DNA from: a virus
Lineage: Duplodnaviria; Heunggongvirae; Uroviricota; Caudoviricetes
Length of the DNA stretch: 41,073 nt
Virus record (IMG/VR): IMGVR_UViG_2537561979_000009
Location: 1 to 41,073 of that record
Direction: 5' to 3' (one strand)
Shown here: one piece after another, positions 1 to 41,073 of the stretch
How positions within the stretch are numbered: position 1 is the stretch's first letter
How the letters are laid out: each line of letters opens with the position of its first letter
Made by a program: the position numbers and the translations under genes
Notes under the pieces: generated by a model
What the model was told of the DNA's origin: nothing
Seen by the model: the letters and a program-made list of their open reading frames with translations, nothing else
Database searches by the model: none

Positions 1-588
1 CGTTCCACCTGTTTCACCTTTTGGTCCCTGTGGACCTGCCGGACCGCGTTCACCTGTTTCACCTTTTGGTCCCTGTGGACCTGCCGGGCCGCGTGCTCCT
101 GTTTCACCTTTTGGCCCCTGTGGCCCGGTAATGCCTCTTTCACCACGAGCGCCGGTATCCCCTTTCTCTCCTCGTGGTCCCCGGGCAGATGCTGCTCGTT
201 TCCGGGCTTCCTCCGCCTCAGATGCCGCGGACTCTGCTCTGTGCAGTATGGACTGCACCACAGCCTCCAGCTCTGACAACGCCTTCGGATAATAAGGAGC
301 ATCTTCCATCTCCATCAGAAATTTATTCAGTGTTCCCGGTGACGAATCCTCCCTGACCACGATATCTCCCACATACGAAGGACGGTAACCTTCTGTATTG
401 AGTGTCACCCTGTATATTCCTGGCTCCACATCCATACTGTAACTCCCCGTCTCTTCCGGCATGCCATAAGCCACTGTCGTGGCGATGACTGTCTCGCTGG
501 TTCTCTTCGCTTTCAGCTCAATAATGCATCCCGGTACCGGTTTTCCGGTTCCGTCCCTCAGCACGCCTGAAATTTTTACAGCCGCCAT
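1..588 (-). CDS. stf: Side tail fiber protein, N-terminal 196 codons only (ORF continues beyond position 1); collagen-like Gly-X-Y repeats
   Basis: Manual minus-strand translation from ATG at 586-588 gives [18 protein letters not shown]..., resembling the lambda Stf N-terminus, then [16 protein letters not shown] repeats; GGAG Shine-Dalgarno upstream; open to base 1. Confidence 0.75.
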
Positions 589-660
589 ACTCGCTCCATA
601 AAAAATAATCCCGCAAAATTGCGGGCGTCGTCATTCATTTACAATCGGGTGTTTTTATGA

Positions 661-906
661 TTACTTCACGCACGAAACTTTCGTAAACATATCTTCACTC
701 ACCCACTGACCATAAAATCTCGGAGCTGATACTTTATACACAGTGCCGCTTTTCGTTTCTATTTTCCCTGTAAGATCTACCGTATAAGCTCGCTGTAAAA
801 CCCCGGGACTCAGCACACCGGTGCACCGGACTCTCTCCGTAACGGAACTGTACCCCGCGCAACCTGATACAAGAAACAGCAAAAAAGTGCAGACGATTAT
901 TTTCAT
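661..906 (-). CDS. Small lipoprotein, Cor-like (possible superinfection exclusion), 81 aa
   Basis: Signal peptide plus lipobox (LVSGC); GAGGG Shine-Dalgarno 9 nt upstream; sits between the J module and the side tail fiber, where cor lies in phi80/N15/HK022-type phages. Assignment is by position and architecture, not verified homology. Confidence 0.45.
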   Translation of the reverse strand: MKIIVCTFLLFLVSGCAGYSSVTERVRCTGVLSPGVLQRAYTVDLTGKIETKSGTVYKVSAPRFYGQWVSEDMFTKVSCVK

Positions 907-927
907 TACATGCCCTCAACATAACTA

Positions 928-1590
928 TCAGTACGCATCATAAATTTCTGCATTTATGTAATAACAGAGGTTATTAACAACACCTGAATTATCATTGGGC
1001 GCCGCTACGTTATCTTCAGCAAAAGTTGACTGACGCCATAACTGTGAGTTTCTGGCATTAAAACTGGCGGTATACCAGTAATAACTCTCCCCTTCCTGAA
1101 CTGTCGTCCACTGGGTACACCCCGGCATTACGGCCACATCATGTCCCACACTGATCGGTACATCCTTTTCCCATATTCGCGTCATTTTTACTTCCAGTGG
1201 CAGCATTTCCGTGTTCCAGACCACCCTGCCATGACTGTCGCACAACTGTATTCCCCATTGCGGCCATACATTCACCATGTTGGCAAAAACATAAACAACA
1301 TATGTGCTGTCCTGTTCCATGCCCGGCTCCTGCCCTGTACCAGCGCTGAAAATGTCATACTGCCAGGTACCGTTAAGCTGAACCATTTCACCATGGAAGG
1401 ACTGATTACCGCTTATCTGTTTAATAAAAATCACGCAACGATAATTCGTCGGCACCCCGGTGTCGATAAACTGCATCACCGCATCACGCGCACTCAGTGT
1501 GAAATGAAAACGGCGCACAAGGTTCAGTGGCGGCGCAACAGGTGATATCCATTCTCTCCCCCGCTCATCAGTTAATTTAAGTGCAAACAT
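928..1590 (-). CDS. Hypothetical protein, 220 aa, in host-range module downstream of J
   Basis: Long ORF whose start overlaps the stop of the upstream 86-aa ORF; not recognised. Confidence 0.5.
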   Translation of the reverse strand: MFALKLTDERGREWISPVAPPLNLVRRFHFTLSARDAVMQFIDTGVPTNYRCVIFIKQISGNQSFHGEMVQLNGTWQYDIFSAGTGQEPGMEQDSTYVVYVFANMVNVWPQWGIQLCDSHGRVVWNTEMLPLEVKMTRIWEKDVPISVGHDVAVMPGCTQWTTVQEGESYYWYTASFNARNSQLWRQSTFAEDNVAAPNDNSGVVNNLCYYINAEIYDAY

Positions 1591-1850
1591 CAGATCCCCC
1601 TTATCATGACCAGCACGGGTCTTAACCAGCTTGTGTTGGCATAGTGCACTGTCCAGCCGGATACACTGGCACTGGTATGACTTCCCTGACCGTTAATCAG
1701 AATGGCCGGTGAACAGACTTCCAGACGCCAGCCCTGCAAAGGAGTATAAGAACGCTGCCCCGTCCCTTCAGTGATCACATCCAGCACCCCTGTTGGGTTT
1801 ATTTCATGTGTCACAAGGCGCCCTTTGCGCCATACCCGGACTCCGAACAT
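1590..1850 (-). CDS. Hypothetical protein, 86 aa, start overlapping the J stop
   Basis: Start overlaps J stop and its stop overlaps the next ORF start; not recognised. Confidence 0.45.
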   Translation of the reverse strand: MFGVRVWRKGRLVTHEINPTGVLDVITEGTGQRSYTPLQGWRLEVCSPAILINGQGSHTSASVSGWTVHYANTSWLRPVLVMIRGI

Positions 1851-4800
1851 TACAGTCTCCCCAGTCGTACTCTTAACACATTGTTATCGTCATATACGTC
1901 GATTCGCTCGCCATTGAAAAACAGGCGGCCTGCGCCGGGCCTTCCTGAGTTAATTTCAAGGCTGCCGTTTCTTGATAAACGCCACCCCGGACTACCGGAA
2001 TGAAAATTATCTGACCGGATATCTCCCGTCACTCTGGCAAAATCCACGGTCAGTTTTTTCATGAAAACATCATTCATGAACAGCTGATCACCCTGAGCCA
2101 CAAACAAAGGTGTTGTATTGCCATTTTCCGGGTTAATCATCGCAATACGATCTGCCTGCATCAGGATCTGACTCTGAATTCCGTCAGACGTATTTTCGAT
2201 TCCGGCACCAATACCTGCAATATAGAGACGTCCATCCCGTGTCTGCTGCAGCTTCACAGCCCACATGCTGTTCAGGTTCCGGCGCGTGTCCTCCTGAACT
2301 TTCTGTATCTGCTCAATGCTGGCATTCCAGGATCCCAGTTTTTTATCCGTGCTCTGTTTGATCTGACTTCCCTTATCATCAACATACTGTCTGATCTGCG
2401 CTATCTGTCGGCTGTTCTCCTCCGTGCTCCTGCTTACTGTCTGCCGGATTTCGCTTCCCATCCTGTCAACTTTTCTGTCAACTTCCGCAATGGCCATTGA
2501 CTGTTCAGCGCTCTTTTTCGCCACAACAGTACTTATTTGCGCACTTTTATCATCAACATACTGCCTGACCTGCGCTATCTGTCGGCTGTTCTCCTCCGTG
2601 CTCCTGCTCACTGTCTGCCGGATTTCACTGCTCACGCTGTCAACTTTCCTGTCGACTTTCGCAATGGCCAGCGACTGTTCACCGCTCTTTTTCGCCACCA
2701 GTTCCGTTATGCTGTTTTCAGACGCCGTGATTTTTTTCGTCACCCCGGCGATATCACGCTCCGCACGCTGCCTCACATCTTTCTCCAGCTGCGTCATTTC
2801 GCGGTTAATCTCATTCTCCAGTTGCTCAACTTCAGTGCGCCGTGCAGAGGCATCAATGCGTTCATTGATCTCCCGTCCCAGATGCGTTTTATTTATCGCC
2901 CCCCTGAAAAAATTAAGGTAAGCGGCAGGATCATTACTCGGTTGACCGACTGCCTCCACGAATGCCGATTTACCGACAGTGTTAACACTGCGGATATAAA
3001 AGTAATAATCATGACCAGGCTTAATATTCTGGCCGGAGACAAGCCACTGAGTTCCGGTACCAAGATAACGGGCTGTGGTTTCAACCTGCCTGATATCGGT
3101 AATCCGCTTTTCCGAAAACCAGAACTCAAACTGTACCGTCGGATCATAAACGGCAAGATGCGGCGTGGCGGTTATCTGAAAATAGCCCGGCGTCAGCTCA
3201 ATCCGCGACGGCGCTGCCGGTGCGGCAATCCGGAACGATACCGACGCCGGGTCTCCCTGCTGCCCCCGGGCATTTACTGCCCGGACTGTCAGCCTGTAGT
3301 TCCCCGGTGCCAGCTGCCTGAAGCGGTATGTGGTTTCCGTCGTCCGGGCCGTGCTGACCAGCCGCTCACTGCCGTCATCCGCTGCCACGGTCAGGCGAAG
3401 CATGAAACTCACGCCTTTCACCACCTTCGGCGTGTCCCAGCGGGCCAGTACCTGATACTCCCCGCTGTCTGCGGTGACTTCGACAGTCAGGTGCTGCACT
3501 GCTGGCGGCGTGACACCATTCACCGTGCCGCTCTGGTCACCGTCAAAGTGTGCCCCGTTATCCACGATGCCCTCTTTTTCCGGTACATGCTGCACGGCAG
3601 TGATGGCATACGTGCCGTCGTCGTTCTCACGGATACTCACGCAGCGGAACAGGCGCTGGCGCAGCGTCGGCAGCTTCAGCCCCCACACGCTGTACTCGGC
3701 AACGCCGTCAGGAACCCGGCTCACTTTTACCTTCACGCCGTCGGTGACGGACTGAACCTCCACGCTGACCGGATTGCCACTTCCGTCAACCAGACTTATC
3801 AGCGTGGTACCGGAGGATGGCAGCGTGATTTCACGGTCGAGCGTCAGCGTCCGGGTCTGGCTGTTCACCGCCAGCACACGACCACCGGTGCTGATACCGG
3901 CATAGTCATCATCACAGATTTCAATGACATCGCCCGGTACATGGCGAAGCCCTTCAGCACCCACGCTGAAATCCACGGTCTGCGTCTCCAGCAGTTCTGT
4001 TTTAATCAGCCACAGCCCGGCGCGGTGTGCCTGCCCCCGGCTGGTACAGCCAAAGGCATCCATCTTCGTGACGTTACGACCGTAACGGGCAATGGCCTGC
4101 GTGTCCTCCACAAGCTCTGTCGCCGTCTCCTGGCCGTTATCCGGGTCACTCCAGTTCACCTCAACGGCATTATGGCGGTCCTTCAGGGCGCTGAAGCTGT
4201 AGCGGAACGGCGCGCCATCATCCGGCATCACCACATTACTGCGGTTATAGGTCCACACCTTATCCGACGGCCGGTCCTGCACGAACGTCAGCGTCTGCCC
4301 GTTCCATACCGGCATACAGCGCATCGCCGAGCAGAAATCACTGAGCACATCCCACGCCTTGCGCTGTGTGGTCAGCCAGGCATTACAGGTGATGCGCGGC
4401 TCCGTGCCACCAGAGCCGTCCGGCACCGACTGGTCGCAGTACTGGCCGATAACATACAGCGCCCATTTGTCCACATCCGCTGCGCCAACACGTTTCCCCA
4501 TGCCGTAGCGCGGGTGGGTCAGCATATCCCACAGACACCAGGCCGGGTTATCGCTGTATGCCGGTTTAAACGTTCCGTCCCAGATACCGCTGTATTGCCG
4601 CGTCTGCGGGTTATAGTTCGACGGCACCTGCAGAATGCGCCCGCGAAAATGATAATTACGGCTCACCTGCTGGCTGCCGAACTGCTCCGAATCCACCTGC
4701 ACACCGACCAGTGCCGTGTTCGGGTAGCACTGTTTCACATCGATGATTTCGGTGTATGACGACCAGAGCGTTTTGTTCTGCAGCTGGTCTGTGGTGCTGT

Positions 4801-5359
4801 CCGGCGTCATCCTGCGCATCCGGATACTGAACGGGCGCGGAGGCAGGTTACCCACCACCACCGAGGCCAGATACTGCGAGGTGGTTTTGCCCTTAATGGT
4901 GATGTCTTTTTCCGTCACCCAGCCACCGTTACGCTGTATCTGAACCAGCAGGCGGACTTCCGACGGATTCCGGTCCCCCTTTGAGGTGGTTTCCACCAGT
5001 GCCTGCACACCGAAGGTCAGGCGCAGACGGTCGATGTTTGCCGACGTGATGGTCCGGGTAATCGGCGTGTCGTACTTCACTTCCGTACCCAGCACCGTCT
5101 CGGAGCCGGAGGATTCAAATCCCTCCGGCGGCGTCTGCTCCTGCTCACCTGACCGGAACACCACCGTGACGCCGGATATATTGGTATTCCCCTCACTGTC
5201 CAGCACCGGCGTACCGTTCAGCAGCACGCTTTTTAATCCATCCACCGGTCCTTGTATCGGCCCTTCGCTGATGACATCGATCACACTCAGCAACTGCGTG
5301 GACTTCAGGTTGTCCTTCGCTTCGCGCGGGGTATGCCCCTTACTGCTGCCTTTACCCAT
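1850..5359 (-). CDS. J: Tail tip host specificity protein J, 1169 aa, with a non-lambda C-terminal region
   Basis: N-terminus [24 protein letters not shown] and most of the length match lambda J as I recall it; the last ~300 aa diverge and contain an internal duplication. Confidence 0.93.
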
Positions 5360-5419
5360 TCGTCATGCTCCATAAACGACAAAACCGCCCGGAGGCGGTT
5401 TCACATAAAACATTTTGCA

Positions 5420-6067
5420 TCAGCGACCAATCACCACAACCCGGACGCCATCCCCCTCATCCGCTGTGCTGATCTCCTGCGAAATTACCAGTGACCCCAC
5501 GCGCATTTCACCGTACAGAACGGGCAGAGCATTCCCCTGGGCAACCATGTTTTCCAGTGAGGAGAAATAGGTGTTCTGTTTGCCGTTATCCGTGGCTGAT
5601 ACTCCGGGCATTCTGGCTTTCGGTGCCAGCATCTGCGCCACACCACCGAGCACCATACTGGCCCCTGCCGCATACATGCCCGATAAAGCCGCAGCCCCCA
5701 GCCAGCCTGCAGGGTTCCACCATGCCACCGCAATCAGCGCCGCGCCCAGCACTGCCTGAAACACACCACCACGTTTGGCTCCCGCCAGACGCGGCACGAT
5801 GTGGATCACGGCACCATTTGCCAGCGGTTCATTAAGACGGGCTGATAATTCGTTTTCGCCTGTATCACGCCCGGCAATACGCACCTGATACCAGCCGTCG
5901 CTCAGTTTCTGACGAAACGCCGGGAGCTGCGTGGCCAGCGCCCGGATGGCTTCGGCTCCCGTTTTCACACGAAGGTCGATGCGGCGGCCAAATCGTTGCA
6001 AATCCCCGTAAAGGCAGATGCGTGCCATGCCCGGTGACGCCAGAGGGAGTGTGTGCGTCGCTGCCAT
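5420..6067 (-). CDS. I: Tail tip assembly protein I
   Basis: 215-aa ORF in the lambda I position; overlaps K by 103 nt, the same overlap I recall for lambda K/I. Confidence 0.9.
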   Translation of the reverse strand: MAATHTLPLASPGMARICLYGDLQRFGRRIDLRVKTGAEAIRALATQLPAFRQKLSDGWYQVRIAGRDTGENELSARLNEPLANGAVIHIVPRLAGAKRGGVFQAVLGAALIAVAWWNPAGWLGAAALSGMYAAGASMVLGGVAQMLAPKARMPGVSATDNGKQNTYFSSLENMVAQGNALPVLYGEMRVGSLVISQEISTADEGDGVRVVVIGR

Positions 6068-6708
6068 TTGTCGGTATACCTCTCTCGTTTGCTCAGTTGT
6101 TCAGGAATATGGTGCAGCAGCCCGCCGTCGCCGCAGTAAATGGCGGCATGATTCGGCACCGATGAACCAAAACAGCACAGCAGCACGTCGCCGGGCTGCG
6201 CCTCTGTCAGTGCGACACGGTAAAAACCAGTCGCCTCCATATTGTCAAGATAGAGATTCTGACCTGATTTCCACCAGTCATCATATCGGTAAAAATCCGG
6301 CAAATCGATACCTGCAAGATGATAGGCATCGCGGAACAGCGTATAACAGTCCGTCACCCCGTGCTCAAAGCACCGCCCGGTGAGATGCGGCACACAGCGG
6401 AACTTGTGAATCGCCCCCCGGCAGACCAGCCACCACGGCAAATCACTCTGCACCTGCAGCCGCCGGTCGGCCTCACTCAGCCAGGGCAGACCACCGGGGT
6501 GACTGTGGACCAGTGCCACAATCTCACCCTGCATCTCTGCCTGCAGCCAGTCCTCCGGCGACATCCGGAAATACGCCTCCGGCTCACCGGAGATATTCAC
6601 GCAGGGGAAATATCTTTCCCCCTCCGGCGCTCTCACCACGAAGCCGCACGACTCCGCTGGCGCACATCGCCGGGCGTGCGCCAGAATCGCTGATTCTGTC
6701 TCTGTCAT
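5965..6708 (-). CDS. K: Tail tip assembly protein K (MPN/JAB plus NlpC/P60 domains)
   Basis: HSHPGG JAMM-like motif and a C-terminal Cys/His NlpC/P60-like region; start taken at MTETES just after the L stop. Lambda K is annotated shorter, so an internal start near 6564 (MSPEDW) is an alternative. Confidence 0.85.
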   Translation of the reverse strand: MTETESAILAHARRCAPAESCGFVVRAPEGERYFPCVNISGEPEAYFRMSPEDWLQAEMQGEIVALVHSHPGGLPWLSEADRRLQVQSDLPWWLVCRGAIHKFRCVPHLTGRCFEHGVTDCYTLFRDAYHLAGIDLPDFYRYDDWWKSGQNLYLDNMEATGFYRVALTEAQPGDVLLCCFGSSVPNHAAIYCGDGGLLHHIPEQLSKRERYTDKWQRRTHSLWRHRAWHASAFTGICNDLAAASTFV

Positions 6709-6712
6709 GGAA

Positions 6713-7411
6713 TTACTGCGAAAGTTTGTGAATGGAAAGGAAGCCGCCAAAGTTGCCGACGTTATTGCGGAACTTACAGCCGCTCAGGCATTTGCTGCAT
6801 TTATCCTTCGTGATATCGGACGTTGGCTGGTCATATTCATCCGCGACCGCCGGACCGCTATAACCGCACTCATCGCCGCGATAGGTCCAGGTGCAGGTGT
6901 TGGCCAGCATGATACGTCCCGGAAAAACAGCGCCGTCCGTTTCCGTCGGCGTGGCCAGTACAAAGGTCGCGCTGACCGCTGTCAAATCACTGCACTGCTC
7001 GATGCGCCAGCGGCTGATAACCTCCTGCTCCGGATCGGCGTCACTGTTTCCGTTGACGAAGTTCACCGCATCCAGAAAACGGGCATAAACCTTACGCCGG
7101 ACCACCGTTCCGCCGACCAGACTCTGCATATCTTCCACCATACCGGTGACCATACCGTACAGGTTAGAAACCGTCAGCGTGGGGCGCGTACTGGTGCCTT
7201 TGCCATTCAGTTCAAAACCACTCCCCTGAATGGGATACGGCTGATACTGCCGCTCCTGCCAGGTGACCGGCTCACCTTTTTCGTTCTGCTCATTACAGAA
7301 AAAATAACGTTCGCCACCGACCTCTGTCAGATCGATTTCCCAGAGCACCACGCTGGCCGACTGCTCCGCACGGGTGCATTCATTCAGTGTTTCCTGCCGG
7401 ATATCCTGCAT
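6713..7411 (-). CDS. L: Tail tip protein L
   Basis: 232 aa, MQDIRQETLNECTRAEQSASVVLWEIDL..., lambda L-like. Confidence 0.93.
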   Translation of the reverse strand: MQDIRQETLNECTRAEQSASVVLWEIDLTEVGGERYFFCNEQNEKGEPVTWQERQYQPYPIQGSGFELNGKGTSTRPTLTVSNLYGMVTGMVEDMQSLVGGTVVRRKVYARFLDAVNFVNGNSDADPEQEVISRWRIEQCSDLTAVSATFVLATPTETDGAVFPGRIMLANTCTWTYRGDECGYSGPAVADEYDQPTSDITKDKCSKCLSGCKFRNNVGNFGGFLSIHKLSQ

Positions 7412-7740
7412 CAGTTCACCACCTGTTCAAACTCTGCGCTGAACTCAACACGCAGCATACTGACCCGCGACGACCATTTTGCGCAGGTCACCTTTATCTG
7501 CCGCCACTCATAAGGCGGCGTCCACAGAAAGGATTTCCAGCCCCCGTGCTCAGCCAGAAACGACTCCAGCGCCGTGGCCTCCCAACGGGGGACAGAAAGC
7601 GTCACGCTGTACGTTTTCAGGTTGGCATTCAGCCCGGCAGGCGCTCGCTGGGAATAGCCATCACCAAAGCGCACCTTTCTTACGGAAGGGGCCGAAGCCA
7701 CATCCATACCGGGTTTCACTTTCCAGCGGAAGGTTTTCAT
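7411..7740 (-). CDS. M: Tail tip protein M
   Basis: 109 aa, same length and position as lambda M. Confidence 0.92.
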   Translation of the reverse strand: MKTFRWKVKPGMDVASAPSVRKVRFGDGYSQRAPAGLNANLKTYSVTLSVPRWEATALESFLAEHGGWKSFLWTPPYEWRQIKVTCAKWSSRVSMLRVEFSAEFEQVVN

Positions 7741-10316
7741 CGTCCACCTCCGGAGAACAGACCACCATCACGCATCTGTGTCTGAATTTCATCACGGGCA
7801 CCCTTGCGGGCCATGTCATACACCGCCTTCAGCATCTGTGGACCTGGCAGACCATTCGTACCGTCGTTCTGAATCACCACGTTGTTGTTCTGCTCAAACC
7901 TGATACCCTCTGAACGCCGCATTTGTGCCGGACTTCCGGTGCCACCGACATAACCACCAGTGGCATAGCCGCGCATCAGCCGGTAGAGATTTCCCACGCC
8001 AATCCGGCTGGTTGCCTCCTTCGTGAAGACAAACTCACCACGGTGAACAATCCCCGCTGGCTCATATTTGCCGCCGGTTCCCGTAAATCCCCCGGTCGCA
8101 AAATGGAATTTCGCCGCAGCGGCCTGAATGGCTGTACCGCCTGACGCGGATGCTCCACCACCGGCAGCACCGCCAATGGCGCTGCCGATACTCCCGACAA
8201 TCCCCACCATTGCCTGCTTAAGCAGAATTTCTGTCATCATGGACAGCACGGAACGGGTGAAGCTGCGCCAGTTCTGCTCACTGCCGGTCAGCATCGCCGC
8301 CATATTCTGTGCAATACCATCAAAGGTCTGCGTGGCTGCACTTTTAACCTGCGACATACTGTCCGTGGCGCTCTCTTCCCACTCACTCCAGCCGGACTTC
8401 AGGCCTGCCATCCAGCTCCCGCGAAGCTGGTCTTCAGCCGCCCAGGTCTTTTTCTGCTCTGACATGACGTTATTCAGCGCCAGCGGATTATCGCCATACT
8501 GTTCCTTCAGACGCTGTTCTGTGGCTTCCCGCGCTGCCTGCCGGTCAGTCAGCCCCCGGCTTTTCGCATCAATGGCGGCCCGTTTTGCCCGTTGCTGCTG
8601 TGCGAATTTATCCGCCTGCTGCGCCAGCGCGTTCAGGCGCTCCTGATACGTAACCTTGTCGCCAAGTGCAGCCAGCTGGCGTTTGTACTCCAGCGTCTCA
8701 TCTTTATGCGCCAGCAGGGATTTCTCCTGTGCGGACAGCTGGCGACGTTGTGCCGCCTCCTCCAGTACCGCGAACTGACTCTCCGCCTTCCACAAATCCC
8801 GGCGCTGCTGGCTGATTTTCTCATTCGCTCCGGCATGCTTCTCCAGCGTCCGGAGTTCAGCCTGAAGCGTCAGCAGGGCAGCATGAGCACTGTCTTCCTG
8901 ACGATCGCCCGCAGACACCTTCACGCCGGACTGTTTCGGCTTTTTCAGCGTCGCTTCATAGTCCTTTTTCGCCGCCGCCATCAGCGTGTTGTAATCTGCC
9001 TGCAGGATTTTCCCGTCTTTCAGTGCCTTGTTCAGTTCTTCCTGACGGGCGGTATATTTCTCCAGCGGCGTCTGCAGCCGTTCGTAAGCCTTCTGCGCCT
9101 CTTCGGTATATTTCAGCCGTGATGCCTCAGACTCGGCCCAGTCCTTTGCTGCCATCTCTCTGGCCTTTTCAAGATCGGCCTGCAACGTGGCGGCTGAAAG
9201 CCCAAGTTGCGCATTCGCTCTGTCCTCCCATGCTCCCCGGAGATTGGCAAGAAATGCTGAGGTTTTACCGCGCCGGTGGCTCCGGCTCTGATACCACTGC
9301 CATTTTTTATCCGCTTCATCAAAAGCCTTTTCAGCTTTGGCGAGCATATCTGCAGAGGAGTCCGGACGACCAATATCCAGCACCGAATCCCACATGGATT
9401 TGAATGCCCGTGCTGTCCTGTCTGCCCAGGTCTCCAGCGTGCCCATGTTCTCTTTCAGGCGGCGGGTCTGGTCATCAAACCCTTTCGTTGCGGCCTCGTT
9501 CGCCGCCTGCAATGCCCCGGCTTCATCTCCGGAACGCTGCAACTGAGCAACATACGCAATCTGCTCCGCCGTCACGTTATGGAACTGACGTGCCATCGCT
9601 GTCAGTCCCGACGTCGGGTCTGTGGTCAGCTTCCCGAAGGCTTCAGCGACCTTGTCCACCTCCACGCCGGATGCAGAGGAGAAACGCGCCACACTCTGGC
9701 TGATGGATGCAATCTGAGCCTCACCGCTTACTCCCGCCTTAACCAGTGCGCTGAGTGACTCGCTGGTCTGGTTAAACGTCAGCCCTGCCGCCTGCCCGGC
9801 TCTGGACAGGACCAGCATACGATCTGCCGTCAGTCCCGACTGATTGCCGGAAAGGACCAGCGTTTTGTTGAAATCGGACAGGGTTGAGTTGCCCTGATAC
9901 CAGGCATACGCCAGCGCACCGGTTGCCACCGCCAGCGAGGTGGCCCCGACCATCGGCAGGGTGATCGCACCGGCAAGCCCCCTGAACATGGGGATCATCC
10001 CGCCGAAGGAGTCCTTCACCTGACCACCCTGTTGCAGCAGGATCAGCCACGGGTTCTGCCCGCCTGCAAGCTGCGTGGCCACGTCAGTGAACTGTGCAGG
10101 CAGCATACGCATGGCGGCTTTATACTGCCCGACGGAAATCCCCGCTTTCTGTGCAGCCAGCGCCTGTCGGCTCAGCGACTGTTCAACGACTGCCGCTGTT
10201 TTTTTCGCATCACTTTCCGTACCGGAAAAATGACGCCTGACTCTGGCCATCTGCTCGTCAAATCTGGCCGCATCCAGACTTAAATCAACGACCAGATCGC
10301 CTACCGGTTCAGCCAT
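7737..10316 (-). CDS. H: Tail tape measure protein H
   Basis: 859 aa, coiled-coil rich, lambda H-like order and length. Confidence 0.93.
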   Translation of the reverse strand: MAEPVGDLVVDLSLDAARFDEQMARVRRHFSGTESDAKKTAAVVEQSLSRQALAAQKAGISVGQYKAAMRMLPAQFTDVATQLAGGQNPWLILLQQGGQVKDSFGGMIPMFRGLAGAITLPMVGATSLAVATGALAYAWYQGNSTLSDFNKTLVLSGNQSGLTADRMLVLSRAGQAAGLTFNQTSESLSALVKAGVSGEAQIASISQSVARFSSASGVEVDKVAEAFGKLTTDPTSGLTAMARQFHNVTAEQIAYVAQLQRSGDEAGALQAANEAATKGFDDQTRRLKENMGTLETWADRTARAFKSMWDSVLDIGRPDSSADMLAKAEKAFDEADKKWQWYQSRSHRRGKTSAFLANLRGAWEDRANAQLGLSAATLQADLEKAREMAAKDWAESEASRLKYTEEAQKAYERLQTPLEKYTARQEELNKALKDGKILQADYNTLMAAAKKDYEATLKKPKQSGVKVSAGDRQEDSAHAALLTLQAELRTLEKHAGANEKISQQRRDLWKAESQFAVLEEAAQRRQLSAQEKSLLAHKDETLEYKRQLAALGDKVTYQERLNALAQQADKFAQQQRAKRAAIDAKSRGLTDRQAAREATEQRLKEQYGDNPLALNNVMSEQKKTWAAEDQLRGSWMAGLKSGWSEWEESATDSMSQVKSAATQTFDGIAQNMAAMLTGSEQNWRSFTRSVLSMMTEILLKQAMVGIVGSIGSAIGGAAGGGASASGGTAIQAAAAKFHFATGGFTGTGGKYEPAGIVHRGEFVFTKEATSRIGVGNLYRLMRGYATGGYVGGTGSPAQMRRSEGIRFEQNNNVVIQNDGTNGLPGPQMLKAVYDMARKGARDEIQTQMRDGGLFSGGGR

Positions 10317-10749
10317 ACCGGACTCCTCCTGCGATCCCTTCTGATACTGTCATCAGCATTACGTCATCCTCCGTCATGTCCGCCACATCCGGGGAAGCGG
10401 GGATAACTTCATTCCCGTCCGGGCCAAAGCGGACGCCTCCGGCAAGCCCTGCCGCTTTCTGCATCAGCACATCATCTTCAGGCTCTTCGTCAGCCTCGCG
10501 CCGGTTAAGCAGACTGAAATCCAGCGGATGCATATCCGGATCGCTGAAAAACAGGCTGAGCACGGTGTACGTCAGCCCGGAAAAATGCATATCCAGCAGA
10601 ACATCATGAAAATAATGGGTACTGTAAAAGCGGTGCCAGTCGGCATACTCCGTGGATGACATCCCGGCAAGCATGGCGCGCCAGTCGGGTCGCCCCATCT
10701 CACGCGCCAGTTTCAGGGCAAAACTCAGCTCACCGTCGAACACTTTCCC
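10309..10749 (-). CDS. T: T portion of the tail assembly chaperone GT fusion, reached by -1 frameshift from G
   Basis: 144-aa ORF in the -1 frame relative to G, overlapping the G 3' end; slippery heptamer present. Confidence 0.85.
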   Translation of the reverse strand, partial: GKVFDGELSFALKLAREMGRPDWRAMLAGMSSTEYADWHRFYSTHYFHDVLLDMHFSGLTYTVLSLFFSDPDMHPLDFSLLNRREADEEPEDDVLMQKAAGLAGGVRFGPDGNEVIPASPDVADMTEDDVMLMTVSEGIAGGVRYG

Positions 10750-11147
10750 GCAGAAACAGGCTCTGCAGGCCCGGCGTCATCTGCCTGTTCAGGAGCATCA
10801 TTCACCACAAACTCATACATACCAGACAGCCGGTACACCACGTTTTCAGCATGAGAAATTGCCTCCGTGGGCCAGGTGGTAAGCACTTCCTGCTCAATCT
10901 GTTTAACGGCTTCATTCATGGACGGCATCTGCGTCTTCTGCGGATGGTTATGCCACAGGGACATCGCCACCAGAAACGCGCCGGTTCTGATGGCGTCTTC
11001 CACAGTAAACTTCCGGTTGCTGTCTGACTCCGCCTGTTCTGCCTGCCGTTTCATCAGGGCGAGATGCTCAATACGCTGCAGGGCTGACAGTTCAGAAAGC
11101 GTGACGGTCACGCCGTTATGTTCAAATGATTCGGTTTTCAGGAACAT
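10725..11147 (-). CDS. G: Tail assembly chaperone G
   Basis: 140 aa, lambda G-like. Confidence 0.92.
   Translation of the reverse strand: MFLKTESFEHNGVTVTLSELSALQRIEHLALMKRQAEQAESDSNRKFTVEDAIRTGAFLVAMSLWHNHPQKTQMPSMNEAVKQIEQEVLTTWPTEAISHAENVVYRLSGMYEFVVNDAPEQADDAGPAEPVSAGKCSTVS
10743..10749 (-). other. Programmed -1 ribosomal frameshift slippery heptamer GGGAAAG (minus strand)
   Basis: Plus strand reads CTTTCCC at about 10743-10749 inside the G/T overlap; same heptamer as lambda G-T. Confidence 0.8.
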
Positions 11148-11162
11148 CGCTGACTCTCCGGA

Positions 11163-11903
11163 TTAACTGGCGGTGACGGTAATTTCTGCAACCGCAGCAA
11201 GTTCACCATTACCGGATACGACCGGAATGTTGACCCTGCCTGCAGCAACGCCCTTCACGGTGATGGTCATACCACTGACCGACACGGTGGCTTTTGTTTT
11301 ATCCGCAGACACCGCACGGAAGCTCTTGTCTGTTGCGCCTTCCGGCTGGAATGCCACGGTCAGCGTGGTGCTCTGCCCTTTCACCACCGAGGTGCTGGCA
11401 GGCGTCACGGTCATGCCGGTTGCCGCTGTTAGCGTGCTGCGATCTTCTGCCATCGACGGACGTCCCACGTTGGTGACTTTCACCGTGCGGGTGATCACTT
11501 CCTTCGCCGTCACCGCCTTACCGATGCTGCTGACCCAGCCGCGGAACACATCGACCGTGCCGTTCGGGAAGCGGATTTTATAGGCACGGGTATCCCCTTC
11601 ATTAAACCACGCCAGCAGCGCCTGCTGCCCCTGCTCTCCGGGCATCCACGCCAGCGTGAAGCTGGTATCTCCGGCGGATTTCTGCCCCTGTCCGGTCGCG
11701 GCCCAGTCCGCATCTTCATCATCGAGATAACTGTCGTCATAGGACTCAGCGGTCAGTTCGCCGGGCGTCAGGTCTTTAACTTTAGCCAGACGCGACCAGT
11801 CAACGTCTGAAAGCGGGTTCGCATAAGGGTCACCGTTCCCCTTATAAACCCACAGTGTGGTCCCGGCCCCTTTCACCGGTGCCAGAGGATTTGGTGTTGG
11901 CAT
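11163..11903 (-). CDS. V: Major tail tube protein V
   Basis: [22 protein letters not shown]..., lambda V-like; start chosen at the internal Met matching lambda V rather than the longer ORF start at 11933. Confidence 0.93.
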
Positions 11904-11910
11904 ATCGTCC

Positions 11911-12306
11911 TCACATTTCATAGGTAATGACATAAGTCAGATCGGCTGAACTCCACAGGCCCGCATCATCGTCGCGCCGGTAGTCATAGCCACTGGCCAC
12001 CATACTGGTGATCAAATCTGACAGTGCCGGGATATCGCTCATCACCGGATAAATCCGGGACTCCATCCACGAATCCAGCTCTGAATCCGGCACCTGAGCA
12101 GGCAGGAAAACTTCAATATGCAGCTCCGCCTGCCAGGTATCGCTGTCCAGCTCTTCGCCCGTGTATTCAGCGCCGGTGAGATAAACGGCAATTGCCGGAA
12201 AATCCGCCTCATCAAAAACAGCGGGGCGACCATCAAAAAGCGTCGCCCCGGTGTCATGTTTTTCCAGTGCATCCAGTACGGCTGTACGGATATCAGTATT
12301 TTTCAT
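11911..12306 (-). CDS. U: Tail terminator protein U
   Basis: 131 aa, lambda U-like. Confidence 0.93.
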
Positions 12307-12878
12307 CGCTTTATCACAATCCTCAGTTGTTGTTTCAGCGCATAGCTCAGTTCTTTTGGCAGACGTTCGCGTCGGATACGGTTAACGTTCTCATCAAAAG
12401 CCTGTTTCAGTGGGGCCGACATCGGAATTTTCACCACCTGAATGGGAAGACGATTACGCTTTTTCCTTCCCTTATCGTCATTGCCCTTCGCATACCTGGC
12501 TTCTGGCAGACGTTGCATAACATGCCAGCGCCCATTATTCAGTCGCTGGATGAATGCCCGCTGATAACGATGCTGACCGGCTTTGAGTATGCTGTTCGGG
12601 CGACGTCCCAGCATCCTGATCCCCAGCTTAATCACAGGAAGATCGCCGCGGTTAACGATAATTTTTGCGTTCGGATTTCTGACCGTAGCCCGTTTCAGTC
12701 TGGATCGCTCTTTAACAAGTTTTCTCGGCACCCGGGTTTCACGGGCGACCTGAGACGAAGACTGATTAATCGCCGTTGTGGCCACGCGGTTAATGGCCAT
12801 TGCTGACGCACCGGGCACCGCCGTTCTGCTGATACGGCTGAGGTTTTCAACGGCCTGCTCAAGACCCTGTATGGCCAT
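12303..12878 (-). CDS. Z: Tail completion protein Z
   Basis: 191 aa in the lambda Z position; start overlaps U stop. Confidence 0.9.
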   Translation of the reverse strand: MAIQGLEQAVENLSRISRTAVPGASAMAINRVATTAINQSSSQVARETRVPRKLVKERSRLKRATVRNPNAKIIVNRGDLPVIKLGIRMLGRRPNSILKAGQHRYQRAFIQRLNNGRWHVMQRLPEARYAKGNDDKGRKKRNRLPIQVVKIPMSAPLKQAFDENVNRIRRERLPKELSYALKQQLRIVIKR

Positions 12879-12889
12879 ACATCCCCCTT

Positions 12890-13252
12890 TCAGCGGCGAC
12901 GATTAACGGCAGGCGGTACGCCCCGCCCAAGCCAGAGATGACAGCTTCCGCCATCATCCGGCGAAACCCGGTCTATCCAGAAGTTTTCCTCACCGATGGT
13001 CAGCGTGTCTCCACGCCGCAGTTGCCGCACATCATCAGTCCGGACAAACAGGGACGGGCTGGAGCCTTCAACGCGCACGCCCTGTCCGGCATAGCTGATA
13101 TTTTCAGGGTCATCAAAAACACCACGTATTACTGCGCCGGGCTGCTCACCGGATGTAATGGTGGCTGACGTTCCCATATGCCCGCGTATCGTTTCATCAG
13201 CCCGGGCAATGGCTGTATCAAAACCGTTATCCCTGATATTAATAACTTTCAT
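12890..13252 (-). CDS. FII: Head-tail connector protein FII
   Basis: C-terminal ~100 aa match lambda FII; start at MKVINIRDNG chosen over the longer ORF start at 13288. Confidence 0.88.
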   Translation of the reverse strand: MKVINIRDNGFDTAIARADETIRGHMGTSATITSGEQPGAVIRGVFDDPENISYAGQGVRVEGSSPSLFVRTDDVRQLRRGDTLTIGEENFWIDRVSPDDGGSCHLWLGRGVPPAVNRRR

Positions 13253-13601
13253 CTGTAACAAGCCCCTCCAGGACAAGTTCCGCAACATTCACTGGATCAA
13301 CTCTGACAGTCATACCTGTAACAACAATCTCCATATCACTGTCATCATGCGGATGTTTTCCCGCCACATGCAGGGTTTTGAGTACACGAACAGTGCTCAT
13401 TTCATCCCCGCCAGTGGAGTAGCTATACGTCATCAAATGCCTTTCGTTCTCATCACTCGCCTGGTTTTTGTCCTCTGCTTCCTCTTCCCATTCCGCCACC
13501 CGCTGCGCTATCTCTGCGGCACTCCCGGATATATCCGGCTCACGCCCCAGAATCCGGGCCAGTTCATCAAGCCGTTTCAGATTTTGCTCTTTCGTTGCCA
13601 T
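13239..13601 (-). CDS. DNA packaging / head completion protein in the FI position (sequence not lambda FI-like)
   Basis: Acidic ~120-aa ORF between E and FII, as FI is in lambda; start at MATKEQNL chosen over the longer ORF start at 13649. Confidence 0.7.
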   Translation of the reverse strand: MATKEQNLKRLDELARILGREPDISGSAAEIAQRVAEWEEEAEDKNQASDENERHLMTYSYSTGGDEMSTVRVLKTLHVAGKHPHDDSDMEIVVTGMTVRVDPVNVAELVLEGLVTDESY

Positions 13602-13652
13602 ATCAGGCCTCTGTGAAAAAAGACACGGGGGCATTTCGCCCCCGCTCACGGA

Positions 13653-14681
13653 TTATTTCACCTGTACCACCACAAACTCATCCGGGTCCGGCAACACCAT
13701 CAGCGGCGCGGACTGCGTCATGGTAAATTCACGGGCGGGATCCCCCACCGTCAGCCAGTGTTTCGGATAACGGGAAGAGGCCACCACGCCTTCAGACAAC
13801 GCCTGTGCATCCTGAATGGCACCGTAACAACGGATCCCATCTGCAGCAGTATTCCCCAGGACCAGCGTGCCGTCTGGCAGATAACGTTTTTCGGTACCGT
13901 CCTCTGCCACATAAGACGTTTTCGCCACCACAATGGCCAGATCACCGTAATACCCTTTGAAAGACACCACCGCCCCCAGGTCTTTCACTGCCGTTTCGAG
14001 TTGCGAATTTGAACCGCGACGGGTATCCAGTTTTTCGCGGAACAGCTTAAAACCATTCAGCAGACGCCAGACGATACCGTCCATAATGGCAATATTCACA
14101 AGGCCGCTGGCCTGGTCGCAGTAGAGGTCAATATCATGCGCAGGATCGAACGTGTCACGATCGTGCTCAGACCATTTTTTACCACTGGCCTGCGTAATGT
14201 TATTCGCCGGCGATCTGCCAAAATCGACCTCAATTTTCTCGAACTGGTCTCCTTCCATGGTGTATTTGCCATACAGCACGGCATTTACCGCCTGCATTTC
14301 TTCCACCTGGACAATCGCGTACTCTTCCTGTTTGAGGTTATCGGTAATGATACGCAGACGGCGGTAAGCCGGATCGTTCAGTTGAGCCGGATCTTCACCA
14401 GGAAGGCGCTCAACCGCCTGCCGGGAATTAAATTCGTGTTTCGGCTTGACGTAGCCCGGACGCAACACGCGGGTTTCACCACCACGATGACGCAGCACTT
14501 TTCCTTCAACAACCGGGGAGACATAGGCCGCCACCGGCGTTTTTCCGGTAATTTTGTCCAGCATCACCTCTTCGGTATGGAAATTCACCGTACGGCGGAA
14601 AAACAGCTCCAGAAACAGCGCACGAAATTTCACTTTTTGTTCGGTATAACCGAGTAACTGGCGGGTCGTAAACAATCCCAT
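13653..14681 (-). CDS. E: Major capsid protein E
   Basis: 342 aa, lambda E-like (HK97 fold family). Confidence 0.92.
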   Translation of the reverse strand: MGLFTTRQLLGYTEQKVKFRALFLELFFRRTVNFHTEEVMLDKITGKTPVAAYVSPVVEGKVLRHRGGETRVLRPGYVKPKHEFNSRQAVERLPGEDPAQLNDPAYRRLRIITDNLKQEEYAIVQVEEMQAVNAVLYGKYTMEGDQFEKIEVDFGRSPANNITQASGKKWSEHDRDTFDPAHDIDLYCDQASGLVNIAIMDGIVWRLLNGFKLFREKLDTRRGSNSQLETAVKDLGAVVSFKGYYGDLAIVVAKTSYVAEDGTEKRYLPDGTLVLGNTAADGIRCYGAIQDAQALSEGVVASSRYPKHWLTVGDPAREFTMTQSAPLMVLPDPDEFVVVQVK

Positions 14682-14738
14682 AAATCAGTTCCTTTCATTC
14701 AGAAATCAGTCAGGCCACCGCGGTGGCCTGATAACGTG

Positions 14739-15086
14739 TTACGGCAGCGCCGCGTGACTCAGGACACTGCCTGCAAAGGCGTTGGCCTTTTTGTGTTCAT
14801 CCACACTGTCAGGCCAGCGGATTGCCTCCGTCGCAAAGGTTCCCGACTTGTAATACGTCAGCGCCGTCTCTGTGCCTTCAAGCGGCAGTACCAGTATGCC
14901 AACCGCACTACCGGCTTTCTGTCCGTCCCAGACCACCAGTTTCCCGGTGGCTTCATCCAGCATCAGGGGCGTCAGTGCCGGTGTTGCCGAGGAAATCCCG
15001 CTGCTGCCTGTGGCGGTGTGAGCCGGATCATTACCGGCAAAAATACGTACTTCCGCACGCTGTTCAGTGATGGTTTTCGTTACCAT
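14739..15086 (-). CDS. D: Head decoration protein D
   Basis: 115 aa, ...DPAHTATG...TPLMLD...WDG...KSGTF..., lambda D-like. Confidence 0.9.
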   Translation of the reverse strand: MVTKTITEQRAEVRIFAGNDPAHTATGSSGISSATPALTPLMLDEATGKLVVWDGQKAGSAVGILVLPLEGTETALTYYKSGTFATEAIRWPDSVDEHKKANAFAGSVLSHAALP

Positions 15087-15122
15087 ATTGTCAAAACCTC
15101 CTATTGATGGTCAGCACTGGCT

Positions 15123-16628
15123 TCATGGCATGGCCATGAGCATTTTCACGTCCGCATCACCGTCTGCTGACGTCTGTGGCACGCCACCCTGTACCGCTGC
15201 CGGTGAATGGTTCGCCATGAAATGTTCAAACATGGCGGTTGTGGATGCAGAGACCGGTTCTGCCTTACCTGATCCCGCAGCCAGCACAGCCCGGGCGTTC
15301 TCCACGGTCATTCCCGGGCAGGCAGCCAGCTGTTCAGCCTGCGCCTCAGCCCCTTTTGCCTCATCCAGGGCCATGATCTGATCACGGAGTGATGGTCCGG
15401 CATCCGCCTGCGGTGAAGCTGCCAGGATCGGGCGGGCTTTTTCCACCGTCATCTCCGGCATCGCCGCCAGCGTTGCCGCCAGTTGTTCACGACCTTTCGC
15501 CTCTTCACACGCCATAATGCGATCGGCTTCACTCTGCGCGGATGCCACCGGCTGCTGTGGTGCCGCCGCGGCCAGGATCTCCCGGGCCTGTTCAACGCTC
15601 ATGCCCTGTTGTCCCGCCAGCATCGTGGCAAGCTGTTCACGTCCTTTCGCTTCCTTACTCGTCAGGATCCCCATCACTCGCTGGTTCTCCTGCGCGGCGG
15701 CTTCCGTTGCAGTTAATTGCGGCATAGTGCCTCCTGTATCATGTGTGTACAGCGCCGTGGTCATCACACTGATGGCATCCGACGCATTGACTAATTCATC
15801 CGCCAGCCCGGCCTCAATGCCGGACTGACCTTCAAAAACGGCGGCCTCTGTTCCCGTGACCACATCCACAGACAGCCCGGTATACATCGCCACTTTTTCG
15901 GCAAACATCCGGTGTGCCGCATCAATGCGCTGCTGCATGTCCTGACGCACCTCTTCCGGTAAGGCTTCAAACTGATTGCCATCCACCTTGTGCGCCCCGG
16001 CATAAATCAGCGTGATATCCACACCGGCCTGCGCCAGATGACCGGCATAGCTGAGATGGCTCATCATCACGCCAATGGAGCCGATACGGGATGTCTGGGT
16101 AACCAGCCGTCGGGAGCAGGCCGACGCCAGCAGCATGGCTGCAGAACAGGCCGTGTCATTGCACAGTGCCCAGACCGGCTTCTGCTGACGGAGGCGGTAA
16201 ATCATGTCAGCACAGTCAAACGCGCCTGCGGCCTGCCCGCCCGGACTGTCAATGTCCAGCAGTACGCCCCGGACAGCGGTGTCCGCCATTGCCTGCTGAA
16301 GACAGGCGACAATGCCGTCATAGCCTGTCATTCCGGAAAATGGCCGCATACCACCCAGCCGGTGCACCAGCATGCCGGTCACCGGCAGTACAGCAATACC
16401 GTTCACCACCCGGTAAACACGGGCCGGTCGTTTACCTCCGGCCATGTACTCGTCCGTTTCAGCCAGCATTCCGGGAGCATCAAGCTGTACCTGCTGTTGT
16501 GGTACCGAAAGACTTGCTGCCCCCATCTCGCGCCCGAGCGCGCAAAAGAAAACCCGCGCATAGGCGGGCTCCAGAAGCAGCGGTTCATTGAATGCTGCGG
16601 CAATAATGTGTGAAAGATTACGTCTCAC
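15123..16628 (-). CDS. C: Capsid assembly protease C with in-frame scaffold (Nu3-type) C-terminal region containing three tandem repeats
   Basis: 501 aa, N-terminal S49 peptidase-like region matching lambda C; C-terminal EAKGREQLA...ARxILAA motif three times. Confidence 0.9.
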   Translation of the reverse strand: MRRNLSHIIAAAFNEPLLLEPAYARVFFCALGREMGAASLSVPQQQVQLDAPGMLAETDEYMAGGKRPARVYRVVNGIAVLPVTGMLVHRLGGMRPFSGMTGYDGIVACLQQAMADTAVRGVLLDIDSPGGQAAGAFDCADMIYRLRQQKPVWALCNDTACSAAMLLASACSRRLVTQTSRIGSIGVMMSHLSYAGHLAQAGVDITLIYAGAHKVDGNQFEALPEEVRQDMQQRIDAAHRMFAEKVAMYTGLSVDVVTGTEAAVFEGQSGIEAGLADELVNASDAISVMTTALYTHDTGGTMPQLTATEAAAQENQRVMGILTSKEAKGREQLATMLAGQQGMSVEQAREILAAAAPQQPVASAQSEADRIMACEEAKGREQLAATLAAMPEMTVEKARPILAASPQADAGPSLRDQIMALDEAKGAEAQAEQLAACPGMTVENARAVLAAGSGKAEPVSASTTAMFEHFMANHSPAAVQGGVPQTSADGDADVKMLMAMP

Positions 16629-18210
16629 GTGGTGTTGTCTCCTCTTCCGGCCTGCGACTCGCCGCTATCTGCTGCTGATACGCCTGCGCTATCCACACCG
16701 GACGTGAGAGTCCGGCTTTTTCCCGCTCTGCAGATTCCCTGACCTGCTGGCGGAAAATGTCCTGATAATCCTCACCCATCAGCGCCAGCTCTTTCTCATA
16801 CGTGCTCAGTCCGGCCTCAATGCGCATCACCGATTCCTGGACCTCCTTGAGCCCGTCAATGGCCATTCTTCCGGCTCCAATCCACTCTGCCCGTGACCAG
16901 GATGAACGCGCCTGATAAAAATCAAAACGCGCCCGTGGCGGACGAATAATCCCCCGCAGAAGAGCCTCTTCCAGCCAGCAGGAAAACATCTGCGTGGCCA
17001 GCCGGGCCGCAATAAATTTTCGCCGCCCCATAAAATAGCGCCACGACTCATTGGCGGAGGCGCGGGCACTTGAATAACTGACCTTCGAGTAATCACGGGA
17101 CAACTGTTCGTAGGAAACGCCAAGACCGGCGGCGATATACCGCAGCAGCGCCTGTTCAAGCGCAGAAAATCCATTGTCTGAATCCTGCGCAGTCTGTAGT
17201 TTCAGATCATCACCGGGGAAAAGGTGCGGAATTTTGACACCGCCCAGTGTCACGTTATTCGTGTCATACCAGCTGGAGAACTTCTCCAGAATATTAATAA
17301 GCGGATTATCCTTCTGCCCCTCCGGCGCACCGGCGATATATTCAAAGGCCTTTTCGGTATCAAGTTCACTTTCAATCGTCGCTGCATACATCGCCTTCAC
17401 TATGGCTGACTGAAGCTGTGTTGCCTGCAGGGAATCGAGCATTTTCAGCCGTTCCATGACGCTGTAAAACTGATTAGCCCCACGGGTCTGCCCGTCCTCA
17501 ACCGGCTCGAAAATATGCAGCATGGCCGGACGCCCGGTGGGAAGTTCACGCGGGATCCGTTCCCATCGTCCACTACCAGAGAGCGGAAAATCATCCTCAC
17601 AGATATGGTACGCAACGGCCCGTCCATGCCGATCGACCTCCACCCCGGCCCGCAGAAAGCGGTTCCCCAAACCGTATCCTGGCGTGTCCACCCGTTTCGG
17701 ACTCACGGCTTTAAAACGCGTACGAAACAGCTGCGTAGTCTCCGCATCCCAGACCGGCTGCACAAAGATTTCGCCGTTAAACGCATGAACGCCCACGCCT
17801 TCCCGGATAAATTCCGTGAACGTGCGTTTTCCTTCCACGTCGATCTCGCCAGACATCCCTTCGGCGTATTCCGACCAGGCCGCCTCCACCTCATCGACAA
17901 AGCTTTTTGCTGCGGTCTCCCGCATCCCCAGCCAGCGCCAGTTCGGACGGTAGCTGATCAGAAACATATGCCCGACTATGTGATCCTTATGCAGGGCCAC
18001 CGCATTAGCCGCTATTCCGTTATTGCGCACCAGATCATCTGCCCGGGCATTCCCCAGACGCAACGCGGGCAGCAGGGCCGCATCGACACTCTGCGCCGGT
18101 GGCAACCACTCCGCCATTTGCCCGCCAAATCCTGCGCCGCCCCCGTTGTAGCTGAGACTCTCACGAAGCGGAACGCCGTTCACATCAATCAGGACAGGCG
18201 TTCTTTTCAT
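16618..18210 (-). CDS. B: Portal protein B
   Basis: 530 aa, lambda B-like. Confidence 0.93.
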   Translation of the reverse strand: MKRTPVLIDVNGVPLRESLSYNGGGAGFGGQMAEWLPPAQSVDAALLPALRLGNARADDLVRNNGIAANAVALHKDHIVGHMFLISYRPNWRWLGMRETAAKSFVDEVEAAWSEYAEGMSGEIDVEGKRTFTEFIREGVGVHAFNGEIFVQPVWDAETTQLFRTRFKAVSPKRVDTPGYGLGNRFLRAGVEVDRHGRAVAYHICEDDFPLSGSGRWERIPRELPTGRPAMLHIFEPVEDGQTRGANQFYSVMERLKMLDSLQATQLQSAIVKAMYAATIESELDTEKAFEYIAGAPEGQKDNPLINILEKFSSWYDTNNVTLGGVKIPHLFPGDDLKLQTAQDSDNGFSALEQALLRYIAAGLGVSYEQLSRDYSKVSYSSARASANESWRYFMGRRKFIAARLATQMFSCWLEEALLRGIIRPPRARFDFYQARSSWSRAEWIGAGRMAIDGLKEVQESVMRIEAGLSTYEKELALMGEDYQDIFRQQVRESAEREKAGLSRPVWIAQAYQQQIAASRRPEEETTPRET

Positions 18211-18413
18211 AACCTCACTCCCAGCGGACGACGGCGACGTCGGGTTGTCCCCAGTACCGACTCCGCATCATTGATCGCCCGGTTAAGCTCATCCAGAGAA
18301 GCCGCCGTATATTCAATTCTGCGACCATCTTTCTGGACAGACACCACCCGTTTACCGGTTAATAAATCAAGGCGCGCCTGACGCAGCGCCTGCAGTTCAG
18401 CGACTGTAACCAT
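18207..18413 (-). CDS. W: Head-tail joining protein W
   Basis: 68 aa, ...LTGKRVVSVQKDGRRIEYTAASL..., lambda W-like. Confidence 0.9.
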   Translation of the reverse strand: MVTVAELQALRQARLDLLTGKRVVSVQKDGRRIEYTAASLDELNRAINDAESVLGTTRRRRRPLGVRL

Positions 18414-20325
18414 TCACTCCTCCGGACAGCTTCGCTGCCAGTTCTTTAAGGGTTGGCCGGGTCGTCTCTTCTTCCCGGGATTTTGCCAGTACAGCCAGAT
18501 CAAGCTGCCAGCGTTGCACGGACACACGTAATGCCGCGTAGGCATACACCAGGCAGTCCAGCGCTTCGTTACGCCGCTTTTTGTTATCCCACAGCAGACG
18601 CATCTTTCCTTTTTCCCACTTCTCCACAAGCTCTTCCGCGACCAGTTGCTGCGCCTCTGTCTGCGAAAAAATCTCCGGATCATCAGGAAAACGGATGGCA
18701 TACGACGTGGATTCATCCGCAGGCGTGGGAGCGGCTTTCATACGGGCATAGAGAATTTCTTTTGCGGTGTCCGTGCCCACTTCACACAGATACACGCCCC
18801 GCTGATTGCGGGTTTTTGGCATGGTGATCACCGGCTTGCCATAGACAGATGCGCCTTTTACCGGCAGCACCCGGAAAACACCGTGTTTTTTTGACCTCTG
18901 ATAAACGATTTCGCCATCGATCCCCCCGATGTCCCAGCAGACACGGGAAATGGTCATTTCGGTTCCGTCTGCATGGCGGTATTTTTTGTTGATCGCCGCA
19001 TCCACACGTAACAGCGTCTCTTCCTCATCGGGACGTCCCATAATGATGATTTTATCCACCAGAAAGGCTTCCTCTCCCGGAGCCCATCCCCAGACATACA
19101 TCTCAAAACGGTTTCGCTGCGAGTCAATGCCCGCCGTCAGATAAACCACCCGGGCAGGCACCGCCGCCGTGTAACGCACAACCTTATCCATCAGTACCTG
19201 GTGATCGAGTTTTTCGCCCACGGCCTCTTCCCAGGTCTCGCCCAGCGTGGTGTTCACAAAGGTTTTCAGGCCGTTGGGATCTTTCAGTGCATCCAGCCAG
19301 TCATAGACTATCTGTACCCAGGTGGTGAACGGACTGTACGCCGTCCAGATATGGAAAGTGATGGAGCGCGGCGGCGGAATTTCATCACCCCGGGCGCTGA
19401 AAAACATCAGGCCGTCACGGGTCCACATGCCCGTGTTTTCACAGATCCACCGCCCGTTACTCTGGTCAAGCTCAGACTGATGGATCACACAGCCATGATG
19501 CTCACAAAGGTAGAAAACGCTTTCGGGGCTGTCCTTCTCCCATTTAAGGCCAAAAGGCGTGGATTCATCGCCAAATTTCAGATACTGCTCCTCCCCACAG
19601 TGCGGGCAGGGCACATAAAAACGCATGAAATGTGCCGACTCGTTAGCGGCTTTTTCGATCTGGCAGGAGCCTTTGATTTTAGGCGTCGAGCCGCGAATGG
19701 ATTTTGGCCATACAGAGCCCTCAATACGCTTATCCCCCAGCAGGGTTGGCGAGCCCTCTTTTTCAACATCCGGTTCGAACGAGGAAAGCTCGTCATAGCA
19801 GACCACGTCCACGGATTTTTCACGGTAGTTTTTTGCTGCCGCACCACCCAGGCACCAGAAACCGACGCCCGATGAAAAGCGTTTCAGCGTGAGAGTATTG
19901 TCACGATGTTTACGCCCCAGCCATGGAGAAAGGTCTTTCAGACATGGCACATCCCGAATCGTCGCCTCCACGTGAGACTTCATAAAATCTTCAGCGGCAG
20001 AATCCGTGGGCTGAAAAAGCAGACTGTTTCGGGATTTATGCTCAATAAAATACCCGACCACCCCCAGCAACATCTTTGTATAACCAATACGGGCAGATTT
20101 AATCAGGTTAACAGTGCGAATCAGATCGTTGCCCATACAGTTCATGATGGCGATCTGGAACGGCAGCGTTTTCCATTCTCCCTCACCATATGAAGATTCT
20201 TTAGGCAGATAATAATTTTGATCAGCCCATTCAACTGGCGTCACCGGCAATGCCCTTATCAGGGGCTGTAATGCTGTTGTGACAGCACTGATCATATTAT
20301 TCAGTTGTTGCTCTGATATATTCAT
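18397..20325 (-). CDS. A: Terminase large subunit A
   Basis: MNISEQQLNN... then strong lambda gpA-like sequence; start at internal MNIS chosen over the longer ORF start at 20382. Confidence 0.93.
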   Translation of the reverse strand: MNISEQQLNNMISAVTTALQPLIRALPVTPVEWADQNYYLPKESSYGEGEWKTLPFQIAIMNCMGNDLIRTVNLIKSARIGYTKMLLGVVGYFIEHKSRNSLLFQPTDSAAEDFMKSHVEATIRDVPCLKDLSPWLGRKHRDNTLTLKRFSSGVGFWCLGGAAAKNYREKSVDVVCYDELSSFEPDVEKEGSPTLLGDKRIEGSVWPKSIRGSTPKIKGSCQIEKAANESAHFMRFYVPCPHCGEEQYLKFGDESTPFGLKWEKDSPESVFYLCEHHGCVIHQSELDQSNGRWICENTGMWTRDGLMFFSARGDEIPPPRSITFHIWTAYSPFTTWVQIVYDWLDALKDPNGLKTFVNTTLGETWEEAVGEKLDHQVLMDKVVRYTAAVPARVVYLTAGIDSQRNRFEMYVWGWAPGEEAFLVDKIIIMGRPDEEETLLRVDAAINKKYRHADGTEMTISRVCWDIGGIDGEIVYQRSKKHGVFRVLPVKGASVYGKPVITMPKTRNQRGVYLCEVGTDTAKEILYARMKAAPTPADESTSYAIRFPDDPEIFSQTEAQQLVAEELVEKWEKGKMRLLWDNKKRRNEALDCLVYAYAALRVSVQRWQLDLAVLAKSREEETTRPTLKELAAKLSGGVNGYSR

Positions 20326-20806
20326 CGAGTAAATCCGGTAATTTATCCCCTGCCCGCGCACACTGATTTGCCCCCTTCGCAATAAGGGTTTTCAGATGGT
20401 CAAGATGGCGCGGTGTTAAATCAGGAAACTGTCGTTGCATGGATAAAGGGATGGAATCAAGCGTACTGGATAACGCCATTGCCAGCTTGCTGAGGGCAAA
20501 AATACAGAACCCGGTGTCAATAAGTTTTCCTTTTGACACCTCATTTTTTAACTGCTGTGTAACAGCCTGTTCTGCTGTCAGTTCCCATCTGGCAATAAGC
20601 AATTTCTCCTCATAGTCGTCTTCGCTATCGCCATCAGGCACATCGTTTTTACTTCTTCTCAGATACGATATGTAAAAATCACGCCAGGCATCCAGATCCA
20701 GTTGCCCTCGCTTATTCGATATCGGGGCACCCGGCAATTTCTGCAGTCTGCGAAGCTGGCGATCGGTCAGACTCAAATGCCTGGCAACTTCAGTCTGCGT
20801 AGCCAC
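20297..20806 (-). CDS. Nu1: Terminase small subunit Nu1
   Basis: 169 aa directly upstream of A and next to cosB; C-terminal half lambda Nu1-like. Confidence 0.85.
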   Translation of the reverse strand: MATQTEVARHLSLTDRQLRRLQKLPGAPISNKRGQLDLDAWRDFYISYLRRSKNDVPDGDSEDDYEEKLLIARWELTAEQAVTQQLKNEVSKGKLIDTGFCIFALSKLAMALSSTLDSIPLSMQRQFPDLTPRHLDHLKTLIAKGANQCARAGDKLPDLLDEYIRATTE

Positions 20807-20884
20807 TGTTCACCTCGCAAAAAATCTCCCCTCATGCGTTTTAAACATGCATCTTGCGAGCAACTTTATGCAAACGCACGCATA

Positions 20885-20980
20885 TGTCCGGTTTGTTTGT
20901 ACATTTTTTGCACATGTCCGGTTCGCAGAAAGCATGTTTTTATATTTTTCATATAGTTAACTTGCAGAGAAACCGGACAT
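20885..20980. repeat. cosB-like repeats: three copies of CATGTCCGGTT (two direct, one inverted) between Nu1 and cosN
   Basis: Seen at about 20883-20893, 20913-20923 and inverted at 20972-20982; the position matches terminase R sites. Confidence 0.6.
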
Positions 20981-21018
20981 GGATCCCGGAAAATTTTCAT
21001 AAATAGCGAAAAACCGCG

Positions 21019-21030
21019 AGGTCGCCGCCC
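21019..21030. other. cosN, 12-nt cohesive end (complement of GGGCGGCGACCT)
   Basis: Plus strand AGGTCGCCGCCC with flanking sequence that is the reverse complement of the lambda left end GGGCGGCGACCTCGCGGGTTTTCGCTATTTATGAAAATTTTCCGG as I recall it. Confidence 0.85.
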
Positions 21031-21229
21031 CGTAACGGGTCCACATGCCGGAAAGGACCCGCAAAATGATAATAATTATCATCTACATGTCACAACGTGC
21101 ATCTACGCCATCAAACCACGTCAAATAATAAATTATGACGCAGGTATCGTATTAATTGATCTGCATCAACTTAACGTAAAAACAACTTCAGACAATACAA
21201 ATCAGCGACACAGAATACGGGGCAACCTC

Positions 21230-21424
21230 ATGTCAACGAAGAACAAAACCCGCAGAACAACAACCCGCAACATCCGCTTTCCTAACCAAATGATTGAACA
21301 AATTAACATCGCTCTTGAGCAAAAAGGGTCCGGGAATTTCTCAGCCTGGGTCATTGAAGCCTGCCGTCGGAGACTAACGTCAGAAAAGAGAGCATATACA
21401 TCAATCCAAAGAGATGATGAATAA
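21230..21424 (+). CDS. Small protein, 64 aa, possibly ribbon-helix-helix; resembles the DLP12 YlcI family by size and position
   Basis: Only plus-strand ORF between cos and Rz; family assignment is from memory and unverified. Confidence 0.4.
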   Translation: MSTKNKTRRTTTRNIRFPNQMIEQINIALEQKGSGNFSAWVIEACRRRLTSEKRAYTSIQRDDE

Positions 21425-21686
21425 ACATCCCGGTTTCTTCCACCATCGCACCGGAAAAGCGACTATGAGGGTAACCCTGCGTCTGTCAGCACAGTAAAAC
21501 CCGGTGTGCATCGTTTTTGATTATTCCCGCACACTCGCGCAGAAGGAGTTCCCCGTCGGGCTACGGTCATGGTTAATGCGGGAATACAGCGACGATACAG
21601 CGCATGATGTGTCAGGCTTGAATACCTTTATCCGTTAAAAGGGATATCAGTTAAGTTATCCCGTACAGGGCATAAGCCATTATCAA

Positions 21687-21713
21687 AGCCACTCTGTAGG
21701 GAGTGGCTTTTGT
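21687..21713 (+). terminator. Rho-independent terminator candidate (AGCCACTC-TGTAGG-GAGTGGCT then TTTTGT)
   Basis: 8-bp perfect stem followed by a T-run on the plus strand. Confidence 0.5.
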
Positions 21714-21720
21714 AATGGCA

Positions 21721-21745
21721 ATAAAAAGCCCCGCGAATGCGAGGC
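21721..21745 (-). terminator. Rho-independent terminator candidate facing the previous one, downstream of Rz
   Basis: Minus strand GCCUCGC-AUUC-GCGGGGC followed by UUUUUAU. Confidence 0.45.
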
Positions 21746-21919
21746 TAAATCCAGGTATTTTTAATGACTGGCTCTTATTTCAACGCAGCCCCTTACCGCG
21801 CGCCAGATGCTCAACTTCAAGCATCAGCAATGAGATGTTTAATCTGGATTCACTCCAGAAGTGATCACCACCCTGTCTACAGAGCCAGATGTGAAGGATG
21901 ATGAGTAAAATTATCGCTA

Positions 21920-22402
21920 TCATCGAAGGCATTGCGTCCTGATATATTCCTGAAGCGTTCTCAGTGCTGTCTGGTCTCTGATGATTCCGTCCCGGATACC
22001 GAGAACGTTTCGTCCAGCAACTGGAGAGAGTTCGACGGTGGCATCATTGCCCATGCCGGAGGCGCTGGAGGTTTCGGCTGAGGATGGCACAGGGCATTTT
22101 CCTTTGACGAGCACCCGACCACCATTATCAAGCTTGCGCCGAAGAGCATCATTTTCAGCTTTCGCATCAGCCAACTCCTTCGTGTATTTAGCATCGAGTA
22201 CATCAGCAGCACGCTGGCGTTGCTGCATGTCAGTAATGGTGGCGGTCGCCTGCTTCAGCTCACTGACTTTTTTATCACGCTGTTCTTTGTAGGCGATGGC
22301 GTTATCACGGTAATGATTGACCGCCCACGACAGGCAGACGATAGTGCAGATAACCAGAGCATAAATAATCGCGGCGACTCTGCTCACTGATCTATCCCCC
22401 AA
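21920..22402 (-). CDS. Rz: Spanin inner-membrane subunit Rz
   Basis: N-terminal TM segment ([26 protein letters not shown]) and coiled coil, lambda Rz-like; start overlaps the endolysin 3' end. Confidence 0.88.
21961..22167 (-). CDS. Rz1: Spanin outer-membrane lipoprotein Rz1, embedded in the +1 frame of Rz
   Basis: [21 protein letters not shown] lipobox followed by a proline-rich [11 protein letters not shown] segment. Confidence 0.8.
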
Positions 22403-22917
22403 CAGGCTAATGCGCTTTCCTGGTCACGACGAATAACCTGCCCATAGCAGTTATTTGAACGTATGCGGCAATCGCGCCCACCATCTTTTATCCACCAGCG
22501 AATCGCCTCGCATGCACTCTTACGATCACCGGCATTCAGCCGCTTATAAAACGTCGACGGGAAACACTTACCGGGGCCAATGTTATAGGGACAAAATGAC
22601 GCTATACCCGCTTTCTGTGGTTCGGTCAGTGGTACTTTAATATTGCGCTCCACCCATGCCAGCGCCCTATCACGCTCAATGGCATTAACCTGAGCGCATT
22701 TTTCCTTCGACAGCTTCATTCCCGGTATGACGGGCTTACCATCCACCATTGTGGCACCACGACAGATGGTCCATATACCGGAACCATCGCGGTATGCCGT
22801 TGTGTGGTTACCTTCTTTTTCATCCAGAAACTGGTCGAGAATATCAGGCGCAGGCGCACCGATGGCAATCAACGCCAGAACGGCAGCCGACAGGCCATAT
22901 TTGATTTTGGTGTTCAT
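22384..22917 (-). CDS. R: Endolysin, lysozyme family, with N-terminal SAR (signal-anchor-release) domain
   Basis: Gly/Ala-rich weakly hydrophobic N-terminus ([16 protein letters not shown]) then lysozyme-like domain; resembles the phage 21 / DLP12 RrrD type. Confidence 0.85.
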
Positions 22918-23045
22918 GGATATTTATCAGGATTTATCGGTTCCGAATCCCTGGATATGTTAAATCTTCAGCCCGCCAGCGGTAGGACACTGGCGTTTTT
23001 CCTGATGGCTGAAATATATCTGACAATTTCAGTAGAGGATTAACC

Positions 23046-23360
23046 ATGCATAACGATCAACATAATTATGATTTATGCCTGCAAGCCATAAATGAGCGGG
23101 TAAAATCAGAGTGCCTCTTACTCCTCCCACAAGAACACGATGCAGTAAAATCCATTCAGGCTGAGCCGTATGGACATCTCACACCTGTGACTCTCGGCAT
23201 TATCGCCAGAGCATTAACACAGCCCATGCTTATGCGTATTAAGACCAATATAAATAACTGGTTGAATGAAGAATTAAGCTACCTTGATTGTGAGTGGGAC
23301 AATCATTACGCAAAAACACAAAAAGAACGCATCTTCAGTCGATTATCCAGCAACAGATAA
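23046..23360 (+). CDS. Hypothetical protein, 104 aa, antisense to the lysis operon
   Basis: GAGGAT Shine-Dalgarno 8 nt before ATG; convergent with the 268-aa ORF, ends 10 nt apart; not recognised. Confidence 0.55.
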   Translation: MHNDQHNYDLCLQAINERVKSECLLLLPQEHDAVKSIQAEPYGHLTPVTLGIIARALTQPMLMRIKTNINNWLNEELSYLDCEWDNHYAKTQKERIFSRLSSNR

Positions 23361-23369
23361 CGAGCCACC

Positions 23370-24176
23370 TTATATACGCCCTTTCAGATAAGTCATCCCC
23401 GGCTGCATCCAGTCAACAGGTGCTTTCTTAAAGGGCGTATTATCAAAATCACGCAGAAGAGCCTCCAGCACAACTGCATCATTGTCAGCACCACTGGCCA
23501 TCATTTCAATCTCAGCTGCTACCTGCAGATATCCCATGCAACGACCAATGCGCTTCATCAGCCCCTGCTTTTTATTGTTCTTCAGGTAATCAATGGCAAA
23601 TTCAATGAGCGCCTCACTATGCTGGTGCGATGGCGGTGTTAATTTCCCATTTTCTGAGATGGTTATTTTCCCGCCATCTCCGTATACAACAAAGGATGGC
23701 CGGTTACACTCCCATTCCTGATCTTTATCAGGTGCAGACGCAATAAAATAACGTTTATTTCCTTCCTCTCCGGCACTTTTAACCGTAATGGAGTACTCAG
23801 ACTGCAGACAAGACGCCTCTTTTTCTGACCGCAGTGTTGACGGCGGCATCTTCAGAGAACCAGTAATTCTTCCCGGTAGCTTTCCTTTGTAGGTTATCCA
23901 CACATTCTGCGCCTCTAAAATTATGGGGCGCTTTTCCGGCGACAGCTCATCCCCTTCACATAACCCGGCAGCAACATCCAGGAAGACCTGTCTGATGCTC
24001 CTTCTGGCTGCTGCCTCATAAAACTCCAGCGCGGCACCTTCAACACGGTCCAGCGAGATGTCCAGGTCAAAAATTTCACCGTCAAAGCGTTTTTTGTCCC
24101 GTAACGCTACAGTTACCGTAACTTTATTCTCAAAATTGCGGATCCCTTTCACAATCAGTTCATAGTTTTGAGTCAT
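23370..24176 (-). CDS. Hypothetical protein, 268 aa, inserted between holin and endolysin
   Basis: Start 4 nt after the holin stop, same strand as the lysis genes; no recognisable motif. Confidence 0.6.
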   Translation of the reverse strand: MTQNYELIVKGIRNFENKVTVTVALRDKKRFDGEIFDLDISLDRVEGAALEFYEAAARRSIRQVFLDVAAGLCEGDELSPEKRPIILEAQNVWITYKGKLPGRITGSLKMPPSTLRSEKEASCLQSEYSITVKSAGEEGNKRYFIASAPDKDQEWECNRPSFVVYGDGGKITISENGKLTPPSHQHSEALIEFAIDYLKNNKKQGLMKRIGRCMGYLQVAAEIEMMASGADNDAVVLEALLRDFDNTPFKKAPVDWMQPGMTYLKGRI

Positions 24177-24180
24177 TGAA

Positions 24181-24396
24181 TTACTCTCCCCGTGCAGCCT
24201 TGCGACGGTCCTCTTTTATCTTGAAGTACAGATTCGTCAGATAAGTCAGAAAGCCCAGTGCCAGACTCCCCAGCACACCAATAGCAGCCCACTGTGAAGG
24301 ACTGACCTGATCAATCCACTGCAAAAACCAGTACCCGGCACTACCTGCTGAGGTGCCATAGGCAACACCCGTTGTTAACTTATCCATGGATTTCAT
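24181..24396 (-). CDS. S: Class II holin (pinholin, S21-like) with dual start motif
   Basis: 71 aa, MKSMDK... with Met1 and Met4, two TM segments, charged C-terminus; GGAGG Shine-Dalgarno. Confidence 0.85.
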
Positions 24397-24726
24397 AGCA
24401 ACGCCTCCGCCAGTAACGGATTGCGTAGTTCTTGTATTAGGAAGGGGAAAAAGAAGGCCGCAGCATAATTGTCACTGATGAATTCACGACAGCCAGTGGC
24501 TACGGCTCGGTTTGGGTTGTGGTGGCTGGCGCAGGTCTCCGGCTTGCGGTTATTTCAGACTCTCACGGGCGTTTAATTGCCCCGCCGGACAGATCTTTTC
24601 CGCAATAGCTGCAATGTCTTTCGCGCATCAGCCTGAGCATTCACCACAACGATAAGAGCACTGCGCGGCACCTTTCACCAGTTCCGCGAGGTCTGCGGGT
24701 TCAGTGCTCTTACCTGTTGTGCAGAC

Positions 24727-24749
24727 AAAAAAAACCGCACGGCGGCGGG
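24727..24749 (-). terminator. tR'-like terminator of the late leader RNA (short GC hairpin plus U8 on the minus strand)
   Basis: Minus strand CCGCCGCCGUGCGG then UUUUUUUU, followed by GTCTGCACAACAGGTAAGAGCA..., which matches the lambda sequence just downstream of tR' as I recall it. Confidence 0.6.
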
Positions 24750-25200
24750 TTTAAGTTGTGTGGCGTAGGAACCACTCTTACCATGATATGCATACTTTTA
24801 CGATCGTAAAGTGTTTGTTCATACCCTGCATGCTGCATGATTCACCCCACAGACAATCTCTGGATTGTTGCGACGTTTGGCAAGATACAATTAAAGATTA
24901 TGCATTCATCTATGCACGTATTTTTCTTCAAAAGTAATGTCTTTATTAAGGTTATATAAATAACTCATAAACCCAAATAATTAAATATATTTAGCACTTC
25001 TAATAAAAAAGATTGATCTTAATTTTCTGAGTGAAAGATAGCCATCTATTTATTAGTTTGCATGACTTCTTATTTTGTGATAGTGGTCACATATAAAGAA
25101 TCGGACTCCTTAATTTTCCTTGTATACATTATACACAGAAATTAAATTTTCATCCTGATAGCATTTTGTCGTCCAATTAACTCCCACCAGAGGATAAAAA

Positions 25201-26307
25201 ATGAAAAATTTAACAGTGGCACTTTCTGCTGTAGCAGCATCAGTATTTCTGGCAACGTCTTCAAATGCAGCAGAAATATACAATAAAGATGCAAACAAAG
25301 TGGATTTATACGGTAAAGCAGTTGGTTTACATTATTTTTCTTCTGATAAGGACCAAAACGGAGATCAGACTTACGCACGCCTTGGATTCAGAGGTGAAAC
25401 CCAAATAAATAATTATATTACTGGTTTTGGTCAGTGGGAATATAATTTCCAGGGGAACAACCCTGAAGGGGATGGAGCTCAAACTGGAAACAAGACTCGC
25501 CTGGCATACGCTGGTCTGAAGCTTGCAGATGCTGGCTCTCTTGATTATGGTCGTAACTACGGCGTGGTGTACGACGCATTAAGCTACACTGACGTCTTCC
25601 CGGAGTTTGGACCTACCGCAGCGCAAGACGATAACTTCTTCGTTGGTCGTGTAGGCGGTGTTGCCACATACCGCAACACTGACTTTTTTGGACTGGTCGA
25701 TGGGCTTAGCTTTGCAATTCAGTATCTGGGAAAAAATGAACGCAAGGATAAACCAGATACTTCAAACGGAGAGGGTGTAGGTGGCTCTGTCAGCTATGAA
25801 TATGAAGGATTTGGTTTTGTCGCAGCATACGGCGCTGCTGATCGTACTAAAAATCAGAAAAAGGCTGAGCTTGGTAAAGGGAAAAAAGCTGAACAGTGGG
25901 CCACCGGGGTAAAATATGACGCAAATAATCTGTACCTGGCTGCCAGTTATGGTGAAACAAATAATACCCGTGCAATATCGTATGGTGATAATATTTCAGG
26001 AGTGGCGAATAAAACCGAAGATTTCACTGTTGTGGCACAATACCAGTTCGACTTTGGATTACGCCCGTCTCTTGCTTATACCCACTCTAAAGCAAAAAAC
26101 CTTTCATCCAGTACTGATATTAGTAAAAAACATGATGACGGATATATTGAAAAATTCGTTGAAGTCGGGGCTTCTTATTACTTCAACAAAAATATGTCTA
26201 CATACATAGATTACAAAATCAATATGCTCGATAAAAATAAATTCACTGAAAGAACAGGAGTATCAACCGACGATATTGTCGCTGTTGGTCTGGTTTATCA
26301 GTTCTGA
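25201..26307 (+). CDS. Outer membrane porin, OmpC/OmpF/PhoE family (prophage Lc/NmpC-like lysogenic conversion porin)
   Basis: 368 aa, signal peptide, ends in the beta-barrel motif ...VGLVYQF; AT-rich upstream region. Confidence 0.85.
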
Positions 26308-26451
26308 TTTGTTCTGTAAGAATATGCCGGGGGAGTGAGAACTTTTCTGGCATATAAAGTGGTGCCCTCATGCCACTGCAAAACGTTGGACAGTACTTAA
26401 CTTTTCCAACGAACTTTCTGTTATTTATTAACCTTTTTGGTTTTTATGCTT

Positions 26452-26478
26452 GGGCGCTTTGCGCCCATTTTTTATTTT
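26452..26478 (+). terminator. Rho-independent terminator (GGGCGC-TTT-GCGCCC then ATTTTTTATTTT)
   Basis: Perfect 6-bp GC stem and T-run on the plus strand, about 145 nt after the porin stop and just outside the Q 3' end. Confidence 0.7.
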
Positions 26479-26485
26479 GTACGCC

Positions 26486-26923
26486 TTATATCCCTGCCCT
26501 GGAGGACGCAGTTTTACGACGTATCGAATAATTTGTGCTCACATATCGATCCATCTCAAGGCGAACATCCAGCATCATCAACATGCCATCGATAACTCCT
26601 TCCGCTTTCTGCAGGCGCTTACCAACGCAAGTATCCGAACATCCATGTTTCCTTGCTAACTTCATGAACGTAATCCCATATACGTAGTAATCAACCAGCA
26701 TGTCATGCATATCGGCGTTGTTCTTTTTCAGGCGAGCCATACAACCACATATAATCATCGCGTCATCATCGGAACACTGCGATCGCGATTTTACTTTTGA
26801 CGGTATCAGCCCCTTAAATCCGGCGGCAATGCCTGACCATTCCACGTCTTCATGATTATTTGCGACCCATGCCCCCCAACGTTCAAGAACCATTTGAATA
26901 TCACGCATCAACTTTCTCCACAA
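26486..26923 (-). CDS. Q: Late gene antiterminator Q (QuuD/phage 21-type family)
   Basis: Cys-rich ~140-aa protein ([14 protein letters not shown]... [11 protein letters not shown]) between the nin-like region and lysis genes; alternative starts at Met6 and Met11. Confidence 0.65.
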
Positions 26924-26925
26924 AA

Positions 26926-27921
26926 TCAGGCCAGCACACCAGTTGCCAGCGCACGATCGATAAAACGAAATATCAGCTCCAGCTGGGAGCCATACTTCAC
27001 TTCAAATGCCACGGTATCCGCATGCAGCTCGTCGTGATGCTTTCTGCACAAAGGCAACACAAAGAGATCATGCGCTTTTTTACCCATTCCCCCCTGACCG
27101 TGGCCTATCAGATGGTGGGGATCATCAGCAGGCTTTCCACAACATGCACACGGCTGCGTCTTAACCCAGCGCGTGTACTTTTCATTAACCCAGCGGCGAC
27201 GTTTTGGGCGTAACATAAAAGACTCCGGCGACTCCGGATCCACTTTCAGCGCCAGCACCTTTTTCGCTTTATCCTGGATGATGCTGGTGGCAGGAACCGA
27301 AGGCACAAGGTCACTTTCCCGGGTGACAGATGGCACAACAGGCTTCGGTAATCTCAGTGCCTTACGGGCTGCACTTTCCGGTAAGGCATCCGCCAGATCA
27401 TTACGAACCAGCCACCAGCACAGTTCCGGCATTGTCACAACGTGACTGTCATCAAAACCGAGATCCCGACGCACGACAGACAACACCCAGCGGGCACAGT
27501 TATCCGTTGCCATTGATTCCAGCCGTTCCGTGAACTGATCGCGCAGCTGGTTATCGCAGTGCCAGCACAGACGGATTGCGCCCGGCGCGTGTCGCATTGT
27601 TGTCATGTTCTCGCTGTGCCAGTCGGAATGAGGCCACTGGCAGCCTTTTTCACGAAGTAACCAGCTTTCAAGACATTCCACGCCACCAGCACGACGGATC
27701 ACTGCCTCATTGCGGAACACGGCCCGAACGGCAGGATCATCCGCCAGCGGTTGTGATGCCGCCGGAACGGCACCACTGGCGAAAGATGAATAACGTTCCG
27801 GCTCAGGCTCCAGCAGGACACGCCCCTGCATAAACAGGGGCATCAGCTCTGAACCTGGCCTGAACAATACGATCCCCATACGCGGGGCAATTTCAGGGGT
27901 CAGTAGTGCTCTCACGGTCAC
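26926..27921 (-). CDS. DUF968-like prophage protein (YdfU-like), 331 aa
   Basis: C-terminal [21 protein letters not shown] ... [10 protein letters not shown] Cys/His cluster; position immediately upstream of Q. Confidence 0.45.
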
Positions 27922-27922
27922 C

Positions 27923-28750
27923 TCAATGAACGGTATCGAGCAGCTTTAACAGCTCAGGGAATCGGGATTCGAAGAAATGCGGCTGCGTCTCGCGCGGATT
28001 TGCGGGACTGGTGATGTTCTTGCCGAACATGCAACCTTTCGCTGTCAGCGACCAGAATTTTTTGATGTTGTTAATCGCGGTACGGCTGTATCGTTCGCGT
28101 TGTTCAACGATCCCCAGCTTCGCCATCTGGTGATATGCCTGATTAGCCGTAAGGCGGATACCATACTGTTTCAGCAGTGCACTCAGCGACAGCGTAGGGC
28201 GGCTTGAACCATCTGGCGCATCAGCAGGTGCATCAATGGCATAGATCGGCATAAGTTCAGGAAGACCAGCTACCTTTGATAATTTCTGGTATGCACCAAG
28301 TTTCGAGGAGTTTGACAGATTTAGAGTCTTTGCTGCTGATTCAAGCAGAATGACCCCGGATTTAATTTTGTCGGATGTGGTTTCTTCTGGTGATGAATTA
28401 TGAAGCGCATCAAAAGTACGTATCACTTTTAAGCTGAATGCCGGGCTGATCCACATTGCATATGCATAGACCAGCTCTTTACAGACATACGTCCCACCAT
28501 TGCGCCCCTGAATGGTGATGACAGGAATACTACGGGAATCTCCCGTAGTTTCTTCTTCCAATAATTCCACAAGAGCCTTCGTTTCAGGACGACGCATAAA
28601 CTCGTGAACTTCCAGCGAACGGGAGGAGCGATTCTCACCAGCGGCAAGAAGAGCAGCTTTCTGAAGGTCGTTAAGACAGTAGTTAGATTCGAAGTACTGG
28701 CGCACAGAAACGCCATCAATTACAAGCAACTGATTCATTGGTTTCTCCAC
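27923..28750 (-). CDS. KilA-N domain-like protein (putative antirepressor/Roi-like), 275 aa
   Basis: N-terminal region resembles KilA-N DNA-binding domains; assignment tentative. Confidence 0.4.
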   Translation of the reverse strand: MEKPMNQLLVIDGVSVRQYFESNYCLNDLQKAALLAAGENRSSRSLEVHEFMRRPETKALVELLEEETTGDSRSIPVITIQGRNGGTYVCKELVYAYAMWISPAFSLKVIRTFDALHNSSPEETTSDKIKSGVILLESAAKTLNLSNSSKLGAYQKLSKVAGLPELMPIYAIDAPADAPDGSSRPTLSLSALLKQYGIRLTANQAYHQMAKLGIVEQRERYSRTAINNIKKFWSLTAKGCMFGKNITSPANPRETQPHFFESRFPELLKLLDTVH

Positions 28751-28900
28751 AAATTTTTATCCACGAGCGGGACTGCACTCCCTTTTCGTTGATGCAGGAT
28801 GAACTTACTGCGATTTTTAATAGTTATCAAGGATACACTGTTCATAAATACAGTATCTTTAACGAGGTAATACCCAAATTTAGGGTGTTGCTCAATTCCG

Positions 28901-29296
28901 TTACCGAGTTGCTAATTTGCAACTCGCTTTTTCGTACTTACTGATAGTGATCTCGACCTTCCCCTCCGGGATAACCGGTCCCCACTCCACCAGCATTCTT
29001 TTCACCTGACTGTCGTCTTCCCACACCCCCGCGTGGGTCAGGGCGTCAAACAGCGCCTTGTTATAGTTGTCCAGATCGCGGATCCGGTTATCCGGAGGAA
29101 ACAACACGATCTCCACTGAAGCAGGTGCCGACGTTGGTTTCGGCAGACGACGTAACTGCTCAACTATTGCTGCGCACGCCGCGCTCTGAAATTTTCGCCC
29201 CGCCGCGCTTATCAGGCTCTTACCAGCAAATGCCCCTTTGTTGGGGTGTCGCCAGTACGTGTTCACGCTGGGCGGGAAAGGCAGGATCAGCTTCAT
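28901..29296 (-). CDS. rusA: Holliday junction resolvase RusA
   Basis: 131 aa, ...PPSVNTYWRH...DLDNYNKALFDALTHAGVWEDDSQV..., RusA family pattern. Confidence 0.8.
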   Translation of the reverse strand: MKLILPFPPSVNTYWRHPNKGAFAGKSLISAAGRKFQSAACAAIVEQLRRLPKPTSAPASVEIVLFPPDNRIRDLDNYNKALFDALTHAGVWEDDSQVKRMLVEWGPVIPEGKVEITISKYEKASCKLATR

Positions 29297-29619
29297 ACTT
29301 TCAGGCCTCTCTCATGTAACCAGTGGGTTGCACGCAGCCTGGCGTTTTCCTCACCGGCAAGCAGTGAGCGGATAATCCCGACCGCCTCGCTGTCGTCGTC
29401 CTTCACCGCGGTATGAAGAGTGATACCCCGGGCCACGCCACGCTTTATCGTGATGACGCCTTTTTTCTCCAGTGCGCGAAGATGTTCCACCGCTGCATTC
29501 ACTGAACGGTATCCCAGTATGGTTGCCACCTCCTGATTGGTTGGCGGGAAGCCACGTTCTTTCTGGTAAGAAATCAGCATATCCAGCACCTGCTGCTGGC
29601 ATTGAGTTAACGTCGTCAT
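29293..29619 (-). CDS. LexA N-terminal DNA-binding-domain-like protein with no peptidase domain, 108 aa
   Basis: LTQCQQQVLDMLISYQKERGFPPTNQEVATILGYRSVNAAVEHLRALEKKGVI closely parallels the LexA winged helix; no S24 domain follows. Confidence 0.6.
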   Translation of the reverse strand: MTTLTQCQQQVLDMLISYQKERGFPPTNQEVATILGYRSVNAAVEHLRALEKKGVITIKRGVARGITLHTAVKDDDSEAVGIIRSLLAGEENARLRATHWLHERGLKV

Positions 29620-30269
29620 GCCGCCATCTCCCTGACCAGTTTTTCCGCCTGCTGGCGAACCTGCGCCAGAAACGCCTCACCACATGCCTCAAGTTCATCA
29701 CGCCCGATGTAGCTGATTGCCGGTCCCTTCCAGGTCTTGTCGAAAACAGCAATAGCACCAGCGAAGAAAGCGCCTGTCGGCACCTGCTTCTCGTCCTTCG
29801 GTATAAACCAGGCAGGCAGTTCAAAACCAATACGCCCGCGAATAAAAGCAATATGATCTGCATCTTCCGGCCACCACACTTCGCTGGTGGCCGCTTTGAT
29901 CAGGAAAACATAGCGCCCGCCCTTATCACGCATGGCACTGGCATGTTTCATGATGTAACGCATGCCGGTGATGTATTGCCCCTCATGCTGACTGGCGCGG
30001 CTGTATGGAGGATTACCAAAGGCAGCACCTTTAAGCTCCGCAAGGCGTTCTGACCAGTCACGCGCCAGCGCGTTGTCTTCTGCCGTGTAATACGCGGCAC
30101 ATTTGGCGTTATCACCGTCAGTGAACAGATCCAGAACAAACGGGCCAAACAGGGTGTTAATTCCCCAGAAAATGTTGTCCGGCGTGCGCCACTGATCACC
30201 CACTTCCTTCAGTTCATGGGCTGGTTTGTTCCGCAGTTCCACCAGCTCCTGGCAATATTTATTACTCAT
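29616..30269 (-). CDS. Phage DNA N6-adenine methyltransferase (Dam-like)
   Basis: GNPPYS catalytic motif; start taken at MSNKYCQ (30269), abutting the upstream gene stop, rather than the ORF start at 30302. Confidence 0.7.
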   Translation of the reverse strand: MSNKYCQELVELRNKPAHELKEVGDQWRTPDNIFWGINTLFGPFVLDLFTDGDNAKCAAYYTAEDNALARDWSERLAELKGAAFGNPPYSRASQHEGQYITGMRYIMKHASAMRDKGGRYVFLIKAATSEVWWPEDADHIAFIRGRIGFELPAWFIPKDEKQVPTGAFFAGAIAVFDKTWKGPAISYIGRDELEACGEAFLAQVRQQAEKLVREMAA

Positions 30270-30763
30270 TAAGCCCCCACGTAATTCCTTGACAGATACC
30301 ACTCATCACCCGATACAGCTCGCTTGCTGCTTTTCCGTAAGCACTGCTCACGACGCGCCAGAAAATTGTTTCGTTCTGGCTGGGAGTGGCTTTCTCGGAA
30401 TGCCGCCATCCACACCGTTGCAGCACGACGGTATAAACCCCTGGACTCCAGCTCTTCAGCCTGGCGGGTCAGGCACAAAATCACCCGGGGATCGTTAGTG
30501 CCGACATAGAAATTGCGCACAGGTTTGGTTTCACGAACTGGTTGTGGTTCCGGCTCCTGCGCTCTCTCAGTCAGGCGTGGGAAATGTCTGCGTGTATCTC
30601 CTTCACAACGGTGAGCCACACGCCCACTCTGACGTAACTTGCTTGCTGACTGCAGAACGCGCTGCCGTGAGTAACCTGCAAAAGCATCCGCAATGTCTCC
30701 GGAAGTACACCCCGGATGGGCTTCAATGAATTTCTGAACTTCATTCAAAAGACTCATGATCAC
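30269..30763 (-). CDS. Putative PerC-family transcriptional regulator, 164 aa
   Basis: Motif ...LESRGLYRRAATVWMAAF... is reminiscent of PerC/Pch proteins; start overlaps the O-like gene stop. Tentative. Confidence 0.35.
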   Translation of the reverse strand: MIMSLLNEVQKFIEAHPGCTSGDIADAFAGYSRQRVLQSASKLRQSGRVAHRCEGDTRRHFPRLTERAQEPEPQPVRETKPVRNFYVGTNDPRVILCLTRQAEELESRGLYRRAATVWMAAFRESHSQPERNNFLARREQCLRKSSKRAVSGDEWYLSRNYVGA

Positions 30764-31578
30764 CCCCTGAATCCTGCCGGGATCTGGCTGTAGTCCACGT
30801 TGTCGTAACTGGCTTTGAAGTACGGGTCCTCACGTCTGGCTGCAGATACCGCAGGAACTTCCCAGGGTTCTTCGAAATGACGATCCGGACCAAAGAACGT
30901 GACAGCCTGTTTCACAAATTGTGTGCCGCTGTTACCCATCGCAGATACCCAGCCCGCGTAGCGTTTCACACCTTCCAGCATGGTTTCGGGGTTTACCCCC
31001 TCATTCAAACGGGCTTTCCAGGCTTTGAAGGCTGCAGATTTTGAATTGCCACCAGCACGTTTGGGATATGCCAGCCATGCCTGCTCAAACTCCGGAGAGT
31101 ATTCCGGTCGGTTTGAACGAACTCGCACAGACTCATCAGCAGATGCACCAACAGCTATTGGTTCATTGACTGGTTCTTTGACTGGTTCAAAAGAGTGACT
31201 GGTTCTGGGTGAATCTCCTGCACTACCCCCTGGTGCAACTCCTGCACTACATGGTGAATTTGCTGCACCAGATAGTGAATTATTTGCACTACCCCCTAGT
31301 GAATCTCCTGCACCATCCAGATGAAGGAGATAGATATTACTTGAGTTACCTTTTTCACCTTTCCGGGTGACTTTTTTTACCAGCCCGGACTCACAAAGGG
31401 CCGCAATATGATTCATCACAGAACGTTTGCTAATCTCGCACTGGTCAGCAATATGCTGGTAGCTGGGCCAGCACTCACCCTGATCGCTGGCATTATCAGC
31501 CAGCTTGATCAGAACCAGTTTTCGCAATGGATTACCCACTCGAATTTTCATCGCTTTAACCATCAGCTCCATACTCAT
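30760..31578 (-). CDS. Replication initiation protein (lambda O analogue) with internal iterons
   Basis: N-terminal winged-helix region (LRKLVLIKLADNASDQGECWPSYQHIADQCEISKRSVMNHIAALCESGLV), Gly/Ser/Ala linker encoded by iteron DNA; early-right operon position. Confidence 0.6.
   Translation of the reverse strand: MSMELMVKAMKIRVGNPLRKLVLIKLADNASDQGECWPSYQHIADQCEISKRSVMNHIAALCESGLVKKVTRKGEKGNSSNIYLLHLDGAGDSLGGSANNSLSGAANSPCSAGVAPGGSAGDSPRTSHSFEPVKEPVNEPIAVGASADESVRVRSNRPEYSPEFEQAWLAYPKRAGGNSKSAAFKAWKARLNEGVNPETMLEGVKRYAGWVSAMGNSGTQFVKQAVTFFGPDRHFEEPWEVPAVSAARREDPYFKASYDNVDYSQIPAGFRG
31209..31313. repeat. Five phased iterons GTGAATnnnnTGCAC (one variant), candidate replication origin
   Basis: Copies begin near 31209, 31233, 31254, 31275 and 31299 (spacing 24/21/21/24 bp); additional TGACTGGTTC x3 at about 31166-31205. 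Confidence 0.65.
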
Positions 31579-31799
31579 GCTGCACCTCCGAGATGCTTCA
31601 TGTTTTTTCCGGAGCGAAAGGCTATAAGCGGCATACTGATGCGGTAATTACGGCCCAGCGGTTCACAAATCACCTTCTGACATTCACGGTCAACCAGGCT
31701 AACACGTAGAACATGCCCTGCAGGCGTGGTGTACCACTGACCCGGACGAGGACAACGGAAAGTCTGATTGGTAAAACGTTTGAAAATATTCCGGATCAT
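31575..31799 (-). CDS. Hypothetical small protein, 74 aa
   Basis: Start overlaps the Rha stop and its stop overlaps the O-like start. Confidence 0.4.
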   Translation of the reverse strand: MIRNIFKRFTNQTFRCPRPGQWYTTPAGHVLRVSLVDRECQKVICEPLGRNYRISMPLIAFRSGKNMKHLGGAA

Positions 31800-32959
31800 T
31801 TGCGCCCCCTTACCTCTGAAGGGTTCAGCGACAAATTTATGAGGCAGGCCAGTGCCGAAGCATCATTAATATAGTCATATAAGCTAACAGCCAGCGGAGA
31901 TTCGGCTTTTGCCAACATAGGATAAAGCTGCTGCAGCCAGACCTGATGAATTGATGAAATGTAGGAACAGAGAACGCTGGCGTTATGTGCAACGTCGCTC
32001 GGTACAGCGGGCTTTGAAAGCTGTTTCTCCATCTGGTTAAAGGCATTGATGTATGCCTCTTTGAACTGGGCAGCACGTTTCCCCGTGAAACCCATAGCAA
32101 GAAACGCAAAGCCGTCGCGGGTTATTTGATAGCAAGGAAGTTTGCGAGTACCGCCGTTGGGCTGGCGTACCAAAATTGATGTCTCCGCAAAATTGCGGGC
32201 ACAAAACTCTGGAGAACAATCCAAAATGCGGATCTTTTTCAGAACATCGTCATGACGTTTAGAGAAGAAGTCAGCAACAGCCAAAGAAGATGTAACAGCC
32301 TGACCATCAACGATGGCAATTTCAGGTTGAGAGAGGGTTGGGAGAGTAGTCATGGTGACAGCCCCGGTAGTCAGTTTTTTAGAAAACTCACCACATGGGA
32401 CGCCAATCACAGAGGTGGTGAGACGTACAGGGTTGGCGTTACCGGAGACTACCGAACCCGGCCCGACCGAAGTCGGCCCTGTACGCCCCACCATAATTTG
32501 GGCGTAGCAATGCTCATGACACGAAAAAACCGCATGAGCGCGGTTATGCTCAGTAATCAATTTCAGGACGCCAATCCCGGCACCCGTTTTATAAGGTGCC
32601 TGAACAGTGTAACGTCCCGGAATGGCAGAATCAATGTGCTGGTGGTCCTTCACACTCAACAAAATCACGCCTGAATTTCCACAAAGGACTAAAGCACTCA
32701 TGCGGGTAGTCTTTGCGAAAATAGATAACGCGCTGTGTTTCTGGTTCCCAACGAATAACATGAACATAAAGTCCTCTTCCGTCACGAAACCAGCGGTTAA
32801 GTTCCTGCACAACTCGCCCCCCACAGTCAGGTAAAGTTCTCTGTGGTTACTTACAGCCAGGTGATTTGGTAATCTGCATTCATGCCGTAACAACAGGTGT
32901 TCAGCCACGCGGACCACCAGCTGTTGCGACCAACGGTTATTTGCCGTTAAACTGTTCAT
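31796..32959 (-). CDS. Rha family phage regulatory protein; Rha domain in the C-terminal 185 aa, N-terminal 202 codons of uncertain reality
   Basis: MTTLPTLSQPEIAIVDGQAVTSSLAVADFFSKRHDDVLKKIRILDCSPEFCARNF...MGFTG matches the Phage_pRha pattern and begins at an internal Met near 32353; the ORF stays open to 32959. Confidence 0.6.
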   Translation of the reverse strand: MNSLTANNRWSQQLVVRVAEHLLLRHECRLPNHLAVSNHRELYLTVGGELCRNLTAGFVTEEDFMFMLFVGNQKHSALSIFAKTTRMSALVLCGNSGVILLSVKDHQHIDSAIPGRYTVQAPYKTGAGIGVLKLITEHNRAHAVFSCHEHCYAQIMVGRTGPTSVGPGSVVSGNANPVRLTTSVIGVPCGEFSKKLTTGAVTMTTLPTLSQPEIAIVDGQAVTSSLAVADFFSKRHDDVLKKIRILDCSPEFCARNFAETSILVRQPNGGTRKLPCYQITRDGFAFLAMGFTGKRAAQFKEAYINAFNQMEKQLSKPAVPSDVAHNASVLCSYISSIHQVWLQQLYPMLAKAESPLAVSLYDYINDASALACLINLSLNPSEVRGRK

Positions 32960-33507
32960 GCGTTAGTTTCTCCACAGACACAAAACGCCACGACGCCCGG
33001 AGCTGCACACTCGCGGGCGTCACTCTTTTCTGGAACGCAGAAAATTTTGTAGACCAGTGCCGCATGTTCCTGGAGCTTCGAAATCGACAGATACAACTCA
33101 TCATTAATTGCTGTCTGCTCATGTGGCTCCACTACCCCGTCTTCGATTGCCGAACGAATCTGCTTTGAGTAACTCCCGATCTGTTCAATAACTTCCAGTA
33201 GACGTTGGTTGATATCAGCGTTCTCTACTTCCTCAATTTCTGGAAGTGATACAAACACCCCACCAGCAGACTGTGCGACAGCATCCGCAATGTAGTGAGT
33301 GCCAGCAGCACGCTGTAAAATCATTGCCCATCCCAGCGGGAAAATCTGATCGCCATCTGCACGAAGGCGGTTGAATAAAGCGTTCTCTGTTACATCCAGC
33401 CACTCAGCAGCTTCAGCGTAGCCCCCCGGCAACGCCGCGATAGTTTTTCTGACAGCTTTCACGTACCACTCAGGCTGTTTTTCCACTTTCCAGTGATGAT
33501 TACCCAC
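32956..33507 (-). CDS. Putative CII-like regulatory protein, 183 aa, GTG start
   Basis: Second gene of the rightward operon after cro; start overlaps cro stop; family guessed by position. Confidence 0.35.
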   Translation of the reverse strand: MGNHHWKVEKQPEWYVKAVRKTIAALPGGYAEAAEWLDVTENALFNRLRADGDQIFPLGWAMILQRAAGTHYIADAVAQSAGGVFVSLPEIEEVENADINQRLLEVIEQIGSYSKQIRSAIEDGVVEPHEQTAINDELYLSISKLQEHAALVYKIFCVPEKSDARECAAPGVVAFCVCGETNA

Positions 33508-33760
33508 AGCTTACCTCCTGTTCCTGTGGTTTAAACCCATTCTGATTTTGGCTAGATTGAAAACGTGCCGGATAAAGAATCTGCATTTCGCTGATTTCAC
33601 CCTTAAAAAAATTGGCCAGACGTTCTGCAAGATCGATAGATGGAATTTGTTCCAATCTTTCAATACGACTCAGCGTCGCTGGATTGACCTGAACGCCAGC
33701 AGCAACATGCTGCAAAGTAAATCCGTGCGCCTTACGCACATTCCGTAATGGTGATTGCAT
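33500..33760 (-). CDS. cro: Cro-like repressor (XRE-type HTH)
   Basis: 86 aa, first gene divergent from cI, HTH ...QHVAAGVQVNPATLSRIERL...; coordinates from the ORF track. Confidence 0.75.
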   Translation of the reverse strand: MQSPLRNVRKAHGFTLQHVAAGVQVNPATLSRIERLEQIPSIDLAERLANFFKGEISEMQILYPARFQSSQNQNGFKPQEQEVSCG

Positions 33761-33857
33761 ATGACCTCCACATATTGCGTGATGAGCATATTATTTCACG
33801 CAAATATTTTGCGCAAGTTGATTTGCTTAACGCGCAATAAAGAAATGTAATAAACGC
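33761..33857. promoter_or_regulatory. OR region: divergent cI/cro promoters with operator-like dyads (TTGC-N7-GCAA class)
   Basis: TTGCTTAACGCGCAA at about 33823-33837, palindromic TTGCGCAA at about 33809-33816, inverted TTGCGTGA...TCACGCAA. Confidence 0.55.
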
Positions 33858-34550
33858 ATGAACATAGGAAACCGAGTCAGACAACTTCGCCAGGCGAAGA
33901 ACATGAAAATCGCCGATCTCGCTGAAGCAATAGGAGTGGATGCGGCGAATATCTCACGCCTGGAAACAGGTAAGCAGAAACAATTCACTGAACAAGCCCT
34001 GAGTAATATTGCCAGGAGCTTAGGTGTTGATATTGCTGATCTCTTTACCTCAGACTTCAAAAGTAATACTGTATGTAAAAACAGTATTAGTGAGGATGTT
34101 GCGCAGGTGAAGGATGTATTCCGTATTGAAATGCTGGATGTCAGTGCCAGTGCGGGAAATGGCCTTATCCAGGGCGGTGATGTCATTGATGTGATTCATG
34201 CCATTGAATACAGAACTGATAATGCTGTATCGATGTTTGGCGGACGGCCAGCCAATCACATTAAAGTTATCAACGTTCGTGGGGACAGTATGTGTCCAAC
34301 CATTGAACCAGGAGATCTCATCTTCGTTGATGTCAGTATCAATCAGTTTGATGGAGATGGTATCTATGTATTTGGTTTTGATGATAAAATTTATGTCAAA
34401 CGACTGCAAATGATACCTGACAAACTACTGGTGATTTCTGATAACCAGATTTACCGTGAATGGGGAATTACCAGCGAAAATGAACACCGGTTTATGGTCT
34501 TTGGAAAGGTCTTAATCAGCCAGTCACAAACCCTTAAGCGACACAATTAA
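33858..34550 (+). CDS. cI: CI repressor: N-terminal HTH plus C-terminal S24 (LexA-like) autoproteolytic domain
   Basis: 230 aa; HTH (MKIADLAEAIGVDAANISRLETGKQ), C-terminal GDSM serine and KR lysine motifs. Confidence 0.85.
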   Translation: MNIGNRVRQLRQAKNMKIADLAEAIGVDAANISRLETGKQKQFTEQALSNIARSLGVDIADLFTSDFKSNTVCKNSISEDVAQVKDVFRIEMLDVSASAGNGLIQGGDVIDVIHAIEYRTDNAVSMFGGRPANHIKVINVRGDSMCPTIEPGDLIFVDVSINQFDGDGIYVFGFDDKIYVKRLQMIPDKLLVISDNQIYREWGITSENEHRFMVFGKVLISQSQTLKRHN

Positions 34551-34570
34551 CCCTTACCTCCTCATCAATT

Positions 34571-34595
34571 AGCCACCCGAAGGTGGCTTTTCATT
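34571..34595 (+). terminator. Terminator candidate after cI (AGCCACC-CGAA-GGTGGCT then TTTTCATT)
   Basis: 7-bp perfect stem with tetraloop, 20 nt after the cI stop; short U-tract. Confidence 0.5.
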
Positions 34596-34605
34596 ACCCA
34601 TTAAA

Positions 34606-34658
34606 TTGCATATCTCGCAACAAAAACACTTGCACAATGCGCAACTTCATTTTATCTT
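34606..34658 (+). promoter_or_regulatory. OL/pL candidate: two 15-bp operator-like sites with possible -35 TTGCAC and -10 TATCTT
   Basis: TTGCATATCTCGCAA at about 34606-34620 and TTGCACAATGCGCAA at about 34630-34644, same TTGC-N7-GCAA pattern as OR, 24 bp apart. Confidence 0.45.
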
Positions 34659-35070
34659 TCTTTCCAGACCAACAAACAAGGTACTAACAAAATTTGGTTG
34701 TAACACGGCGTATGGCACATGCGTCGTTAGCGGTCTGGGGACGTTAAAGGGGACAATCCACTCCTTGCTCGGGCAAACAAACCAGGTAACCGGAATGTGC
34801 AAGTCAATGATGATGCTGATAAGACGCCTAACCAGCGTGGCGATTCGGTTTGACGCCTGGGAAGAGACCAGGGTGCAACGATGAGGGCATTTATGGAACC
34901 GCGACAAAGTGTGGTGCCGTAACTGGCTAAGTGCTCTCAGCGTTGTGGTAATCCGCGAAATGGCGCGGCGGTAAGTATAGCGGGGTTACTCTTTCCCCGT
35001 TGAGGACACCGGATTGTCAGGTTGACCATACGCCTGAGTGACAACCCCACCACAACAGCCACTGCTTTGG

Positions 35071-35202
35071 CGGTACCAGTTTGTACCCTTGCTTCCGGCT
35101 GGTACCGTCCTTTTTACAAAACAGAGAAGAGCATCACCGGACGACGGGCTCATAACCCAATCCACCCGGGCGGCTGCCACCGCAGGTGTTCTTCTCTGTT
35201 TT
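35071..35202 (+). ncRNA. Structured RNA element in the early-left leader (nested long stems); function unknown
   Basis: CGGTACCAG...CTGGTACCG (9 bp, about 35071-35107) then TCCTTTTT; AAAACAGAGAAGA (35118-35130) pairs with TCTTCTCTGTTTT (35190-35202) around GC-rich internal hairpins. Confidence 0.4.
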
Positions 35203-35252
35203 GTGGAGAAACCAACCGGCCTTGCAGGGTCGATATGATGAGGAGCAGCAAA

Positions 35253-35615
35253 ATGGCTAGCGAACGCAGTACTGATGTGCAGGCATTTATCGGGGAGCTG
35301 GACGGCGGCGTATTTGAAGCCAAATACGGCGCAGTTCTCAGTGAAGTCGCTTCCGGTGCGATGAACACGAAGAACAAAGGTAAGGTCTCGCTCAACCTGG
35401 AAATCGAACCATTTGATGAGAACCGTGTGAAAATCAAACATAAACTCTCATATGTTCGCCCGACTAACCGCGGGAAAATTTCCGAAGAAGACACCACCGA
35501 AACGCTGATGTATGTCAATCGCGGTGGTCGCCTGACTATTCTGCAGGAAGACCAGGGACAATTACTGACTCTTGCCGGTGAACCTGACGGAAAACTTCGC
35601 GCAGCAGGTCATTAA
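35253..35615 (+). CDS. Early-left accessory protein, 120 aa (YfdP-like by size and position)
   Basis: GAGGAG Shine-Dalgarno 8 nt before ATG at 35253; upstream part of the 197-aa ORF is rejected as leader. Confidence 0.5.
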   Translation: MASERSTDVQAFIGELDGGVFEAKYGAVLSEVASGAMNTKNKGKVSLNLEIEPFDENRVKIKHKLSYVRPTNRGKISEEDTTETLMYVNRGGRLTILQEDQGQLLTLAGEPDGKLRAAGH

Positions 35616-35681
35616 TATCGTTCTTAATTAACCGATTATTTATCTCATCACTGAATTATCTTTATATAGTGAGGACTTATT

Positions 35682-36506
35682 ATGTCTCAGAACTTAGACG
35701 CAACCGCAATTGATCAAATCCATGCCCTTATTTCTGCTCAGGGGGTTAATGAAATTATCAGTAAGATTGGTGCCGATGCTGTGGCATTGCCTGAGAATTT
35801 CCGCATTCATGATCTGGAAAAATTTAATTTAAATCGCTTCCGTTTCCGTGGTGCGCTTTCCACTGCCAGCATCGATGACTTTACCCGTTATTCTAAAGAT
35901 CTTGCAGATGAAGGCACCCGCTGCTTTATCGATGCCGATAATATGCGAGCCGTCAGTGTGCTTAACCTGGGTACTATTGATGAACCAGGTCACGCAGATA
36001 ACACCGCCACTCTCAAACTGAAAAAGACAGCACCGTTCTCTGCCCTGTTGTCTGTTAACGGCGAGCGTAACTCCCAGAAATCACTGGCAGAATGGATTGA
36101 AGACTGGGCCGACTACCTTGTGGGCTTTGATGCTAATGGTGACGCCATTCAGGCAACAAAAGCTGCTGCGGCAGTCCGTAAAATCACGATTGAAGCAAAC
36201 CAGACCGCTGATTTTGAAGATAATGACTTCAGCGGTAAACGCTCCCTGATGGAATCTGTCGAAGCGAAGACCAAAGACATTATGCCAGTGGCATTTGAAT
36301 TTAAATGCGTTCCGTTTGAAGGTCTGAAAGAACGTCCGTTTAAATTACGCCTCAGCATTATCACTGGCGATCGTCCTGTACTGGTTCTGCGCATTATTCA
36401 GCTGGAAGCGGTGCAGGAAGATATGGCTAACGAATTTCGTGATCTGCTTGTTGAGAAATTCAAAGACAGCAAAGTAGAAACCTTTATTGGTACTTTCACC
36501 GCCTGA
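35682..36506 (+). CDS. Early-left accessory protein, 274 aa (YfdQ-like, DUF2303-type)
   Basis: Length and position match the CPS-53 yfdQ arrangement as I recall it; unverified. Confidence 0.5.
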
Positions 36507-36634
36507 TTTCATTACTGCAAATGCCCCTTCGGGGGCATTTATGGAAACGTAATTAACTCAATAATCGCCGGATGGTGAGGGCTTCCTTTTACCCGAATTC
36601 AGCGCGGTGCAGCGCATATAACGTGGAGAACAAA

Positions 36635-37171
36635 ATGTCATTTATTAAAACTTTTTCCGGGAAGCATTTTTATTATGACAGGATAAATAAAGACAACATC
36701 GATATTAACGATATCGCGGTTTCCCTTTCAAATATCTGTCGCTTTGCCGGTCATCTTTCACACTTCTACAGCGTCGCCCAACATGCGGTGCTTTGCAGCC
36801 AGCTGGTGCCGCAGGAATTTGCTTTTGAAGCGTTAATGCATGATGCAACAGAAGCGTATTGCCAGGACATCCCCGCGCCACTGAAACGCCTTCTTCCTGA
36901 CTATAAACGGATGGAAGAAAAAATAGACGCCGTAATCCGTGAGAAATACGGGTTACCTCCTGTTATGAGCACGCCAGTGAAATATGCCGATCTCATTATG
37001 CTGGCAACCGAACGCCGCGATCTCGGACTTGATGATGGCTCTTTCTGGCCTGTATTGGAAGGTATCCCGGCAACAGAGATGTTCAAAGTTATTCCACTGT
37101 CGCCAGGTCATGCCTACGGGATGTTTATGGAACGTTTTAACGAGTTATCGGAGTTACGCAAATGCGCATGA
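36635..37171 (+). CDS. HD-domain phosphohydrolase (YfdR-like 5'-deoxynucleotidase family)
   Basis: H...HD motif region (FAGHLSHFYSVAQHAV...LMHDATEAY); start at MSFIKTF with GGAGAA Shine-Dalgarno rather than the ORF start at 36572. Confidence 0.6.
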   Translation: MSFIKTFSGKHFYYDRINKDNIDINDIAVSLSNICRFAGHLSHFYSVAQHAVLCSQLVPQEFAFEALMHDATEAYCQDIPAPLKRLLPDYKRMEEKIDAVIREKYGLPPVMSTPVKYADLIMLATERRDLGLDDGSFWPVLEGIPATEMFKVIPLSPGHAYGMFMERFNELSELRKCA

Positions 37172-37524
37172 ATGTTTTCGAAATGGAAGGGTTTCTTCGC
37201 GGGAAATGTGTACCGCGAGATCTGAAAGTGAACGAAACAAATGCTGAGTACCTGGTACGTAAATTCGACGCGCTTGAAGCTAAATGTGCGGCACTGGAAA
37301 ACAAAATAATACCAGTGTCAGCTGAATTGCCACCTGCAAATGAAAGTGTTCTGTTATTTGATGCTAACGGAGAAGGCTGGCTGATTGGCTGGCGTTCTCT
37401 CTGGTACACCTGGGGACAAAAGGAAACCGGAGAATGGCAGTGGACATTTCAGGTCGGGGATCTTGAAAACGTCAATATCACTCACTGGGCAGTAATACCA
37501 AAGGCACCGGAGGCAGGGGCATAA
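37162..37524 (+). CDS. Hypothetical early-left protein, 120 aa
   Basis: Coupled to flanking genes by overlapping stop/start codons. Confidence 0.45.
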   Translation: MRMNVFEMEGFLRGKCVPRDLKVNETNAEYLVRKFDALEAKCAALENKIIPVSAELPPANESVLLFDANGEGWLIGWRSLWYTWGQKETGEWQWTFQVGDLENVNITHWAVIPKAPEAGA

Positions 37525-38144
37525 TGACCACATTTACCGACAAAGAACTGATTAAAGAAATCAAAGAGCGCATAGGCAGTCTGGATGTGCGAGACAATAT
37601 TGAGCGCCGTGCTTATGAAATTGCTTTGGTATCGCTGGAAGCAGAACCGGTGGCATGGCTGCATTCAGACAATGGCTTAGGTATTCCGGCAATAACACGG
37701 AGTAAAAACATTGCTGACAGCTGGTTATCAAAGGGCTGGTATGTTCAGCCGCTATATATAGCCAAGCCAGTGCCGGTGGTGCCAGATGTTCGTCCATCTT
37801 TAAATAATGGCATAGTCGGTTTTGATGAAGGCTGGAACGCCTGCCGCGCCGCCATGCTTCATAGTGCCGAACCTGTAAGCCAGACTTACAAGTTGAACGA
37901 GCTGTCGGGCAACTCTCCGGTAACTCCGGATGGTTGGATAAGCTGTAGTGAGCGAATGCCGAACGATAAACAGTATGTTTGGTGTTGGGGGAAGTCTTAC
38001 GGCTGGACTGAGTGCGATACCTTCGAAGGGTATTACGATTGGTCGAGAAACAAATGGTGGGCAATTACTGACGATGGGGAAAAACCGGCATCGAAAGTAA
38101 CCCACTGGATGCCGCTACCGGAACCGCCGCAGGAGGTGAAGTAA
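37524..38144 (+). CDS. DUF551-like protein, 206 aa
   Basis: C-terminal WISCSERMP...KVTHWMPLPEPP resembles DUF551. Confidence 0.45.
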   Translation: MTTFTDKELIKEIKERIGSLDVRDNIERRAYEIALVSLEAEPVAWLHSDNGLGIPAITRSKNIADSWLSKGWYVQPLYIAKPVPVVPDVRPSLNNGIVGFDEGWNACRAAMLHSAEPVSQTYKLNELSGNSPVTPDGWISCSERMPNDKQYVWCWGKSYGWTECDTFEGYYDWSRNKWWAITDDGEKPASKVTHWMPLPEPPQEVK

Positions 38145-38338
38145 TGAACAACTTAATGACAACAAAACAAGTCGCCGAATTCTGTGGCGTTTCAGTATCG
38201 ACGGTGCTTCGCTGGAACAGCGTAAACAGGAGAACTGGCCAGAAATACAGGCCTGATTTTCCAGATCCTGATATCAAATCCTGCCCAAATAAATGGGCAT
38301 CACGCAAAATATACAGATTTGCTGGAGTTATTGAGTAA
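38144..38338 (+). CDS. xis: Excisionase (AlpA/Xis-type HTH)
   Basis: 64 aa, MTTKQVAEFCGVSVSTVLRW HTH; last gene of the early-left operon, near int. Confidence 0.65.
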   Translation: MNNLMTTKQVAEFCGVSVSTVLRWNSVNRRTGQKYRPDFPDPDIKSCPNKWASRKIYRFAGVIE

Positions 38339-38716
38339 TGAGAGTTAGCCAAGAGGTGAGATAGTATCCATCTATGGCACAGAACTAAACATAATCTGAC
38401 TATATGCTCTGTGCCAAAAACAGATGTTATATCATGTATTGTATGCTCATCCTGCAAAATATAAATTCCGCAGATACCCCTTACCTCTGAATATTAATCC
38501 ACAATGGATGCGACAAAAAAGATTTTGAGTTGGTATCAAGCGAAATATTAATAATTATAATACCCCATACACAATGCCATCTGAGTCATCATATCCTGGT
38601 CTCTATCAATATTTATCTTGCCATCAGAAAAATCCAACACAAAGAAATGATGAAATTTCGGCGGAACAACTTTAGAGTAAAAGCAGAAATACTCATTATT
38701 CCTTTCATATTGAAAA

Positions 38717-39679
38717 TTAACGTATATTTTTTAATTTTTTATTTTCCACCAGGTCCATAAACATTTTATTTAAATCTGACCTTTTACTTTCCTTGTCATC
38801 ATCTTGAAGCTTAGGATCAAAGTAACGTATTAAGCAGTTTTCAATAATTCTCCCCTCATTATCAACATCAATTTCATCCAGTAGAGAATTTGAAATATTA
38901 AAGACCACATTACATTTATTATTCAGCGATATAATCCTTGGATTAAATATACTAAAACAAACAAAAAAATCATTATCGTCATTTGAAACGCTATACAGCA
39001 TCTTTGATAAGCCACGGTGAATAAAATCAACAGGGCGCCGATGCGGATGACGTGTATATCCTACGTAATGCACTTCTGTATGAATTCCTAAATCAATATA
39101 ATGTCCGTTTACGAAGTCATGAACTGACATCACACATAAATTGCCATTTTCATATTCAATGTAGAGAAACTTCTCAGTTACTCTAACATTTGGAGTTACC
39201 TTCACTACCCCATTCTGCGTAAACGTGCAAAAGGAATATTTTATCCGAAGCTTTCGCTCTTCTTTGCCAATCAACAGAGTGAATACTATATTTTTTGTGA
39301 ATGGGTTATACCTAGGCTGTTTCTTGGTTGAAAACCTTACTTTTTTTCTTGAACCTAAGAAATAAATAAATCTCTTTTCACAGCTTTCCCTCGTATATTT
39401 TTCCATAATTCTGAGATAGTTCTTTATTATCTTATTTGTTCTTATATCATCAGGAGGATTAATTATCATATCATACCAAATACAATCGGTGTTAATGAGA
39501 TCAATCCACAATGACTTATCGGCTTCTGAGAAAACCACGTTAGAGTTTATAAAATCAAAGTTTCCGCGAGTCATAAAACACTTCATCACATTAAAAATCA
39601 CCTGCACATAATAAATTAAGTAGCAGAAGGTTCGCAAACCCTTGCTTCTGTTTGTGCTATGATATTTTTCATAATTCAT
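38717..39679 (-). CDS. Hypothetical protein, 320 aa, AT-rich moron between xis and int
   Basis: Markedly lower GC than the flanking phage DNA, rich in Asn/Lys/Ile/Phe; no recognisable motif. Confidence 0.6.
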   Translation of the reverse strand: MNYEKYHSTNRSKGLRTFCYLIYYVQVIFNVMKCFMTRGNFDFINSNVVFSEADKSLWIDLINTDCIWYDMIINPPDDIRTNKIIKNYLRIMEKYTRESCEKRFIYFLGSRKKVRFSTKKQPRYNPFTKNIVFTLLIGKEERKLRIKYSFCTFTQNGVVKVTPNVRVTEKFLYIEYENGNLCVMSVHDFVNGHYIDLGIHTEVHYVGYTRHPHRRPVDFIHRGLSKMLYSVSNDDNDFFVCFSIFNPRIISLNNKCNVVFNISNSLLDEIDVDNEGRIIENCLIRYFDPKLQDDDKESKRSDLNKMFMDLVENKKLKNIR

Positions 39680-39837
39680 TGATTGGCATCCCTACATCCT
39701 TAGTCCCACAGTAACCCAATAAACCATCAAACTCCTGCCGACACCCCAAATACTGAAGCTACCGGTTAACGTAGTCTGGCTAAAAACCCAGTACACAAGG
39801 TATCCGCAGCGGACTGGCAGATATGATTACGCTCTGG

Positions 39838-41073
39838 CTACGCAAACTGTCCGTTGGAGATTAAGTCAGTACAAGTAACGATCGATTCAACCCTCTCCCA
39901 CCATGCCCAGTAAGCTTTACGCTGTTCTTCTAGATAATCGCTCTTATCATAAACTTGCCATACACCTGGCAGTTTATGACCGAGCATTATTTCAGCAATA
40001 TGAGGAGCAGTAAGATCAGAAAAGTTTGTTCGTGCTGTTCGTCTCAAATCATGAAGAGACCAATGAGGAAATTGATACCCCAAACGTCGCCATGCGAACT
40101 GCATTAAATTGTAAGGCAGCGACTGCAATGATGTCCGACCAACTGGCTCCCTGCTTCCTTCCTTAGTAAAAAGCATATCGGAACCGTTGTTCATAGAGAT
40201 AACGTATTTTATAAGCTCTTCAACCGGTTCAATAATGGGCCGCTTTAGCGGTTCGCCTGTTATGTCCCCAGTCTTATGTCGTTCTGGTGGTACAGTCCAT
40301 ACCTTATTTATGAAATCAAAATCATCCACCCTAGCAGTAATTAGCTCTGAACTACGGCAACCAAAATGCAGCAATAGTTTAATGAAGGCTCGGTATTTAG
40401 GAACCATTCGAGAACCATCGATCGCAGCATAAAGGATGTTAATTTCATCATGTGTCAGAAACCGTTTTTTCTGACCTTTACGGATATCCATATCTTTACC
40501 CGTGATATCCGACAGTGGGCGAGTTTCAATGAGCTTTCTCTTATACGCCCAGACATGGGCCTGCTTTGCGTTAATTAGCAATCGGTCTACTATTGCTGGA
40601 GTCTTGGTGCTAAGAGGCTCCAGGACTTCTAACCAATCATGCAATGTAGCTGCATCGTGAGGGATATTCCCGATTTTAGAGAACAGGTGCAGCTCAAACG
40701 AGCGGAGTATCTGTTCAGAACCTTTTTTATTTTTTACACAATATGCTTCATACCAGGCACGGATCACAGACTCTACCGTCATGGCTTCAGTAGCTTTTCG
40801 TTTTTCAGCCTGCTTGACTAATCGTGGATTGCGGTTTGACTCGAGTTCACCACGGAGACGGATAACTTCTTCTCTGGCCTCTTTTAATCCAGTTGCCGGG
40901 TAAGTTCCGATATCAAGGCGCTCACCTTTCCCTGCCCATTGATAACGATATTGGAACACTACGCGACCTTTCGGTGATACTCTGACAGACAGACCATCAC
41001 GATCGGATTTAACCAAAACCTTATCACGTTCCTTTCCAACGACTGAACGCAACCACGCATCAGACAGCGCCAT
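39838..41073 (-). CDS. int: Tyrosine integrase, P4-type with DUF4102-like N-terminus
   Basis: 411 aa; N-terminal ...LSVRVSPKGRVVFQYRYQWAGK arm-binding-like region and C-terminal R...HDLRRT...LGH...Y catalytic motifs; ATG occupies the last three bases of the window. Confidence 0.85.
   Translation of the reverse strand: MALSDAWLRSVVGKERDKVLVKSDRDGLSVRVSPKGRVVFQYRYQWAGKGERLDIGTYPATGLKEAREEVIRLRGELESNRNPRLVKQAEKRKATEAMTVESVIRAWYEAYCVKNKKGSEQILRSFELHLFSKIGNIPHDAATLHDWLEVLEPLSTKTPAIVDRLLINAKQAHVWAYKRKLIETRPLSDITGKDMDIRKGQKKRFLTHDEINILYAAIDGSRMVPKYRAFIKLLLHFGCRSSELITARVDDFDFINKVWTVPPERHKTGDITGEPLKRPIIEPVEELIKYVISMNNGSDMLFTKEGSREPVGRTSLQSLPYNLMQFAWRRLGYQFPHWSLHDLRRTARTNFSDLTAPHIAEIMLGHKLPGVWQVYDKSDYLEEQRKAYWAWWERVESIVTCTDLISNGQFA

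Follow-up and report, generated by a model that had tools for sequence, protein, structure and literature searches.

The closest described counterpart of the gene analysed here, and the only phage-encoded truncated LexA homologue known to be characterised, comes from GIL01, a tectivirus of Bacillus thuringiensis, whose gp6 is a protein of 66 aa (PMC6182141). The site bound by gp6, GaCACAnnTGTGaC, is a non-SOS palindrome unlike the host LexA box; it is situated at -43.5 of P3, a late promoter that gp6 activates, and overlaps the -35 element (PMC6182141). For E. coli LexA, a passage of PMC13416735 that cites Knegtel et al. 1995 gives S39, N41, A42, E44 and E45 as the residues contacting DNA. Furthermore, a survey of Stx phages lists without comment a pham with pfam01726 in 15 Stx phages (PMC8136144).

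Here we analyse a LexA-like gene of a lambdoid prophage, contained in a window that is the whole stretch of 41,073 nucleotides under study. An original prediction, made from the sequence alone, held that this gene encodes the LexA DNA-binding domain without the peptidase domain and that its product might occupy SOS boxes. In the literature searched, we found no functional study of the gene.

A LexA winged helix followed by a helical hairpin

The 108-aa protein had been predicted to parallel the N-terminal winged helix of LexA, and we found that it does so over the full length of that domain. Pfam PF01726 (LexA_DNA_bind) covers residues 1-65 with model positions 1-65 of 65 (E=5.5e-19, 68.2 bits against a cutoff of 23.7). 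A phmmer search of the PDB aligns the protein with the DNA-binding domain of E. coli LexA (1lea, E=1.4e-15), residues 2-69 on residues 2-69, gap-free and at 44% identity. From an alignment of 24 family members, AlphaFold2 gave a model (pLDDT 81) that contains H6-22, H28-35, H40-52, E56-58 and E66-68, which is the helix-helix-helix-strand-strand order of a winged helix. The best PDB matches of this model are chains of LexA-operator complexes (3jso_B, rmsd 1.1 A over 68 columns, 50% identity), so that structure prediction returns the LexA fold and no different one.

The predicted absence of an S24 peptidase domain is likewise borne out, as Peptidase_S24 (PF00717) gives no match in the 108-aa protein even at E<=1. 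As for LexA repressor proper (COG1974), the NCBIfam lexA equivalog TIGR00498 matches at model positions 1-91 of 203 only, with 70.0 bits, under its cutoff of 110.95. As the S24 autoprotease domain is absent, RecA-stimulated self-cleavage cannot inactivate the LexA-like protein. Collectively, these results indicate that the ORF is, almost certainly, a genuine stand-alone LexA-type DNA-binding domain.

A feature that the original prediction overlooked is a C-terminal helical hairpin. AlphaFold2 places helices at residues 74-87 and 93-103 (pLDDT about 88), a region that is unmatched by LexA structures in the PDB comparison of the model. The hairpin is conserved in full-length relatives down to about 40% identity, and the homologue in an Edwardsiella phage is without it.

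The HMMER alignment with LexA extends across the linker and sets 'LLAGEE' opposite the cleavage site 'VAAGEP', with A88-G89 opposite A84-G85 of LexA. By this alignment, the family looks as if a lexA 5' end had been cut shortly after the cleavage site and extended by a new tail, which suggests that it arose by truncation. The Ala-Gly pair lies within a predicted helix of a protein that has no catalytic domain. Its Gly is not conserved, being N in the relatives P0038 and P0043 and variable in wider relatives, and the site is therefore probably unused.

Conservation and divergence of the recognition helix

The region of the recognition helix, SVNAAVEHLRAL aligned against SPNAAEEHLKAL of LexA, had also been called LexA-like, which holds for four of the five reported DNA-contact residues: S39, N41, A42 and E45 are identical, and E44 is replaced by V. 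The wing residue R64 of LexA is kept as well.

We aligned the hairpin-bearing matches from a profile search of 1.84 billion representative proteins. Among these relatives S39 is invariant, N41 is nearly so, and A42 and E45 are retained in most; mEp390 gp43, at 47% identity, has the same four contact residues. None of the hairpin-bearing relatives has an acidic residue at position 44, whereas the hairpin-less LexA-like sequences from the same search retain E44. Some branches are altered at N41, A42 or E45, with N-T-I-A-G in Citrobacter P0086, S-K-A-V-L-L in a Klebsiella phage and N-T-V-F-I in P0141. Since these contact residues diverge although the hosts share the E. coli SOS box, at least some members of the family would read other sequences. 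The dominant E. coli clade, judged by its recognition helix, looks SOS-like.

Position in the early operon of a lambdoid prophage

The window comprises an entire lambdoid prophage, which is reversed in orientation, with the tail genes at its left end and the rightward early operon on its minus strand (Table 1). The LexA-like gene lies between the O-like replication gene and Q, which is a nin-equivalent position and agrees with the nin-like location originally proposed.

Table 1. Features of the window, ordered by position; scores of SOS boxes come from a position weight matrix (PWM) and are approximate.
Feature	Position	Strand	Remark
Q antiterminator	26486..26923		
DUF968/HNH (YdfU-type) gene	26926..27921		between KilA-N gene and Q
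KilA-N gene	27923..28750		beyond the gap after rusA
Strong SOS box CACTGTTCATAAATACAGTA	28836..28855	.	rusA/KilA-N gap; PWM 21.3, within the range of genuine E. coli boxes; candidate target
RusA Holliday-junction resolvase	28901..29296	-	downstream neighbour; PF05866, E=6.4e-15; phrog_34
LexA-like gene	29293..29619	-	ATG start, 108 aa
ATGA overlap, LexA-like stop (TGA) / rusA ATG	29293..29296	-	from sequence and ORF coordinates
C-terminal helical hairpin, codons 74-103	29311..29400	-	replaces S24 domain; putative dimerisation element
Winged helix-turn-helix, codons 1-70	29410..29619	-	homologous to LexA residues 1-70
Recognition helix SVNAAVEHLRALEK, codons 39-52	29464..29505	-	LexA counterpart SPNAAEEHLKALAR
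ATGA overlap, methyltransferase stop / LexA-like start	29616..29619	-	from sequence and ORF coordinates
Dam-like N6-adenine DNA methyltransferase	29616..30269	-	upstream neighbour; PF05869, E=7e-46; annotation in related phages
PerC/YfdN-like gene	30269..30757	-	PF06069; first after O-like replication gene
O-like replication gene	30760..31578	-	heads the packed string O-PerC-Dam-LexA-like-RusA
cI repressor	33858..34550	+	HTH domain and Peptidase_S24 domain
Near-consensus SOS box TACTGTATGTAAAAACAGTA	34067..34086	.	inside cI ORF; PWM 25.8; candidate target
Integrase	39838..41073		right end of window

The genes of this string are tightly packed. The junction between O and PerC reads TGAtcATG and that between PerC and Dam reads TAATG, where the likely start of the methyltransferase, the ATG at 30269, overlaps the TAA of PerC by 1 nt; a gap of 150 bp then separates rusA from the KilA-N gene. 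The ATGA overlaps on both sides of the LexA-like gene support its translational coupling to rusA and the methyltransferase, in line with the original reading of these junctions.

A consensus scan of the minus strand between 28900 and 33700 detected no sigma-70-like promoter. With no promoter-like site in the string, the LexA-like gene is probably delayed-early and carried on the pR transcript. Transcribed together with the rest of the rightward early operon, it would probably be expressed after infection and after induction alike. A PADLOC scan for defence systems gave nothing relevant.

The order O-PerC-Dam-LexA-like-RusA recurs in SfV, mEp460 and PhiR49_1. In these three phages, in mEp390, in the Klebsiella phage and in the window, the gene sits in the early-right (nin-equivalent) operon upstream of the DUF968 gene and Q. 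The homologue in the Edwardsiella phage occupies a comparable position among neighbours that carry no annotation there. We also considered the STM14_3218-3220 region of Gifsy-1 as a parallel for the LexA-like/Dam gene pair and rejected it, as there is no such pair in that region (PMC9879122).

A common prophage gene under purifying selection

The gene is a known feature, annotated for a long time and very common in E. coli prophages, a second point that the original prediction overlooked. A gene 95-99% identical to that of the window is SfV orf42 and mEp460 gp46, lying between Dam and RusA as it does here. It is also found in SfII, SfIV, the cdtI phage, fifteen Stx2c phages, Stx2a_WGPS2, Stx2a_1447, 1720a-02 and others. 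Phage records call it "LexA DNA binding domain protein", "LexA-like protein" or "transcriptional repressor", and RefSeq names it "LexA family transcriptional regulator". The protein matches PHROG_362 ('transcriptional repressor', about 106 aa) from end to end, with residues 1-108 on profile positions 1-106 of 106 (E=5.5e-59).

In RefSeq, 2233 of 5426 complete E. coli genomes (41%) carry the gene, in as many as four copies each; an intact ORF is found in 2223 E. coli genomes. In a collection of 5.8 billion proteins, the family forms clusters of 2527, 782 and 374 members.

We calculated pN/pS from the 98 full-length copies, representing 45 distinct alleles, in the fetched loci, and found 0.08 for the whole gene, with the winged helix at 0.03 and the tail at 0.18. 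The gene thus encodes a real protein under strong purifying selection, tail included. The window allele differs at position 34 from 97 of 98 other copies, having I34 against their M34.

SOS boxes and the search for an operator

We searched for binding sites with a PWM built from 20 E. coli SOS boxes, the scores of which are approximate. At a threshold of 10, no SOS-like box was found in the cassette of about 2 kb that always accompanies the gene. Short inverted repeats were sought between 28700 and 31700, and no notable palindrome lies within the linked cassette. Similarly, a search of the window for CTGT-Nx-ACAG with spacings of 0-16 placed no such site inside the cassette; across the window, enrichment was seen for the canonical N8 spacing only (4 observed against 0.56 expected). 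With no operator of its own evident in the linked cassette, the gene fits a protein whose targets lie elsewhere.

Two strong boxes of the window are candidate targets (Table 1). The box between rusA and the KilA-N gene is present in only 5 of 80 related loci. The cI gene of SfII retains the internal box, there closer to consensus, though its flanks diverge. Across the 80 related IMG/VR loci that carry the gene we counted 59 strong SOS boxes in 1.25 Mb, and 0 in shuffles. Three types recur: boxes inside cI, boxes upstream of the KilA-N gene, and boxes at codons 3-9 of a late-region DNA methyltransferase. No strong SOS box occurs in 36 of the 80 loci.

Among Q-anchored loci, the density is 0.49 boxes per 10 kb with the LexA-like gene and 0.15 without it, a difference of about 3-fold that is weak evidence because the loci compared are mutually related. 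The LexA-like gene is found in all 13 phage records whose cI allele has the box, and in 27 of the 29 records with the SOS-boxed late methyltransferase. As for the other two records, Kp4866-6 has a distant homologue and phiNP is absent from the tblastn matches. An exact-pattern scan of IMG/VR, however, yielded 7 of 55 determinable boxed-methyltransferase contigs without a homologue even by profile search, which rules out an obligate dependence of the SOS-boxed methyltransferase on the LexA-like gene. Given these contigs, and given that the loci are related by descent, the association is compatible with linkage, which is the simpler explanation of the co-occurrence of boxes and gene. The boxes are primarily sites for host LexA, which is their default ligand.

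Possible roles of the LexA-like protein

Our preferred reading, to which we assign a probability of roughly 0.4, is that the protein is a LexA surrogate insensitive to RecA that binds CTGT-type operators and is made as a delayed-early product. Under this hypothesis, the hairpin would stand in for the C-terminal domain of LexA as a dimerisation element, and the dimer would bind CTGT-type (SOS-box-like) operators through the helix that carries S39, N41, A42 and E45. DNA damage would be unable to remove such a stand-in for LexA. Repression of LexA-controlled promoters would be maintained or restored while host LexA is cleaved or, alternatively, held when phage replication and recombination would otherwise trigger SOS; in this way such promoters would be kept closed during lytic growth. 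Candidate targets are host SOS genes and the SOS-boxed genes of its own prophage and of co-resident prophages. What we infer in this model is that the protein dimerises, which operator it binds, when it is expressed and what it does physiologically; because the geometry of a dimer sets operator spacing, the half-site spacing is inferred together with dimerisation. The occupancy of SOS boxes by an uncleavable protein, which the original prediction put forward, is a plausible hypothesis.

We count in favour of the surrogate the LexA fold, the four of five contact residues, the lack of an S24 domain, the purifying selection and the lack of an operator of its own, as well as the density of SOS boxes nearby and the co-occurrence of boxed alleles, with the DinI homologues of related phages as circumstantial support. 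Against it we count the loss of E44, the divergent branches, the 7 of 55 contigs, the 36 of 80 loci without a box and the precedent of gp6.

A more elaborate version, which we regard as unlikely, would make the protein a "second LexA". Host LexA would keep the unusually placed SOS boxes of the prophage closed in the lysogen and damage would open them; minutes later the uncleavable copy would close them again, as well as the SOS regulon of the host and those antirepressors of rival prophages that LexA controls. If this were true, the outcome would be a timed pulse and the shutdown of competitor prophages, and an unrecognised layer of SOS control bearing on the induction of Shiga-toxin phages. 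Such a layer would be widespread, as the gene is in 41% of complete E. coli genomes and occurs in Stx2c, Stx2a and Shigella serotype-converting phages.

The rival that survives best is a phage-specific regulator, activator or repressor, with its own operator, derived from LexA and no longer reading the SOS box. We consider it possible, if doubtful. gp6 is a precedent for such a regulator, and PHROGs and RefSeq already label the protein as a transcriptional repressor or regulator. Moreover, the replacement of E44 in all hairpin-bearing relatives and the divergence of the helix in branches whose hosts share one SOS box suggest that specificities are diversifying with the phage. The always-linked cassette, however, contains no conserved palindrome or repeated motif, and S39, N41, A42 and E45 are retained both in the dominant E. 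coli clade and in the majority of distant relatives. In addition, the flanking modules (immunity region, Q and late region) vary among phages with near-identical copies of the gene, so that a constant target on the phage genome is difficult to assign.

It is rather improbable that the protein acts through protein contacts, with the hairpin binding RecA filaments, host LexA, Dam, RusA or RNA polymerase and the winged helix giving general DNA affinity. A conserved hairpin with no assigned function would fit such a role, and the tight coupling to Dam and RusA could mean stoichiometric partners, but mEp390 carries the LexA-like gene without Dam, the Edwardsiella phage homologue lacks the hairpin, and the strongest constraint falls on the DNA-binding domain (pN/pS 0.03).

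Very unlikely, in our view, is a competitor that occupies SOS boxes in place of host LexA without repressing, and so opens LexA-controlled genes (the boxed late methyltransferase, KilA-N) in undamaged, freshly infected cells. Such a role would suit a small protein and would account for SOS boxes inside or at the start of phage genes that are needed while LexA is intact. A site-specific binder on boxes that overlap promoters would, however, normally repress, and the N-terminal domain of LexA on its own, a weaker binder than the dimer, would fail to dislodge it. Finally, it is barely credible that the gene is a functionless remnant of a lexA 5' end that was once captured and is now retained through the adjoining genes: the match of 'LLAGEE' to the LexA cleavage site does suggest an origin by truncation, but a remnant is contradicted by a pN/pS of 0.08 over 45 alleles, by the ORF being intact in 2223 E. 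coli genomes and by full-length relatives that keep the hairpin at about 40% identity.

The LexA-like gene is among the commonest accessory genes of E. coli prophages and is carried by Shiga-toxin and Shigella serotype-converting phages. If the protein is a LexA surrogate, the SOS response of lysogens and infected cells would be partly under phage control, which could affect cross-induction of prophages, toxin release, mutagenesis and responses to antibiotics. Should the protein prove to be a phage-specific regulator, there would be one earlier case of a phage putting a LexA DNA-binding domain to a different use, and none from Gram-negative bacteria. Neither answer would overturn current ideas.

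Comparison with known systems

E. coli LexA (1LEA, 3JSO, PF01726) shares with the LexA-like protein its fold (rmsd 1.1 A, identity 44-50%), a nearly identical recognition helix and homology across the linker as far as the cleavage-site 'AGE'. The two differ in that LexA has the S24 Ser/Lys autoprotease and dimerisation domain where the phage protein has a hairpin of about 30 residues, and in the substitutions E44 to V, P40 to V and R28 to N. Furthermore, the LexA-like gene sits in a phage early operon and not, as lexA does, under an SOS-box promoter.

The resemblance to GIL01 gp6 lies in the design, as both are phage-encoded LexA DNA-binding domains without the catalytic domain; gp6 is expressed early, as the LexA-like protein probably is. 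gp6 is about 44% identical to the LexA N-terminal domain of its own host, which parallels the 44% found here. gp6, however, has 66 aa and no hairpin, against 108 aa with a hairpin, and its recognition helix (SHKTAHRYL, with K38 essential) is unlike that of its host LexA and unlike that of the LexA-like protein, which retains LexA-type contacts. BLASTP of the LexA-like protein against gp6 (L287:4350-4547) gave no alignment at E<=100. We therefore rejected membership in the gp6 family and regard the two as independent derivations, that is, as analogues.

In extent, the homologous part of the LexA-like protein nearly matches the 1-84 cleavage fragment of LexA. This fragment binds DNA weakly and is degraded by ClpXP via its new C-terminus; the phage protein, by contrast, runs on into a conserved hairpin. 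The Ind- mutants of LexA (such as S119A or G85D) offer a functional analogy, namely LexA-type DNA binding that is immune to RecA, but they retain the C-terminal dimerisation domain that the LexA-like protein does not have.

DinI homologues, PsiB and GIL01 gp7 share with our proposal the outcome, a mobile element that damps the SOS response of its host. They act on RecA filaments or on the LexA protein rather than on operators, and have no sequence or fold in common with the LexA-like protein. DinI homologues occur in the same group of phages, as gp21 in mEp460 and, in the Klebsiella phage, two genes upstream of the LexA-like homologue.

SOS boxes within cI and ahead of the KilA-N gene

In the window, the near-consensus SOS box within cI, a repressor gene of the S24 type, falls on codons of the linker, at about 70-76. 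It is also found in the cI of mEp460 and at about 22 of the 80 IMG/VR loci that carry the LexA-like gene, and its SfII cI counterpart, TACTGTATATAAAAACAGTA, lies nearer to the consensus than that of the window, with divergent flanking codons. At this position the + strand of the window reads TTTACC-17-TACTGT, and the box could be a candidate marker of an internal or antisense SOS-controlled promoter with these elements. Alternatively, it could be a candidate site at which bound LexA stops transcription.

The presence of a strong SOS box in the gap upstream of the KilA-N gene suggests that gene and box form a candidate LexA-controlled, antirepressor-like module, inserted after rusA. The window has this box in common only with PhiR49_1 and five of the 80 related loci. 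In one ORF of the early operon, residues 117-212 form an Ash domain and residues 223-312 a Rha domain; within this ORF we found a terminator-like hairpin on the coding strand (32545-32528).

Coordinates of the features in the window and in related phages
Feature	Genome	Position	Strand	Remarks
Ash-Rha early-operon ORF	window	31796..32959	-	387 aa
Strong SOS box CACTGTTCATAAATACAGTA	window	28836-28855		150-bp gap 5' of KilA-N gene
KilA-N domain gene	window	27923..28750	-	275 aa
Near-consensus SOS box TACTGTATGTAAAAACAGTA	window	34067-34086		within cI, 33858..34550 (+)
OmpC/OmpD-type porin gene	window	25201..26307	+	368 aa; Porin_1, E=2.9e-125
Porin gene's own terminator	window	26451-26467
DinI gene with two SOS boxes	mEp460	22993..23241 and 23255-23302		gene lies behind the boxes
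DinI gene	Klebsiella phage ST846-OXA48phi9.1	1..234		two genes 5' of LexA-like homologue
SOS box TACTGTAAAAATAAACAGTG	SfV; mEp460	34170-34189; 41021-41040		codons 3-9 of late-region DNA methyltransferase

DinI homologues and variant forms of the LexA-like protein

DinI homologues are present in phages with the LexA-like gene, namely mEp460 and the Klebsiella phage, which hints at a common SOS-dampening theme. In helix 2, residue 34 of the LexA-like protein (codon 34, 29518-29520) is Ile in the allele of the window, and of the 98 further full-length copies that were compared, 97 carry Met there. Among the representative proteins matched by the family profile, P0129, P0132, P0134, P0135 and P0142-P0144 each give two separate matches per chain; these may be tandem LexA-type DNA-binding domains, a possible version of the stand-alone LexA-domain idea as a single-chain pseudo-dimer.

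Comparison with SfV, mEp460 and Stx2c phages

The SOS box of the late-region DNA methyltransferase (SfV orf48), which is absent from the window, follows the putative pR' (promoter) and tR' (terminator) at a distance of ~500 bp and occurs in 29 phage records, all fifteen Stx2c phages among them, and in >120 IMG/VR contigs. Via this box LexA may gate the late-operon start or the methylase. In the window, the porin gene, inserted just 3' of Q in the opposite orientation, takes the place that this methyltransferase has in SfV and mEp460. Unlike the window, both phages carry another KilA-N allele, 20 bp after rusA and without an SOS box, and the mEp460 counterpart of the Ash-Rha ORF, gp41, is annotated as a putative antirepressor.

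What the first reader, a model, noticed from the sequence alone, without database searches (positions are those of the whole stretch)
29616..30763. Phage Dam-like methyltransferase and putative PerC-family regulator in the early operon
An orphan N6-adenine methyltransferase (GNPPY motif) with no adjacent restriction gene suggests an anti-restriction or epigenetic role. The neighbouring 164-aa ORF has a PerC-like motif; PerC/Pch-type regulators can act on host virulence loci, but this assignment is tentative.
Basis: partly seen in the sequence, partly recalled or inferred. Interest (0 to 1): 0.45.

Follow-up and report, generated by a model that had tools for sequence, protein, structure and literature searches.

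The report
Prophage Dam methylase and YfdN regulator
Both genes are real and correctly named, an orphan phage adenine methyltransferase and a PerC-family protein, but they are an ordinary, already annotated part of a lambda-like E. coli prophage found in thousands of genomes, including K-12.

Summary
On the minus strand, 29616..30269 encodes a 217-aa phage Dam-family N6-adenine methyltransferase (Pfam PF05869 E=7e-46; TIGR01712 255 bits against a cutoff of 97). Its NPPY motif and every family-invariant residue are intact, and there is no restriction partner.

30269..30757 encodes a 162-aa protein that is 95% identical to E. coli K-12 YfdN. Its residues 100-154 match Pfam PerC above threshold (39.3 against 22.6 bits).

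Both genes lie in the rightward early operon: cro, cII, Rep, yfdN, dam, lexA-N, rusA, Q. Stops and starts overlap along the chain.

The same 2.4-kb module occurs at about 98% identity in phages mEp460 and SfV, in Stx2c phages, and in hundreds of E. coli genomes, already annotated this way.

Three points are new here:
- "PerC" covers only a C-terminal three-helix bundle. The N-terminal 60 residues form a winged helix.
- In 18 of 19 diverged clusters this gene directly follows the replication gene.
- In 15 of 19 clusters it directly precedes an adenine methyltransferase drawn from one of three different Pfam families.

The methylation target, the function of YfdN and any virulence role remain untested. 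Verdict: already known, low interest.

The parts
29616..30269 (-). Orphan phage N6-adenine DNA methyltransferase of the T1/HP1 'Dam' family, 217 aa from the ATG at 30269. The maximal ORF reaches the GTG at 30302.
   Evidence: PF05869 E=7e-46. TIGR01712 254.8 bits against a cutoff of 97. PADLOC MTase_II. Its first 89 residues are 98% identical to the truncated K-12 YfdM.
30003..30014 (-). Codons for the catalytic motif IV, NPPY (residues 86-89).
   Evidence: Read directly from the sequence. Invariant in 20 family members, including the T1 and HP1 Dam enzymes.
30269..30757 (-). YfdN orthologue, 162 aa (164 aa if the GTG at 30763 is used): winged helix, disordered linker, then a PerC three-helix domain.
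   Evidence: 95% identical to K-12 YfdN. PF06069 39.3 bits. AF2 model with mean pLDDT 79.
30578..30757 (-). N-terminal winged-helix domain (residues 1-60).
   Evidence: The AF2 model shows three helices and a beta-hairpin, pLDDT 82-89. Foldseek matches ArsR/SmtB, MarR and BlaI winged helices at about 2 A rmsd over about 60 columns.
30329..30490 (-). PerC domain: a three-helix bundle (residues 90-143) carrying the signature LESRGLYRRAATVW.
   Evidence: pLDDT 92-96. Pfam PerC covers residues 100-154. Aligns to EPEC PerC residues 6-61. Invariant residues are A100, L103, R111, A112, A113, R136 and C139.
30267..30278 (-). yfdN/dam junction: the stop TAA overlaps the start ATG (TAATG), preceded by a G5 run (30274..30278) that serves as a Shine-Dalgarno-like site.
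   Evidence: Sequence read. Database ORFs of 380-382 aa that fuse the two genes read '...NYVGGLMSNKY...'.
30760..31578 (-). Replication initiator (O-like): HTH_36 winged helix plus a C-terminal domain that matches PHROG families annotated as primosomal protein or DnaD-like helicase loader. It lies immediately upstream of yfdN.
   Evidence: Pfam HTH_36 and PHROG 270. A homologous gene precedes the wHTH-PerC gene in 134 of 144 loci.
31209..31313 (.). About 4.6 direct repeats of 21-24 nt inside the Rep gene; probable origin iterons.
29293..29619 (-). 108-aa protein with a LexA DNA-binding domain only (no S24 peptidase domain). Its start overlaps the dam stop (ATGA).
   Evidence: PF01726 E=5.5e-19. 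Junction read.
28901..29296 (-). RusA Holliday-junction resolvase. Its start overlaps the preceding stop (ATGA).
   Evidence: PF05866. Junction read.

Best explanation
Shown:
- The two ORFs are intact genes of the rightward, repressor-controlled early operon of a lambda-like E. coli prophage.
- The gene order is cro, cII, Ash/Rha, a 74-aa ORF, Rep, yfdN, dam, lexA-N, rusA, kilA-N, DUF968, Q.
- The four junctions from Rep to rusA have overlapping or nearly overlapping stops and starts. No promoter-like or terminator-like site on the coding strand lies inside that stretch.
- The first gene encodes a catalytically intact orphan N6-adenine DNA methyltransferase of the phage T1/HP1 'Dam' family.
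- The second encodes the orthologue of K-12 YfdN, a two-domain protein: an N-terminal winged helix, a roughly 30-residue disordered linker, and a C-terminal three-helix bundle that is the PerC domain.

Inferred:
- Both genes are made only after induction or infection, together with the replication protein.
- The methyltransferase modifies replicating phage DNA, most likely at GATC. This would keep fast-replicating phage DNA fully methylated and protect it from enzymes that cut unmethylated GATC.
- It is therefore not likely to reprogramme the lysogen.
- YfdN most likely binds DNA through its winged helix. Its PerC domain would act as PerC/Pch and ANR proteins do, on H-NS-type nucleoprotein complexes or partner regulators, during the early lytic programme. 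Its target is unknown.
For: Identity:
- Methyltransferase.
- YfdN and PerC.
- Two-domain architecture: AF2 model with mean pLDDT 79 and winged-helix fold matches.

Operon:
- Gene content.
- Junctions TAATG, ATGA, ATGA.
- No minus-strand promoter-like or terminator-like site between 31600 and 28900.

The module is a standard phage unit:
- About 98% identical in mEp460, SfV and Stx2c phages.
- 736 E. coli genomes hold at least 80% of it.

GATC inference:
- T1 and HP1 Dam belong to the same family and share all invariant residues. Their GATC specificity comes from my own knowledge of the literature.
- In related phages the same slot holds a D12-class enzyme closely related to E. coli Dam (PDB 2g1p, E=1.4e-65).

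Slot conservation:
- Rep lies upstream in 18 of 19 full-length clusters.
- An adenine methyltransferase lies directly downstream in 15 of 19 clusters, drawn from PF05869, PF05063 or PF02086.

PerC-type mechanism:
- Pch reduces H-NS binding at the LEE1 promoter (PMC4764244).
Against: - No experiment bears on this enzyme subfamily. It is only 25-26% identical to T1 and HP1 Dam, so GATC specificity is an extrapolation.
- GATC frequency in the window is unremarkable: 144 observed against 158-190 expected.
- The structure prediction for the methyltransferase failed (pLDDT 38.7), so the fold and the AdoMet site were not checked in three dimensions.
- The promoter scan is a crude consensus search. 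Weak or non-sigma-70 promoters could allow expression in the lysogen.
- DNA binding by the YfdN winged helix, and any link to H-NS, rest on fold and family analogy alone.
- PerC-family members differ in effect: some activate LEE, some have no effect and one represses it.
- The synteny sample comes from related enterobacterial lambdoid phages and used a crude ORF caller, so the loci are not independent.
Confidence: 0.65

Rival explanations
1. The methyltransferase is expressed in the lysogen. It acts as an epigenetic regulator of host genes, or as a 'molecular vaccine' for the host chromosome.
For: - Prophage-borne orphan methyltransferases can change host phenotype; see the title and abstract of PMC12435837, listed.
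Against: - The gene sits in the middle of a translationally coupled chain under cI control, with no promoter-like site upstream.
- In K-12 the gene is truncated at NPPY.
- Among near-identical yfdN loci, 20 of 84 lack the methyltransferase, so it is readily lost.
- Other prophage methyltransferases in E. coli ST131, from different families, were not transcribed in the lysogen (PMC4659465).
Confidence: 0.1
2. The 162-aa protein is a PerC/Pch-type activator of host virulence genes (LEE1/ler).
For: - Pfam PerC match above threshold, with the signature shared with EPEC PerC.
- One study deleted K-12 yfdN as 'the K12 unique PerC homologue' before testing Pch proteins on a ler fusion (PMC5931665).
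Against: - The architecture differs: an extra N-terminal winged helix, 162 aa against 89 aa.
- PchD and PchE barely affect ler.
- PICI PerC-like proteins have no effect on LEE1, or repress it (PMC11773190).
- The gene occurs in K-12 and in 2732 of 5426 complete E. coli genomes.
- It is co-transcribed with lytic replication genes.
Confidence: 0.08
3. The protein works as an accessory of the replication and methylation module. It could regulate or target the neighbouring methyltransferase, or assist the Rep protein at the origin. It would not be a general transcription factor.
For: - It lies immediately downstream of Rep, with overlapping stop and start, in 18 of 19 diverged clusters.
- It lies immediately upstream of an adenine methyltransferase in 15 of 19 clusters, although the methyltransferase family changes: PF05869, PF05063 or PF02086.
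- Iteron-like repeats lie within the Rep gene.
Against: - The protein persists when the methyltransferase is absent (22 loci), and once away from Rep (cluster 5).
- T1 and HP1 carry the methyltransferase family without it.
- Its winged helix shows no sequence similarity to the Rep winged helix.
- Conserved gene order within one lineage of mosaic phages may be inheritance rather than function.
Confidence: 0.17
4. The PerC domain acts like an ANR (AraC negative regulator) protein. It would bind and inhibit an AraC-family activator or H-NS by protein-protein contact.
For: - A sub-threshold match to the ANR model NF033650 (22.5 bits, E=7.5e-5) over the same helices.
- The same weak match is seen in EPEC PerC and in every family member tested, and one small relative scores above the cutoff.
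- A PICI PerC-like protein represses LEE, and its authors suspected it might be an ANR-family protein.
Against: - The score is below the curated cutoff (32 bits).
- ANR proteins are small single-domain proteins (own knowledge), whereas this one carries a winged helix.
- No AraC-family gene was found among the window ORFs scanned against Pfam.
Confidence: 0.1

Closest known systems
E. coli K-12 cryptic prophage CPS-53 (KpLE1) genes yfdO-yfdN-yfdM
   Same: - Same gene order and orientation.
- YfdN is 95% identical over 164 aa.
- YfdM is 98% identical to the first 89 residues of the window methyltransferase.
   Different: - In K-12 the module is decayed: yfdO is a remnant of the replication gene and yfdM stops just after NPPY.
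- In the window all three genes are full length.
- YfdN is listed as uncharacterized in K-12.
Replication/nin modules of phages mEp460 and SfV (orf39, orf40, dam, orf42, orf43) and of Stx2c-converting phages
   Same: 97.7-98.2% nucleotide identity over the whole 2.4 kb, with the same five genes.
   Different: Nothing material. Some RefSeq records label the methyltransferase 'phosphoadenosine phosphosulfate reductase', which appears to be an annotation error.
Phage T1 Dam and Haemophilus phage HP1 Dam (archetypes of PF05869/TIGR01712)
   Same: Same family models and all 13 invariant positions, including WxTP, D47 and NPPY. All are orphan enzymes in phage early regions.
   Different: - Only 25-26% identity.
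- The window enzyme has an insertion of about 15 residues after NPPYS and a different C-terminus.
- Its specificity has not been determined.
EPEC PerC and EHEC PchA/B/C
   Same: The PerC domain is shared: 32% identity over 56 residues and the same signature.
   Different: - PerC is an 89-aa protein that aligns only with the C-terminal PerC domain; the group-1 pch genes are 315 bp.
- The window protein adds an N-terminal winged helix and a linker.
- It is encoded in a lytic early operon, not in a virulence plasmid operon or a prophage accessory-gene ('moron') position.
- No effect on LEE is known.
ANR family (Aar)
   Same: Weak sequence similarity over the helical region.
   Different: Below the family cutoff. 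The domain architecture differs.

Membership tests
Phage N6-adenine methyltransferase (Pfam PF05869 Dam / TIGR01712 phage_N6A_met) | Score above the curated cutoffs of the family models | tested here: met
   PF05869 156.4 bits against 28.1. TIGR01712 254.8 bits against 97.05, over the full model length.
Phage N6-adenine methyltransferase (Pfam PF05869 Dam / TIGR01712 phage_N6A_met) | Catalytic motif IV (D/N)PPY and the other family-invariant residues | tested here: met
   N86, P87, P88 and Y89, together with W27, T29, D47, L68, W72, L123, I143, R146 and F149, are invariant in 20 sequences that include T1 and HP1 Dam.
Phage N6-adenine methyltransferase (Pfam PF05869 Dam / TIGR01712 phage_N6A_met) | AdoMet-dependent methyltransferase fold | tested here: inconclusive
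   The AF2 model failed (pLDDT 38.7) with the shallow alignment that was allowed. No PDB relative was found by sequence or by profile.
Phage N6-adenine methyltransferase (Pfam PF05869 Dam / TIGR01712 phage_N6A_met) | N6 methylation of adenine in GATC | not testable with these tools
   This needs methylation-sensitive digestion or SMRT/nanopore sequencing of DNA from a dam-minus host expressing the gene.
Type II restriction-modification system | A cognate restriction endonuclease gene next to the methyltransferase | tested here: not met
   - The neighbours are the PerC-like gene, the LexA_DNA_bind-only gene, RusA and KilA-N.
- DUF968, with a sub-threshold HNHc_6 match, lies three genes away.
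- DUF968 is also present in a related locus that has no methyltransferase (L010), so it is not a cognate endonuclease.
PerC family (Pfam PF06069) | Score above the Pfam gathering threshold | tested here: met
   39.3 bits against 22.6, E=8.1e-10, residues 100-154.
PerC family (Pfam PF06069) | Signature shared with experimentally studied EPEC PerC | tested here: met
   BLASTP gives 32% identity, E=2e-7. Invariant residues are A, L, R-A-A, R and C.
PerC family (Pfam PF06069) | Small single-domain protein of about 90-105 aa | tested here: not met
   162 aa, with an N-terminal winged helix and a 30-residue linker. EPEC PerC is 89 aa.
PerC family (Pfam PF06069) | Activation of the LEE1/ler promoter | not testable with these tools
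   Published work shows that only group-1 Pch proteins activate ler, and that other homologues do nothing or repress it.
YfdN orthologue group (wHTH-PerC proteins of lambdoid phages) | Full-length near-identity to K-12 YfdN and the same flanking genes | tested here: met
   95% identity over 164 aa. yfdO-yfdN-yfdM synteny.
ANR (AraC negative regulator) family, NF033650 | Score above the curated cutoff | tested here: not met
   22.5 bits against a cutoff of 32.

The most novel reading that the evidence does not exclude
The wHTH-PerC (YfdN-type) proteins may not be virulence regulators at all. They may be dedicated partners of the lambdoid replication initiator and of an 'adenine-methyltransferase slot'.

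The gene keeps its place between Rep and a methyltransferase while the methyltransferase is swapped among three Pfam families. This would fit a protein that couples phage replication to Dam-type methylation. It would equally fit a protein that clears H-NS from the phage origin and early region.
Probability: 0.17. Interest if true: 0.5.

Novelty: already known. Interest (0 to 1): 0.22.

Why it matters
As it stands this is a routine annotation check. Both genes are standard cargo of a very common E. coli prophage module, and public pipelines already name them this way.

The modest added value is twofold. First, "PerC family" in prophage annotations hides a distinct two-domain protein whose function nobody has tested. 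Second, that protein's fixed position between the replication gene and an interchangeable adenine methyltransferase gives a concrete, cheap hypothesis to test in K-12-derived phages such as mEp460. It also warns against reading "PerC" in a prophage as evidence of virulence regulation.

Tried and rejected
- Structure of the methyltransferase. The permitted shallow alignment (at least 76% identity) gave an unusable model with pLDDT 38.7, so no fold search was run on it.
- PDB sequence and profile searches found no relative for either protein.
- M.EcoGII, M.EcoGIX and M.EcoMIV were considered as known E. coli mobile-element methyltransferases. M.EcoGII is a beta-class enzyme and M.EcoMIV is a PF02086 (D12-class) enzyme, so both belong to other families. 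M.EcoGIX is plasmid-borne, on pESBL.
- GATC counts in the window are not informative about specificity: 144 observed against 158-190 expected.
- The YfdN winged helix and the Rep winged helix show no detectable sequence similarity. The idea that YfdN binds the same sites as Rep therefore has no support.
- Foldseek against viral predicted structures gave only generic winged-helix matches. The AlphaFold database library was not available.
- Locus searches with alignments A2 and A6 failed because they lacked a conserved stretch. The genome-collection scan gave only 13 loci.
- I could not establish whether EHEC PchD or PchE has the two-domain YfdN architecture. Porter et al. 2005 is not held, and the papers I read give no protein lengths.
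- No paper in the library states the T1 Dam specificity. That point rests on my own knowledge.
Full report
**1. What is at the coordinates**

The interval 29616-30763 holds two minus-strand ORFs.

The lower one, 29616..30302 as the longest ORF, is a phage N6-adenine DNA methyltransferase:
- Pfam PF05869 'Dam', E=7e-46, 156 bits against a gathering score of 28.
- NCBIfam equivalog TIGR01712 'phage_N6A_met', 254.8 bits against a cutoff of 97, covering the whole model.
- PADLOC MTase_II, 517.9 bits over 217/217 positions.

FGNPPYS has NPPY at residues 86-89, encoded at 30003..30014.

The likely start is the ATG at 30269, giving 217 aa. This is the PGAP call in near-identical genomes. It overlaps the stop of the upstream gene as TAATG and follows a GGGGG run.

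The upper ORF, 30269..30763, matches Pfam PF06069 'PerC' at 39.3 bits (gathering 22.6, E=8.1e-10), but only across residues 100-154. Most relatives begin 'MSL/MSI...'. The ATG at 30757 (162 aa) is therefore a better start than the GTG at 30763 (164 aa).

**2. Context**

The window is a lambda-like prophage. It carries:
- an integrase at 39838..41073;
- a cI-like repressor (HTH plus S24 peptidase) at 33858..34550 on the plus strand;
- a divergent cro-like HTH gene at 33500..33760;
- a cII-like gene at 32956..33507;
- an Ash/Rha ORF, then a 74-aa ORF;
- a replication initiator at 30760..31578;
- the two genes of the finding;
- a 108-aa protein with only a LexA DNA-binding domain (29293..29619);
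- RusA (28901..29296), KilA-N, DUF968 and antiterminator Q (26486..26923);
- a porin gene on the other strand, followed by lysis and morphogenesis genes.

The junctions read as follows:
- Rep/yfdN: TGAtcATG, or GTGA if the GTG start is used.
- yfdN/dam: TAATG.
- dam/lexA-N: ATGA.
- lexA-N/rusA: ATGA.

A consensus scan found no promoter-like or terminator-like site on the coding strand between 31600 and 28900. 'Early operon' is therefore correct. The genes look co-transcribed from the rightward early promoter and translationally coupled.

No restriction endonuclease gene lies nearby, so the methyltransferase is an orphan. DUF968, three genes away, has a sub-threshold HNH-like match. It is also present in a related locus that lacks any methyltransferase (L010), so it is not a cognate nuclease.

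**3. How common and how well known**

The 2.4-kb stretch 29200-31600 matches DNA in 2732 of 5426 complete E. coli genomes. In 736 of them the match covers at least 80% of the stretch, and the best hits are 98.7% identical. They are annotated 'helix-turn-helix domain-containing protein | yfdN: PerC family transcriptional regulator | phage N-6-adenine-methyltransferase | LexA family | RusA'.

The stretch is 97.7-98.2% identical in phages mEp460 and SfV (where the gene is named dam) and in Stx2c-converting phages.

In E. coli K-12 the same arrangement survives in decayed form in cryptic prophage CPS-53 as yfdO-yfdN-yfdM. The window protein is 95% identical to YfdN over 164 residues. The first 89 residues of the methyltransferase are 98% identical to the truncated YfdM.

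One paper calls yfdN 'the K12 unique PerC homologue' and deleted it as a precaution before testing Pch proteins (PMC5931665). I found no functional study of it. The only mentions were in over-expression screens.

**4. The methyltransferase**

I aligned 20 family members. They included phage T1 Dam (L002:39024-39734) and Haemophilus phage HP1 Dam (L003:9166-9684), at 25-26% identity to the window protein. Thirteen positions are invariant: W27, T29, D47, L68, W72, N86, P87, P88, Y89, L123, I143, R146 and F149.

Compared with T1 and HP1 Dam, the window enzyme has an insertion of about 15 residues after NPPYS and its own C-terminus.

From my own knowledge of the literature, T1 and HP1 Dam methylate GATC. 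A review passage confirms that phage Dam-like genes are widespread and that their role 'is still not well understood' (PMC7556043).

No relative has a solved structure by sequence or profile, and my structure prediction failed. GATC is neither avoided nor enriched in the window.

M.EcoGII and M.EcoMIV belong to other methyltransferase families, and M.EcoGIX is plasmid-borne.

**5. The 'PerC' protein has two domains**

An alignment of 38 relatives down to 24% identity gave an AlphaFold model with mean pLDDT 79. It has three parts:
- Residues 1-60: three helices and a beta-hairpin, pLDDT 82-89.
- Residues 61-89: disordered.
- Residues 90-143: a three-helix bundle, pLDDT 92-96.

The N-terminal part superposes on the winged-helix DNA-binding domains of ArsR/SmtB, MarR and BlaI/MecI proteins, at about 2 A rmsd over about 60 columns with probability 1.0. 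The E-values are only 0.03-0.1, as expected for so small a domain.

The C-terminal bundle is the PerC domain. It aligns with residues 6-61 of genuine EPEC PerC (pMAR2, 89 aa) at 32% identity, E=2e-7. It shares the invariant pattern A..LE..G..RAA..W...R......R..C.

An exhaustive HMMER search of 1.84 billion representative proteins found only 97 relatives. These included many 140-165-aa two-domain proteins and a few 60-90-aa PerC-only proteins. One 214-aa relative carries two winged helices before the PerC domain. Named relatives all come from Enterobacterales.

The PerC domain also gives a sub-threshold match to the ANR (AraC negative regulator) model, 22.5 bits against a cutoff of 32. So do EPEC PerC and every relative tested, and one small relative scores above the cutoff. 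This overlap has been remarked on before. In that study a PICI-encoded PerC-like protein repressed LEE1 rather than activating it (PMC11773190).

[quoted passage not shown] PchD and PchE barely affect ler.

**6. Conserved neighbourhood**

I collected 147 loci encoding relatives. I called ORFs with a simple greedy script and classified the neighbouring genes with Pfam.

The PerC-like ORFs fall into 27 clusters at 90% identity. Nineteen of these are full-length wHTH-PerC proteins, 22-95% identical to the window protein.

- Upstream gene. In 18 of the 19 clusters (134 of 144 loci) it is the replication initiator (HTH_36, with or without Phg_2220_C), overlapping by 4 nt.
- Downstream gene. In 104 of 140 loci (15 of 19 clusters) it is an adenine methyltransferase, but the family varies:
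  - PF05869 Dam: 84 loci in all, 83 of them in six full-length clusters.
  - PF05063 MT-A70: 10 loci, three clusters.
  - PF02086 D12: 10 loci, eight clusters.
- Two clusters carry different methyltransferase families in different loci.
- In 22 loci the LexA_DNA_bind gene follows directly and no methyltransferase is present. This includes 20 of the 84 loci whose YfdN is nearly identical to the window's.
- The D12 enzyme in locus L008 is a close relative of E. coli Dam (PDB 2g1p, E=1.4e-65). This supports the idea that the slot is selected for Dam-type (GATC) methylation.
- The PF05869 enzymes in this slot are all at least 76% identical to the window's, although their PerC partners are only 22-30% identical to the window protein. 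The cassette therefore moves between modules.

Caveats: the loci come from one group of related mosaic phages, the sampling was driven by a PerC motif, and the ORF caller is crude. The pattern may reflect inherited gene order rather than a functional link.

**7. Most likely mechanism**

Shown: gene identity, intact motifs, two-domain architecture, operon position and the conserved neighbourhood.

Inferred:
- Both proteins are made after induction or infection, together with the replication protein.
- The methyltransferase modifies newly replicated phage DNA, probably at GATC. This would keep pace with rapid replication and protect against enzymes that cut unmethylated sites.
- YfdN binds DNA through its winged helix, and its PerC bundle acts on nucleoid-protein complexes or partner regulators.

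An epigenetic role in the uninduced lysogen is less likely, given the lack of an own promoter and the frequent loss or truncation of the gene. A role in host virulence regulation has no support here.

**8. Verdict**

The feature is already known and already annotated. It is of low interest except for the untested YfdN-type protein and its methyltransferase slot.

Noticed in passing
window 31209-31313 (also 31159-31189): About 4.6 direct repeats of 21-24 nt (consensus GTGAATCTCCTGCACTACCCC...) lie inside the replication gene, in the low-complexity linker between its winged helix and its C-terminal domain. They are probably origin iterons, as in lambda O.
   Followed up: partly
window 29293-29619 (-): A 108-aa protein with a LexA DNA-binding domain but no S24 peptidase domain, so it could not self-cleave. 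It follows the methyltransferase slot and precedes RusA in most related loci. Its function is unknown.
   Followed up: partly
window 30274-30278 and database proteins P0131, P0241: Public databases hold many 380-382-aa ORFs that fuse YfdN to the methyltransferase ('...NYVGGLMSNKY...'). The junction fits one extra G in the G5 run just before the TAATG overlap. These are probably homopolymer sequencing errors or mutations, but the run doubles as the ribosome-binding site of dam.
   Followed up: partly
RefSeq phage records NC_019716 (mEp460), NC_003444 (SfV) and NC_049941, at the gene matching window 29616-30269: These records call the methyltransferase 'phosphoadenosine phosphosulfate reductase'. 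The window protein matches only positions 283-492 of the 495-position PHROG 33262 that carries this name, so the label looks like an error propagated from a fusion family.
   Followed up: partly
loci L004-L010 and L104-L149 versus window 29616-30269: The gene slot after the wHTH-PerC gene holds an adenine methyltransferase from three different Pfam families (PF05869, PF05063, PF02086), or none. In L117 a C5-cytosine methylase follows as well. In L004 a type I M+S pair lies just upstream instead.
   Followed up: yes
proteins P0314, P0324 and EPEC PerC (L157:18487-18753): The PerC and ANR (AraC negative regulator) family models overlap. EPEC PerC scores 18 bits on the ANR model, and one small relative of the window protein scores above the ANR cutoff. 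The two families are probably homologous.
   Followed up: partly
window 25201-26307 (+): A full-length Gram-negative porin gene (Porin_1, E=3e-125) sits on the opposite strand between antiterminator Q and the lysis genes. It is a classic accessory-gene ('moron') position. The same arrangement is seen in locus L004.
   Followed up: no
window 38717-39679 (-): A 320-aa ORF next to the integrase has no Pfam or PADLOC match. It may be an accessory or defence gene.
   Followed up: no
proteins P0177, P0185; loci L115, L126: Some close homologues of the methyltransferase (76-82% identity) carry C-terminal extensions of 70-200 residues that the 217-aa window enzyme lacks.
   Followed up: no
proteins P0029, P0107, P0061: Database chimeras join the N-terminus of the Rep protein, or of the cro-like protein, to the body of YfdN. 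This is consistent with deletions in decaying prophages.
   Followed up: partly

Follow-up and report, generated by a model that had tools for sequence, protein, structure and literature searches.

A probable replication origin of dyad-symmetric iterons and a conserved 37-bp core inside the initiator gene of a lambdoid prophage

The stretch of DNA analysed here, 41,073 nucleotides in length and referred to throughout as the window, carries on its minus strand a gene whose product of 272 amino acids belongs to a family of phage replication initiators (Table 1). The gene is placed in the early right operon, where cro and a cII-like gene precede it, and is followed by genes for PerC-like, Dam, LexA-DBD, RusA, KilA-N, DUF968 and Q proteins. 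Its product matches PHROG 270, ‘replication initiation protein’, as a full-length member (E 2e-88, aa 3–271), and it is 99% identical to a gene annotated ‘replication protein’ in SfV, cdtI, mEp460, Ayreon and Stx2c/Stx2a phages; some database records name close homologues ‘primosomal protein I’. The N-terminus contains a Pfam HTH_36 domain (PF13730, E 1.8e-11, aa 17–67; 44 bits against a cut-off of 25), and a winged-helix fold is predicted there with a pLDDT of 80–90. Residues 90–155 are predicted to be disordered (AlphaFold2 pLDDT <50). Pfam and PDB sequence searches with the C-terminal module gave no match, and the PHROG matches of aa 147–272 are to the C-terminal parts of the ‘DnaD-like helicase loader’, ‘primosomal protein’ and ‘replication protein’ families. 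The initial annotation had called this gene O-like. The term is apt for function and layout but not for descent, as no homology to lambda O was detectable: the lambda O family (PF04492, Phage_rep_O) gave no match at E ≤ 0.01, with HTH_36 as the best hit, and hhalign of the N-terminal profile against lambda O returned a probability of 4%.

Table 1. Coordinates of the initiator gene, its domains and the repeats within it (window numbering).
Feature	Position	Strand	Details
Replication initiator gene	30760..31578	−	272 aa + stop codon; contains the putative origin
N-terminal winged-helix DNA-binding domain (aa 1–88)	31315..31578	−	Predicted fold; recognition helix ISKRSVMNHIAAL
Iteron 1 (gene order)	31297..31315, core 31299–31313	−	GTGCAGGAGATTCAC on gene strand; exact pattern match
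Iteron 2	31273..31291, core 31275–31289	−	GTGCAAATAATTCAC on gene strand; exact match
Iteron 3	31252..31270, core 31254–31268	−	GTGCAGCAAATTCAC on gene strand; exact match
Iteron 4	31231..31249, core 31233–31247	−	GTGCAGGAGTTGCAC on gene strand; variant, TGCAC in both arms
Iteron 5	31207..31225, core 31209–31223	−	GTGCAGGAGATTCAC on gene strand; exact match; abuts 37-bp core
Family-wide conserved core, 37 bp	31172..31208	−	CCAGAACCAGTCACTCTTTTGAACCAGTCAAAGAACC on gene strand; includes two GAACCAGTCA 10-mers
Third GAACCAGTCA 10-mer	31167..31176	−	TGACTGGTTC on + strand; in the window's lineage and some others, variable among relatives
C-terminal module (aa 156–272)	30763..31113	−	Small helical domain + disordered tail
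Last nine codons	30763..30789	−	SQIPAGFRG; E. coli DnaT ends in SQIPPGFRG

Five 15-bp dyad-symmetric repeats (iterons) lie within the gene between 31209 and 31313, with start-to-start spacings of 24, 21, 21 and 24 bp. This confirms the phased array, spaced at 21–24 bp in the linker-coding part of the gene, that had been described in the initial annotation, and Tandem Repeats Finder recovers it with a period of 24 and 4.6 copies. The motif GTGAATnnnnTGCAC occurs exactly four times on the plus strand (at 31209, 31254, 31275 and 31299), all inside 105 bp; a search of both strands allowing up to one mismatch returned only those four matches in the 41-kb window, and shuffled controls gave a mean of 1.1 matches per whole window. 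The remaining iteron, at 31233 (GTGCAACTCCTGCAC), differs at two positions and retains both the phasing and the dyad GTGMA-N5-TKCAC, which is the family class-A consensus. The symmetry reaches two bases past the search motif on each side, giving an extended dyad of 19 bp, TRGTGMA-N5-TKCACYA. The iterons occupy codons 89–124, which places them 260–370 nt from the start codon, and together with the 10-mers described below the repeats fill codons 89–138, with the winged-helix domain on one side and the C-terminal domain, from approximately aa 156, on the other. As the linker peptide encoded here is predicted to be disordered, little constraint would be expected at the protein level. A terminator-like hairpin was observed on the antisense strand at 31355–31370; its conservation was not seen in the relatives examined.

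A second repeat, the 10-mer TGACTGGTTC, has exact copies at 31167, 31179 and 31196 (span 31167–31205) and no other in the window. These three copies had been noted before as lying upstream of the iterons. They have the lower plus-strand coordinates, but since the gene runs on the minus strand, their position in the gene direction is downstream of the iterons, where lambda ori has its A+T-rich region. They are also not an accessory of this phage but part of the 37-bp core that is common to the whole family.

The wider family was explored with a set of approximately 200 relatives, comprising 117 viral sequences and 80 genomic loci, the latter picked by N-terminal protein pattern alone with one genome per species. 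Every one of them carries an array of one to eight repeats at the same place, and 328 of the 350 intervals in the family arrays fall within 21–24 bp. The sequence of the repeat tracks the recognition helix, with 42 helix signatures distributed over seven repeat classes and zero conflicts, a correspondence that carries no formal probability because the classes were set after the data had been seen and the sequences are related by descent. Helix SKRSVMN goes with GTGMA-N5-TKCAC, SRSTVKS with GGGCAG-N3-CTGCCC, SKSAVRx with YRTGCC-N6-9-GCAYA, DRSTVRK with GTAGGCC and xRxTAIx with GTGTA-N5-TACAC; the Min27-type recognition helix VSRSTVKSHIRAL should likewise go with the site GGGCAGGAGCTGCCC.

The repeats are inherited together with the N-terminal domain, and in no case with the C-terminal module, of which there are at least six interchangeable types. 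Repeat class and C-terminal type are related many-to-many, one class occurring with several unrelated modules and vice versa, and natural recombinants combine the window's C-terminus with a different N-terminus and different repeats. Copy number differs among near-identical genes, whose proteins range from 242 to 302 aa. The cdtI gene is longer by 66 bp, equivalent to three extra iterons, and variants with one or two iterons are common (P0042; P0029, with 64 contigs), a point that weighs against the origin reading.

What does not change with the iteron class is the 37-bp core. It was found in 80 of 80 loci chosen on the protein pattern, and the last iteron ends right at it in 91 of 98 family arrays. 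Its information content at codon positions 1, 2 and 3 is 1.72, 1.75 and 1.78 bits, compared to 1.41, 1.55 and 0.57 bits in the N-terminal domain, while identical residues are encoded by the same codon in a fraction of 0.82–1.00 of cases, against 0.24–0.49 elsewhere. Third codon positions are thus conserved like the first and second, which indicates that the constraint acts on the DNA. The core is a local minimum of G+C content (0.39–0.46 against 0.52–0.60; in Pseudomonas prophages, 0.45 against 0.60) and, with an A+T content of approximately 57%, it is mildly A+T-rich and sequence-specific. No stable single-strand structure was found in it (z +0.5 to +0.7), and the search for an RNA element gave no Rfam match at E ≤ 1. 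Neither a DnaA box nor a promoter-like site was found in or near the origin region, and there is no GATC between 30886 and 31481. We infer that the core may be an unwinding or helicase-entry site; the unwinding role is a guess, given that the A+T-richness is mild and that DnaA boxes, GATC clusters and promoter-like sites are all absent.

The core sits exactly at the joints between N-terminal and C-terminal modules, which raises the concern that it is a homology patch, or recombination junction for module exchange, kept uniform by repeated recombination and standing outside the origin mechanism. Lambda Red-type systems need just some tens of bases. In ST64B, the 255 N-terminal coding bases compared are identical to the window and identity drops to approximately 81% in the C-terminal coding DNA, the change falling directly after the core in the codon listing. 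This was the only case used from the DNA identity scan for mosaic junctions, as the scoring inflates identity and so makes the scan uninformative for unrelated sequences. However, the core persists in prophages from such distant hosts as Pseudomonas, Shewanella, Aliivibrio, Avibacterium, Marinobacter and Escherichia, across which its flanks are saturated at synonymous sites, and homogenisation is therefore unlikely to have preserved it without selection on the sequence itself. Moreover, the distance from core to last iteron is fixed, and the 10-mers themselves are retained in relatives whose spacing changes. We regard such an exclusively recombinational role as unlikely. Recombination is nonetheless compatible with the origin role, since a functional core would serve as a recombination patch too.

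It could also be argued that selection acts on the peptide encoded by the core, P-R-T-S-H-S-F-E-P-V-x-E-P, as a short linear motif for binding to a host replication protein. Conservation of the peptide is high, and disordered regions like the one around it are places where motifs of this kind occur. The codon statistics above run counter to this: neither the information at third positions nor the shared codon choice is explained by a constrained peptide. In addition, substitutions in the core are mostly non-synonymous (T/I, S/Y, F/L/V, K/N/I) and confined to a few free DNA positions, and the two 10-mers occupy different reading frames (RTSH and EPVK), so that the repeat is a feature of the DNA. 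Conservation for the peptide is accordingly improbable.

With regard to the iterons, they might be operators through which the initiator regulates its own transcription or translation, or a roadblock, with the true origin elsewhere. In iteron plasmids (RepE, pi, RepA), Rep dimers on inverted repeats serve as autorepressors, and the initiator is itself a predicted winged-helix DNA binder. The sites, however, lie deep inside the coding region and not at a promoter, the protein falls in replication-initiator families, and in relatives it is joined to, or neighbours, partners of the DnaB, DnaC, P or primase-helicase type; furthermore, no other origin-like repeat cluster was seen in 30700–31700. 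The chance that autoregulation is the whole explanation appears very small, and both roles could coexist, as they do in plasmids. That the repeats exist only because a flexible Gly/Ser/Ala/Pro-rich linker that changes by replication slippage is encoded there, and have no cis-acting role, is hardly tenable: they do encode a low-complexity stretch predicted to be disordered and do vary in copy number as slippage would give, but their invariant palindromic arms around a central 5 nt that varies together with the encoded residues (GAGDS, SANNS, GAANS, SAGVA) are the pattern of a protein-binding site rather than of a coded peptide, linkers of unlike composition (PMPPKS, GAGAA, PSDxMS) all derive from dyad-symmetric DNA units, the spacing is kept at 21–24 bp, and the repeat sequence follows the recognition helix of the adjoining domain.

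The interval 31167–31315 is thus best read as the candidate origin that the initial annotation had proposed. It is most probably the replication origin of this lambdoid prophage, placed inside its own initiator gene, and the repeats are very probably binding sites for the protein whose gene holds them. The evidence is entirely comparative but strong, consisting of the co-variation with the recognition helix, the co-inheritance with the N-terminal domain, the dyads, their phasing and their copy number. ‘Plasmid’ records of 38–46 kb with the initiator gene were also considered as evidence of autonomous replication; they look like circular phage genomes and so do not settle the point.

The mechanism suggested by these features would begin with the initiator (272 aa) binding, through its N-terminal winged-helix domain and as dimers, to the five 19-bp iterons which, being two helical turns apart, would present themselves on one face of the DNA. 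The resulting nucleoprotein complex may then destabilise the adjoining 37-bp core with its two or three GAACCAGTCA repeats, a stretch that has the lowest G+C content and the least structure in its vicinity. Finally, the C-terminal module would bring the host DnaB–DnaC machinery to the site.

This last step is suggested by the gene content of the phage. The initial annotation had reported that no P/DnaC-like helicase loader follows the initiator, and none was found among the prophage's non-structural genes in the window when 17 ORFs were compared to Pfam. Neither a helicase nor a loader adjoins the initiator in the manner of a lambda O–P type module, and the annotations of a related E. coli prophage and of the related phage Ayreon (complete genome; isolated on E. 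coli K12) list neither. Because the phage appears to have no helicase or loader of its own, the C-terminal module presumably recruits those of the host. Some family members do have a DnaB-like helicase gene next after the initiator; the motif heuristic applied to downstream helicase and loader genes is crude and gives a weak hint only. Recruitment could possibly proceed via a tail that imitates the C-terminal end of DnaT, a primosome protein of the host, as eight of the last nine residues are identical in BLASTP, both at the extreme C-terminus (E 0.01, in a single comparison). The initiator is not a DnaT homologue, since the similarity is confined to these nine residues; the PDB sequence search returned no DnaT chain.

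More broadly, and tentatively, we propose that a large group of prophage initiators from gamma-proteobacteria has one invariant 37-bp core in common, on either side of which iterons and helicase-recruiting modules are swapped freely. The core may be a sequence-specific site instead of a generic A+T-rich unwinding element. It could be recognised, strand-specifically and as single-stranded DNA, by a conserved surface of the initiator, or it could bind a conserved host factor at the point of helicase entry. The ‘solo’ members of the family might mimic the DnaT tail to take over host helicase loading.

The replication module is very common in prophages of E. coli, Shigella and Salmonella: the cluster of proteins at 98% identity has 2852 member sequences, and 3300 of 5426 complete E. 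coli genomes contain matches to parts of the 6.6-kb early region around it. As phage replication drives toxin gene dosage, a defined origin and its initiator–iteron pairs provide direct experimental handles. The 42 helix variants and seven site classes also constitute a natural data set on DNA recognition by winged-helix proteins, while for phages that lack a loader, the invariant core and the DnaT-like tail suggest steps of helicase loading that can be tested. The putative origin is of a known kind, in a family for which we found no description. No description of the iterons or the core, and no measurement of binding, unwinding or origin activity, was found in the searchable full-text literature, including searches with the repeat sequences as text; an earlier description is possible, given that the 2006 review by Weigel and Seitz reportedly treats ‘initiator-solo’ modules.

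Compared to known systems, the likeness to E. coli DnaT (primosomal protein i) is limited to the near-identical terminal nine residues. Iteron plasmids (RepE, pi, RepA, TrfA) also employ winged-helix Rep proteins, and this likeness of fold is generic; in the window, the repeats are dyad-symmetric, lie inside the initiator's own coding sequence and have no DnaA boxes near them. Different iterons within the coding regions of distantly related initiators have been inferred from sequence for gene 18 of P22 and phage L (PMC8022706), where the initiator is followed by a DnaB-type helicase, whereas no helicase gene was found in the window phage. The Eru regions of Shiga-toxin phages have been classed by gene content with no mention of iterons, and nothing was reported to be known of Eru phage replication (Fagerlund et al., 2022, PMC8951638). 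The window module, which consists of a Rha/Ash protein, a small ORF and an HTH_36 protein, matches Eru6, whose type phage Stx2a_WGPS2 carries a gene 99% identical to the window initiator, and the Min27/Xuzhou21-type gene encodes the HTH protein, 50% identical, that has been described for Eru5. Relative to the Eru papers, the iterons, the core and the helix–iteron co-variation are new.

The closest parallel in layout is lambda ori within gene O, as the initial annotation had recognised, and here too several phased dyad-symmetric repeats occupy the linker-coding middle of the initiator gene. Both systems have four to five iterons (four in lambda) of 18–19 bp spaced at 20–24 bp, and both have a non-iteron element on the 3′ side of the array; no sequence similarity between the two origins was apparent by eye. 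In lambda O, the N-terminal domain determines the specificity for iterons and the C-terminal domain that for the partner, and the mosaics suggest the same division for the window family. The two differ in helicase supply, which lambda obtains through P and for which no P gene or other loader was found in the window phage. They differ also in the element beside the iterons: where lambda has a long A-rich/A+T-rich tract, the window has a 37-bp sequence-specific core with GAACCAGTCA that is common to many iteron specificities.

The repeat stretch inside the initiator gene is very probably a replication origin, as the initial annotation had proposed from five phased iterons 21-24 bp apart. Pattern searches recovered all five within the gene, at spacings of 24, 21, 21 and 24 bp, and Tandem Repeats Finder detected the array (period 24, 4.6 copies). 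When one mismatch to GTGAATnnnnTGCAC was allowed, there were no further sites beyond its four exact copies in either orientation across the 41-kb window; shuffled sequences gave a mean of 1.1 over the whole window. The three TGACTGGTTC repeats that had been reported are also present, with no other exact site in the window, but they had been placed upstream of the iterons and, because the gene runs leftward, lie downstream of them when the gene is read in its own direction. About 40 bp from the first iteron, the strand antisense to the initiator gene carries a terminator-like hairpin with a T-run behind it; the corresponding coding region is variable among the relatives examined, so this may be chance.

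Coordinates of the predicted origin and of neighbouring features in the window
Feature	Position	Strand	Remarks
Porin gene	25201-26307	+	
LexA DNA-binding domain gene	29293-29619	-	108 aa
Initiator ORF	30760-31578	-	272 aa; encloses repeat stretch 31160-31320
Last nine initiator residues	30763-30789	-	
TGACTGGTTC repeats	31167, 31179, 31196		exact
Third 10-mer	31167-31176		at the end of the core
Core, CCAGAACCAGTCACTCTTTTGAACCAGTCAAnGAACC	31172-31208		directly after the last iteron; found in all relatives
Iterons, GTGAATnnnnTGCAC	31209, 31254, 31275, 31299	+	exact
Fifth iteron, GTGCAACTCCTGCAC	31233	+	dyad and phasing kept
Terminator-like hairpin	31355-31370	+	
Rha/Ash ORF	31796-32959	-	387 aa
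CI-like repressor gene	33858-34550	+	first in early-region order
Integrase gene	39838-41073		one end of prophage content

The window spans nearly the entire prophage, from the tail genes through the integrase, and the initiator gene belongs to the lambdoid early right operon. The CI-like gene is followed by cro-like, CII(CP76)-like and Rha/Ash genes, a small ORF and the initiator, and then by PerC-like, Dam, LexA DNA-binding domain only, RusA, KilA-N, DUF968 and Q genes. The LexA-type protein consists of the DNA-binding domain alone (E 5.5e-19; no peptidase domain detected with Pfam), and the position of its gene is conserved in cdtI, mEp460 and Ayreon. The prophage also includes a complete porin gene of Gram-negative type (Porin_1, E 3e-125), flanked by the Q antiterminator gene and the lysis region. 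Upstream of the initiator, the longest ORF encodes Ash (aa 117-212) and Rha (aa 223-312) domains; its true start is uncertain because PGAP splits this region of a related E. coli prophage into a shorter Rha gene and a DUF4222 gene.

Pfam assigned the initiator an HTH_36 winged-helix domain (aa 17-67, E 1.8e-11) and weak similarity to the DnaD N-terminal domain. At full length it matched PHROG 270, ‘replication initiation protein’ (E 2e-88), and its N-terminal and C-terminal halves were each matched by separate PHROGs. AlphaFold2 modelled a confident winged helix (aa 1-88), a disordered segment (aa 90-155) coinciding exactly with the part encoded by the iterons and 10-mers, and a small helical domain (aa 160-215).

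The first comparison covered homologous genes from Aeromonas, Vibrio, Stenotrophomonas, Serratia and Salmonella phages and from the Min27 group. Over aa 1-72, the N-terminal domains they encode share 65-81% identity with that of the window, and each gene has a repeat array at the equivalent place with a repeat sequence of its own. A viral sample of contigs located via the conserved core yielded 117 usable ORFs, and a genomic sample of 80 loci in 77 genomes was located in a one-genome-per-species collection by N-terminal protein patterns only. The repeat follows the recognition helix: forty-two helix signatures fell into seven repeat classes and no signature was found with two. As the classes were set post hoc and the sequences share descent, the regularity is strong but should not be read as a formal probability.

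Recognition-helix signatures and the repeats found with them
Helix	Repeat
SKRSVMN, SRRSVIN and similar	GTGMA-N5-TKCAC
SRSTVKS, GRSTVKV	GGGCAG-N3-CTGNCC
SKSAVRx	YRTGCC-N6-9-GCAYA
DRSTVRK	GTAGGCC…
SRKTAIG, TRTTAIN	GTGTA-N5-TACAC
DRRTAMR, SKRSVMR	GTGAY-N5-RTCAC

Repeat classes and C-terminal types (the interchangeable C-terminal modules of initiator relatives) occur in many-to-many combinations, and the natural recombinants P0064, P0069 and P0072 carry a Min27-type or CSKSAVR-type N-terminus and its own repeats on the C-terminal half of the window protein. The repeats evidently travel with the N-terminal domain, and the comparisons argue strongly for them as putative initiator-binding sites. In class A, the window's own repeat class, the arms are constant and the five middle bases differ between sites, for which reason the encoded residues vary (GAGDS, SANNS, GAANS, SAGVA). 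Symmetry reaches two bases past the motif used in the search, with T in 91% of sites at position -2 and A in 84% at +16, making the site a 19-bp dyad, TRGTGMA-N5-TKCACYA, and 328 of 350 class A intervals measure 21-24 bp.

Near-identical initiator genes (P0001-P0042) differ mainly by indels in the iteron block, and proteins at 87-99% identity span 242-302 aa, with the length differences concentrated there. Repeat counts read from the sequences run from one or two (242-250 aa; one such version, P0029, is on 64 contigs) up to eight or more (294-302 aa). The phage cdtI gene (L001 3001-3885) has an additional 66 bp, equal to three extra repeats, and Min27-type genes have 1, 2, 3 or 5 copies. Helix tracking, co-travel, geometry and copy-number variation are jointly the features that first led to the recognition of lambdoid origins, and in these sequence comparisons they support the predicted origin.

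The TGACTGGTTC repeats belong to the core, which begins immediately past the last iteron in 91 of 98 arrays. None of the 80 loci selected purely on protein pattern lacks it, and nearly all have it 325-440 nt from the gene start; in 63 of the 80 it is gap-free with at most 6 mismatches in 37, and the remainder retain the GAACCAGTCA 10-mers at altered spacing. The core is also the G+C minimum within ~450 bp either side (0.39-0.46 versus 0.52-0.60; in Pseudomonas prophages, 0.45 versus 0.60). No stable single-strand structure, DnaA box, GATC or promoter-like site was found within it, nor any match in Rfam. As the second half of the origin, the core would be where DNA opens or the helicase enters, and the chances that it is such an unwinding or helicase-entry site appear about even. 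In Aliivibrio (L193, L204, L206) and Shewanella (L195, L196, L198) loci the GAACCAGTCA 10-mers are kept in changed number and spacing, for example as three copies 12 and 14 bp apart; these marine variants offer natural material for probing the role of the core.

The core is, in addition, a point of module exchange. The ST64B gene (L002 3001-3819) is identical to that of the window over the 255 N-terminal bases compared and ~81% identical in C-terminal coding DNA, and since the codon listing diverges just past the third 10-mer, a recombination junction lies there, immediately beyond the core. With modules exchanged there, the core may act as a recombination patch, which is compatible with a role in the origin and possibly a consequence of it.

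Such an origin role accords with the kind of constraint observed. When divergent pairs are compared, 24-49% of identical residues share a codon in the N-terminal domain versus 82-100% in the core, and information at codon positions 1, 2 and 3 is 1.41, 1.55 and 0.57 bits versus 1.72, 1.75 and 1.78 bits. Two core 10-mers are read in different frames, and core substitutions are few, mostly non-synonymous and confined to few free positions. Taken with the presence of the core across the loci, these observations therefore place the constraint on the nucleic acid; constraint on the peptide is rejected, as third codon positions are as conserved as the others and the frames differ.

At least six unrelated C-terminal types are found in combination with the N-terminal domain, iterons and core. 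That of the window usually has no helicase or loader gene nearby, and another is followed by a DnaB-like helicase. Others precede a primase-helicase (Min27, SI8), a lambda-P-like gene or, for two types, one with a lambda-O-like C-terminus, DnaC-like genes, these partners being named by sequence reading and not by family search. The earlier remark that no P/DnaC-like loader follows the gene agrees with Pfam searches, in which none of 17 mostly non-structural window ORFs matched a helicase or loader, and with annotation of the complete Ayreon genome and a related E. coli prophage (PGAP), neither of which lists a helicase, primase or loader.

The C-terminal domain of the window protein aligns with the C-terminal portions of PHROG families annotated as ‘DnaD-like helicase loader’, ‘primosomal protein’ and ‘replication protein’; it had no match in Pfam or among PDB sequences. 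Its final nine residues, SQIPAGFRG, agree at eight of nine positions with those that end E. coli DnaT, SQIPPGFRG, each stretch lying at the extreme C-terminus of its protein. The reviews consulted state that the mechanism by which DnaT recruits DnaB-DnaC is unknown, and give no binding partner for its tail. A crude motif heuristic applied to 30 distinct GFRG-tailed initiators found nothing resembling a helicase or loader ORF in the 2.6 kb downstream of 26 of them. A solo initiator might join the host primosome pathway by imitating DnaT, an idea to be taken as a lead, not a finding. Relatives sharing the C-terminal domain bear other tails (...DYGQSDCNW, ...ENLNF, ...DKLTF), as if tails had been swapped among them.

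The initiator gene shares 99% identity with the ‘replication protein’ of SfV, cdtI, mEp460, Ayreon and Stx2c and Stx2a phages, and the sb42 protein of Salmonella phage ST64B matches its product at 88% identity. Ayreon, isolated on E. coli K12 and completely sequenced, carries the gene; the GenBank records of SfV, mEp460 and Ayreon have no origin or iteron feature, and that of lambda has one. The module corresponds to the ‘Eru6’ replication type of Shiga-toxin phages, represented by Stx2a_WGPS2; the papers defining these types regard their replication as entirely unknown and do not mention iterons (PMC8951638). No description of these iterons or the core was found in the searchable literature; querying with the sequences themselves brought up no relevant paper, and neither 15-base iteron string is present in any paper so listed. 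A 2006 review by Weigel and Seitz is said to discuss initiator-only modules, so there may be an earlier description. What lifts this case above the ordinary is the core common to the whole family, the clean series of helix-iteron pairs and the tie to Shiga-toxin phage types of undescribed replication.

In function and layout, the predicted origin is of the lambda type, a known class of which it is a further case; origins inside the initiator genes of P22 and phage L were likewise inferred from sequence (PMC8022706). The likeness to lambda ori within O, suggested at the outset, holds to that extent and does not reach the initiator's DNA-binding domain, which is not detectably homologous to that of lambda O. 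Both systems place the origin within the initiator gene. Unlike lambda, however, the window phage has no loader gene among the ORFs scanned, its predicted origin shows by eye no sequence similarity to lambda ori, and the long A+T-rich tract is replaced by a sequence-specific core common to many iteron specificities.

What the first reader, a model, noticed from the sequence alone, without database searches (positions are those of the whole stretch)
32354..32959. About 600 bp between the CII-like gene and the Rha domain is open in-frame but looks non-canonical
The Rha domain begins at an internal Met near 32353, yet the same frame runs 202 codons further upstream to an ATG overlapping the CII-like stop. 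That extension is Cys/His-rich and contains a terminator-like hairpin on the minus strand at about 32525-32548 (AACCGC-GCTCAT-GCGGTT then TTTTCG). It may be a true N-terminal domain, a separate unrecognised gene, or a regulatory RNA region.
Basis: partly seen in the sequence, partly recalled or inferred. Interest (0 to 1): 0.45.

Follow-up and report, generated by a model that had tools for sequence, protein, structure and literature searches.

The report
Phage RNA-immunity cassette inside read-through ORF
The 600-bp "extension" of the Rha gene is not a protein domain but a known kind of phage RNA switch (IsrK/seqA-like RNA, C4 antisense RNA and their target sites, plus a small DUF4222 gene in another frame), overlaid by an open reading frame that evolution keeps open, as in the eta/kil region of satellite phage P4.

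Summary
ORF 31796-32959 (-) is 387 codons. Met203 (32353) precedes the Rha domain, and the first ATG overlaps the stop of the CII-like ymfL gene. The frame is open in only 4 of 20,000 shuffles.

The extension is composite:
- a DUF4222 gene in another frame (32631-32810);
- a conserved promoter-like site (32606-32634);
- a C4/CI-type antisense RNA (32411-32498, 82 bits);
- C4 target sites a2 and b2, with b2 ending 10 nt before the Rha ATG.

Across 22 loop types, the C4 loops co-vary with both target sets. The frame through isrK-C4 is open in 33 of 40 distinct modules, against about 4 expected and 5 and 2 in the other frames. Its amino acids are not conserved: pN/pS is about 0.8-2, against 0.22 for Rha and 0.14 for DUF4222 in its own frame.

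This matches phage P4 eta/kil with seqA-CI-seqC. It is also related to P1 c4-icd-ant and Gifsy-1 isrK-orf45-anrP. Likely mechanism: transcripts from the internal promoter give the RNAs that silence Rha, while translated transcripts from upstream pass through. It is a new member of a known kind, of modest interest.

The parts
31796..32959 (-). Long 387-codon ORF (eta-like read-through frame fused in frame to Rha). Its ATG overlaps the ymfL stop (ATGA) and its stop overlaps the ATG of the next ORF (31575-31799).
   Evidence: The frame is open in 4 of 20,000 shuffles. The same frame is open in 33 of 40 related modules.
32354..32959 (-). The 202-codon extension named in the finding. The frame is kept open but is not constrained at the amino-acid level.
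   Evidence: Window against ST64B, pN/pS in the long frame: 0.37 (32811-32959), 1.96 (DUF4222 overlap), 0.75-0.86 (isrK/C4) and 0.76 (targets), against 0.22 in Rha. Pfam Phage_ASH PF10554 hits aa 117-212, E=4e-11.
32631..32810 (-). DUF4222 small gene (59 aa, GTG start), in a different frame from the long ORF and wholly overlapped by it.
   Evidence: Pfam PF13973 E=2e-13. pN/pS is 0.14 in its own frame against ST64B. It is conserved in ST64B and L035 and annotated by PGAP in L002, L003 and L005.
32606..32634 (-). Putative internal sigma-70 promoter (the PisrK / P4 PLE analogue): TTGATT, 17 nt, TACACT, ending 6 nt before the isrK +1. The -35 hexamer overlaps the DUF4222 stop codon.
   Evidence: Read from the sequence. 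It is conserved across related modules, and Gifsy-1 and L007 carry TTGACA-17-TATATT at the same place. It matches only 8 of 12 consensus positions, so the scan does not list it. Its function was not tested.
32523..32599 (-). IsrK / P4 seqA-type RNA: two 5' hairpins plus an intrinsic terminator.
   Evidence: Rfam RF01394, 60.1 bits, E=1.5e-10, full length. The MFE fold keeps the hairpins.
32568..32574 (-). a1 target (UUGGCGU) in the loop of IsrK hairpin 2, complementary to a' of C4.
   Evidence: It co-varies with a' and a2 across immunity types.
32548..32558 (-). b1 target (GAUUACUGAGC) in IsrK, complementary to the b' loop of C4 (with G-U pairs).
32528..32545 (-). It is the Rho-independent terminator stem-loop of IsrK, followed by a U-run down to 32523.
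32411..32498 (-). C4 / P4 CI-type antisense RNA. By analogy with the annotated P1 c4, the mature RNA would be about 32414-32492.
   Evidence: Rfam RF01695, 82.3 bits, E=8e-15. 100% of cells are paired and 12 of 27 pairs show compensatory changes in 10 sequences. P1 annotation and sequence.
32492..32494 (-). Conserved AUG at C4 model positions 5-7 (Met156 of the long ORF). It is the positional equivalent of the first AUG of Gifsy-1 orf45, and here it is in frame with Rha.
   Evidence: Invariant in alignment A1. Gifsy-1 isrK +107 corresponds to C4 position 5 (with PMC4825925 Table 1).
32446..32457 (-). b' specificity loop of C4 (GUUCGGUAGUCU).
32432..32440 (-). a' specificity segment of C4 (AACGCCAAC).
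32400..32406 (-). a2 target (UUGGCGU), 5 nt after the end of C4.
   Evidence: P1 has the same layout.
32363..32372 (-). b2 target (GACUACCGGG). It ends 10 nt before the Rha AUG and covers the G-rich Shine-Dalgarno-like run.
31796..32353 (-). Nested Rha-family protein (185 aa from Met203, starting MTTLPT...). It is the regulated cargo, the analogue of P4 Kil, P1 Icd/Ant and Gifsy-1 AnrP.
   Evidence: Pfam Phage_pRha E=6e-27. pN/pS is 0.22. The nested ATG at +142 or +145 from the C4 start and the N-terminal motif M(A/T)T.P.. are shared with P4 Kil.
32956..33507 (-). Upstream CII-like gene ymfL (Phage_CP76), to which the long ORF is coupled by an ATGA overlap.

Best explanation
The 606 bp are the control region of a P4/P1-type RNA-immunity cassette that sits in the early rightward operon of an e14/SfV/ST64B-like lambdoid prophage.

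Order on the minus strand:
- the stop of the CII-like ymfL, overlapped by the ATG of a long frame;
- about 150 nt of spacer;
- a DUF4222 gene in another frame;
- an internal promoter;
- the IsrK (seqA-like) RNA, carrying target sites a1 and b1 and an intrinsic terminator;
- the C4 (CI-like) antisense RNA, carrying a' and b';
- target sites a2 and b2 over the ribosome-binding site;
- the Rha-family gene, starting at Met203.

Shown here from sequence and comparison: both RNAs, their structure, the three-way complementarity, the DUF4222 gene, and selection for an uninterrupted frame that starts upstream of the internal promoter and is coupled to the preceding gene.

Inferred from the P4, P1 and Gifsy-1 literature:
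1. In the lysogen the internal promoter makes an untranslated leader. It ends at the IsrK terminator or is processed to stable C4.
2. C4 pairs with a2/b2, blocks Rha translation, and probably causes Rho-dependent termination before the replication genes.
3. IsrK, carrying a1/b1, competes for C4.
4. After induction, transcripts from the upstream promoter (cro-like gene, then ymfL) are translated without a break through the long frame. Ribosomes melt the IsrK terminator, the C4 fold and the target sites, so these transcripts escape the RNA immunity and express Rha and the downstream replication genes.

On this reading the extension is selected for being translated, not for what it encodes.
For: RNA genes: Rfam finds full-length isrK and C4 inside the extension. 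The C4 structure is 100% paired with 12 of 27 compensatory pairs.

Specificity: 22 distinct loop types were found. In each, b' matches b1 in isrK and b2 at fixed positions. Cognate b2 matches have a median of 11 of 12 nt, against 6 for non-cognate pairs. a' matches a1 and a2 over 7-8 nt.

Target position: b2 ends 10 nt before the nested ATG.

Reading frame: the frame of the conserved C4 AUG is open from the isrK start to the cargo ATG in 33 of 40 distinct modules. The other frames are open in 5 and 2, and shuffles predict about 4. Indels seen within the extension are multiples of three. The frame stays fused to different cargos: Rha, a 120-aa Rha-like protein, a 77-aa unknown protein and P4 Kil. 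Its ATG always lies upstream of the promoter and often overlaps the upstream stop as ATGA.

P4 comparison: P4 has the same anatomy. ORF 8168-8812 spans isrK (8615-8692) and C4 (8420-8507), with Kil nested at its end. Pfam Phage_ASH hits both the P4 ORF (E=4.5e-23) and window aa 117-212 (E=4e-11).

Literature: PMC10111431 summarises Forti et al. 1999. eta contains an internal constitutive promoter, seqA and CI. [quoted passage not shown] The Gifsy-1 paper shows that IsrK acts in trans on the orf45/STnc1160 region to switch on the downstream antirepressor-like gene.

Operon context: the window's early operon is an unbroken chain of overlapping ORFs only if the extension is counted.
Against: No expression data exist for this locus. 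The internal promoter matches only 8 of 12 consensus positions and is inferred from conservation and position.

The protein-level test rests mainly on one divergent comparator, ST64B, with 16-32 differences per segment. The first 50 codons give pN/pS of 0.37 in the long frame, so weak protein constraint there cannot be excluded.

The 40 modules are related, not independent. The matched control is the other two frames.

Gifsy-1 and L007 break the frame at the cargo start, and P1 has no spanning ORF. The RNA switch therefore works without the long frame in some relatives.

Forti et al. 1999 could not be read here. Its content rests on a secondary summary and on my own recollection.
Confidence: 0.72

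Rival explanations
1. The extension is a genuine folded N-terminal 'Ash' domain of a 387-aa Rha protein, and the protein sequence itself is the selected function.
For: Pfam PF10554 hits aa 117-212. The full-length ORF is kept in E. coli A2, ST64B and SfV and is annotated as one protein there. The frame is conserved in 33 of 40 modules. The first 50 codons give pN/pS of 0.37.
Against: pN/pS in the long frame is 1.96 across the DUF4222 overlap and 0.75-0.86 across isrK/C4, against 0.22 in Rha. Variation concentrates in the RNA specificity segments and is compensated at the RNA level. BLASTP between the window extension and P4 Eta finds nothing. In Gifsy-1 and L007 the frame is separated from the cargo. 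[quoted passage not shown]
Confidence: 0.07
2. Only the RNAs and DUF4222 matter. Rha starts at Met203, and the long open frame is an untranslated by-product of conserved, G+C-rich RNA sequence.
For: There is no amino-acid constraint over most of the extension. P1 runs the same RNA switch with no spanning ORF. Some RefSeq and GenBank gene models start Rha at internal codons.
Against: The frame is open in 4 of 20,000 shuffles of the window's own sequence. It is open in 33 of 40 modules, against 5 and 2 in the control frames that share the same phylogeny and composition. It persists through wholesale replacement of the specificity segments, across different cargos, and with in-frame indels only. 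Its start is repeatedly coupled by ATGA to whatever gene lies upstream. Nonsense mutations in P4 eta are reported to be polar (PMC10111431).
Confidence: 0.12
3. The frame is translated and its role is to make in-frame isoforms of Rha with different activities: 387 aa from the upstream ATG, 232 aa from the C4 AUG, and 185 aa from Met203. This would resemble P1 Ant1/Ant2 or P4 Eta/Kil.
For: Three in-frame starts exist. The AUG at C4 positions 5-7 is invariant, and in Gifsy-1 it is a start codon shown to be used. P1 ant1 and ant2 are annotated as nested products that form a complex.
Against: The extension's amino-acid sequence is poorly constrained. In other modules the same frame is fused to unrelated cargos or ends before the cargo. 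This rival is compatible with the best explanation rather than exclusive of it.
Confidence: 0.09

Closest known systems
Satellite phage P4 immunity region: eta/kil nested genes with PLE, seqA, CI RNA (seqB) and seqC (Forti et al. 1999, J Bacteriol 181:5225, as summarised in PMC10111431)
   Same: A long ORF starts upstream of an internal promoter and is coupled to the upstream gene. It runs through an isrK/seqA-type element and a C4/CI-type RNA in the same frame relative to the conserved AUG. A shorter product is nested just after the downstream target, and its N-terminus resembles that of Kil (window MTTLPTLSQPE, P4 Kil MATTLTPSHPE). Pfam PF10554 hits both ORFs.
   Different: The host element is a lambdoid prophage with a LexA-like protein repressor (ymfK), not a satellite. 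The upstream partner is a CII-like gene, not vis/alpA. The nested cargo is a 185-aa Rha-family protein, not the 65-aa Kil. A DUF4222 gene in another frame is embedded in the 5' part of the long ORF. Direct protein similarity of the extension to Eta is nil.
Phage P1/P7 immI operon: c4 antisense RNA, icd, ant (Citron & Schuster 1990; annotated in NC_005856)
   Same: The order is identical: promoter, a1, b1, C4 (a', b'), a2, b2, then the regulated start codon, with similar spacings. In P1, a2 lies 4 nt and b2 33 nt after c4, with the CDS 11 nt after b2. In the window, a2 lies 5 nt and b2 39 nt after C4, with the ATG 10 nt after b2. The cargo is an antirepressor-type regulator. The sequence around the C4 5' end is nearly the same (AAUUAU|GGUGGGGCG).
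   Different: P1 has no ORF spanning the leader (the longest open stretches are 23, 72 and 66 codons). P1 uses a separate leader gene, icd, coupled to ant. In P1 the c4 promoter carries a C1 operator. The window's cargo is Rha, not P1 Ant.
Salmonella Gifsy-1 isrK-orf45-anrP locus (Hershko-Shalev et al. 2016, PMC4825925)
   Same: Both have an IsrK RNA with its own promoter and a leaky terminator. It is followed by a C4-type RNA (STnc1160, Rfam C4 69 bits in Gifsy-1) and then an antirepressor-like gene. The first AUG of orf45 is the conserved AUG at C4 positions 5-7.
   Different: In Gifsy-1 the frame is cut by a stop just before C4 and by a stop overlapping the anrP ATG (orf45, 45 aa), so cargo expression needs translational coupling. 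In the window the same frame runs on from the ymfL stop and is fused in frame to the cargo. AnrP is an ORF6N protein unrelated to the window's Rha. The Gifsy-1 locus lies after the late antiterminator gene antQ, whereas the window's lies in the early operon before the replication genes.
Pfam PF10554 'Ash protein family' / RefSeq 'ash family protein'
   Same: Window aa 117-212 match the profile (E=4e-11). Neighbouring genomes annotate the same DNA as an ash family protein.
   Different: The profile covers exactly the isrK-C4-target stretch (P4 Eta aa 37-161). The conservation here is explained by RNA structure and pairing, not by amino-acid constraint. It is best seen as the translated image of an RNA cassette.

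Membership tests
P4-type RNA immunity cassette (eta/kil with seqA-CI-seqC) | CI/C4-type structured antisense RNA | tested here: met
   Rfam RF01695, 82.3 bits against a gathering score of 45. Own covariance model gives 99.4 bits. 12 of 27 pairs are compensatory.
P4-type RNA immunity cassette (eta/kil with seqA-CI-seqC) | Upstream seqA/IsrK-type element carrying sites complementary to the antisense RNA | tested here: met
   Rfam RF01394, 60.1 bits against 50. a1 is 7 nt and b1 is 11 nt complementary to a' and b'.
P4-type RNA immunity cassette (eta/kil with seqA-CI-seqC) | Downstream target (seqC, or a2/b2) at the ribosome-binding site of the first regulated gene | tested here: met
   a2 lies at 32400-32406 and b2 at 32363-32372, ending 10 nt before the ATG at 32353. 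Cognate against non-cognate match length is 11 against 6 nt.
P4-type RNA immunity cassette (eta/kil with seqA-CI-seqC) | Long ORF that starts upstream of the internal promoter, is coupled to the preceding gene, and spans seqA, CI and seqC with a shorter product nested at its 3' end | tested here: met
   ORF 31796-32959 has an ATGA overlap with ymfL and a nested Met203. The same frame is open in P4 and in 33 of 40 modules.
P4-type RNA immunity cassette (eta/kil with seqA-CI-seqC) | Constitutive internal promoter (PLE-like) directly upstream of seqA | tested here: inconclusive
   TTGATT-17-TACACT lies at 32606-32634. It is conserved in relatives and is replaced by TTGACA-17-TATATT in Gifsy-1, where a TSS is published (PMC4825925). 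It falls below the scan threshold, and no activity data exist.
P4-type RNA immunity cassette (eta/kil with seqA-CI-seqC) | Translation of the long ORF prevents premature (Rho-dependent) termination; the antisense RNA is made by RNase P/PNPase processing | not testable with these tools
   This needs nonsense and suppressor genetics, Rho inhibition and RNA end mapping. Only the sequence context AAUUAU|GGUGGGG shared with P1 c4 is seen.
P1/P7 immI (c4-icd-ant) | a1-b1-C4-a2-b2 layout with a C4-family RNA | tested here: met
P1/P7 immI (c4-icd-ant) | Separate leader gene (icd) whose translation is coupled to ant, with no ORF across c4 | tested here: not met
   In the window the frame is continuous and fused to the cargo. 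In P1 no frame spans the leader.
Gifsy-1 isrK-orf45-anrP | Short leader ORF (orf45) whose stop overlaps the cargo start, and an ORF6N-type AnrP cargo | tested here: not met
   The window's frame has no stop before Rha. AnrP is ORF6N and shows no similarity to the window's Rha.
Rha-family protein with a bona fide N-terminal protein domain | Purifying selection on the amino-acid sequence of the extension | tested here: not met
   pN/pS is 1.96, 0.75, 0.86 and 0.76 in four of five segments, against 0.22 in Rha. The first 50 codons give 0.37 on 32 differences, which is weak.
DUF4222 (PF13973) small phage proteins | Profile match and purifying selection in its own frame | tested here: met
   E=2e-13. 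pN/pS is 0.14. It is conserved in ST64B and L035.

The most novel reading that the evidence does not exclude
In e14/SfV/ST64B-type lambdoid prophages the P4-style read-through frame has been stretched. It now runs from the stop of the CII-like gene, through an independently conserved DUF4222 gene in another frame, an internal promoter, a terminator and two RNA genes, into Rha. What selection preserves is uninterrupted ribosome transit, which keeps the whole early operon (cro-like gene to replication genes) translationally coupled. That would make induction-specific transcripts blind to the prophage's own RNA immunity. It would be a second, RNA-based immunity layer on top of a LexA-like protein repressor, with at least 22 interchangeable specificities. 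It would also make the Pfam 'Ash' family largely the protein shadow of an RNA cassette.
Probability: 0.45. Interest if true: 0.45.

Novelty: new member of a known kind. Interest (0 to 1): 0.27.

Why it matters
The practical point concerns annotation. The same DNA carries at least five different gene models in public records: 383-387 aa, 321 aa with a DUF4222 'pseudogene', 296 aa, 287 aa, and separate 'ash family' proteins. None of the records inspected lists the two RNA genes. Recognising the cassette identifies the real regulated product, a 185-aa Rha-type regulator, and the real regulators, C4 and IsrK.

Biologically, this lambdoid prophage would combine a protein repressor with a programmable antisense-RNA immunity of the P4/P1 type. 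The reading frame that is conserved without a conserved protein is a clear natural case of selection for translation itself. This arrangement is easy to misread as a domain, or to dismiss as a spurious ORF. None of this is new in principle.

Tried and rejected
- Direct protein comparison of the extension with P4 Eta gave nothing. The link appears only through the Pfam profile and the RNA models.
- The window's Rha against Gifsy-1 AnrP showed no similarity. They are different cargos.
- RNAduplex energies for cognate against non-cognate C4-target pairs discriminated poorly: the cognate was the best partner in only 14 of 22 rows. Shared a' types and G+C-rich stems dominate the energies. I replaced this with exact-complementarity lengths of the b' loop.
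- The consensus promoter scan did not list the internal promoter, which matches 8 of 12 positions. I kept it as 'putative' on conservation and position only.
- One literature search on P4 eta/kil returned only noise, and Forti 1999 (PMC94026) is not held.
- Most of the 119 viral-contig hits to the pattern CTTCGGNNNNGCCGGNTTC were chance matches. Only loci confirmed by nhmmer or by the C4 covariance model were used.
- I did not run structure prediction or the large protein searches. A single-sequence model would not be informative, and the question was settled by comparative DNA evidence.
Full report
**1. The observation**

On the minus strand, ORF 31796..32959 encodes 387 aa.
- Met203 is at 32353, and the Pfam Rha domain covers aa 223-312.
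- The first ATG overlaps the TGA of the preceding CII-like gene as gcATGAac. That gene carries Pfam Phage_CP76 and is annotated ymfL in E. coli.
- The hairpin AACCGC/GCTCAT/GCGGTT plus a T-run lies at 32545-32528.
- The 202-codon frame is open in only 4 of 20,000 dinucleotide shuffles, while the other two frames of the stretch hold 16 and 12 stops.
- Cys plus His make up 8.4% of the extension, against 4.3% in the Rha part. This is a mild enrichment.

**2. What lies inside the 606 bp**

Rfam at gathering thresholds gives exactly two hits in the 41-kb window, and both are inside the extension on the minus strand:
- isrK (RF01394) at 32523-32599, 60 bits.
- C4 antisense RNA (RF01695) at 32411-32498, 82 bits.

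A 59-aa ORF in a different frame (32631-32810) is a DUF4222 protein (E=2e-13).

Immediately 5' of isrK lies TTGATT-17 nt-TACACT (32634-32606), ending 6 nt before the isrK +1. Its -35 hexamer overlaps the DUF4222 stop codon. This sequence is conserved in relatives. Gifsy-1, where the isrK promoter and start site are published, has TTGACA-17-TATATT at the same position (PMC4825925).

The C4 loop b' (GUUCGGUAGUCU) is complementary to two sites:
- GAUUACUGAGC inside isrK (b1);
- GACUACCGGG (b2), which ends 10 nt before the Rha AUG.

The segment a' (ACGCCAA) is complementary to UUGGCGU both in the loop of isrK hairpin 2 (a1) and 5 nt after C4 (a2).

This order and spacing match the annotated a1-b1-c4-a2-b2-icd layout of phage P1.

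**3. Comparative evidence for the RNA switch**

The region is common. 3167 of 5426 complete E. coli genomes have a match, and 639 carry at least 80% of it. It also occurs in ST64B, SfV, cdtI, many Stx phages and Gifsy-1.

A covariance model built from ten C4 copies found 49 copies in the loci collected. I collected those loci with a DNA pattern and by DNA similarity, so they are not biased toward open frames.

The C4 fold is 100% paired, and 12 of 27 pairs show compensatory changes.

Twenty-two different (b', a') combinations were seen. In each, b1, b2, a1 and a2 change in step at fixed positions. The cognate b'-b2 complementarity has a median of 11 of 12 nt, against 6 nt for non-cognate pairs.

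This is the signature of a specificity-determining antisense system. From my own knowledge, it resembles P1/P7 heteroimmunity and the P4 seqA/seqB/seqC arrangement.

**4. Is the long frame real?**

I defined frame 0 by the invariant AUG at C4 positions 5-7 (window Met156).
- Frame 0 is open from the isrK start to the cargo ATG in 33 of 40 distinct modules.
- The other two frames are open in 5 and 2 modules. Shuffles predict about 4.
- The frame survives complete replacement of the specificity segments.
- The indels seen within the extension are multiples of three.
- It is fused to different cargos: full Rha, a 120-aa Rha-like protein, a 77-aa unknown protein, and the 64-65-aa Kil of P4-like elements.
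- Its first ATG always lies upstream of the internal promoter. It frequently overlaps the stop of whatever gene precedes it as ATGA.

The frame is therefore maintained by selection.

**5. Is it a protein domain?**

I compared the window with ST64B, the most divergent full-length comparator.

| Segment | pN/pS |
|---|---|
| Rha, long frame | 0.22 |
| DUF4222 overlap, DUF4222 frame | 0.14 |
| DUF4222 overlap, long frame | 1.96 |
| Promoter plus isrK, long frame | 0.75 |
| C4, long frame | 0.86 |
| Target segment, long frame | 0.76 |
| First 50 codons, long frame | 0.37 (32 differences) |

BLASTP of the extension against P4 Eta finds nothing. The Gifsy-1 authors likewise noted that orf45 is conserved as nucleotides but not as amino acids.

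Pfam PF10554 'Ash' does hit aa 117-212 (E=4e-11). However, the same profile covers aa 37-161 of the P4 ORF (E=4.5e-23), which is exactly the stretch over seqA, CI and seqC. The profile mirrors RNA-level conservation.

The extension is kept open but is not constrained as a protein, with a caveat for the first 50 codons.

**6. Match to known systems**

P4 (NC_001609):
- ORF 8168-8812 (-) spans an isrK hit (8615-8692) and a C4 hit (8420-8507).
- It ends with the 65-aa Kil (MATTLTPSHPEF...), nested in frame.
- The ST64B record already labelled its 385-aa Sb41 'similar to P4 ORF199'.

PMC10111431 summarises Forti et al. 1999:
- eta holds an internal constitutive promoter, and its transcript is quickly terminated through CI/seqA interactions.
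- Processing of that transcript yields CI.
- Kil is translated only on occasional read-through.
- Full-length Eta is translated only from an upstream promoter and is coupled to the upstream gene.
- Eta translation prevents termination.

That paper also states that the Rfam profiles C4 and isrK detect CI and seqA relatives. The primary paper is not held, so beyond that summary I rely on memory.

Gifsy-1:
- The paper describes isrK-orf45-anrP.
- Its authors call IsrK a structural homologue of P4 SeqA.
- A processed RNA of about 80 nt, STnc1160, coincides with the Rfam C4 hit.
- The first AUG of orf45 (+107) is the C4 position-5 AUG.
- In Gifsy-1 the frame is cut just before C4 and at the anrP ATG.
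- AnrP is an ORF6N protein unrelated to the window's Rha.

P1 has the same RNA layout but no spanning ORF.

The window is thus closest to the P4 arrangement, transplanted into a lambdoid early operon.

**7. Context**

The window is an e14/SfV/ST64B-like prophage. It is 99% identical to an E. coli pig isolate and 98% identical to phage 1720a-02.

On the minus strand the following ORFs form an unbroken chain of 4-8-nt overlaps:
- the cro-like gene (33500-33760);
- ymfL (32956-33507);
- the long ORF (31796-32959);
- a 74-aa ORF (31575-31799);
- an O-like replication gene (30760-31578);
- a PerC-like gene (30269-30763).

Without the extension, this coupled chain would have a gap of about 600 nt containing a promoter, a terminator and two structured RNAs.

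**8. Proposed mechanism**

Shown here: the anatomy, the RNA structures, the cognate complementarity at the Rha ribosome-binding site, and selection on the frame and on its coupled start.

Inferred from the P4, P1 and Gifsy-1 work:
- In the lysogen the LexA-like repressor (ymfK homologue, 33858-34550) keeps pR off.
- The internal promoter makes an untranslated leader. It ends at the IsrK terminator or reads on and is processed to C4.
- By analogy with the annotated P1 c4 5' end, RNase P would cut between AAUUAU and GGUGGGG, destroying the Met156 AUG.
- C4 pairs with a2/b2 and blocks Rha initiation.
- The untranslated RNA is then probably terminated by Rho before the replication genes.
- IsrK carries a1/b1 and can titrate C4. 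This is how IsrK over-expression activates anrP in Gifsy-1.
- After induction, pR transcripts are translated continuously from ymfL into the long frame. Ribosomes prevent formation of the terminator, the C4 fold and the C4-target duplexes.
- Rha and the replication genes are then expressed despite the resident C4.
- Whether the 387-aa and 232-aa isoforms have their own activity is open.

**9. Verdict**

However, the explanation is an established one that Rfam detects directly.
- Novelty: a new member of a known kind.
- Main value: correcting inconsistent annotation, and a clean natural example of a frame selected for being translated rather than for its product.
- Interest: about 0.27.

Noticed in passing
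window 30269-33760, minus strand: The early rightward operon is an unbroken chain of ORFs overlapping by 4-8 nt: cro-like gene, ymfL, long ORF, 74-aa ORF, O-like gene, PerC-like gene. The chain is continuous only if the 202-codon extension is counted.
   Followed up: partly
L001, L004, L005, L011, L009, L010, L002, L006, L007 (public records of the same region): The same DNA is annotated with at least five incompatible gene models: Rha of 383-387, 321, 296 or 287 aa; DUF4222 present, absent or 'pseudogene'; and separate 'ash family protein' ORFs of 91-220 aa. No C4 or isrK RNA feature is listed in any of them.
   Followed up: partly
Pfam PF10554 (Phage_ASH); window 32324-32611; L131 (P4) 8168-8812: The 'Ash protein family' profile corresponds to the translated seqA-CI-seqC (isrK-C4-target) leader of P4 eta (aa 37-161). 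Conservation there is explained by RNA structure and pairing rather than by amino-acid constraint.
   Followed up: partly
L006 (C4 at 992-1079 and 1648-1735); L035 (4675-4762 and 5334-5421); L037 (3663-3750 and 4319-4406): Some prophages carry two complete isrK-C4-cargo modules in tandem. Each has a different b'/a' specificity and its own Rha-like cargo, and both lie inside continuous open frames.
   Followed up: partly
window 32492-32494; L132 (P1) 48337-48349: The invariant AUG at C4 model positions 5-7 (Met156 here, and the first AUG of orf45 in Gifsy-1) straddles the position of the annotated mature 5' end of P1 c4 (AAUUAU|GGUGGGG). C4 maturation and initiation at this AUG would therefore be mutually exclusive on one RNA molecule.
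   Followed up: no
window 32629-32634 and 32631-32633: The -35 hexamer TTGATT of the putative isrK promoter overlaps the TGA stop codon of the DUF4222 gene.
   Followed up: no
L087 5393-5480 and downstream: A near-identical copy of the module in a viral contig has the Rha cargo truncated after 41 codons, which suggests a decaying copy.
   Followed up: no
L008 (Gifsy-1) 1404-1781: In Gifsy-1 a different frame from orf45 is open for about 124 codons across isrK and C4, from inside the 3' end of antQ to 40 nt past the anrP ATG. I did not examine its significance.
   Followed up: no

What the first reader, a model, noticed from the sequence alone, without database searches (positions are those of the whole stretch)
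33761..34658. Shared operator architecture at OR and OL (TTGC-N7-GCAA)
The same 15-bp pattern occurs upstream of cro/cI and just after the cI terminator, where two copies lie 24 bp apart. This is consistent with one repressor controlling both early promoters and gives a testable immunity specificity.
Basis: partly seen in the sequence, partly recalled or inferred. Interest (0 to 1): 0.35.

Follow-up and report, generated by a model that had tools for sequence, protein, structure and literature searches.

The report
Repressor operator sites flanking prophage cI
The repeated 15-bp palindromes on both sides of this prophage's repressor gene are very probably its operator sites: an ordinary lambda/HK022-style genetic switch, whose DNA specificity I could not find described anywhere.

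Summary
TTGC-N7-GCAA occurs exactly at 33823, 34606 and 34630. The last two are 24 bp apart and begin 18 nt after the cI terminator stem. Three other exact matches are scattered, against 1.6 expected by chance. The gene context fits: cI (HTH + S24 peptidase) at 33858-34550 (+), divergent cro at 33500-33760 (-).

Relatives with 51-97% identical CI, from about ten genera, keep the outer TTGC(G)/(C)GCA(A/T) bases at the same positions while the centre varies. A weight matrix built only from relatives ranks the window's sites first.

- OR also has a one-mismatch site over the PR start (33775-33789).
- A half-site lies over the PR -35 (33802-33816).
- A probable fourth site lies inside cro (33725-33739).

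Each promoter's -35 hexamer (TTGCxx) forms the left half of an operator. The 5-N5-5, 15-bp layout with an OL pair 24 bp apart matches phage HK022, which uses TGAAC-N5-GTTCA.

Verdict: a real operator set with an undescribed specificity in a very common E. coli/Shigella prophage group (mEp460, SfII, some Stx2a phages). It is a new member of a known kind. No binding has been shown.

The more interesting thing seen in passing is a roughly 200-nt covarying structured RNA just downstream of PL (34686-34891), absent from Rfam.

The parts
33725..33739 (.). Candidate fourth right-hand operator inside cro codons 8-12 (GTGCGCCTTACGCAC), at about +43 to +57 of the PR transcript
   Evidence: It is the only exact TGCG-N5-CGCA in the window. 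The homologous cro codons in relatives read TTGCGAAAATCGCAA/T, a full operator consensus, with Leu=TTG and Ser=TCG kept while neighbouring codons vary. The site scores 18.8 bits in phiNP and 12.3 in ST64B, but only 7.7 in the window.
33775..33789 (.). ORa (OR1-like) TTGCGTGATGAGCAT, spanning about -8 to +7 of PR
   Evidence: One-mismatch match. PWM score 14.9, fourth best in the window. TTGCG and GCAT are invariant in 18 relatives while the centre varies.
33802..33816 (.). ORb (OR2-like) half-site AAATATTTTGCGCAA; on the minus strand its first 6 nt are the PR -35. The alternative register 33809-33823 is not excluded.
   Evidence: TTGCGCAA at 33809-33816 is invariant in 18 relatives. The left half is TTAC/TAGC/TGGC in Eeyore, phiNP and Klebsiella phages. 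In L092 the other register reads TTGCGCAAGTCGCAT. The register is an inference.
33823..33837 (.). ORc (OR3-like) TTGCTTAACGCGCAA, covering -35 to -21 of PRM
   Evidence: Exact match. PWM score 16.5. It lies at -35 relative to the cI ATG in all group-A relatives.
33788..33816 (-). Inferred PR for cro: -35 TTGCGC (33816..33811), 17-nt spacer, -10 TAATAT (33793..33788), start near 33781
   Evidence: Read from the sequence. The hexamers and 17-nt spacing are kept in SfII and Eeyore. The consensus scan does not list it.
33823..33851 (+). Inferred PRM: -35 TTGCTT, 17-nt spacer, -10 TGTAAT (33846-33851). The start falls at or next to the cI ATG (33858), giving a leaderless cI mRNA.
   Evidence: TGTAAT is invariant in 18 relatives and in 80 near-identical contigs. 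There is no Shine-Dalgarno sequence before the ATG. This is an inference by analogy with lambda PRM.
33858..34550 (+). cI repressor, 230 aa: N-terminal HTH and C-terminal S24 self-cleaving domain (Ala99-Gly100, Ser144, Lys181 invariant)
   Evidence: Pfam. Alignment of 7 homologues. The protein is 99-100% identical in the best 80 of 445 IMG/VR loci that encode a relative.
33500..33760 (-). cro-like HTH_3 protein, 86 aa
   Evidence: Pfam. Its HTH aligns with that of CI (ANISRLE versus ATLSRIE; 24% identity, E 4e-5).
34571..34588 (+). Terminator-like hairpin after cI
   Evidence: A hairpin followed by a T-run sits at the same place in relatives.
34606..34620 (.). OLa TTGCATATCTCGCAA, at about -59 to -45 of PL
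   Evidence: Exact match. PWM score 18.8. Conserved in relatives, 22-24 bp before OLb.
34630..34644 (.). OLb TTGCACAATGCGCAA, at -35 to -21 of PL
   Evidence: Exact match. PWM score 19.7, the best in the window. Conserved in relatives.
34630..34658 (+). Inferred PL: -35 TTGCAC, 17-nt spacer, -10 TATCTT (34653-34658), start near 34665
   Evidence: TTGCnn-17-TATCTT is kept in SfII, Eeyore and phiNP. The downstream genes yfdP, yfdQ and yfdR are on the + strand. The consensus scan does not list it.
34686..34891 (+). Structured leader RNA ('M1') at the start of the PL transcript. It is what the OL/PL switch directly controls, but it is not part of the operator set.
   Evidence: Covariance model R1 scores 149 bits. 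On 42 diverse sequences, 96.9% of cells are paired against 29-48% when partners are slid, and 12 pairs show compensatory change. No Rfam match at E<=1.

Best explanation
This is the immunity switch of a lambdoid prophage of the mEp460 / SfII / ST64B kind.

Dimers of the 230-aa CI repressor recognise 15-bp near-palindromes of the form TTGCG-N5-CGCA(A/T).

On the right, sites overlap two back-to-back promoters:
- ORa covers the PR start.
- ORb covers the PR -35.
- ORc covers the PRM -35.
- A further site lies 50 bp into cro.

On the left, just past the cI terminator, OLb covers the PL -35 and OLa lies 24 bp upstream. In all three promoters the -35 hexamer (TTGCxx) is the left half of an operator, so a bound repressor should exclude RNA polymerase.

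Occupied sites would shut off cro and the rightward early operon, and the leftward early operon (leader RNA, yfdP, yfdQ, yfdR). ORc occupancy would limit cI's own, probably leaderless, transcription. RecA-stimulated self-cleavage at Ala99-Gly100 would lift repression. Cro, whose HTH resembles CI's, presumably uses the same sites. OL and OR are about 780 bp apart, close to HK022's roughly 700 bp, so OL-OR looping is plausible.

Shown here: the sites, their positions, their conservation and the protein domains. Inferred: binding, promoter identity, order of occupancy, cooperativity and looping.
For: Motif clustering: 3 of 6 exact matches lie in 212 bp flanking cI.

Domains and gene order.

Independent weight matrix: built only from 20 sites of five relatives, it ranks 34630, 34606, 33823 and 33775 as the top four of about 41,000 positions, at 19.7, 18.8, 16.5 and 14.9 bits. 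The next hit scores 13.3.

Phylogenetic footprint:
- Across CI homologues of 51-97% identity, half-sites and the TGTAAT/TATCTT hexamers are invariant and site centres are free.
- In 80 contigs with CI at least 99% identical, substitutions fall almost only in the central 7 bp.
- A sister clade with a different recognition helix (VGNLSRLERGxQG instead of AANISRLETGKQK) uses ATGCG-N5-CGCAT at the same positions.

HK022 parallel: the GenBank record annotates 15-bp operators TGAAC-N5-GTTCA, with an OL pair 24 bp apart and pL/pR hexamers abutting or overlapping them by a base or two. HK022 CI loops OL-OR over about 700 bp and has an extra operator downstream of OR (PMC8053113).

Cleavage residues: Ala-Gly, Ser and Lys are invariant.
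Against: - There is no binding, footprint or transcript-start data for this repressor in anything I could search.
- The consensus promoter scan does not report PR, PRM or PL. It reports a different weak rightward candidate at 33767-33794.
- ORb is only a half-site in the window and its register is ambiguous.
- The site with the best consensus match at OR is the one over PRM, unlike lambda where OR3 is weakest. The autoregulatory logic therefore cannot be read off.
- The intragenic site is weak in the window (7.7 bits), and its conservation is partly forced by the Cro protein sequence.
- One of 200 mononucleotide shuffles gave a 20.5-bit hit, and four scattered window hits score 12-13 bits against 0.7 hits of at least 12 bits expected.
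Confidence: 0.85

Rival explanations
1. The repeats are mainly promoter elements. TTGC is the start of a -35 hexamer, and the palindromy is incidental, so no repressor specificity is encoded.
For: In all three inferred promoters the TTGC of a site coincides with the -35 hexamer. That alone would conserve the left half.
Against: - The right halves (CGCAA/GCAT), which lie in promoter spacers, are conserved as strongly as the left halves.
- ORa and OLa do not overlap a -35 at all.
- The sister clade changes both halves symmetrically, ATGCG...CGCAT.
Confidence: 0.04
2. The sites are bound chiefly by another protein, such as Cro alone, the CP76-type CII (32956-33507), or a host regulator, and CI uses different sequences.
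For: - Cro has a similar HTH.
- Lambda CII recognises TTGC repeats (textbook knowledge).
- An inverse palindrome CGCAA-N5-TTGCG lies at 33799-33813.
Against: - Lambda-type CII boxes are direct repeats (TTGC-N6-TTGC); these are inverted with N7.
- The sites track the CI recognition-helix clade.
- No other repeated symmetric element is conserved in OR or OL.
- The inverse palindrome is absent from Eeyore and phiNP.
- Cro sharing the sites is expected in this kind of switch and does not conflict with CI binding them.
Confidence: 0.07
3. The palindromes act as RNA hairpins, for example a minus-strand terminator at 34644..34630, rather than as DNA-binding sites.
For: The terminator scan lists 34644-34630 and 33740-33724 on the minus strand.
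Against: - Stems of 4-6 bp with free loop sequence are marginal.
- No minus-strand gene ends at OL.
- Conservation is of specific bases rather than of pairing. GCAT replaces GCAA at ORa in every relative, which breaks the outermost pair.
Confidence: 0.02

Closest known systems
Phage HK022 immunity region (cI flanked by OL and OR; Carlson & Little 1993, as cited in PMC8053113; GenBank X16093)
   Same: - 15-bp operators built 5-N5-5, with an OL pair 24 bp apart and OR sites 24 and 33 bp apart (here 27 and 21).
- cI lies directly between OL and OR, with no rex genes: about 700 bp in HK022, about 780 bp here.
- An extra operator lies downstream of OR.
- No N gene.
- CI is 43% identical over residues 19-228.
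   Different: - The half-site is TGAAC/GTTCA, not TTGCG/CGCAA.
- HK022's extra operator is about 300 bp downstream of OR, not 50 bp.
- HK022 has a 70-nt putL RNA right after PL. A model of the window's leader RNA does not match HK022.
- Cro is a different protein.
Phage lambda OR/OL switch
   Same: - Divergent cI and cro.
- Three sites at OR overlapping PR and PRM, and a second set at OL over PL downstream of cI.
- A leaderless cI message from PRM (inferred here).
- CI with an S24 self-cleavage domain (lambda facts from textbook knowledge).
   Different: - Lambda sites are 17 bp (TATCACCGCCAGTGGTA type), three at OL; rexAB lie between cI and OL; N-dependent antitermination.
- Here the PRM-proximal site covers the -35 (centre about -28), not the region around -20. 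The upstream site is centred near -49 rather than -42, so lambda-style activation of PRM from OR2 cannot be assumed.
Phage 434 and P22 operators (ACAA-N6-TTGT; ANTNAAG-N4-CTTNANT)
   Same: Conserved outer bases contacted by an HTH_3-type repressor, with a sequence-free centre. In 434 the centre tunes affinity (textbook knowledge). The closest solved sequence is a 434-derived domain, only at E 2e-4.
   Different: Different length and half-site. No close structural homologue is available to assign contacts.

Membership tests
Lambdoid CI/Cro immunity switch | Divergently transcribed repressor and cro genes separated by a short control region | tested here: met
   cI 33858-34550 (+), cro 33500-33760 (-), 97-bp gap.
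Lambdoid CI/Cro immunity switch | Repressor with an N-terminal HTH and a C-terminal LexA-like S24 domain carrying Ala-Gly, Ser and Lys | tested here: met
   Peptidase_S24 6.5e-19 and HTH_3/HTH_26. A99-G100, S144 and K181 are invariant in 7 homologues.
Lambdoid CI/Cro immunity switch | Several related, partly symmetric sites at OR overlapping PR and PRM, and a second set at OL overlapping PL | tested here: met
   Sites at 33775, 33802 (half-site), 33823, 34606 and 34630. Positions relative to the conserved hexamers are kept in relatives. The promoters themselves are inferred.
Lambdoid CI/Cro immunity switch | Repressor binds these sites and represses PR and PL; Cro competes for them | not testable with these tools
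   This needs EMSA or footprinting and reporter assays. No published data were found.
Lambdoid CI/Cro immunity switch | Rest of the element is lambdoid: cII-like gene, replication genes, integrase | tested here: met
   Phage_CP76, DnaD_N/HTH_36, Dam, RusA, KilA-N and integrase. The immunity region is 96-98% identical to mEp460, PhiR63_1 and Stx2a_1447.
HK022-type immunity group | 15-bp 5-N5-5 operators, paired 24 bp apart at OL, with cI directly between OL and OR | tested here: met
HK022-type immunity group | Operator half-site TGAAC, that is, the same immunity specificity | tested here: not met
   HK022 has TGAACTTATGGTTCA; the window has TTGCG-N5-CGCAA.
HK022-type immunity group | put antiterminator RNA (about 70 nt, two stems) immediately after PL | tested here: inconclusive
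   The window has a different, roughly 200-nt structured RNA at 34686-34891. Its model does not hit HK022 or HK639. The resemblance of its first hairpin to putL stem I was seen by eye only.
Lambda CII activator boxes | Direct repeats TTGC-N6-TTGC flanking a -35 region | tested here: not met
   The repeats here are inverted, with N7.

The most novel reading that the evidence does not exclude
The switch may differ from the lambda plan in two ways.

1. The right-hand set may include a working operator inside the cro coding sequence. Synonymous codons there are held fixed in relatives. It would act as a roadblock or as a partner for looping with OL.

2. What OL/PL directly controls may not be an N-type protein. 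It may be an undescribed, roughly 200-nt pseudoknotted leader RNA (34686-34891). Temperate phages of several unrelated kinds share this RNA: lambdoid PL leaders, the C1-controlled ban operon of P1, P7 and SJ46, and epsilon15-like phages. It is always co-oriented with adjacent tRNAs. It could be a new class of cis-acting RNA that protects long untranslated phage transcripts from termination, working like HK022 put without belonging to that family.
Probability: 0.3. Interest if true: 0.65.

Novelty: new member of a known kind. Interest (0 to 1): 0.3.

Why it matters
This repressor is very common. 445 viral contigs encode a relative of it, and the best 80 are 99-100% identical. The carriers include mEp460, the Shigella serotype-converting phage SfII and some Stx2a-converting phages.

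Knowing the operator set defines an immunity group. It predicts which prophages exclude which superinfecting phages. It also gives defined parts (repressor, three promoters, five to six sites) for induction studies of Stx phages and for synthetic switches.

The sister clade (ATGCG-N5-CGCAT, with a changed recognition helix) offers a natural pair for working out how specificity changes. The architecture itself adds nothing conceptually new to the lambda/HK022 picture.

Tried and rejected
- **One-mismatch enumeration.** No window-wide enrichment (20 found, 27.9 expected). It was useful only locally.
- **Consensus promoter scan.** It missed all three inferred promoters and proposed 33767-33794 (+), whose -35 is the complement of the cro ribosome-binding site and is not conserved. 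I rejected that candidate as PRM.
- **8-bp inverted repeat TTGCGTGA-N13-TCACGCAA (33775-33803) and inverse palindrome CGCAA-N5-TTGCG (33799-33813).** Neither is conserved in Eeyore or phiNP. I do not treat them as sites.
- **Cluster of sub-threshold matches at 31427-32190.** Only 31427 recurs, in ST64B, inside the homologous replication gene. None recurs in phiNP. I treat the cluster as chance or shared ancestry.
- **Close relatives.** The best 80 of the 445 IMG/VR loci were 99-100% identical in CI and useless for footprinting between clades, though useful for within-group variation.
- **Literature.** Searches for SfII, SfV, ST64B and mEp460 operators, and for the RNA's core sequence, found nothing relevant. 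Alonso 2005 (PMC1291290) is not held, and I did not try the ST64B genome paper.
- **PDB sequence search.** Only distant HTH and UmuD hits, so contacts could not be assigned.
- **Leader RNA.** Rfam gave no match at E<=1. The covariance model did not hit HK022 or HK639.
Full report
**Observation**

The pattern TTGC-N7-GCAA occurs exactly six times in the 41,073-bp window: at 14822, 20368, 28020, 33823, 34606 and 34630. Dinucleotide-preserving shuffles give a mean of 1.64, and 1 of 100 shuffles reached six.

Three of the six lie in the two short non-coding stretches that flank one gene. One is 35 nt before its ATG (33823-33837). Two are 24 bp apart and begin 18 nt after the stem of a terminator-like hairpin at 34571-34588. 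Those two stretches total 212 bp and would hold about 0.0085 matches by chance. By my arithmetic, the Poisson P for three is about 1e-7.

The other three matches have G+C-rich centres and score poorly on a matrix built from relatives. They fit the chance expectation.

**Context**

- The flanked gene (33858-34550, +) encodes a 230-aa protein with an N-terminal Cro/C1-type HTH and a C-terminal Peptidase_S24 domain (6.5e-19).
- The divergent gene (33500-33760, -) encodes an 86-aa HTH_3 protein.
- Next on the minus strand comes a CP76-type CII gene.
- Further along the minus strand are a DnaD-like replication gene, PerC, Dam, RusA and KilA-N. On the plus strand after cI come yfdP, yfdQ (DUF2303) and yfdR-like genes. 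An integrase gene sits at the window's end, on the minus strand.
- The 1.4-kb immunity region is 96-98% identical to phages PhiR63_1, mEp460, 1720a-02, Stx2a_1447 and WGPS2, and 91% identical to Shigella phage SfII.
- 445 IMG/VR stretches encode a relative of the repressor, and the best 80 are 99-100% identical to it.

This is a common lambdoid prophage of E. coli and Shigella.

**Are the sites more than a coincidence of promoter-like sequence?**

I fetched relatives whose CI is 51-97% identical:
- SfII, ST64B, two Klebsiella phages, phiNP, Eeyore, Flotzy and ENT47670.
- 77 loci from one-genome-per-species bacterial assemblies.

In every relative whose recognition helix reads (A/G)(A/G)N(I/V)SR(L/V)ETGKQK, a TTGC-N7-GCAA site starts 35-36 nt before the cI ATG. 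In most of them a TTGCG-N5-xGCAT site lies 48 nt further left. Where the PL region is present, two sites follow the cI terminator, 22-24 bp apart.

An alignment of 18 such control regions shows the following stretches invariant, while the five to seven central bases of each site vary freely:
- TTGCG (33775-79)
- GCAT (33786-89)
- TTGCGCAA (33809-16)
- TTGC (33823-26)
- GCAA (33834-37)
- TGTAAT (33846-51)

In 80 contigs with essentially the same CI, substitutions in the sites are almost all central. OLa, for example, appears as TTGCATATCTCGCAA, TTGCACATCTCGCAA, TTGCATGTCTCGCAA, TTGCGCACATCGCAA and others.

A weight matrix built from 20 sites of five relatives only, not from the window, puts 34630 (19.7 bits), 34606 (18.8), 33823 (16.5) and 33775 (14.9) at the top of the window. 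The next hit scores 13.3.

A sister clade has about 50% identical CI and the helix VGNLSRLERGxQG (ENT47670, Pantoea, Erwinia, Atlantibacter and others). It carries ATGCG-N5-CGCAT at the same positions, and its OL sites abut each other. Sites that track the repressor clade in this way are what operators should do.

OR is not a single site.
- 33775-33789 (TTGCGTGATGAGCAT) is a one-mismatch site, conserved as TTGCG-N5-NGCAT.
- Between it and 33823 lies the invariant palindrome TTGCGCAA. Read as 33802-33816, it is a half-site in the window (AAATATTTTGCGCAA) but closer to a full site in Eeyore and phiNP (TTACGACTTGCGCAA) and in Klebsiella phages (TAGCGAATTGCGCAA).
- A second register (33809-33823) is a good site only in L092, so the register stays uncertain.
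- A fourth candidate lies inside cro, codons 8-12: GTGCGCCTTACGCAC (33725-33739). It is the only exact TGCG-N5-CGCA in the window. In relatives the same codons read TTGCGAAAATCGCAA or ...CGCAT. Leu is always TTG and Ser always TCG, while neighbouring codons change synonymously. That site scores 18.8 bits in phiNP and 12.3 in ST64B.

Part of this last conservation is forced by the Cro protein, and the window's copy is weak (7.7 bits). I rate it probable rather than established.

**Geometry and promoters**

The promoters were read from the sequence and checked against relatives.

| Promoter | -35 | Spacer | -10 | Start |
|---|---|---|---|---|
| PR (minus strand) | TTGCGC, 33816..33811 | 17 nt | TAATAT, 33793..33788 | near 33781 |
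| PRM | TTGCTT, 33823-28 | 17 nt | TGTAAT, 33846-51 | at or next to the cI ATG |
| PL | TTGCAC, 34630-35 | 17 nt | TATCTT, 34653-58 | near 34665 |

There is no Shine-Dalgarno sequence before the cI ATG, so the cI message is probably leaderless, as it is from lambda PRM.

Hexamers and spacers are kept in SfII, Eeyore and the wider alignment. In each case the -35 hexamer is the first six bases of an operator: ORb read on the minus strand, ORc and OLb.

Positions of the other sites:
- ORa spans about -8 to +7 of PR.
- OLa spans about -59 to -45 of PL.
- The cro-internal site spans about +43 to +57 of PR.

Centre-to-centre distances are 50, 27 and 21 bp on the right, 24 bp on the left, and 783 bp from ORc to OLa.

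One caveat applies. The consensus scan lists none of these promoters, because TTGCxx matches TTGACA at only three positions. It proposes instead a non-conserved candidate at 33767-33794. The promoter assignments are inferences from conservation and spacing.

**Mechanism**

The best-supported reading is the standard one.
- CI dimers occupy these sites and exclude RNA polymerase from PR and PL.
- Occupancy of ORc limits cI transcription.
- Self-cleavage at Ala99-Gly100, with Ser144 and Lys181 invariant, lifts repression after DNA damage.
- Cro, whose HTH aligns with CI's (ANISRLE versus ATLSRIE), uses the same sites.

I cannot infer the order of occupancy. The best consensus match at OR is the PRM-proximal site, the opposite of lambda. 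The upstream site sits near -49 rather than -42 of PRM, so lambda-style activation should not be assumed.

**Comparison with known systems**

The closest described system is HK022. Its GenBank record annotates 15-bp operators TGAAC-N5-GTTCA. The OL pair is 24 bp apart, and OR sites are 24 and 33 bp apart. HK022 CI is 43% identical to this one over residues 19-228.

According to PMC8053113, HK022's OL and OR are about 700 bp apart, its CI binds cooperatively and loops OL to OR, and it has a further operator about 300 bp downstream of OR that contributes to immunity. The window shares the layout but not the half-site, so it belongs to a different immunity group.

Literature searches for SfII, SfV, ST64B and mEp460 found no description of these operators. 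Several older papers are not in the library (one look-up failed), so I cannot rule out a prior description. No close solved structure exists.

**What PL drives**

Between the inferred PL start (about 34665) and yfdP (35253) lie about 590 nt without a convincing ORF. The stretch folds more stably than shuffles, with z = -4.5. It is a mosaic.

The first module (34686-34891) recurs at 76-88% identity in several places:
- P7, SJ46 and D6 (and P1 itself, by the match), in the gap between the tci genes and the next gene (ban in P7 and SJ46; in P7 just after a tRNA), within the C1-controlled ban operon.
- Epsilon15-like phages phiV10, TL-2011b, SPN1S and 66FD.
- mEp390, just after its repressor gene.
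- Klebsiella phage Kp4871, after its PL.
- Citrobacter prophages.

A scan of viral contigs with its invariant 19-mer returned at least 119 stretches, from which I extracted 97 distinct sequences.

I counted a hand-specified structure of six helices, including a crossing pair that would form a pseudoknot, on 42 representatives below 94% identity:
- 96.9% of cells are paired, against 29-48% when partners are slid.
- 12 pairs show changes on both sides, in 96 cells.
- 0 of 500 shuffles reach the observed covariation score.

Rfam 15 has no match even at E<=1.

In 44 of 128 loci a co-oriented tRNA lies 5-7 nt upstream or within roughly 50-120 nt downstream. In 23 loci a TTGC-N7-GCAA-type site lies within 150 nt upstream. 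In two contigs the element starts about 10 nt after a TATCTT -10 that is preceded by such operators.

The ST64B/phiNP/LLS group is reported to lack N and has been suggested to use put-like RNA (PMC12315714). HK022 putL occupies +3 to +72 of the PL transcript (PMC9378689). A covariance model of the window's element does not hit HK022 or HK639. Its first hairpin (CGGCG...CGUCG) resembles putL stem I only by eye.

I therefore record it as a real, apparently uncurated structured RNA. An antitermination role is a hypothesis.

**Verdict**

The finding is right, and its interpretation is supported by strong comparative evidence. It is an ordinary lambdoid/HK022-type operator arrangement with a new specificity. 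Interest is modest. The neighbouring leader RNA is the more unusual object.

Noticed in passing
window 34686-34891 (+): A roughly 200-nt conserved structured RNA at the start of the PL leader. It is shared with P1, P7, SJ46 and D6 (ban operon), with epsilon15-like phages, and with other lambdoid PL leaders. It has six covarying helices including a putative pseudoknot, and invariant GGUAGCCGGAAUGUGCAAG and GGAAGAG loops. Adjacent tRNAs are always co-oriented. There is no Rfam match at E<=1.
   Followed up: partly
window 34953-35048 and 35067-35230 (+): Two further leader modules. The first matches the P7 ban-operon leader just downstream of the C1 operators Op(ban) (L166 153-249). The second is a long inverted repeat (about 35116-35137 with 35184-35205) directly upstream of yfdP, shared with SfII, ST64B, phiNP and Eeyore.
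   Followed up: partly
window 32411-32498 (-) and 32523-32599 (-): Rfam C4 antisense RNA (82 bits) and isrK (60 bits) lie between the cII-like gene and an Ash/Rha (antirepressor-type) reading frame at 31796-32959. This looks like a second, P1/P7 immI-like or Gifsy-like immunity layer in the same prophage.
   Followed up: no
L083 2306-2395, L001 3831-3920, L002 3357-3446, L085 2307-2396, L093, L098: Relatives that lack the window's leader RNA carry a different conserved element of about 70 nt. In most it follows PL directly; in SfII it follows a short stretch shared with the window. The sequence is GCGAACAGGCAGGACGCCCACGAAGUAGCCGCC-[hairpin]-GAUGAUUCGC. Covariation is visible by eye in the inner hairpin (CCGGU/ACCGG, CCUGG/CCAGG, CCCGG/CCGGG, CCCGA/UCGGG) and in the closing helix (GCGAA/UUCGC versus ACGAA/UUCGU). 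It may be put-like.
   Followed up: partly
L087, L109-L120, L141 (sister clade of CI, about 50% identity): The operators change to ATGCG-N5-CGCAT together with the recognition helix. The two OL sites abut (15-bp step) and lie about 130-150 nt after the cI stop instead of about 55. Two leaders (L117, L099) contain an rrn-type boxA, GCTCTTTAACA.
   Followed up: partly
window 31427-32190: Four one-mismatch matches to the motif cluster within 760 bp (31427, 31978, 32095, 32176), inside the Rha-like and replication genes. Only 31427 recurs, in ST64B, within the homologous gene. None recurs in phiNP. This is probably chance.
   Followed up: partly
window 12513, 26894, 38293: Scattered weight-matrix hits of 12-13 bits. 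Eight positions in the window score at least 12 bits (these three, 31978 and the four operator sites), against 0.7 expected from mononucleotide shuffles. I did not examine these three further.
   Followed up: no
window 34560-35300: Parts of the PL leader and yfdP region match 3,936 of 5,426 complete E. coli genomes, often in several copies per genome. Only yfdP is annotated under the match.
   Followed up: no

What the first reader, a model, noticed from the sequence alone, without database searches (positions are those of the whole stretch)
34650..35252. Long early-left leader with nested RNA structure and no N-like ORF
About 600 nt separate the candidate pL from the first early-left gene. 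No short arginine-rich N-like ORF is present; instead there are strong nested stem-loops (9-bp and 13-bp perfect stems) and a hairpin with U-tract. This could be a cis-acting antitermination RNA of the HK022 put type, an attenuator, or a small RNA.
Basis: partly seen in the sequence, partly recalled or inferred. Interest (0 to 1): 0.5.

Follow-up and report, generated by a model that had tools for sequence, protein, structure and literature searches.

The report
Modular noncoding RNA leader after pL
The 600-base gap between this prophage's early-left promoter and its first gene is a string of conserved structured RNAs, including an undescribed double-pseudoknot RNA found in about a third of complete E. 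coli genomes and a variant of a published small RNA, and it is not an HK022-type antiterminator.

Summary
About 590 nt of non-coding sequence separate a repressor-controlled pL (about 34631-34659) from yfdP (ATG 35253). There is no N-like ORF.

The leader is a mosaic of independent RNA modules:
1. A new ~180-nt RNA family (34702-34880) with five helices and two pseudoknots. Covariation supports it: 97% of cells paired against 27-43% for shifted controls, and 16 pairs with compensatory changes. It has no Rfam match. It also occurs in P1/P7 (between trnI and ban) and in Uetakeviruses (upstream of tRNA-Arg).
2. A P6 hairpin.
3. A "tRNA-slot" module (34942-35056). Together with terminator T1 (35069-35115) it corresponds to the published sRNA-17.
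4. A long hairpin, H.

The put reading fails its membership tests. There is no homology to HK022 or HK639 put and no second copy in the window. In addition, T1 and H often occur without the core.

Best reading (about 0.45): pL transcripts are cut at the tRNA-like junction and mostly stop at T1. This yields stable RNAs, and T1 gates the early-left genes. The core's molecular target is unknown.

The parts
34606..34659 (+). Two operator-like palindromes (34606-34620, 34631-34645) and candidate pL (-35 TTGCAC 34631-34636, -10 TATCTT 34654-34659)
   Evidence: Read directly. The same TTGC-N7-GCAA palindromes flank pR at 33810-33850. Homologous leaders place the core RNA 5-45 nt after an equivalent -10. 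The consensus scan does not call this promoter, so it is inferred.
34702..34880 (+). Core RNA, a new structured family. P1 34706-34726 (loop AUGGCACAU). P2 34731-34792. Invariant GAAUGUGCAAG 34793-34803. P3 34803-34841 enclosing P4 34824-34838 (loop CUAACCA). P5 34856-34872 (loop GAAGAGA). PK1 34715-34720 with 34795-34800. PK2 34830-34833 with 34847-34850.
   Evidence: Covariance model R1 scores it at 134.9 bits, E = 9e-43, as the only hit in the window. Pair counts: 96.7% and 97.5% paired against 27-43% for shifted partners, and 14 and 16 pairs with double changes. PK2 covaries: AACC/GGUU in the window clade against CACC/GGUG elsewhere, and by eye GGUC/GACC in L234 from the alignment. Frequent G.U pairs fix the + strand. 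No Rfam hit.
34875..34946 (+). P6 hairpin: GCAACG-AU-GAGGGCA ... UGCUCUC-AG-CGUUGU, with a variable tip
   Evidence: The tip is replaced by unrelated inserts between conserved arms in relatives. The 3' arm motif GUGCUCU(C/U)..GUUGU is present in 194 of 213 family members. The G.U pair in the window against A-U in relatives is consistent with the + strand.
34942..35056 (+). tRNA-slot module: a variable interior closed by GUUGUGGU/ACCACAAC and followed by AGCCA. With T1 it is the homologue of sRNA-17 (34941-35114).
   Evidence: The inverted repeat is I4. In Uetakeviruses a real tRNA-Arg(UCU) starts in the GUUGUGG motif at the end of the shared homology, 2 nt downstream of where this closing stem begins. 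mEp460 carries a different interior. The sRNA-17 primers and probe map here on the pL-sense strand. ARAGORN finds no tRNA in the window.
35069..35115 (+). T1 intrinsic terminator: GGCGGUACCAG ... CUGGUACCGUC followed by CUUUUU
   Evidence: -20.5 kcal/mol. The flanks UUGGCGGU and ACCGCCCUUUUUACA are conserved, and the distal stem shows compensatory changes across 15 clusters. In RS218 the 3' RACE end of sRNA-17 lies at this U-tract, and the deletion that replaced the tRNA-slot module and, from the primer sequences, the 5' arm of the stem raised yfdP about 96-fold. That strain carries a Cm cassette, which is a caveat.
35111..35212 (+). H hairpin (25-nt arms 35116-35140/35180-35204, 15 bp perfect) plus the tail GGAGAAAC (35205-35212). 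The 5' arm starts in the T1 U-tract.
   Evidence: MFE -49.2 kcal/mol and the same architecture in 13 diverse relatives, including compensatory arm changes in L302 and F1055. It always directly follows T1.
35240..35615 (+). Shine-Dalgarno GAGGAG (35240-35245) and yfdP (ATG 35253, 120 aa), the first early-left gene. It is not N-like.
   Evidence: There is no Pfam family. Homologues in CPS-53, SfV and mEp460 are annotated YfdP or hypothetical.

Best explanation
The pL leader is a polycistronic precursor of structured noncoding RNAs, built from independently exchangeable modules and closed by a conserved intrinsic terminator.

Transcription from pL yields, in order: the core RNA with its P6 hairpin, a tRNA-slot RNA, and T1. 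Read-through from the repressor gene may feed the same transcript in a lysogen.

Processing and termination. The transcript is cut at the junction CGUU|GUUGUGG (34941/34942). This is the start of the closing stem of the tRNA-slot module. In Uetakeviruses a genuine tRNA-Arg 5' end lies 2 nt further downstream, in the same motif, so RNase P is the likely enzyme. Most polymerases stop at T1. The products are (a) a ~240-280-nt RNA carrying the doubly pseudoknotted core and (b) an sRNA-17-type RNA of about 173 nt.

Gating. Only the polymerases that read through T1 transcribe hairpin H and the early-left genes (yfdP, yfdQ, yfdR and so on). T1 therefore gates the operon. H probably serves as a processing or stabilising hairpin at the 5' end of the mRNA.

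The core. It is an autonomous early-expressed RNA gene. It rides in repressor-controlled transcripts of lambdoid phages, P1/P7 and Uetakeviruses. It most likely acts as a folded RNA product that binds a protein or other factor. It is probably not the antiterminator of this particular operon.

What is shown: the family, its structure and strand, its single copy, its lack of relation to put, the independence of the modules, and the conservation of T1 and H. For the mEp460-type homologue, the literature shows the RNA ends, expression in a lysogen, and the cis effect of the deletion.

What is inferred: RNase P cleavage, accumulation of the core RNA, its action in trans, and the role of H.
For: Family and structure. 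The core forms a large family: about 90 clusters at 92% identity from IMG/VR and GenBank phages, and it is present in 1831 of 5426 complete E. coli genomes. Covariation is strong and includes a pseudoknot that was not in the model.

The core moves as a unit between unrelated contexts:
- Lambdoid pL leaders.
- An operator-promoter cassette on the strand opposite the late genes in Uetakeviruses, where it is followed immediately by tRNA-Arg and T1.
- P1/P7, one nucleotide after tRNA-Ile and upstream of ban, in the C1-controlled ban operon.
- Some members are followed by a hairpin that reads as a terminator for a convergent gene, with what looks like antisense coding sequence beyond it (read by eye).

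Flanking tRNAs supply natural processing sites.

Co-transcription and ends. sRNA-17 runs from the junction to the T1 U-tract on the pL-sense strand. It was detected by Northern blot in a lysogen. The authors' qPCR amplicon starts at the first bases of the core, so both RNAs lie on one transcript (PMC7719688).

T1 works as a terminator. Wild type gave 0.49 yfdP reads. The strain in which the tRNA-slot module and the 5' arm of T1 were replaced gave 47.

The core is dispensable for the rest of the leader. T1 plus H occur without the core in at least 39 loci. In L363 pL runs straight into the sRNA-17 module. F1055 has the same repressor type and the P6, slot, T1' and H modules, but no core.
Against: No direct evidence exists that the core RNA accumulates or acts in trans, and no target is predicted.

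The RNase P assignment rests on positional analogy. ARAGORN sees no tRNA in the window, and the sequence after the closing stem is AGCCA rather than N-CCA.

These phages lack N yet keep a strong terminator in front of their early-left genes, so some read-through mechanism is still needed and is not explained here.

In 57 of 82 clusters the next long ORF lies on the same strand, 250-700 nt downstream. That also fits a cis-acting leader.

The yfdP de-repression in the published mutant could come from the Cm cassette promoter rather than from loss of T1.
Confidence: 0.45

Rival explanations
1. The core RNA is a processive antiterminator that is put-like or EAR-like in logic but unrelated in sequence. 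The nascent RNA would bind the transcribing polymerase and let it read through T1 and later terminators, replacing the missing N protein.
For: The phages that carry it at pL have no N, and Casjens and colleagues suspect an RNA mechanism for such phages (PMC12315714). In many lambdoid members P1 starts 5-10 nt after the -10 region, as putL does. 200 of 228 members have a terminator-like hairpin within 800 nt downstream. In several Uetakeviruses an ORF follows T1 and T2 directly, with no room for a promoter. The mid-operon position in P1 resembles that of EAR, as I recall it.
Against: There is a single copy per genome and none in the pR operon. T1 and H, with the same downstream genes, occur in at least 39 loci without the core. 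In the RS218 lysogen, transcripts that include the core still end at T1, and yfdP is essentially silent. Some members appear to be followed only by a convergent gene (by eye). The reverse-complement control in the terminator scan is also high, at 68%.
Confidence: 0.2
2. The leader is an rrn-like, Nus-factor-dependent device that protects the long untranslated transcript against Rho-dependent termination. The 3' arms of P6 and H (UGCUCU(C/U)..GUUGUGG) would act as boxA/boxC-like sites that recruit NusB and NusE.
For: The motif GUGCUCU(C/U)N3-4GUUGU is present in 194 of 213 members, and about 50 carry UGCUCUUU, identical to the rrn boxA core. Four distinct sequence contexts have a perfect GCUCUUUAA(C/A/U)AA right after P5. 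mEp460 and mEp390 belong to a phage collection described as Nus-dependent (PMC11893012). A 600-nt untranslated RNA is a natural Rho target.
Against: The motif is base-paired inside P6 and H. Other leaders keep the same hairpin with AGCUAAG/CUUAGC arms and no boxA-like sequence. The window itself has GCUCUCAG, only 5 of 8 boxA-core positions. Nus dependence could equally reflect Q function. No binding test is possible with these tools.
Confidence: 0.12
3. The core is a ligand- or tRNA-sensing aptamer, and P6, the slot stem and T1 form its expression platform, that is, a riboswitch or attenuator. The alternative pairings would be CAACG/CGUUG against GUUGUGGU/ACCACAAC.
For: The fold is complex, with invariant unpaired nucleotides. 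The two closing stems overlap in the shared GUUG and so are mutually exclusive. An intrinsic terminator lies downstream.
Against: The distance from the core to T1 varies from about 90 to over 500 nt, and whole ORFs and tRNA genes can lie in between. P1 has no terminator after the core. The downstream genes share no common function. T1 occurs without the core. No Rfam riboswitch matches.
Confidence: 0.08
4. The stretch 34692-34941 is only DNA-level control: an ArcA-regulated promoter of sRNA-17, as interpreted by Song et al. 2020.
For: Phosphorylated ArcA shifted this fragment in EMSA, and sRNA-17 levels respond to arcA and to oxygen (PMC7719688).
Against: Sixteen base pairs show compensatory changes, and G.U pairs are specific to one strand. 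The same element occurs in P1 and in Uetakeviruses, upstream of other things. The authors' own qPCR forward primer lies at the start of the element, so it is transcribed. The GTTA repeats they used are confined to the window clade.
Confidence: 0.05

Closest known systems
sRNA-17 of E. coli K1 RS218 (Song et al. 2020, Front Microbiol, PMC7719688)
   Same: It sits in the same position in the same kind of prophage leader (repressor - leader - yfdP). It shares the 5' end motif CGUUGUGGU, the 3' segment ACCACAACAGCCACUGCUUUGGCGGUACCAG...CUGGUACCG and the same T1 terminator, and it is on the same strand.
   Different: The interior between the closing-stem arms is unrelated. The window version is about 173 nt and the RS218/mEp460 version is 193 nt, so it falls in that paper's class of 'degenerate' copies. 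The paper treats the upstream core RNA as a promoter. Its trans targets are not established.
HK022 putL/putR and HK639 putL (RNA-mediated antitermination)
   Same: Both are structured RNAs encoded just downstream of pL in a lambdoid phage that has no N, with terminators further downstream.
   Different: There is no sequence or model similarity. The put RNAs are about 70 nt with two stem-loops (PMC9378689), whereas this RNA is about 180 nt with five helices and two pseudoknots. It is single-copy, not paired between the pL and pR operons. It also occurs in non-lambdoid phages and in stand-alone cassettes.
tRNA-linked ncRNA maturation, for example mascRNA/MALAT1 and the large phage RNAs GOLLD and ROOL that sit next to tRNAs (recalled from memory)
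   Same: A structured ncRNA directly abuts a tRNA or a tRNA-like element, so tRNA-processing enzymes could define its ends. It is phage-borne, and variable domains are inserted between conserved helices.
   Different: No Rfam model of those families matches. This RNA is smaller, and processing has not been shown.
Lambda N-nut and rrn boxA antitermination
   Same: Position at the start of an early operon. Some members carry boxA-like UGCUCUUU motifs. mEp460 and mEp390 come from a Nus-dependent phage collection.
   Different: There is no N gene and no boxB. The boxA-like sequence is base-paired and is not universal.

Membership tests
HK022-type put RNA | Sequence and structure homology to putL/putR (about 70 nt, two stem-loops, conserved CAUGCGUCGG...GGCGGGYUCAGGAWGARCGGCAAU) | tested here: not met
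   blastn of the leader against the HK022 immunity region gave best E = 0.73. The covariance model of the core gave no hit in HK022 (L132, L133) or HK639 (L319), which carries an annotated putL. The only shared string is the 9-mer CAUGCGUCG, which is about chance level.
HK022-type put RNA | Two related copies, one in the pL operon and one in the pR operon | tested here: not met
   The window holds one hit only. Self-blast of the leader against the rest of the window finds nothing beyond 16-nt words. The phage records listed show one place each, and the totals are 138 places in 134 records and 91 in 91.
HK022-type put RNA | Promotes terminator read-through in cis, and is blocked by RNAP beta-prime zinc-binding-domain mutations | not testable with these tools
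   This needs reporter or in vitro transcription assays. The only indirect evidence is that T1 is efficient in a lysogen despite the upstream core.
Lambda-type N/nut system | A short arginine-rich N ORF as the first pL gene | tested here: not met
   ORF list. Pfam scan of all early-left ORFs and leader ORFs finds no N family. The related Stx2c phage leader gives the same result.
Lambda-type N/nut or rrn antitermination | A single-stranded boxA (GCUCUUUA) next to a boxB hairpin | tested here: inconclusive
   The window has UGCUCUCAG inside the P6 stem. Relatives have UGCUCUUU or a perfect GCUCUUUAACAA. Others have none.
sRNA-17 | Sequence identity to the RACE-mapped 193-nt RNA, and the same genomic position | tested here: inconclusive
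   The ends and the terminator match, and the published primers map at 34941 and 35048-35114. The interior of about 100 nt is unrelated. It is a positional and flank homologue, in the authors' 'degenerate' class.
Intrinsic (Rho-independent) terminator (T1) | A GC-rich hairpin immediately followed by a U-tract, and a 3' end formed in vivo | tested here: met
   An 11-bp stem plus CUUUUU. It is conserved with compensatory changes. The 3' RACE end of the homologue lies at the U-tract. The scanner misses it only because its loop limit is 8 nt and this loop is 19 nt.
tRNA gene (slot module 34942-35056) | A cloverleaf recognised by a tRNA finder, with an anticodon loop and a T-loop | tested here: not met
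   ARAGORN finds no tRNA or tmRNA in the window, although it finds tRNA-Arg(UCU) in the same slot in Uetakeviruses.
Any Rfam 15 family | A covariance-model match | tested here: not met
   At gathering thresholds only C4 and isrK are found, both elsewhere in the window. A search at E up to 10 on 34400-35500 returns four chance-level hits.

The most novel reading that the evidence does not exclude
The core RNA (34702-34880) may be a new class of phage effector RNA: a compact double-pseudoknot fold, expressed from repressor-controlled early promoters of lambdoid phages, P1/P7 and epsilon15-like phages. It would bind and reprogram a host machine. One possibility is RNA polymerase, which would make it a third, structurally unrelated RNA antiterminator after put and EAR. 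Another is an RNA-processing or defence factor. If so, it would be one of the most widespread uncharacterised functional RNAs in E. coli genomes.
Probability: 0.3. Interest if true: 0.85.

Novelty: new variant of a known kind. Interest (0 to 1): 0.62.

Why it matters
How N-less lambdoid phages such as SfV, mEp460, cdtI, the Stx2c phages and LLS-like phages run their early-left operon is an open question. A 2025 genome paper could only guess at 'put-like' (PMC12315714).

This analysis shows that the gap holds defined, testable RNA parts: a strong conserved terminator gate, a tRNA-slot RNA that includes the virulence-linked sRNA-17, and a new structured RNA.

The new RNA is present in 1831 of 5426 complete E. 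coli genomes, and also in phage P1 and in O157 typing phages. It is absent from Rfam and unannotated in every RefSeq record listed. A fold with two pseudoknots and invariant loops usually means a specific molecular partner.

The analysis also reinterprets the published 'sRNA-17 promoter' as transcribed, structured RNA. The reported yfdP/yfdR 'targets' are more likely cis effects.

Tried and rejected
- Rfam searches at gathering and permissive thresholds: nothing in the leader.
- Protein-coding reading: rejected. The candidate small ORF MCKS... has a different length and stop in the Uetakevirus copy, and variable regions are replaced by unrelated hairpins. No Pfam family matches. Annotated 'hypothetical proteins' on the opposite strand in mEp460 overlap RNA helices.
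- Homology to put: rejected.
- Second copy in the window: none.
- The H-tail motif TTGTGGAGAAAC looked like a nutR/putR-type second site, with four copies against 0.24 expected. The two minus-strand copies I checked (28741 and 32966) are Shine-Dalgarno regions placed a few bases before start codons.
- boxA idea: kept only as a weak rival.
- tRNA identity of the slot module: ARAGORN negative.
- Using YfdP to collect leaders from genome contigs gave only 7 loci, so conserved RNA words were used instead.
- King et al. 2011 (J Bacteriol) could not be read. I used the HK639 GenBank annotation instead.
- RS218 is not in the E. coli collection. sRNA-17 was mapped through the paper's primers and alignment.
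- Pas sRNAs (bioRxiv 2026) lie in the late region and are unrelated.

Full report
**Setting.** The window is an SfV/mEp460-like lambdoid prophage. The repressor (HTH plus Peptidase_S24, 33858-34550, + strand) is followed by its own terminator (34571-34588). The cro and cII-like genes run the other way. Downstream of the repressor lie two 15-bp palindromes of the same type as at pR, overlapping a weak -35/-10 pair (TTGCAC-17-TATCTT, 34631-34659). The first early-left gene is yfdP (ATG 35253), followed by yfdQ (DUF2303), a yfdR-like HD protein, and DUF551 proteins.

The leader is about 590 nt and has no credible ORF. No N-like protein is present. The 9-bp perfect stem with a U-tract is 35071-35079/35099-35107. 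The long hairpin has arms 35116-35140/35180-35204, with 15 perfect bp. The two are consecutive rather than nested. The + strand folds with z = -4.45.

**The leader is a mosaic.** blastn against phage genomes splits it into blocks with different distributions. The block 34705-34948 recurs in three settings:
- At 82% identity in epsilon15-like Uetakeviruses (phiV10, TL-2011b, phiv142-3, O157 typing phage 9). There it lies between terL and the portal gene, on the opposite strand, behind its own TTGACA promoter and a TTACC-N-GGTAA palindrome. It is followed immediately by tRNA-Arg(UCU) and a terminator.
- At 78% identity in P1, P7, D6, RCS47 and SJ46. There it begins one nucleotide after tRNA-Ile and precedes ban, inside the C1-controlled ban operon.
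- In more diverged form in other lambdoid pL leaders (mEp390, a Klebsiella phage) and in Salmonella and Enterobacter Uetakeviruses.

It is present in 1831 of 5426 complete E. coli genomes, with 554 places on plasmids. The only feature annotated under any listed match is the adjacent tRNA-Arg.

**The core RNA.** Scans of IMG/VR with conserved words gave about 250 distinct copies in about 90 clusters at 92% identity. From these I derived a structure for 34702-34880:
- P1, with the loop AUGGCACAU.
- P2, with a GUA bulge and a variable distal part.
- The invariant strand GAAUGUGCAAG.
- P3 enclosing a variable hairpin and P4 (4 bp, loop YYCACCA).
- P5, with the loop GAAGAGA.
- Two pseudoknots. PK1 pairs the P1 loop GCACAU with AUGUGC. 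PK2 pairs the P4 loop CACC with GGUG.

On the MAFFT alignment, 96.7% of cells are paired against 28-42% when partners are shifted, and 14 pairs carry changes on both sides. On the model-based alignment of 95 sequences the figures are 97.5%, 16 pairs and 213 cells.

PK2 was not part of the model and still covaries. The window clade has AACC/GGUU and the rest have CACC/GGUG. By eye, L234 has GGUC/GACC in the alignment. PK1 is invariant, so it can be neither supported nor refuted.

Abundant G.U pairs fix the pL-sense strand as the functional one; for example, U.G occurs in 90 of 93 sequences at one P1 pair. Rfam 15 has nothing for this region even at E = 10.

**Not put.** The covariance model finds exactly one copy in the window (134.9 bits). 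It finds none in HK022, and none in HK639, whose GenBank record annotates a putL-like RNA. HK639 putL is visibly homologous to HK022 putL and not to this RNA. According to the cryo-EM paper, put RNAs are about 70 nt with two stems, and they come as a putL/putR pair (PMC9378689). Here there is no pR-side copy.

**Downstream modules.**
- After P5 comes P6 (34875-34946). It is a hairpin with conserved arms (GCAACG-AU-GAGRGCA / UGCUCUC-AG-CGUUGU) and a freely replaceable tip.
- Its 3' arm overlaps the closing stem GUUGUGGU/ACCACAAC of the next module (34942-35056). The interior of that module differs completely between the window, mEp460 and other prophages. In Uetakeviruses a real tRNA-Arg occupies the same slot, starting in the GUUGUGG motif 2 nt after the point where the window's closing stem begins.
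- Then comes T1 (35069-35115). Its flanks UUGGCGGU and ACCGCCCUUUUUACA are conserved, and its distal stem changes in a compensatory way.
- Then comes H (35111-35212). Its 5' arm begins in the T1 U-tract, and its tail is GGAGAAAC.

**Link to the literature.** Song et al. 2020 mapped a 193-nt 'sRNA-17' by RACE in an mEp460-type prophage of E. coli K1 RS218 and found no Rfam match (PMC7719688).
- Their Northern probe, RACE primers and 'full length' primers place it on the pL-sense strand, from CGUUGUGGUG to the T1 U-tract. This corresponds to L001 5391-5584 and to window 34941-35114.
- The window carries the same ends and terminator but a different interior.
- Their 'promoter' fragment is the core RNA plus P6. 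Their qPCR forward primer sits at 34692-34713, so the core and sRNA-17 are co-transcribed, and the sRNA-17 5' end is most simply a processing site.
- That end falls at or 1 nt before the first base of the closing stem. This is where RNase P would cut a tRNA-like substrate, and it is 2-3 nt upstream of the position of the genuine tRNA-Arg 5' end in Uetakeviruses.
- Replacing the module and, judging from the primer sequences, the 5' arm of T1 with a Cm cassette raised yfdP from 0.49 to 47 reads and yfdR from 0 to 8.5. I read this as a cis effect of losing T1, of cassette read-out, or of both. It is probably not trans regulation.

**Is the core needed to pass T1?** Probably not.
- The H-tail word retrieved T1-H units from IMG/VR. 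At least 39 of them have no core within 1 kb upstream.
- In L363 the promoter runs straight into the sRNA-17 module. In the commonest type, other genes precede a P6-like hairpin with different arms.
- Salmonella phage F1055 has a closely similar repressor and operators, and the P6, slot, T1-like and H modules in front of a different first gene (rdgC-like). It has no core.
- Conversely, the core occurs without T1 or H in P1, and in members where a hairpin that reads as a convergent gene's terminator follows it.

The modules are therefore independent. This argues that the core is an autonomous RNA gene and not the operon's antiterminator. Context statistics do not decide the matter: 57 of 82 clusters have the next long ORF on the same strand, and 88% have a terminator-like hairpin within 800 nt, against 68% on the reverse complement.

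**Best explanation (0.45).** The leader is a precursor of structured RNAs that is cut at the tRNA-like junction and mostly terminated at T1. T1 gates the early-left genes, and H is a processing or stabilising hairpin. The core is an early-expressed folded RNA with an unknown partner.

**Rivals.**
- An unrelated RNA antiterminator (0.2).
- A Nus/boxA-type anti-Rho leader (0.12). It rests on UGCUCUUU-like arms in P6 and H, perfect boxA copies in a few members, and the Nus-dependent origin of the mEp phages. It is weakened by base-pairing of the motif and by leaders that lack it.
- A riboswitch or attenuator (0.08).
- A mere promoter (0.05).

What remains unexplained is how these N-less phages pass T1 at all.

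**Novelty.** The terminator and slot RNA are a variant of the published sRNA-17. The core RNA family appears to be undescribed: it has no Rfam family, no annotation in the RefSeq records listed, and no literature hit for its invariant words. I rate the whole as a new variant of a known kind, namely phage early-leader and phage-borne ncRNAs, with moderately high interest because of the fold's complexity and its very wide distribution.

Noticed in passing
window 32411-32498 (-) and 32523-32599 (-): Rfam gathering-score hits to C4 antisense RNA (82.3 bits) and isrK (60.1 bits) lie inside or upstream of the 387-aa antirepressor-like ORF (31796-32959) of the early-right operon. This looks like a P1/P7 immI-type c4-icd-ant module sitting between the cII-like gene and the replication genes of a lambdoid prophage.
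   Followed up: no
window 35201-35212 (+), 28741-28752 (-), 26912-26923 (-), 32966-32977 (-): TTGTGGAGAAAC (up to 1 mismatch) occurs four times against 0.24 expected. The minus-strand copies at 28741 and 32966 lie a few bases before start codons and look like a strong shared Shine-Dalgarno context. The leader copy has AAC where the others have ATG, which could mean a decayed or decoy ribosome-binding site at the foot of hairpin H.
   Followed up: partly
L225, L169, L222, L146, L153 (about 20-30 nt after P5 of the core): A few family members carry a hairpin followed by a perfect rrn/P22-type boxA (GCUCUUUAACAA or GCUCUUUAAUAA) directly after the core. On the other strand the same hairpin reads as a terminator for a convergent gene.
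   Followed up: partly
L144 3992-4156 and 4799-4961 (both -): One IMG/VR contig has two tandem copies of the core RNA about 640 nt apart on the same strand (122.5 and 158.4 bits).
   Followed up: no
L099 and L134 (SPN1S), tip of P6; also L010 2897-3000: One P6 tip variant contains two hairpins with classical T-loop sequences (CUGGUUCAAUUCCAG and GUCNGUUCGAUUCGGAC), but ARAGORN calls no tRNA there. It may be a tRNA-derived or T-loop-containing insert.
   Followed up: no
L137 1330-1425; many IMG/VR members, directly upstream of the core: An H/P6-like hairpin (ACACAAC-AU-GGAAGCGCA ... UGCGCUUCC-A-GUUGUG) also occurs immediately 5' of the core in many phages. This hairpin type is therefore a repeated, movable module in its own right.
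   Followed up: partly
PMC7719688 against window 34692-34941: The published 'sRNA-17 promoter' EMSA fragment and the qPCR forward primer lie in transcribed, structured RNA. The strongest 'targets' of sRNA-17 (yfdP, yfdR) are the genes immediately downstream of the deleted terminator, in a strain that carries a Cm cassette.
   Followed up: yes
L001 (mEp460) 5097-5465 and 5507-5650 (-); L136 1511-1753; L010 2796-3368 (-): GenBank 'hypothetical protein' CDSs annotated in these phages overlap the structured RNA modules, mostly on the antisense strand. They are probably annotation artefacts.
   Followed up: partly
L011 (P1) 282-383: The P1 ban operon that hosts the core also carries an annotated dicF-like region and three tRNA genes. 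It is therefore another early operon packed with noncoding RNAs.
   Followed up: no
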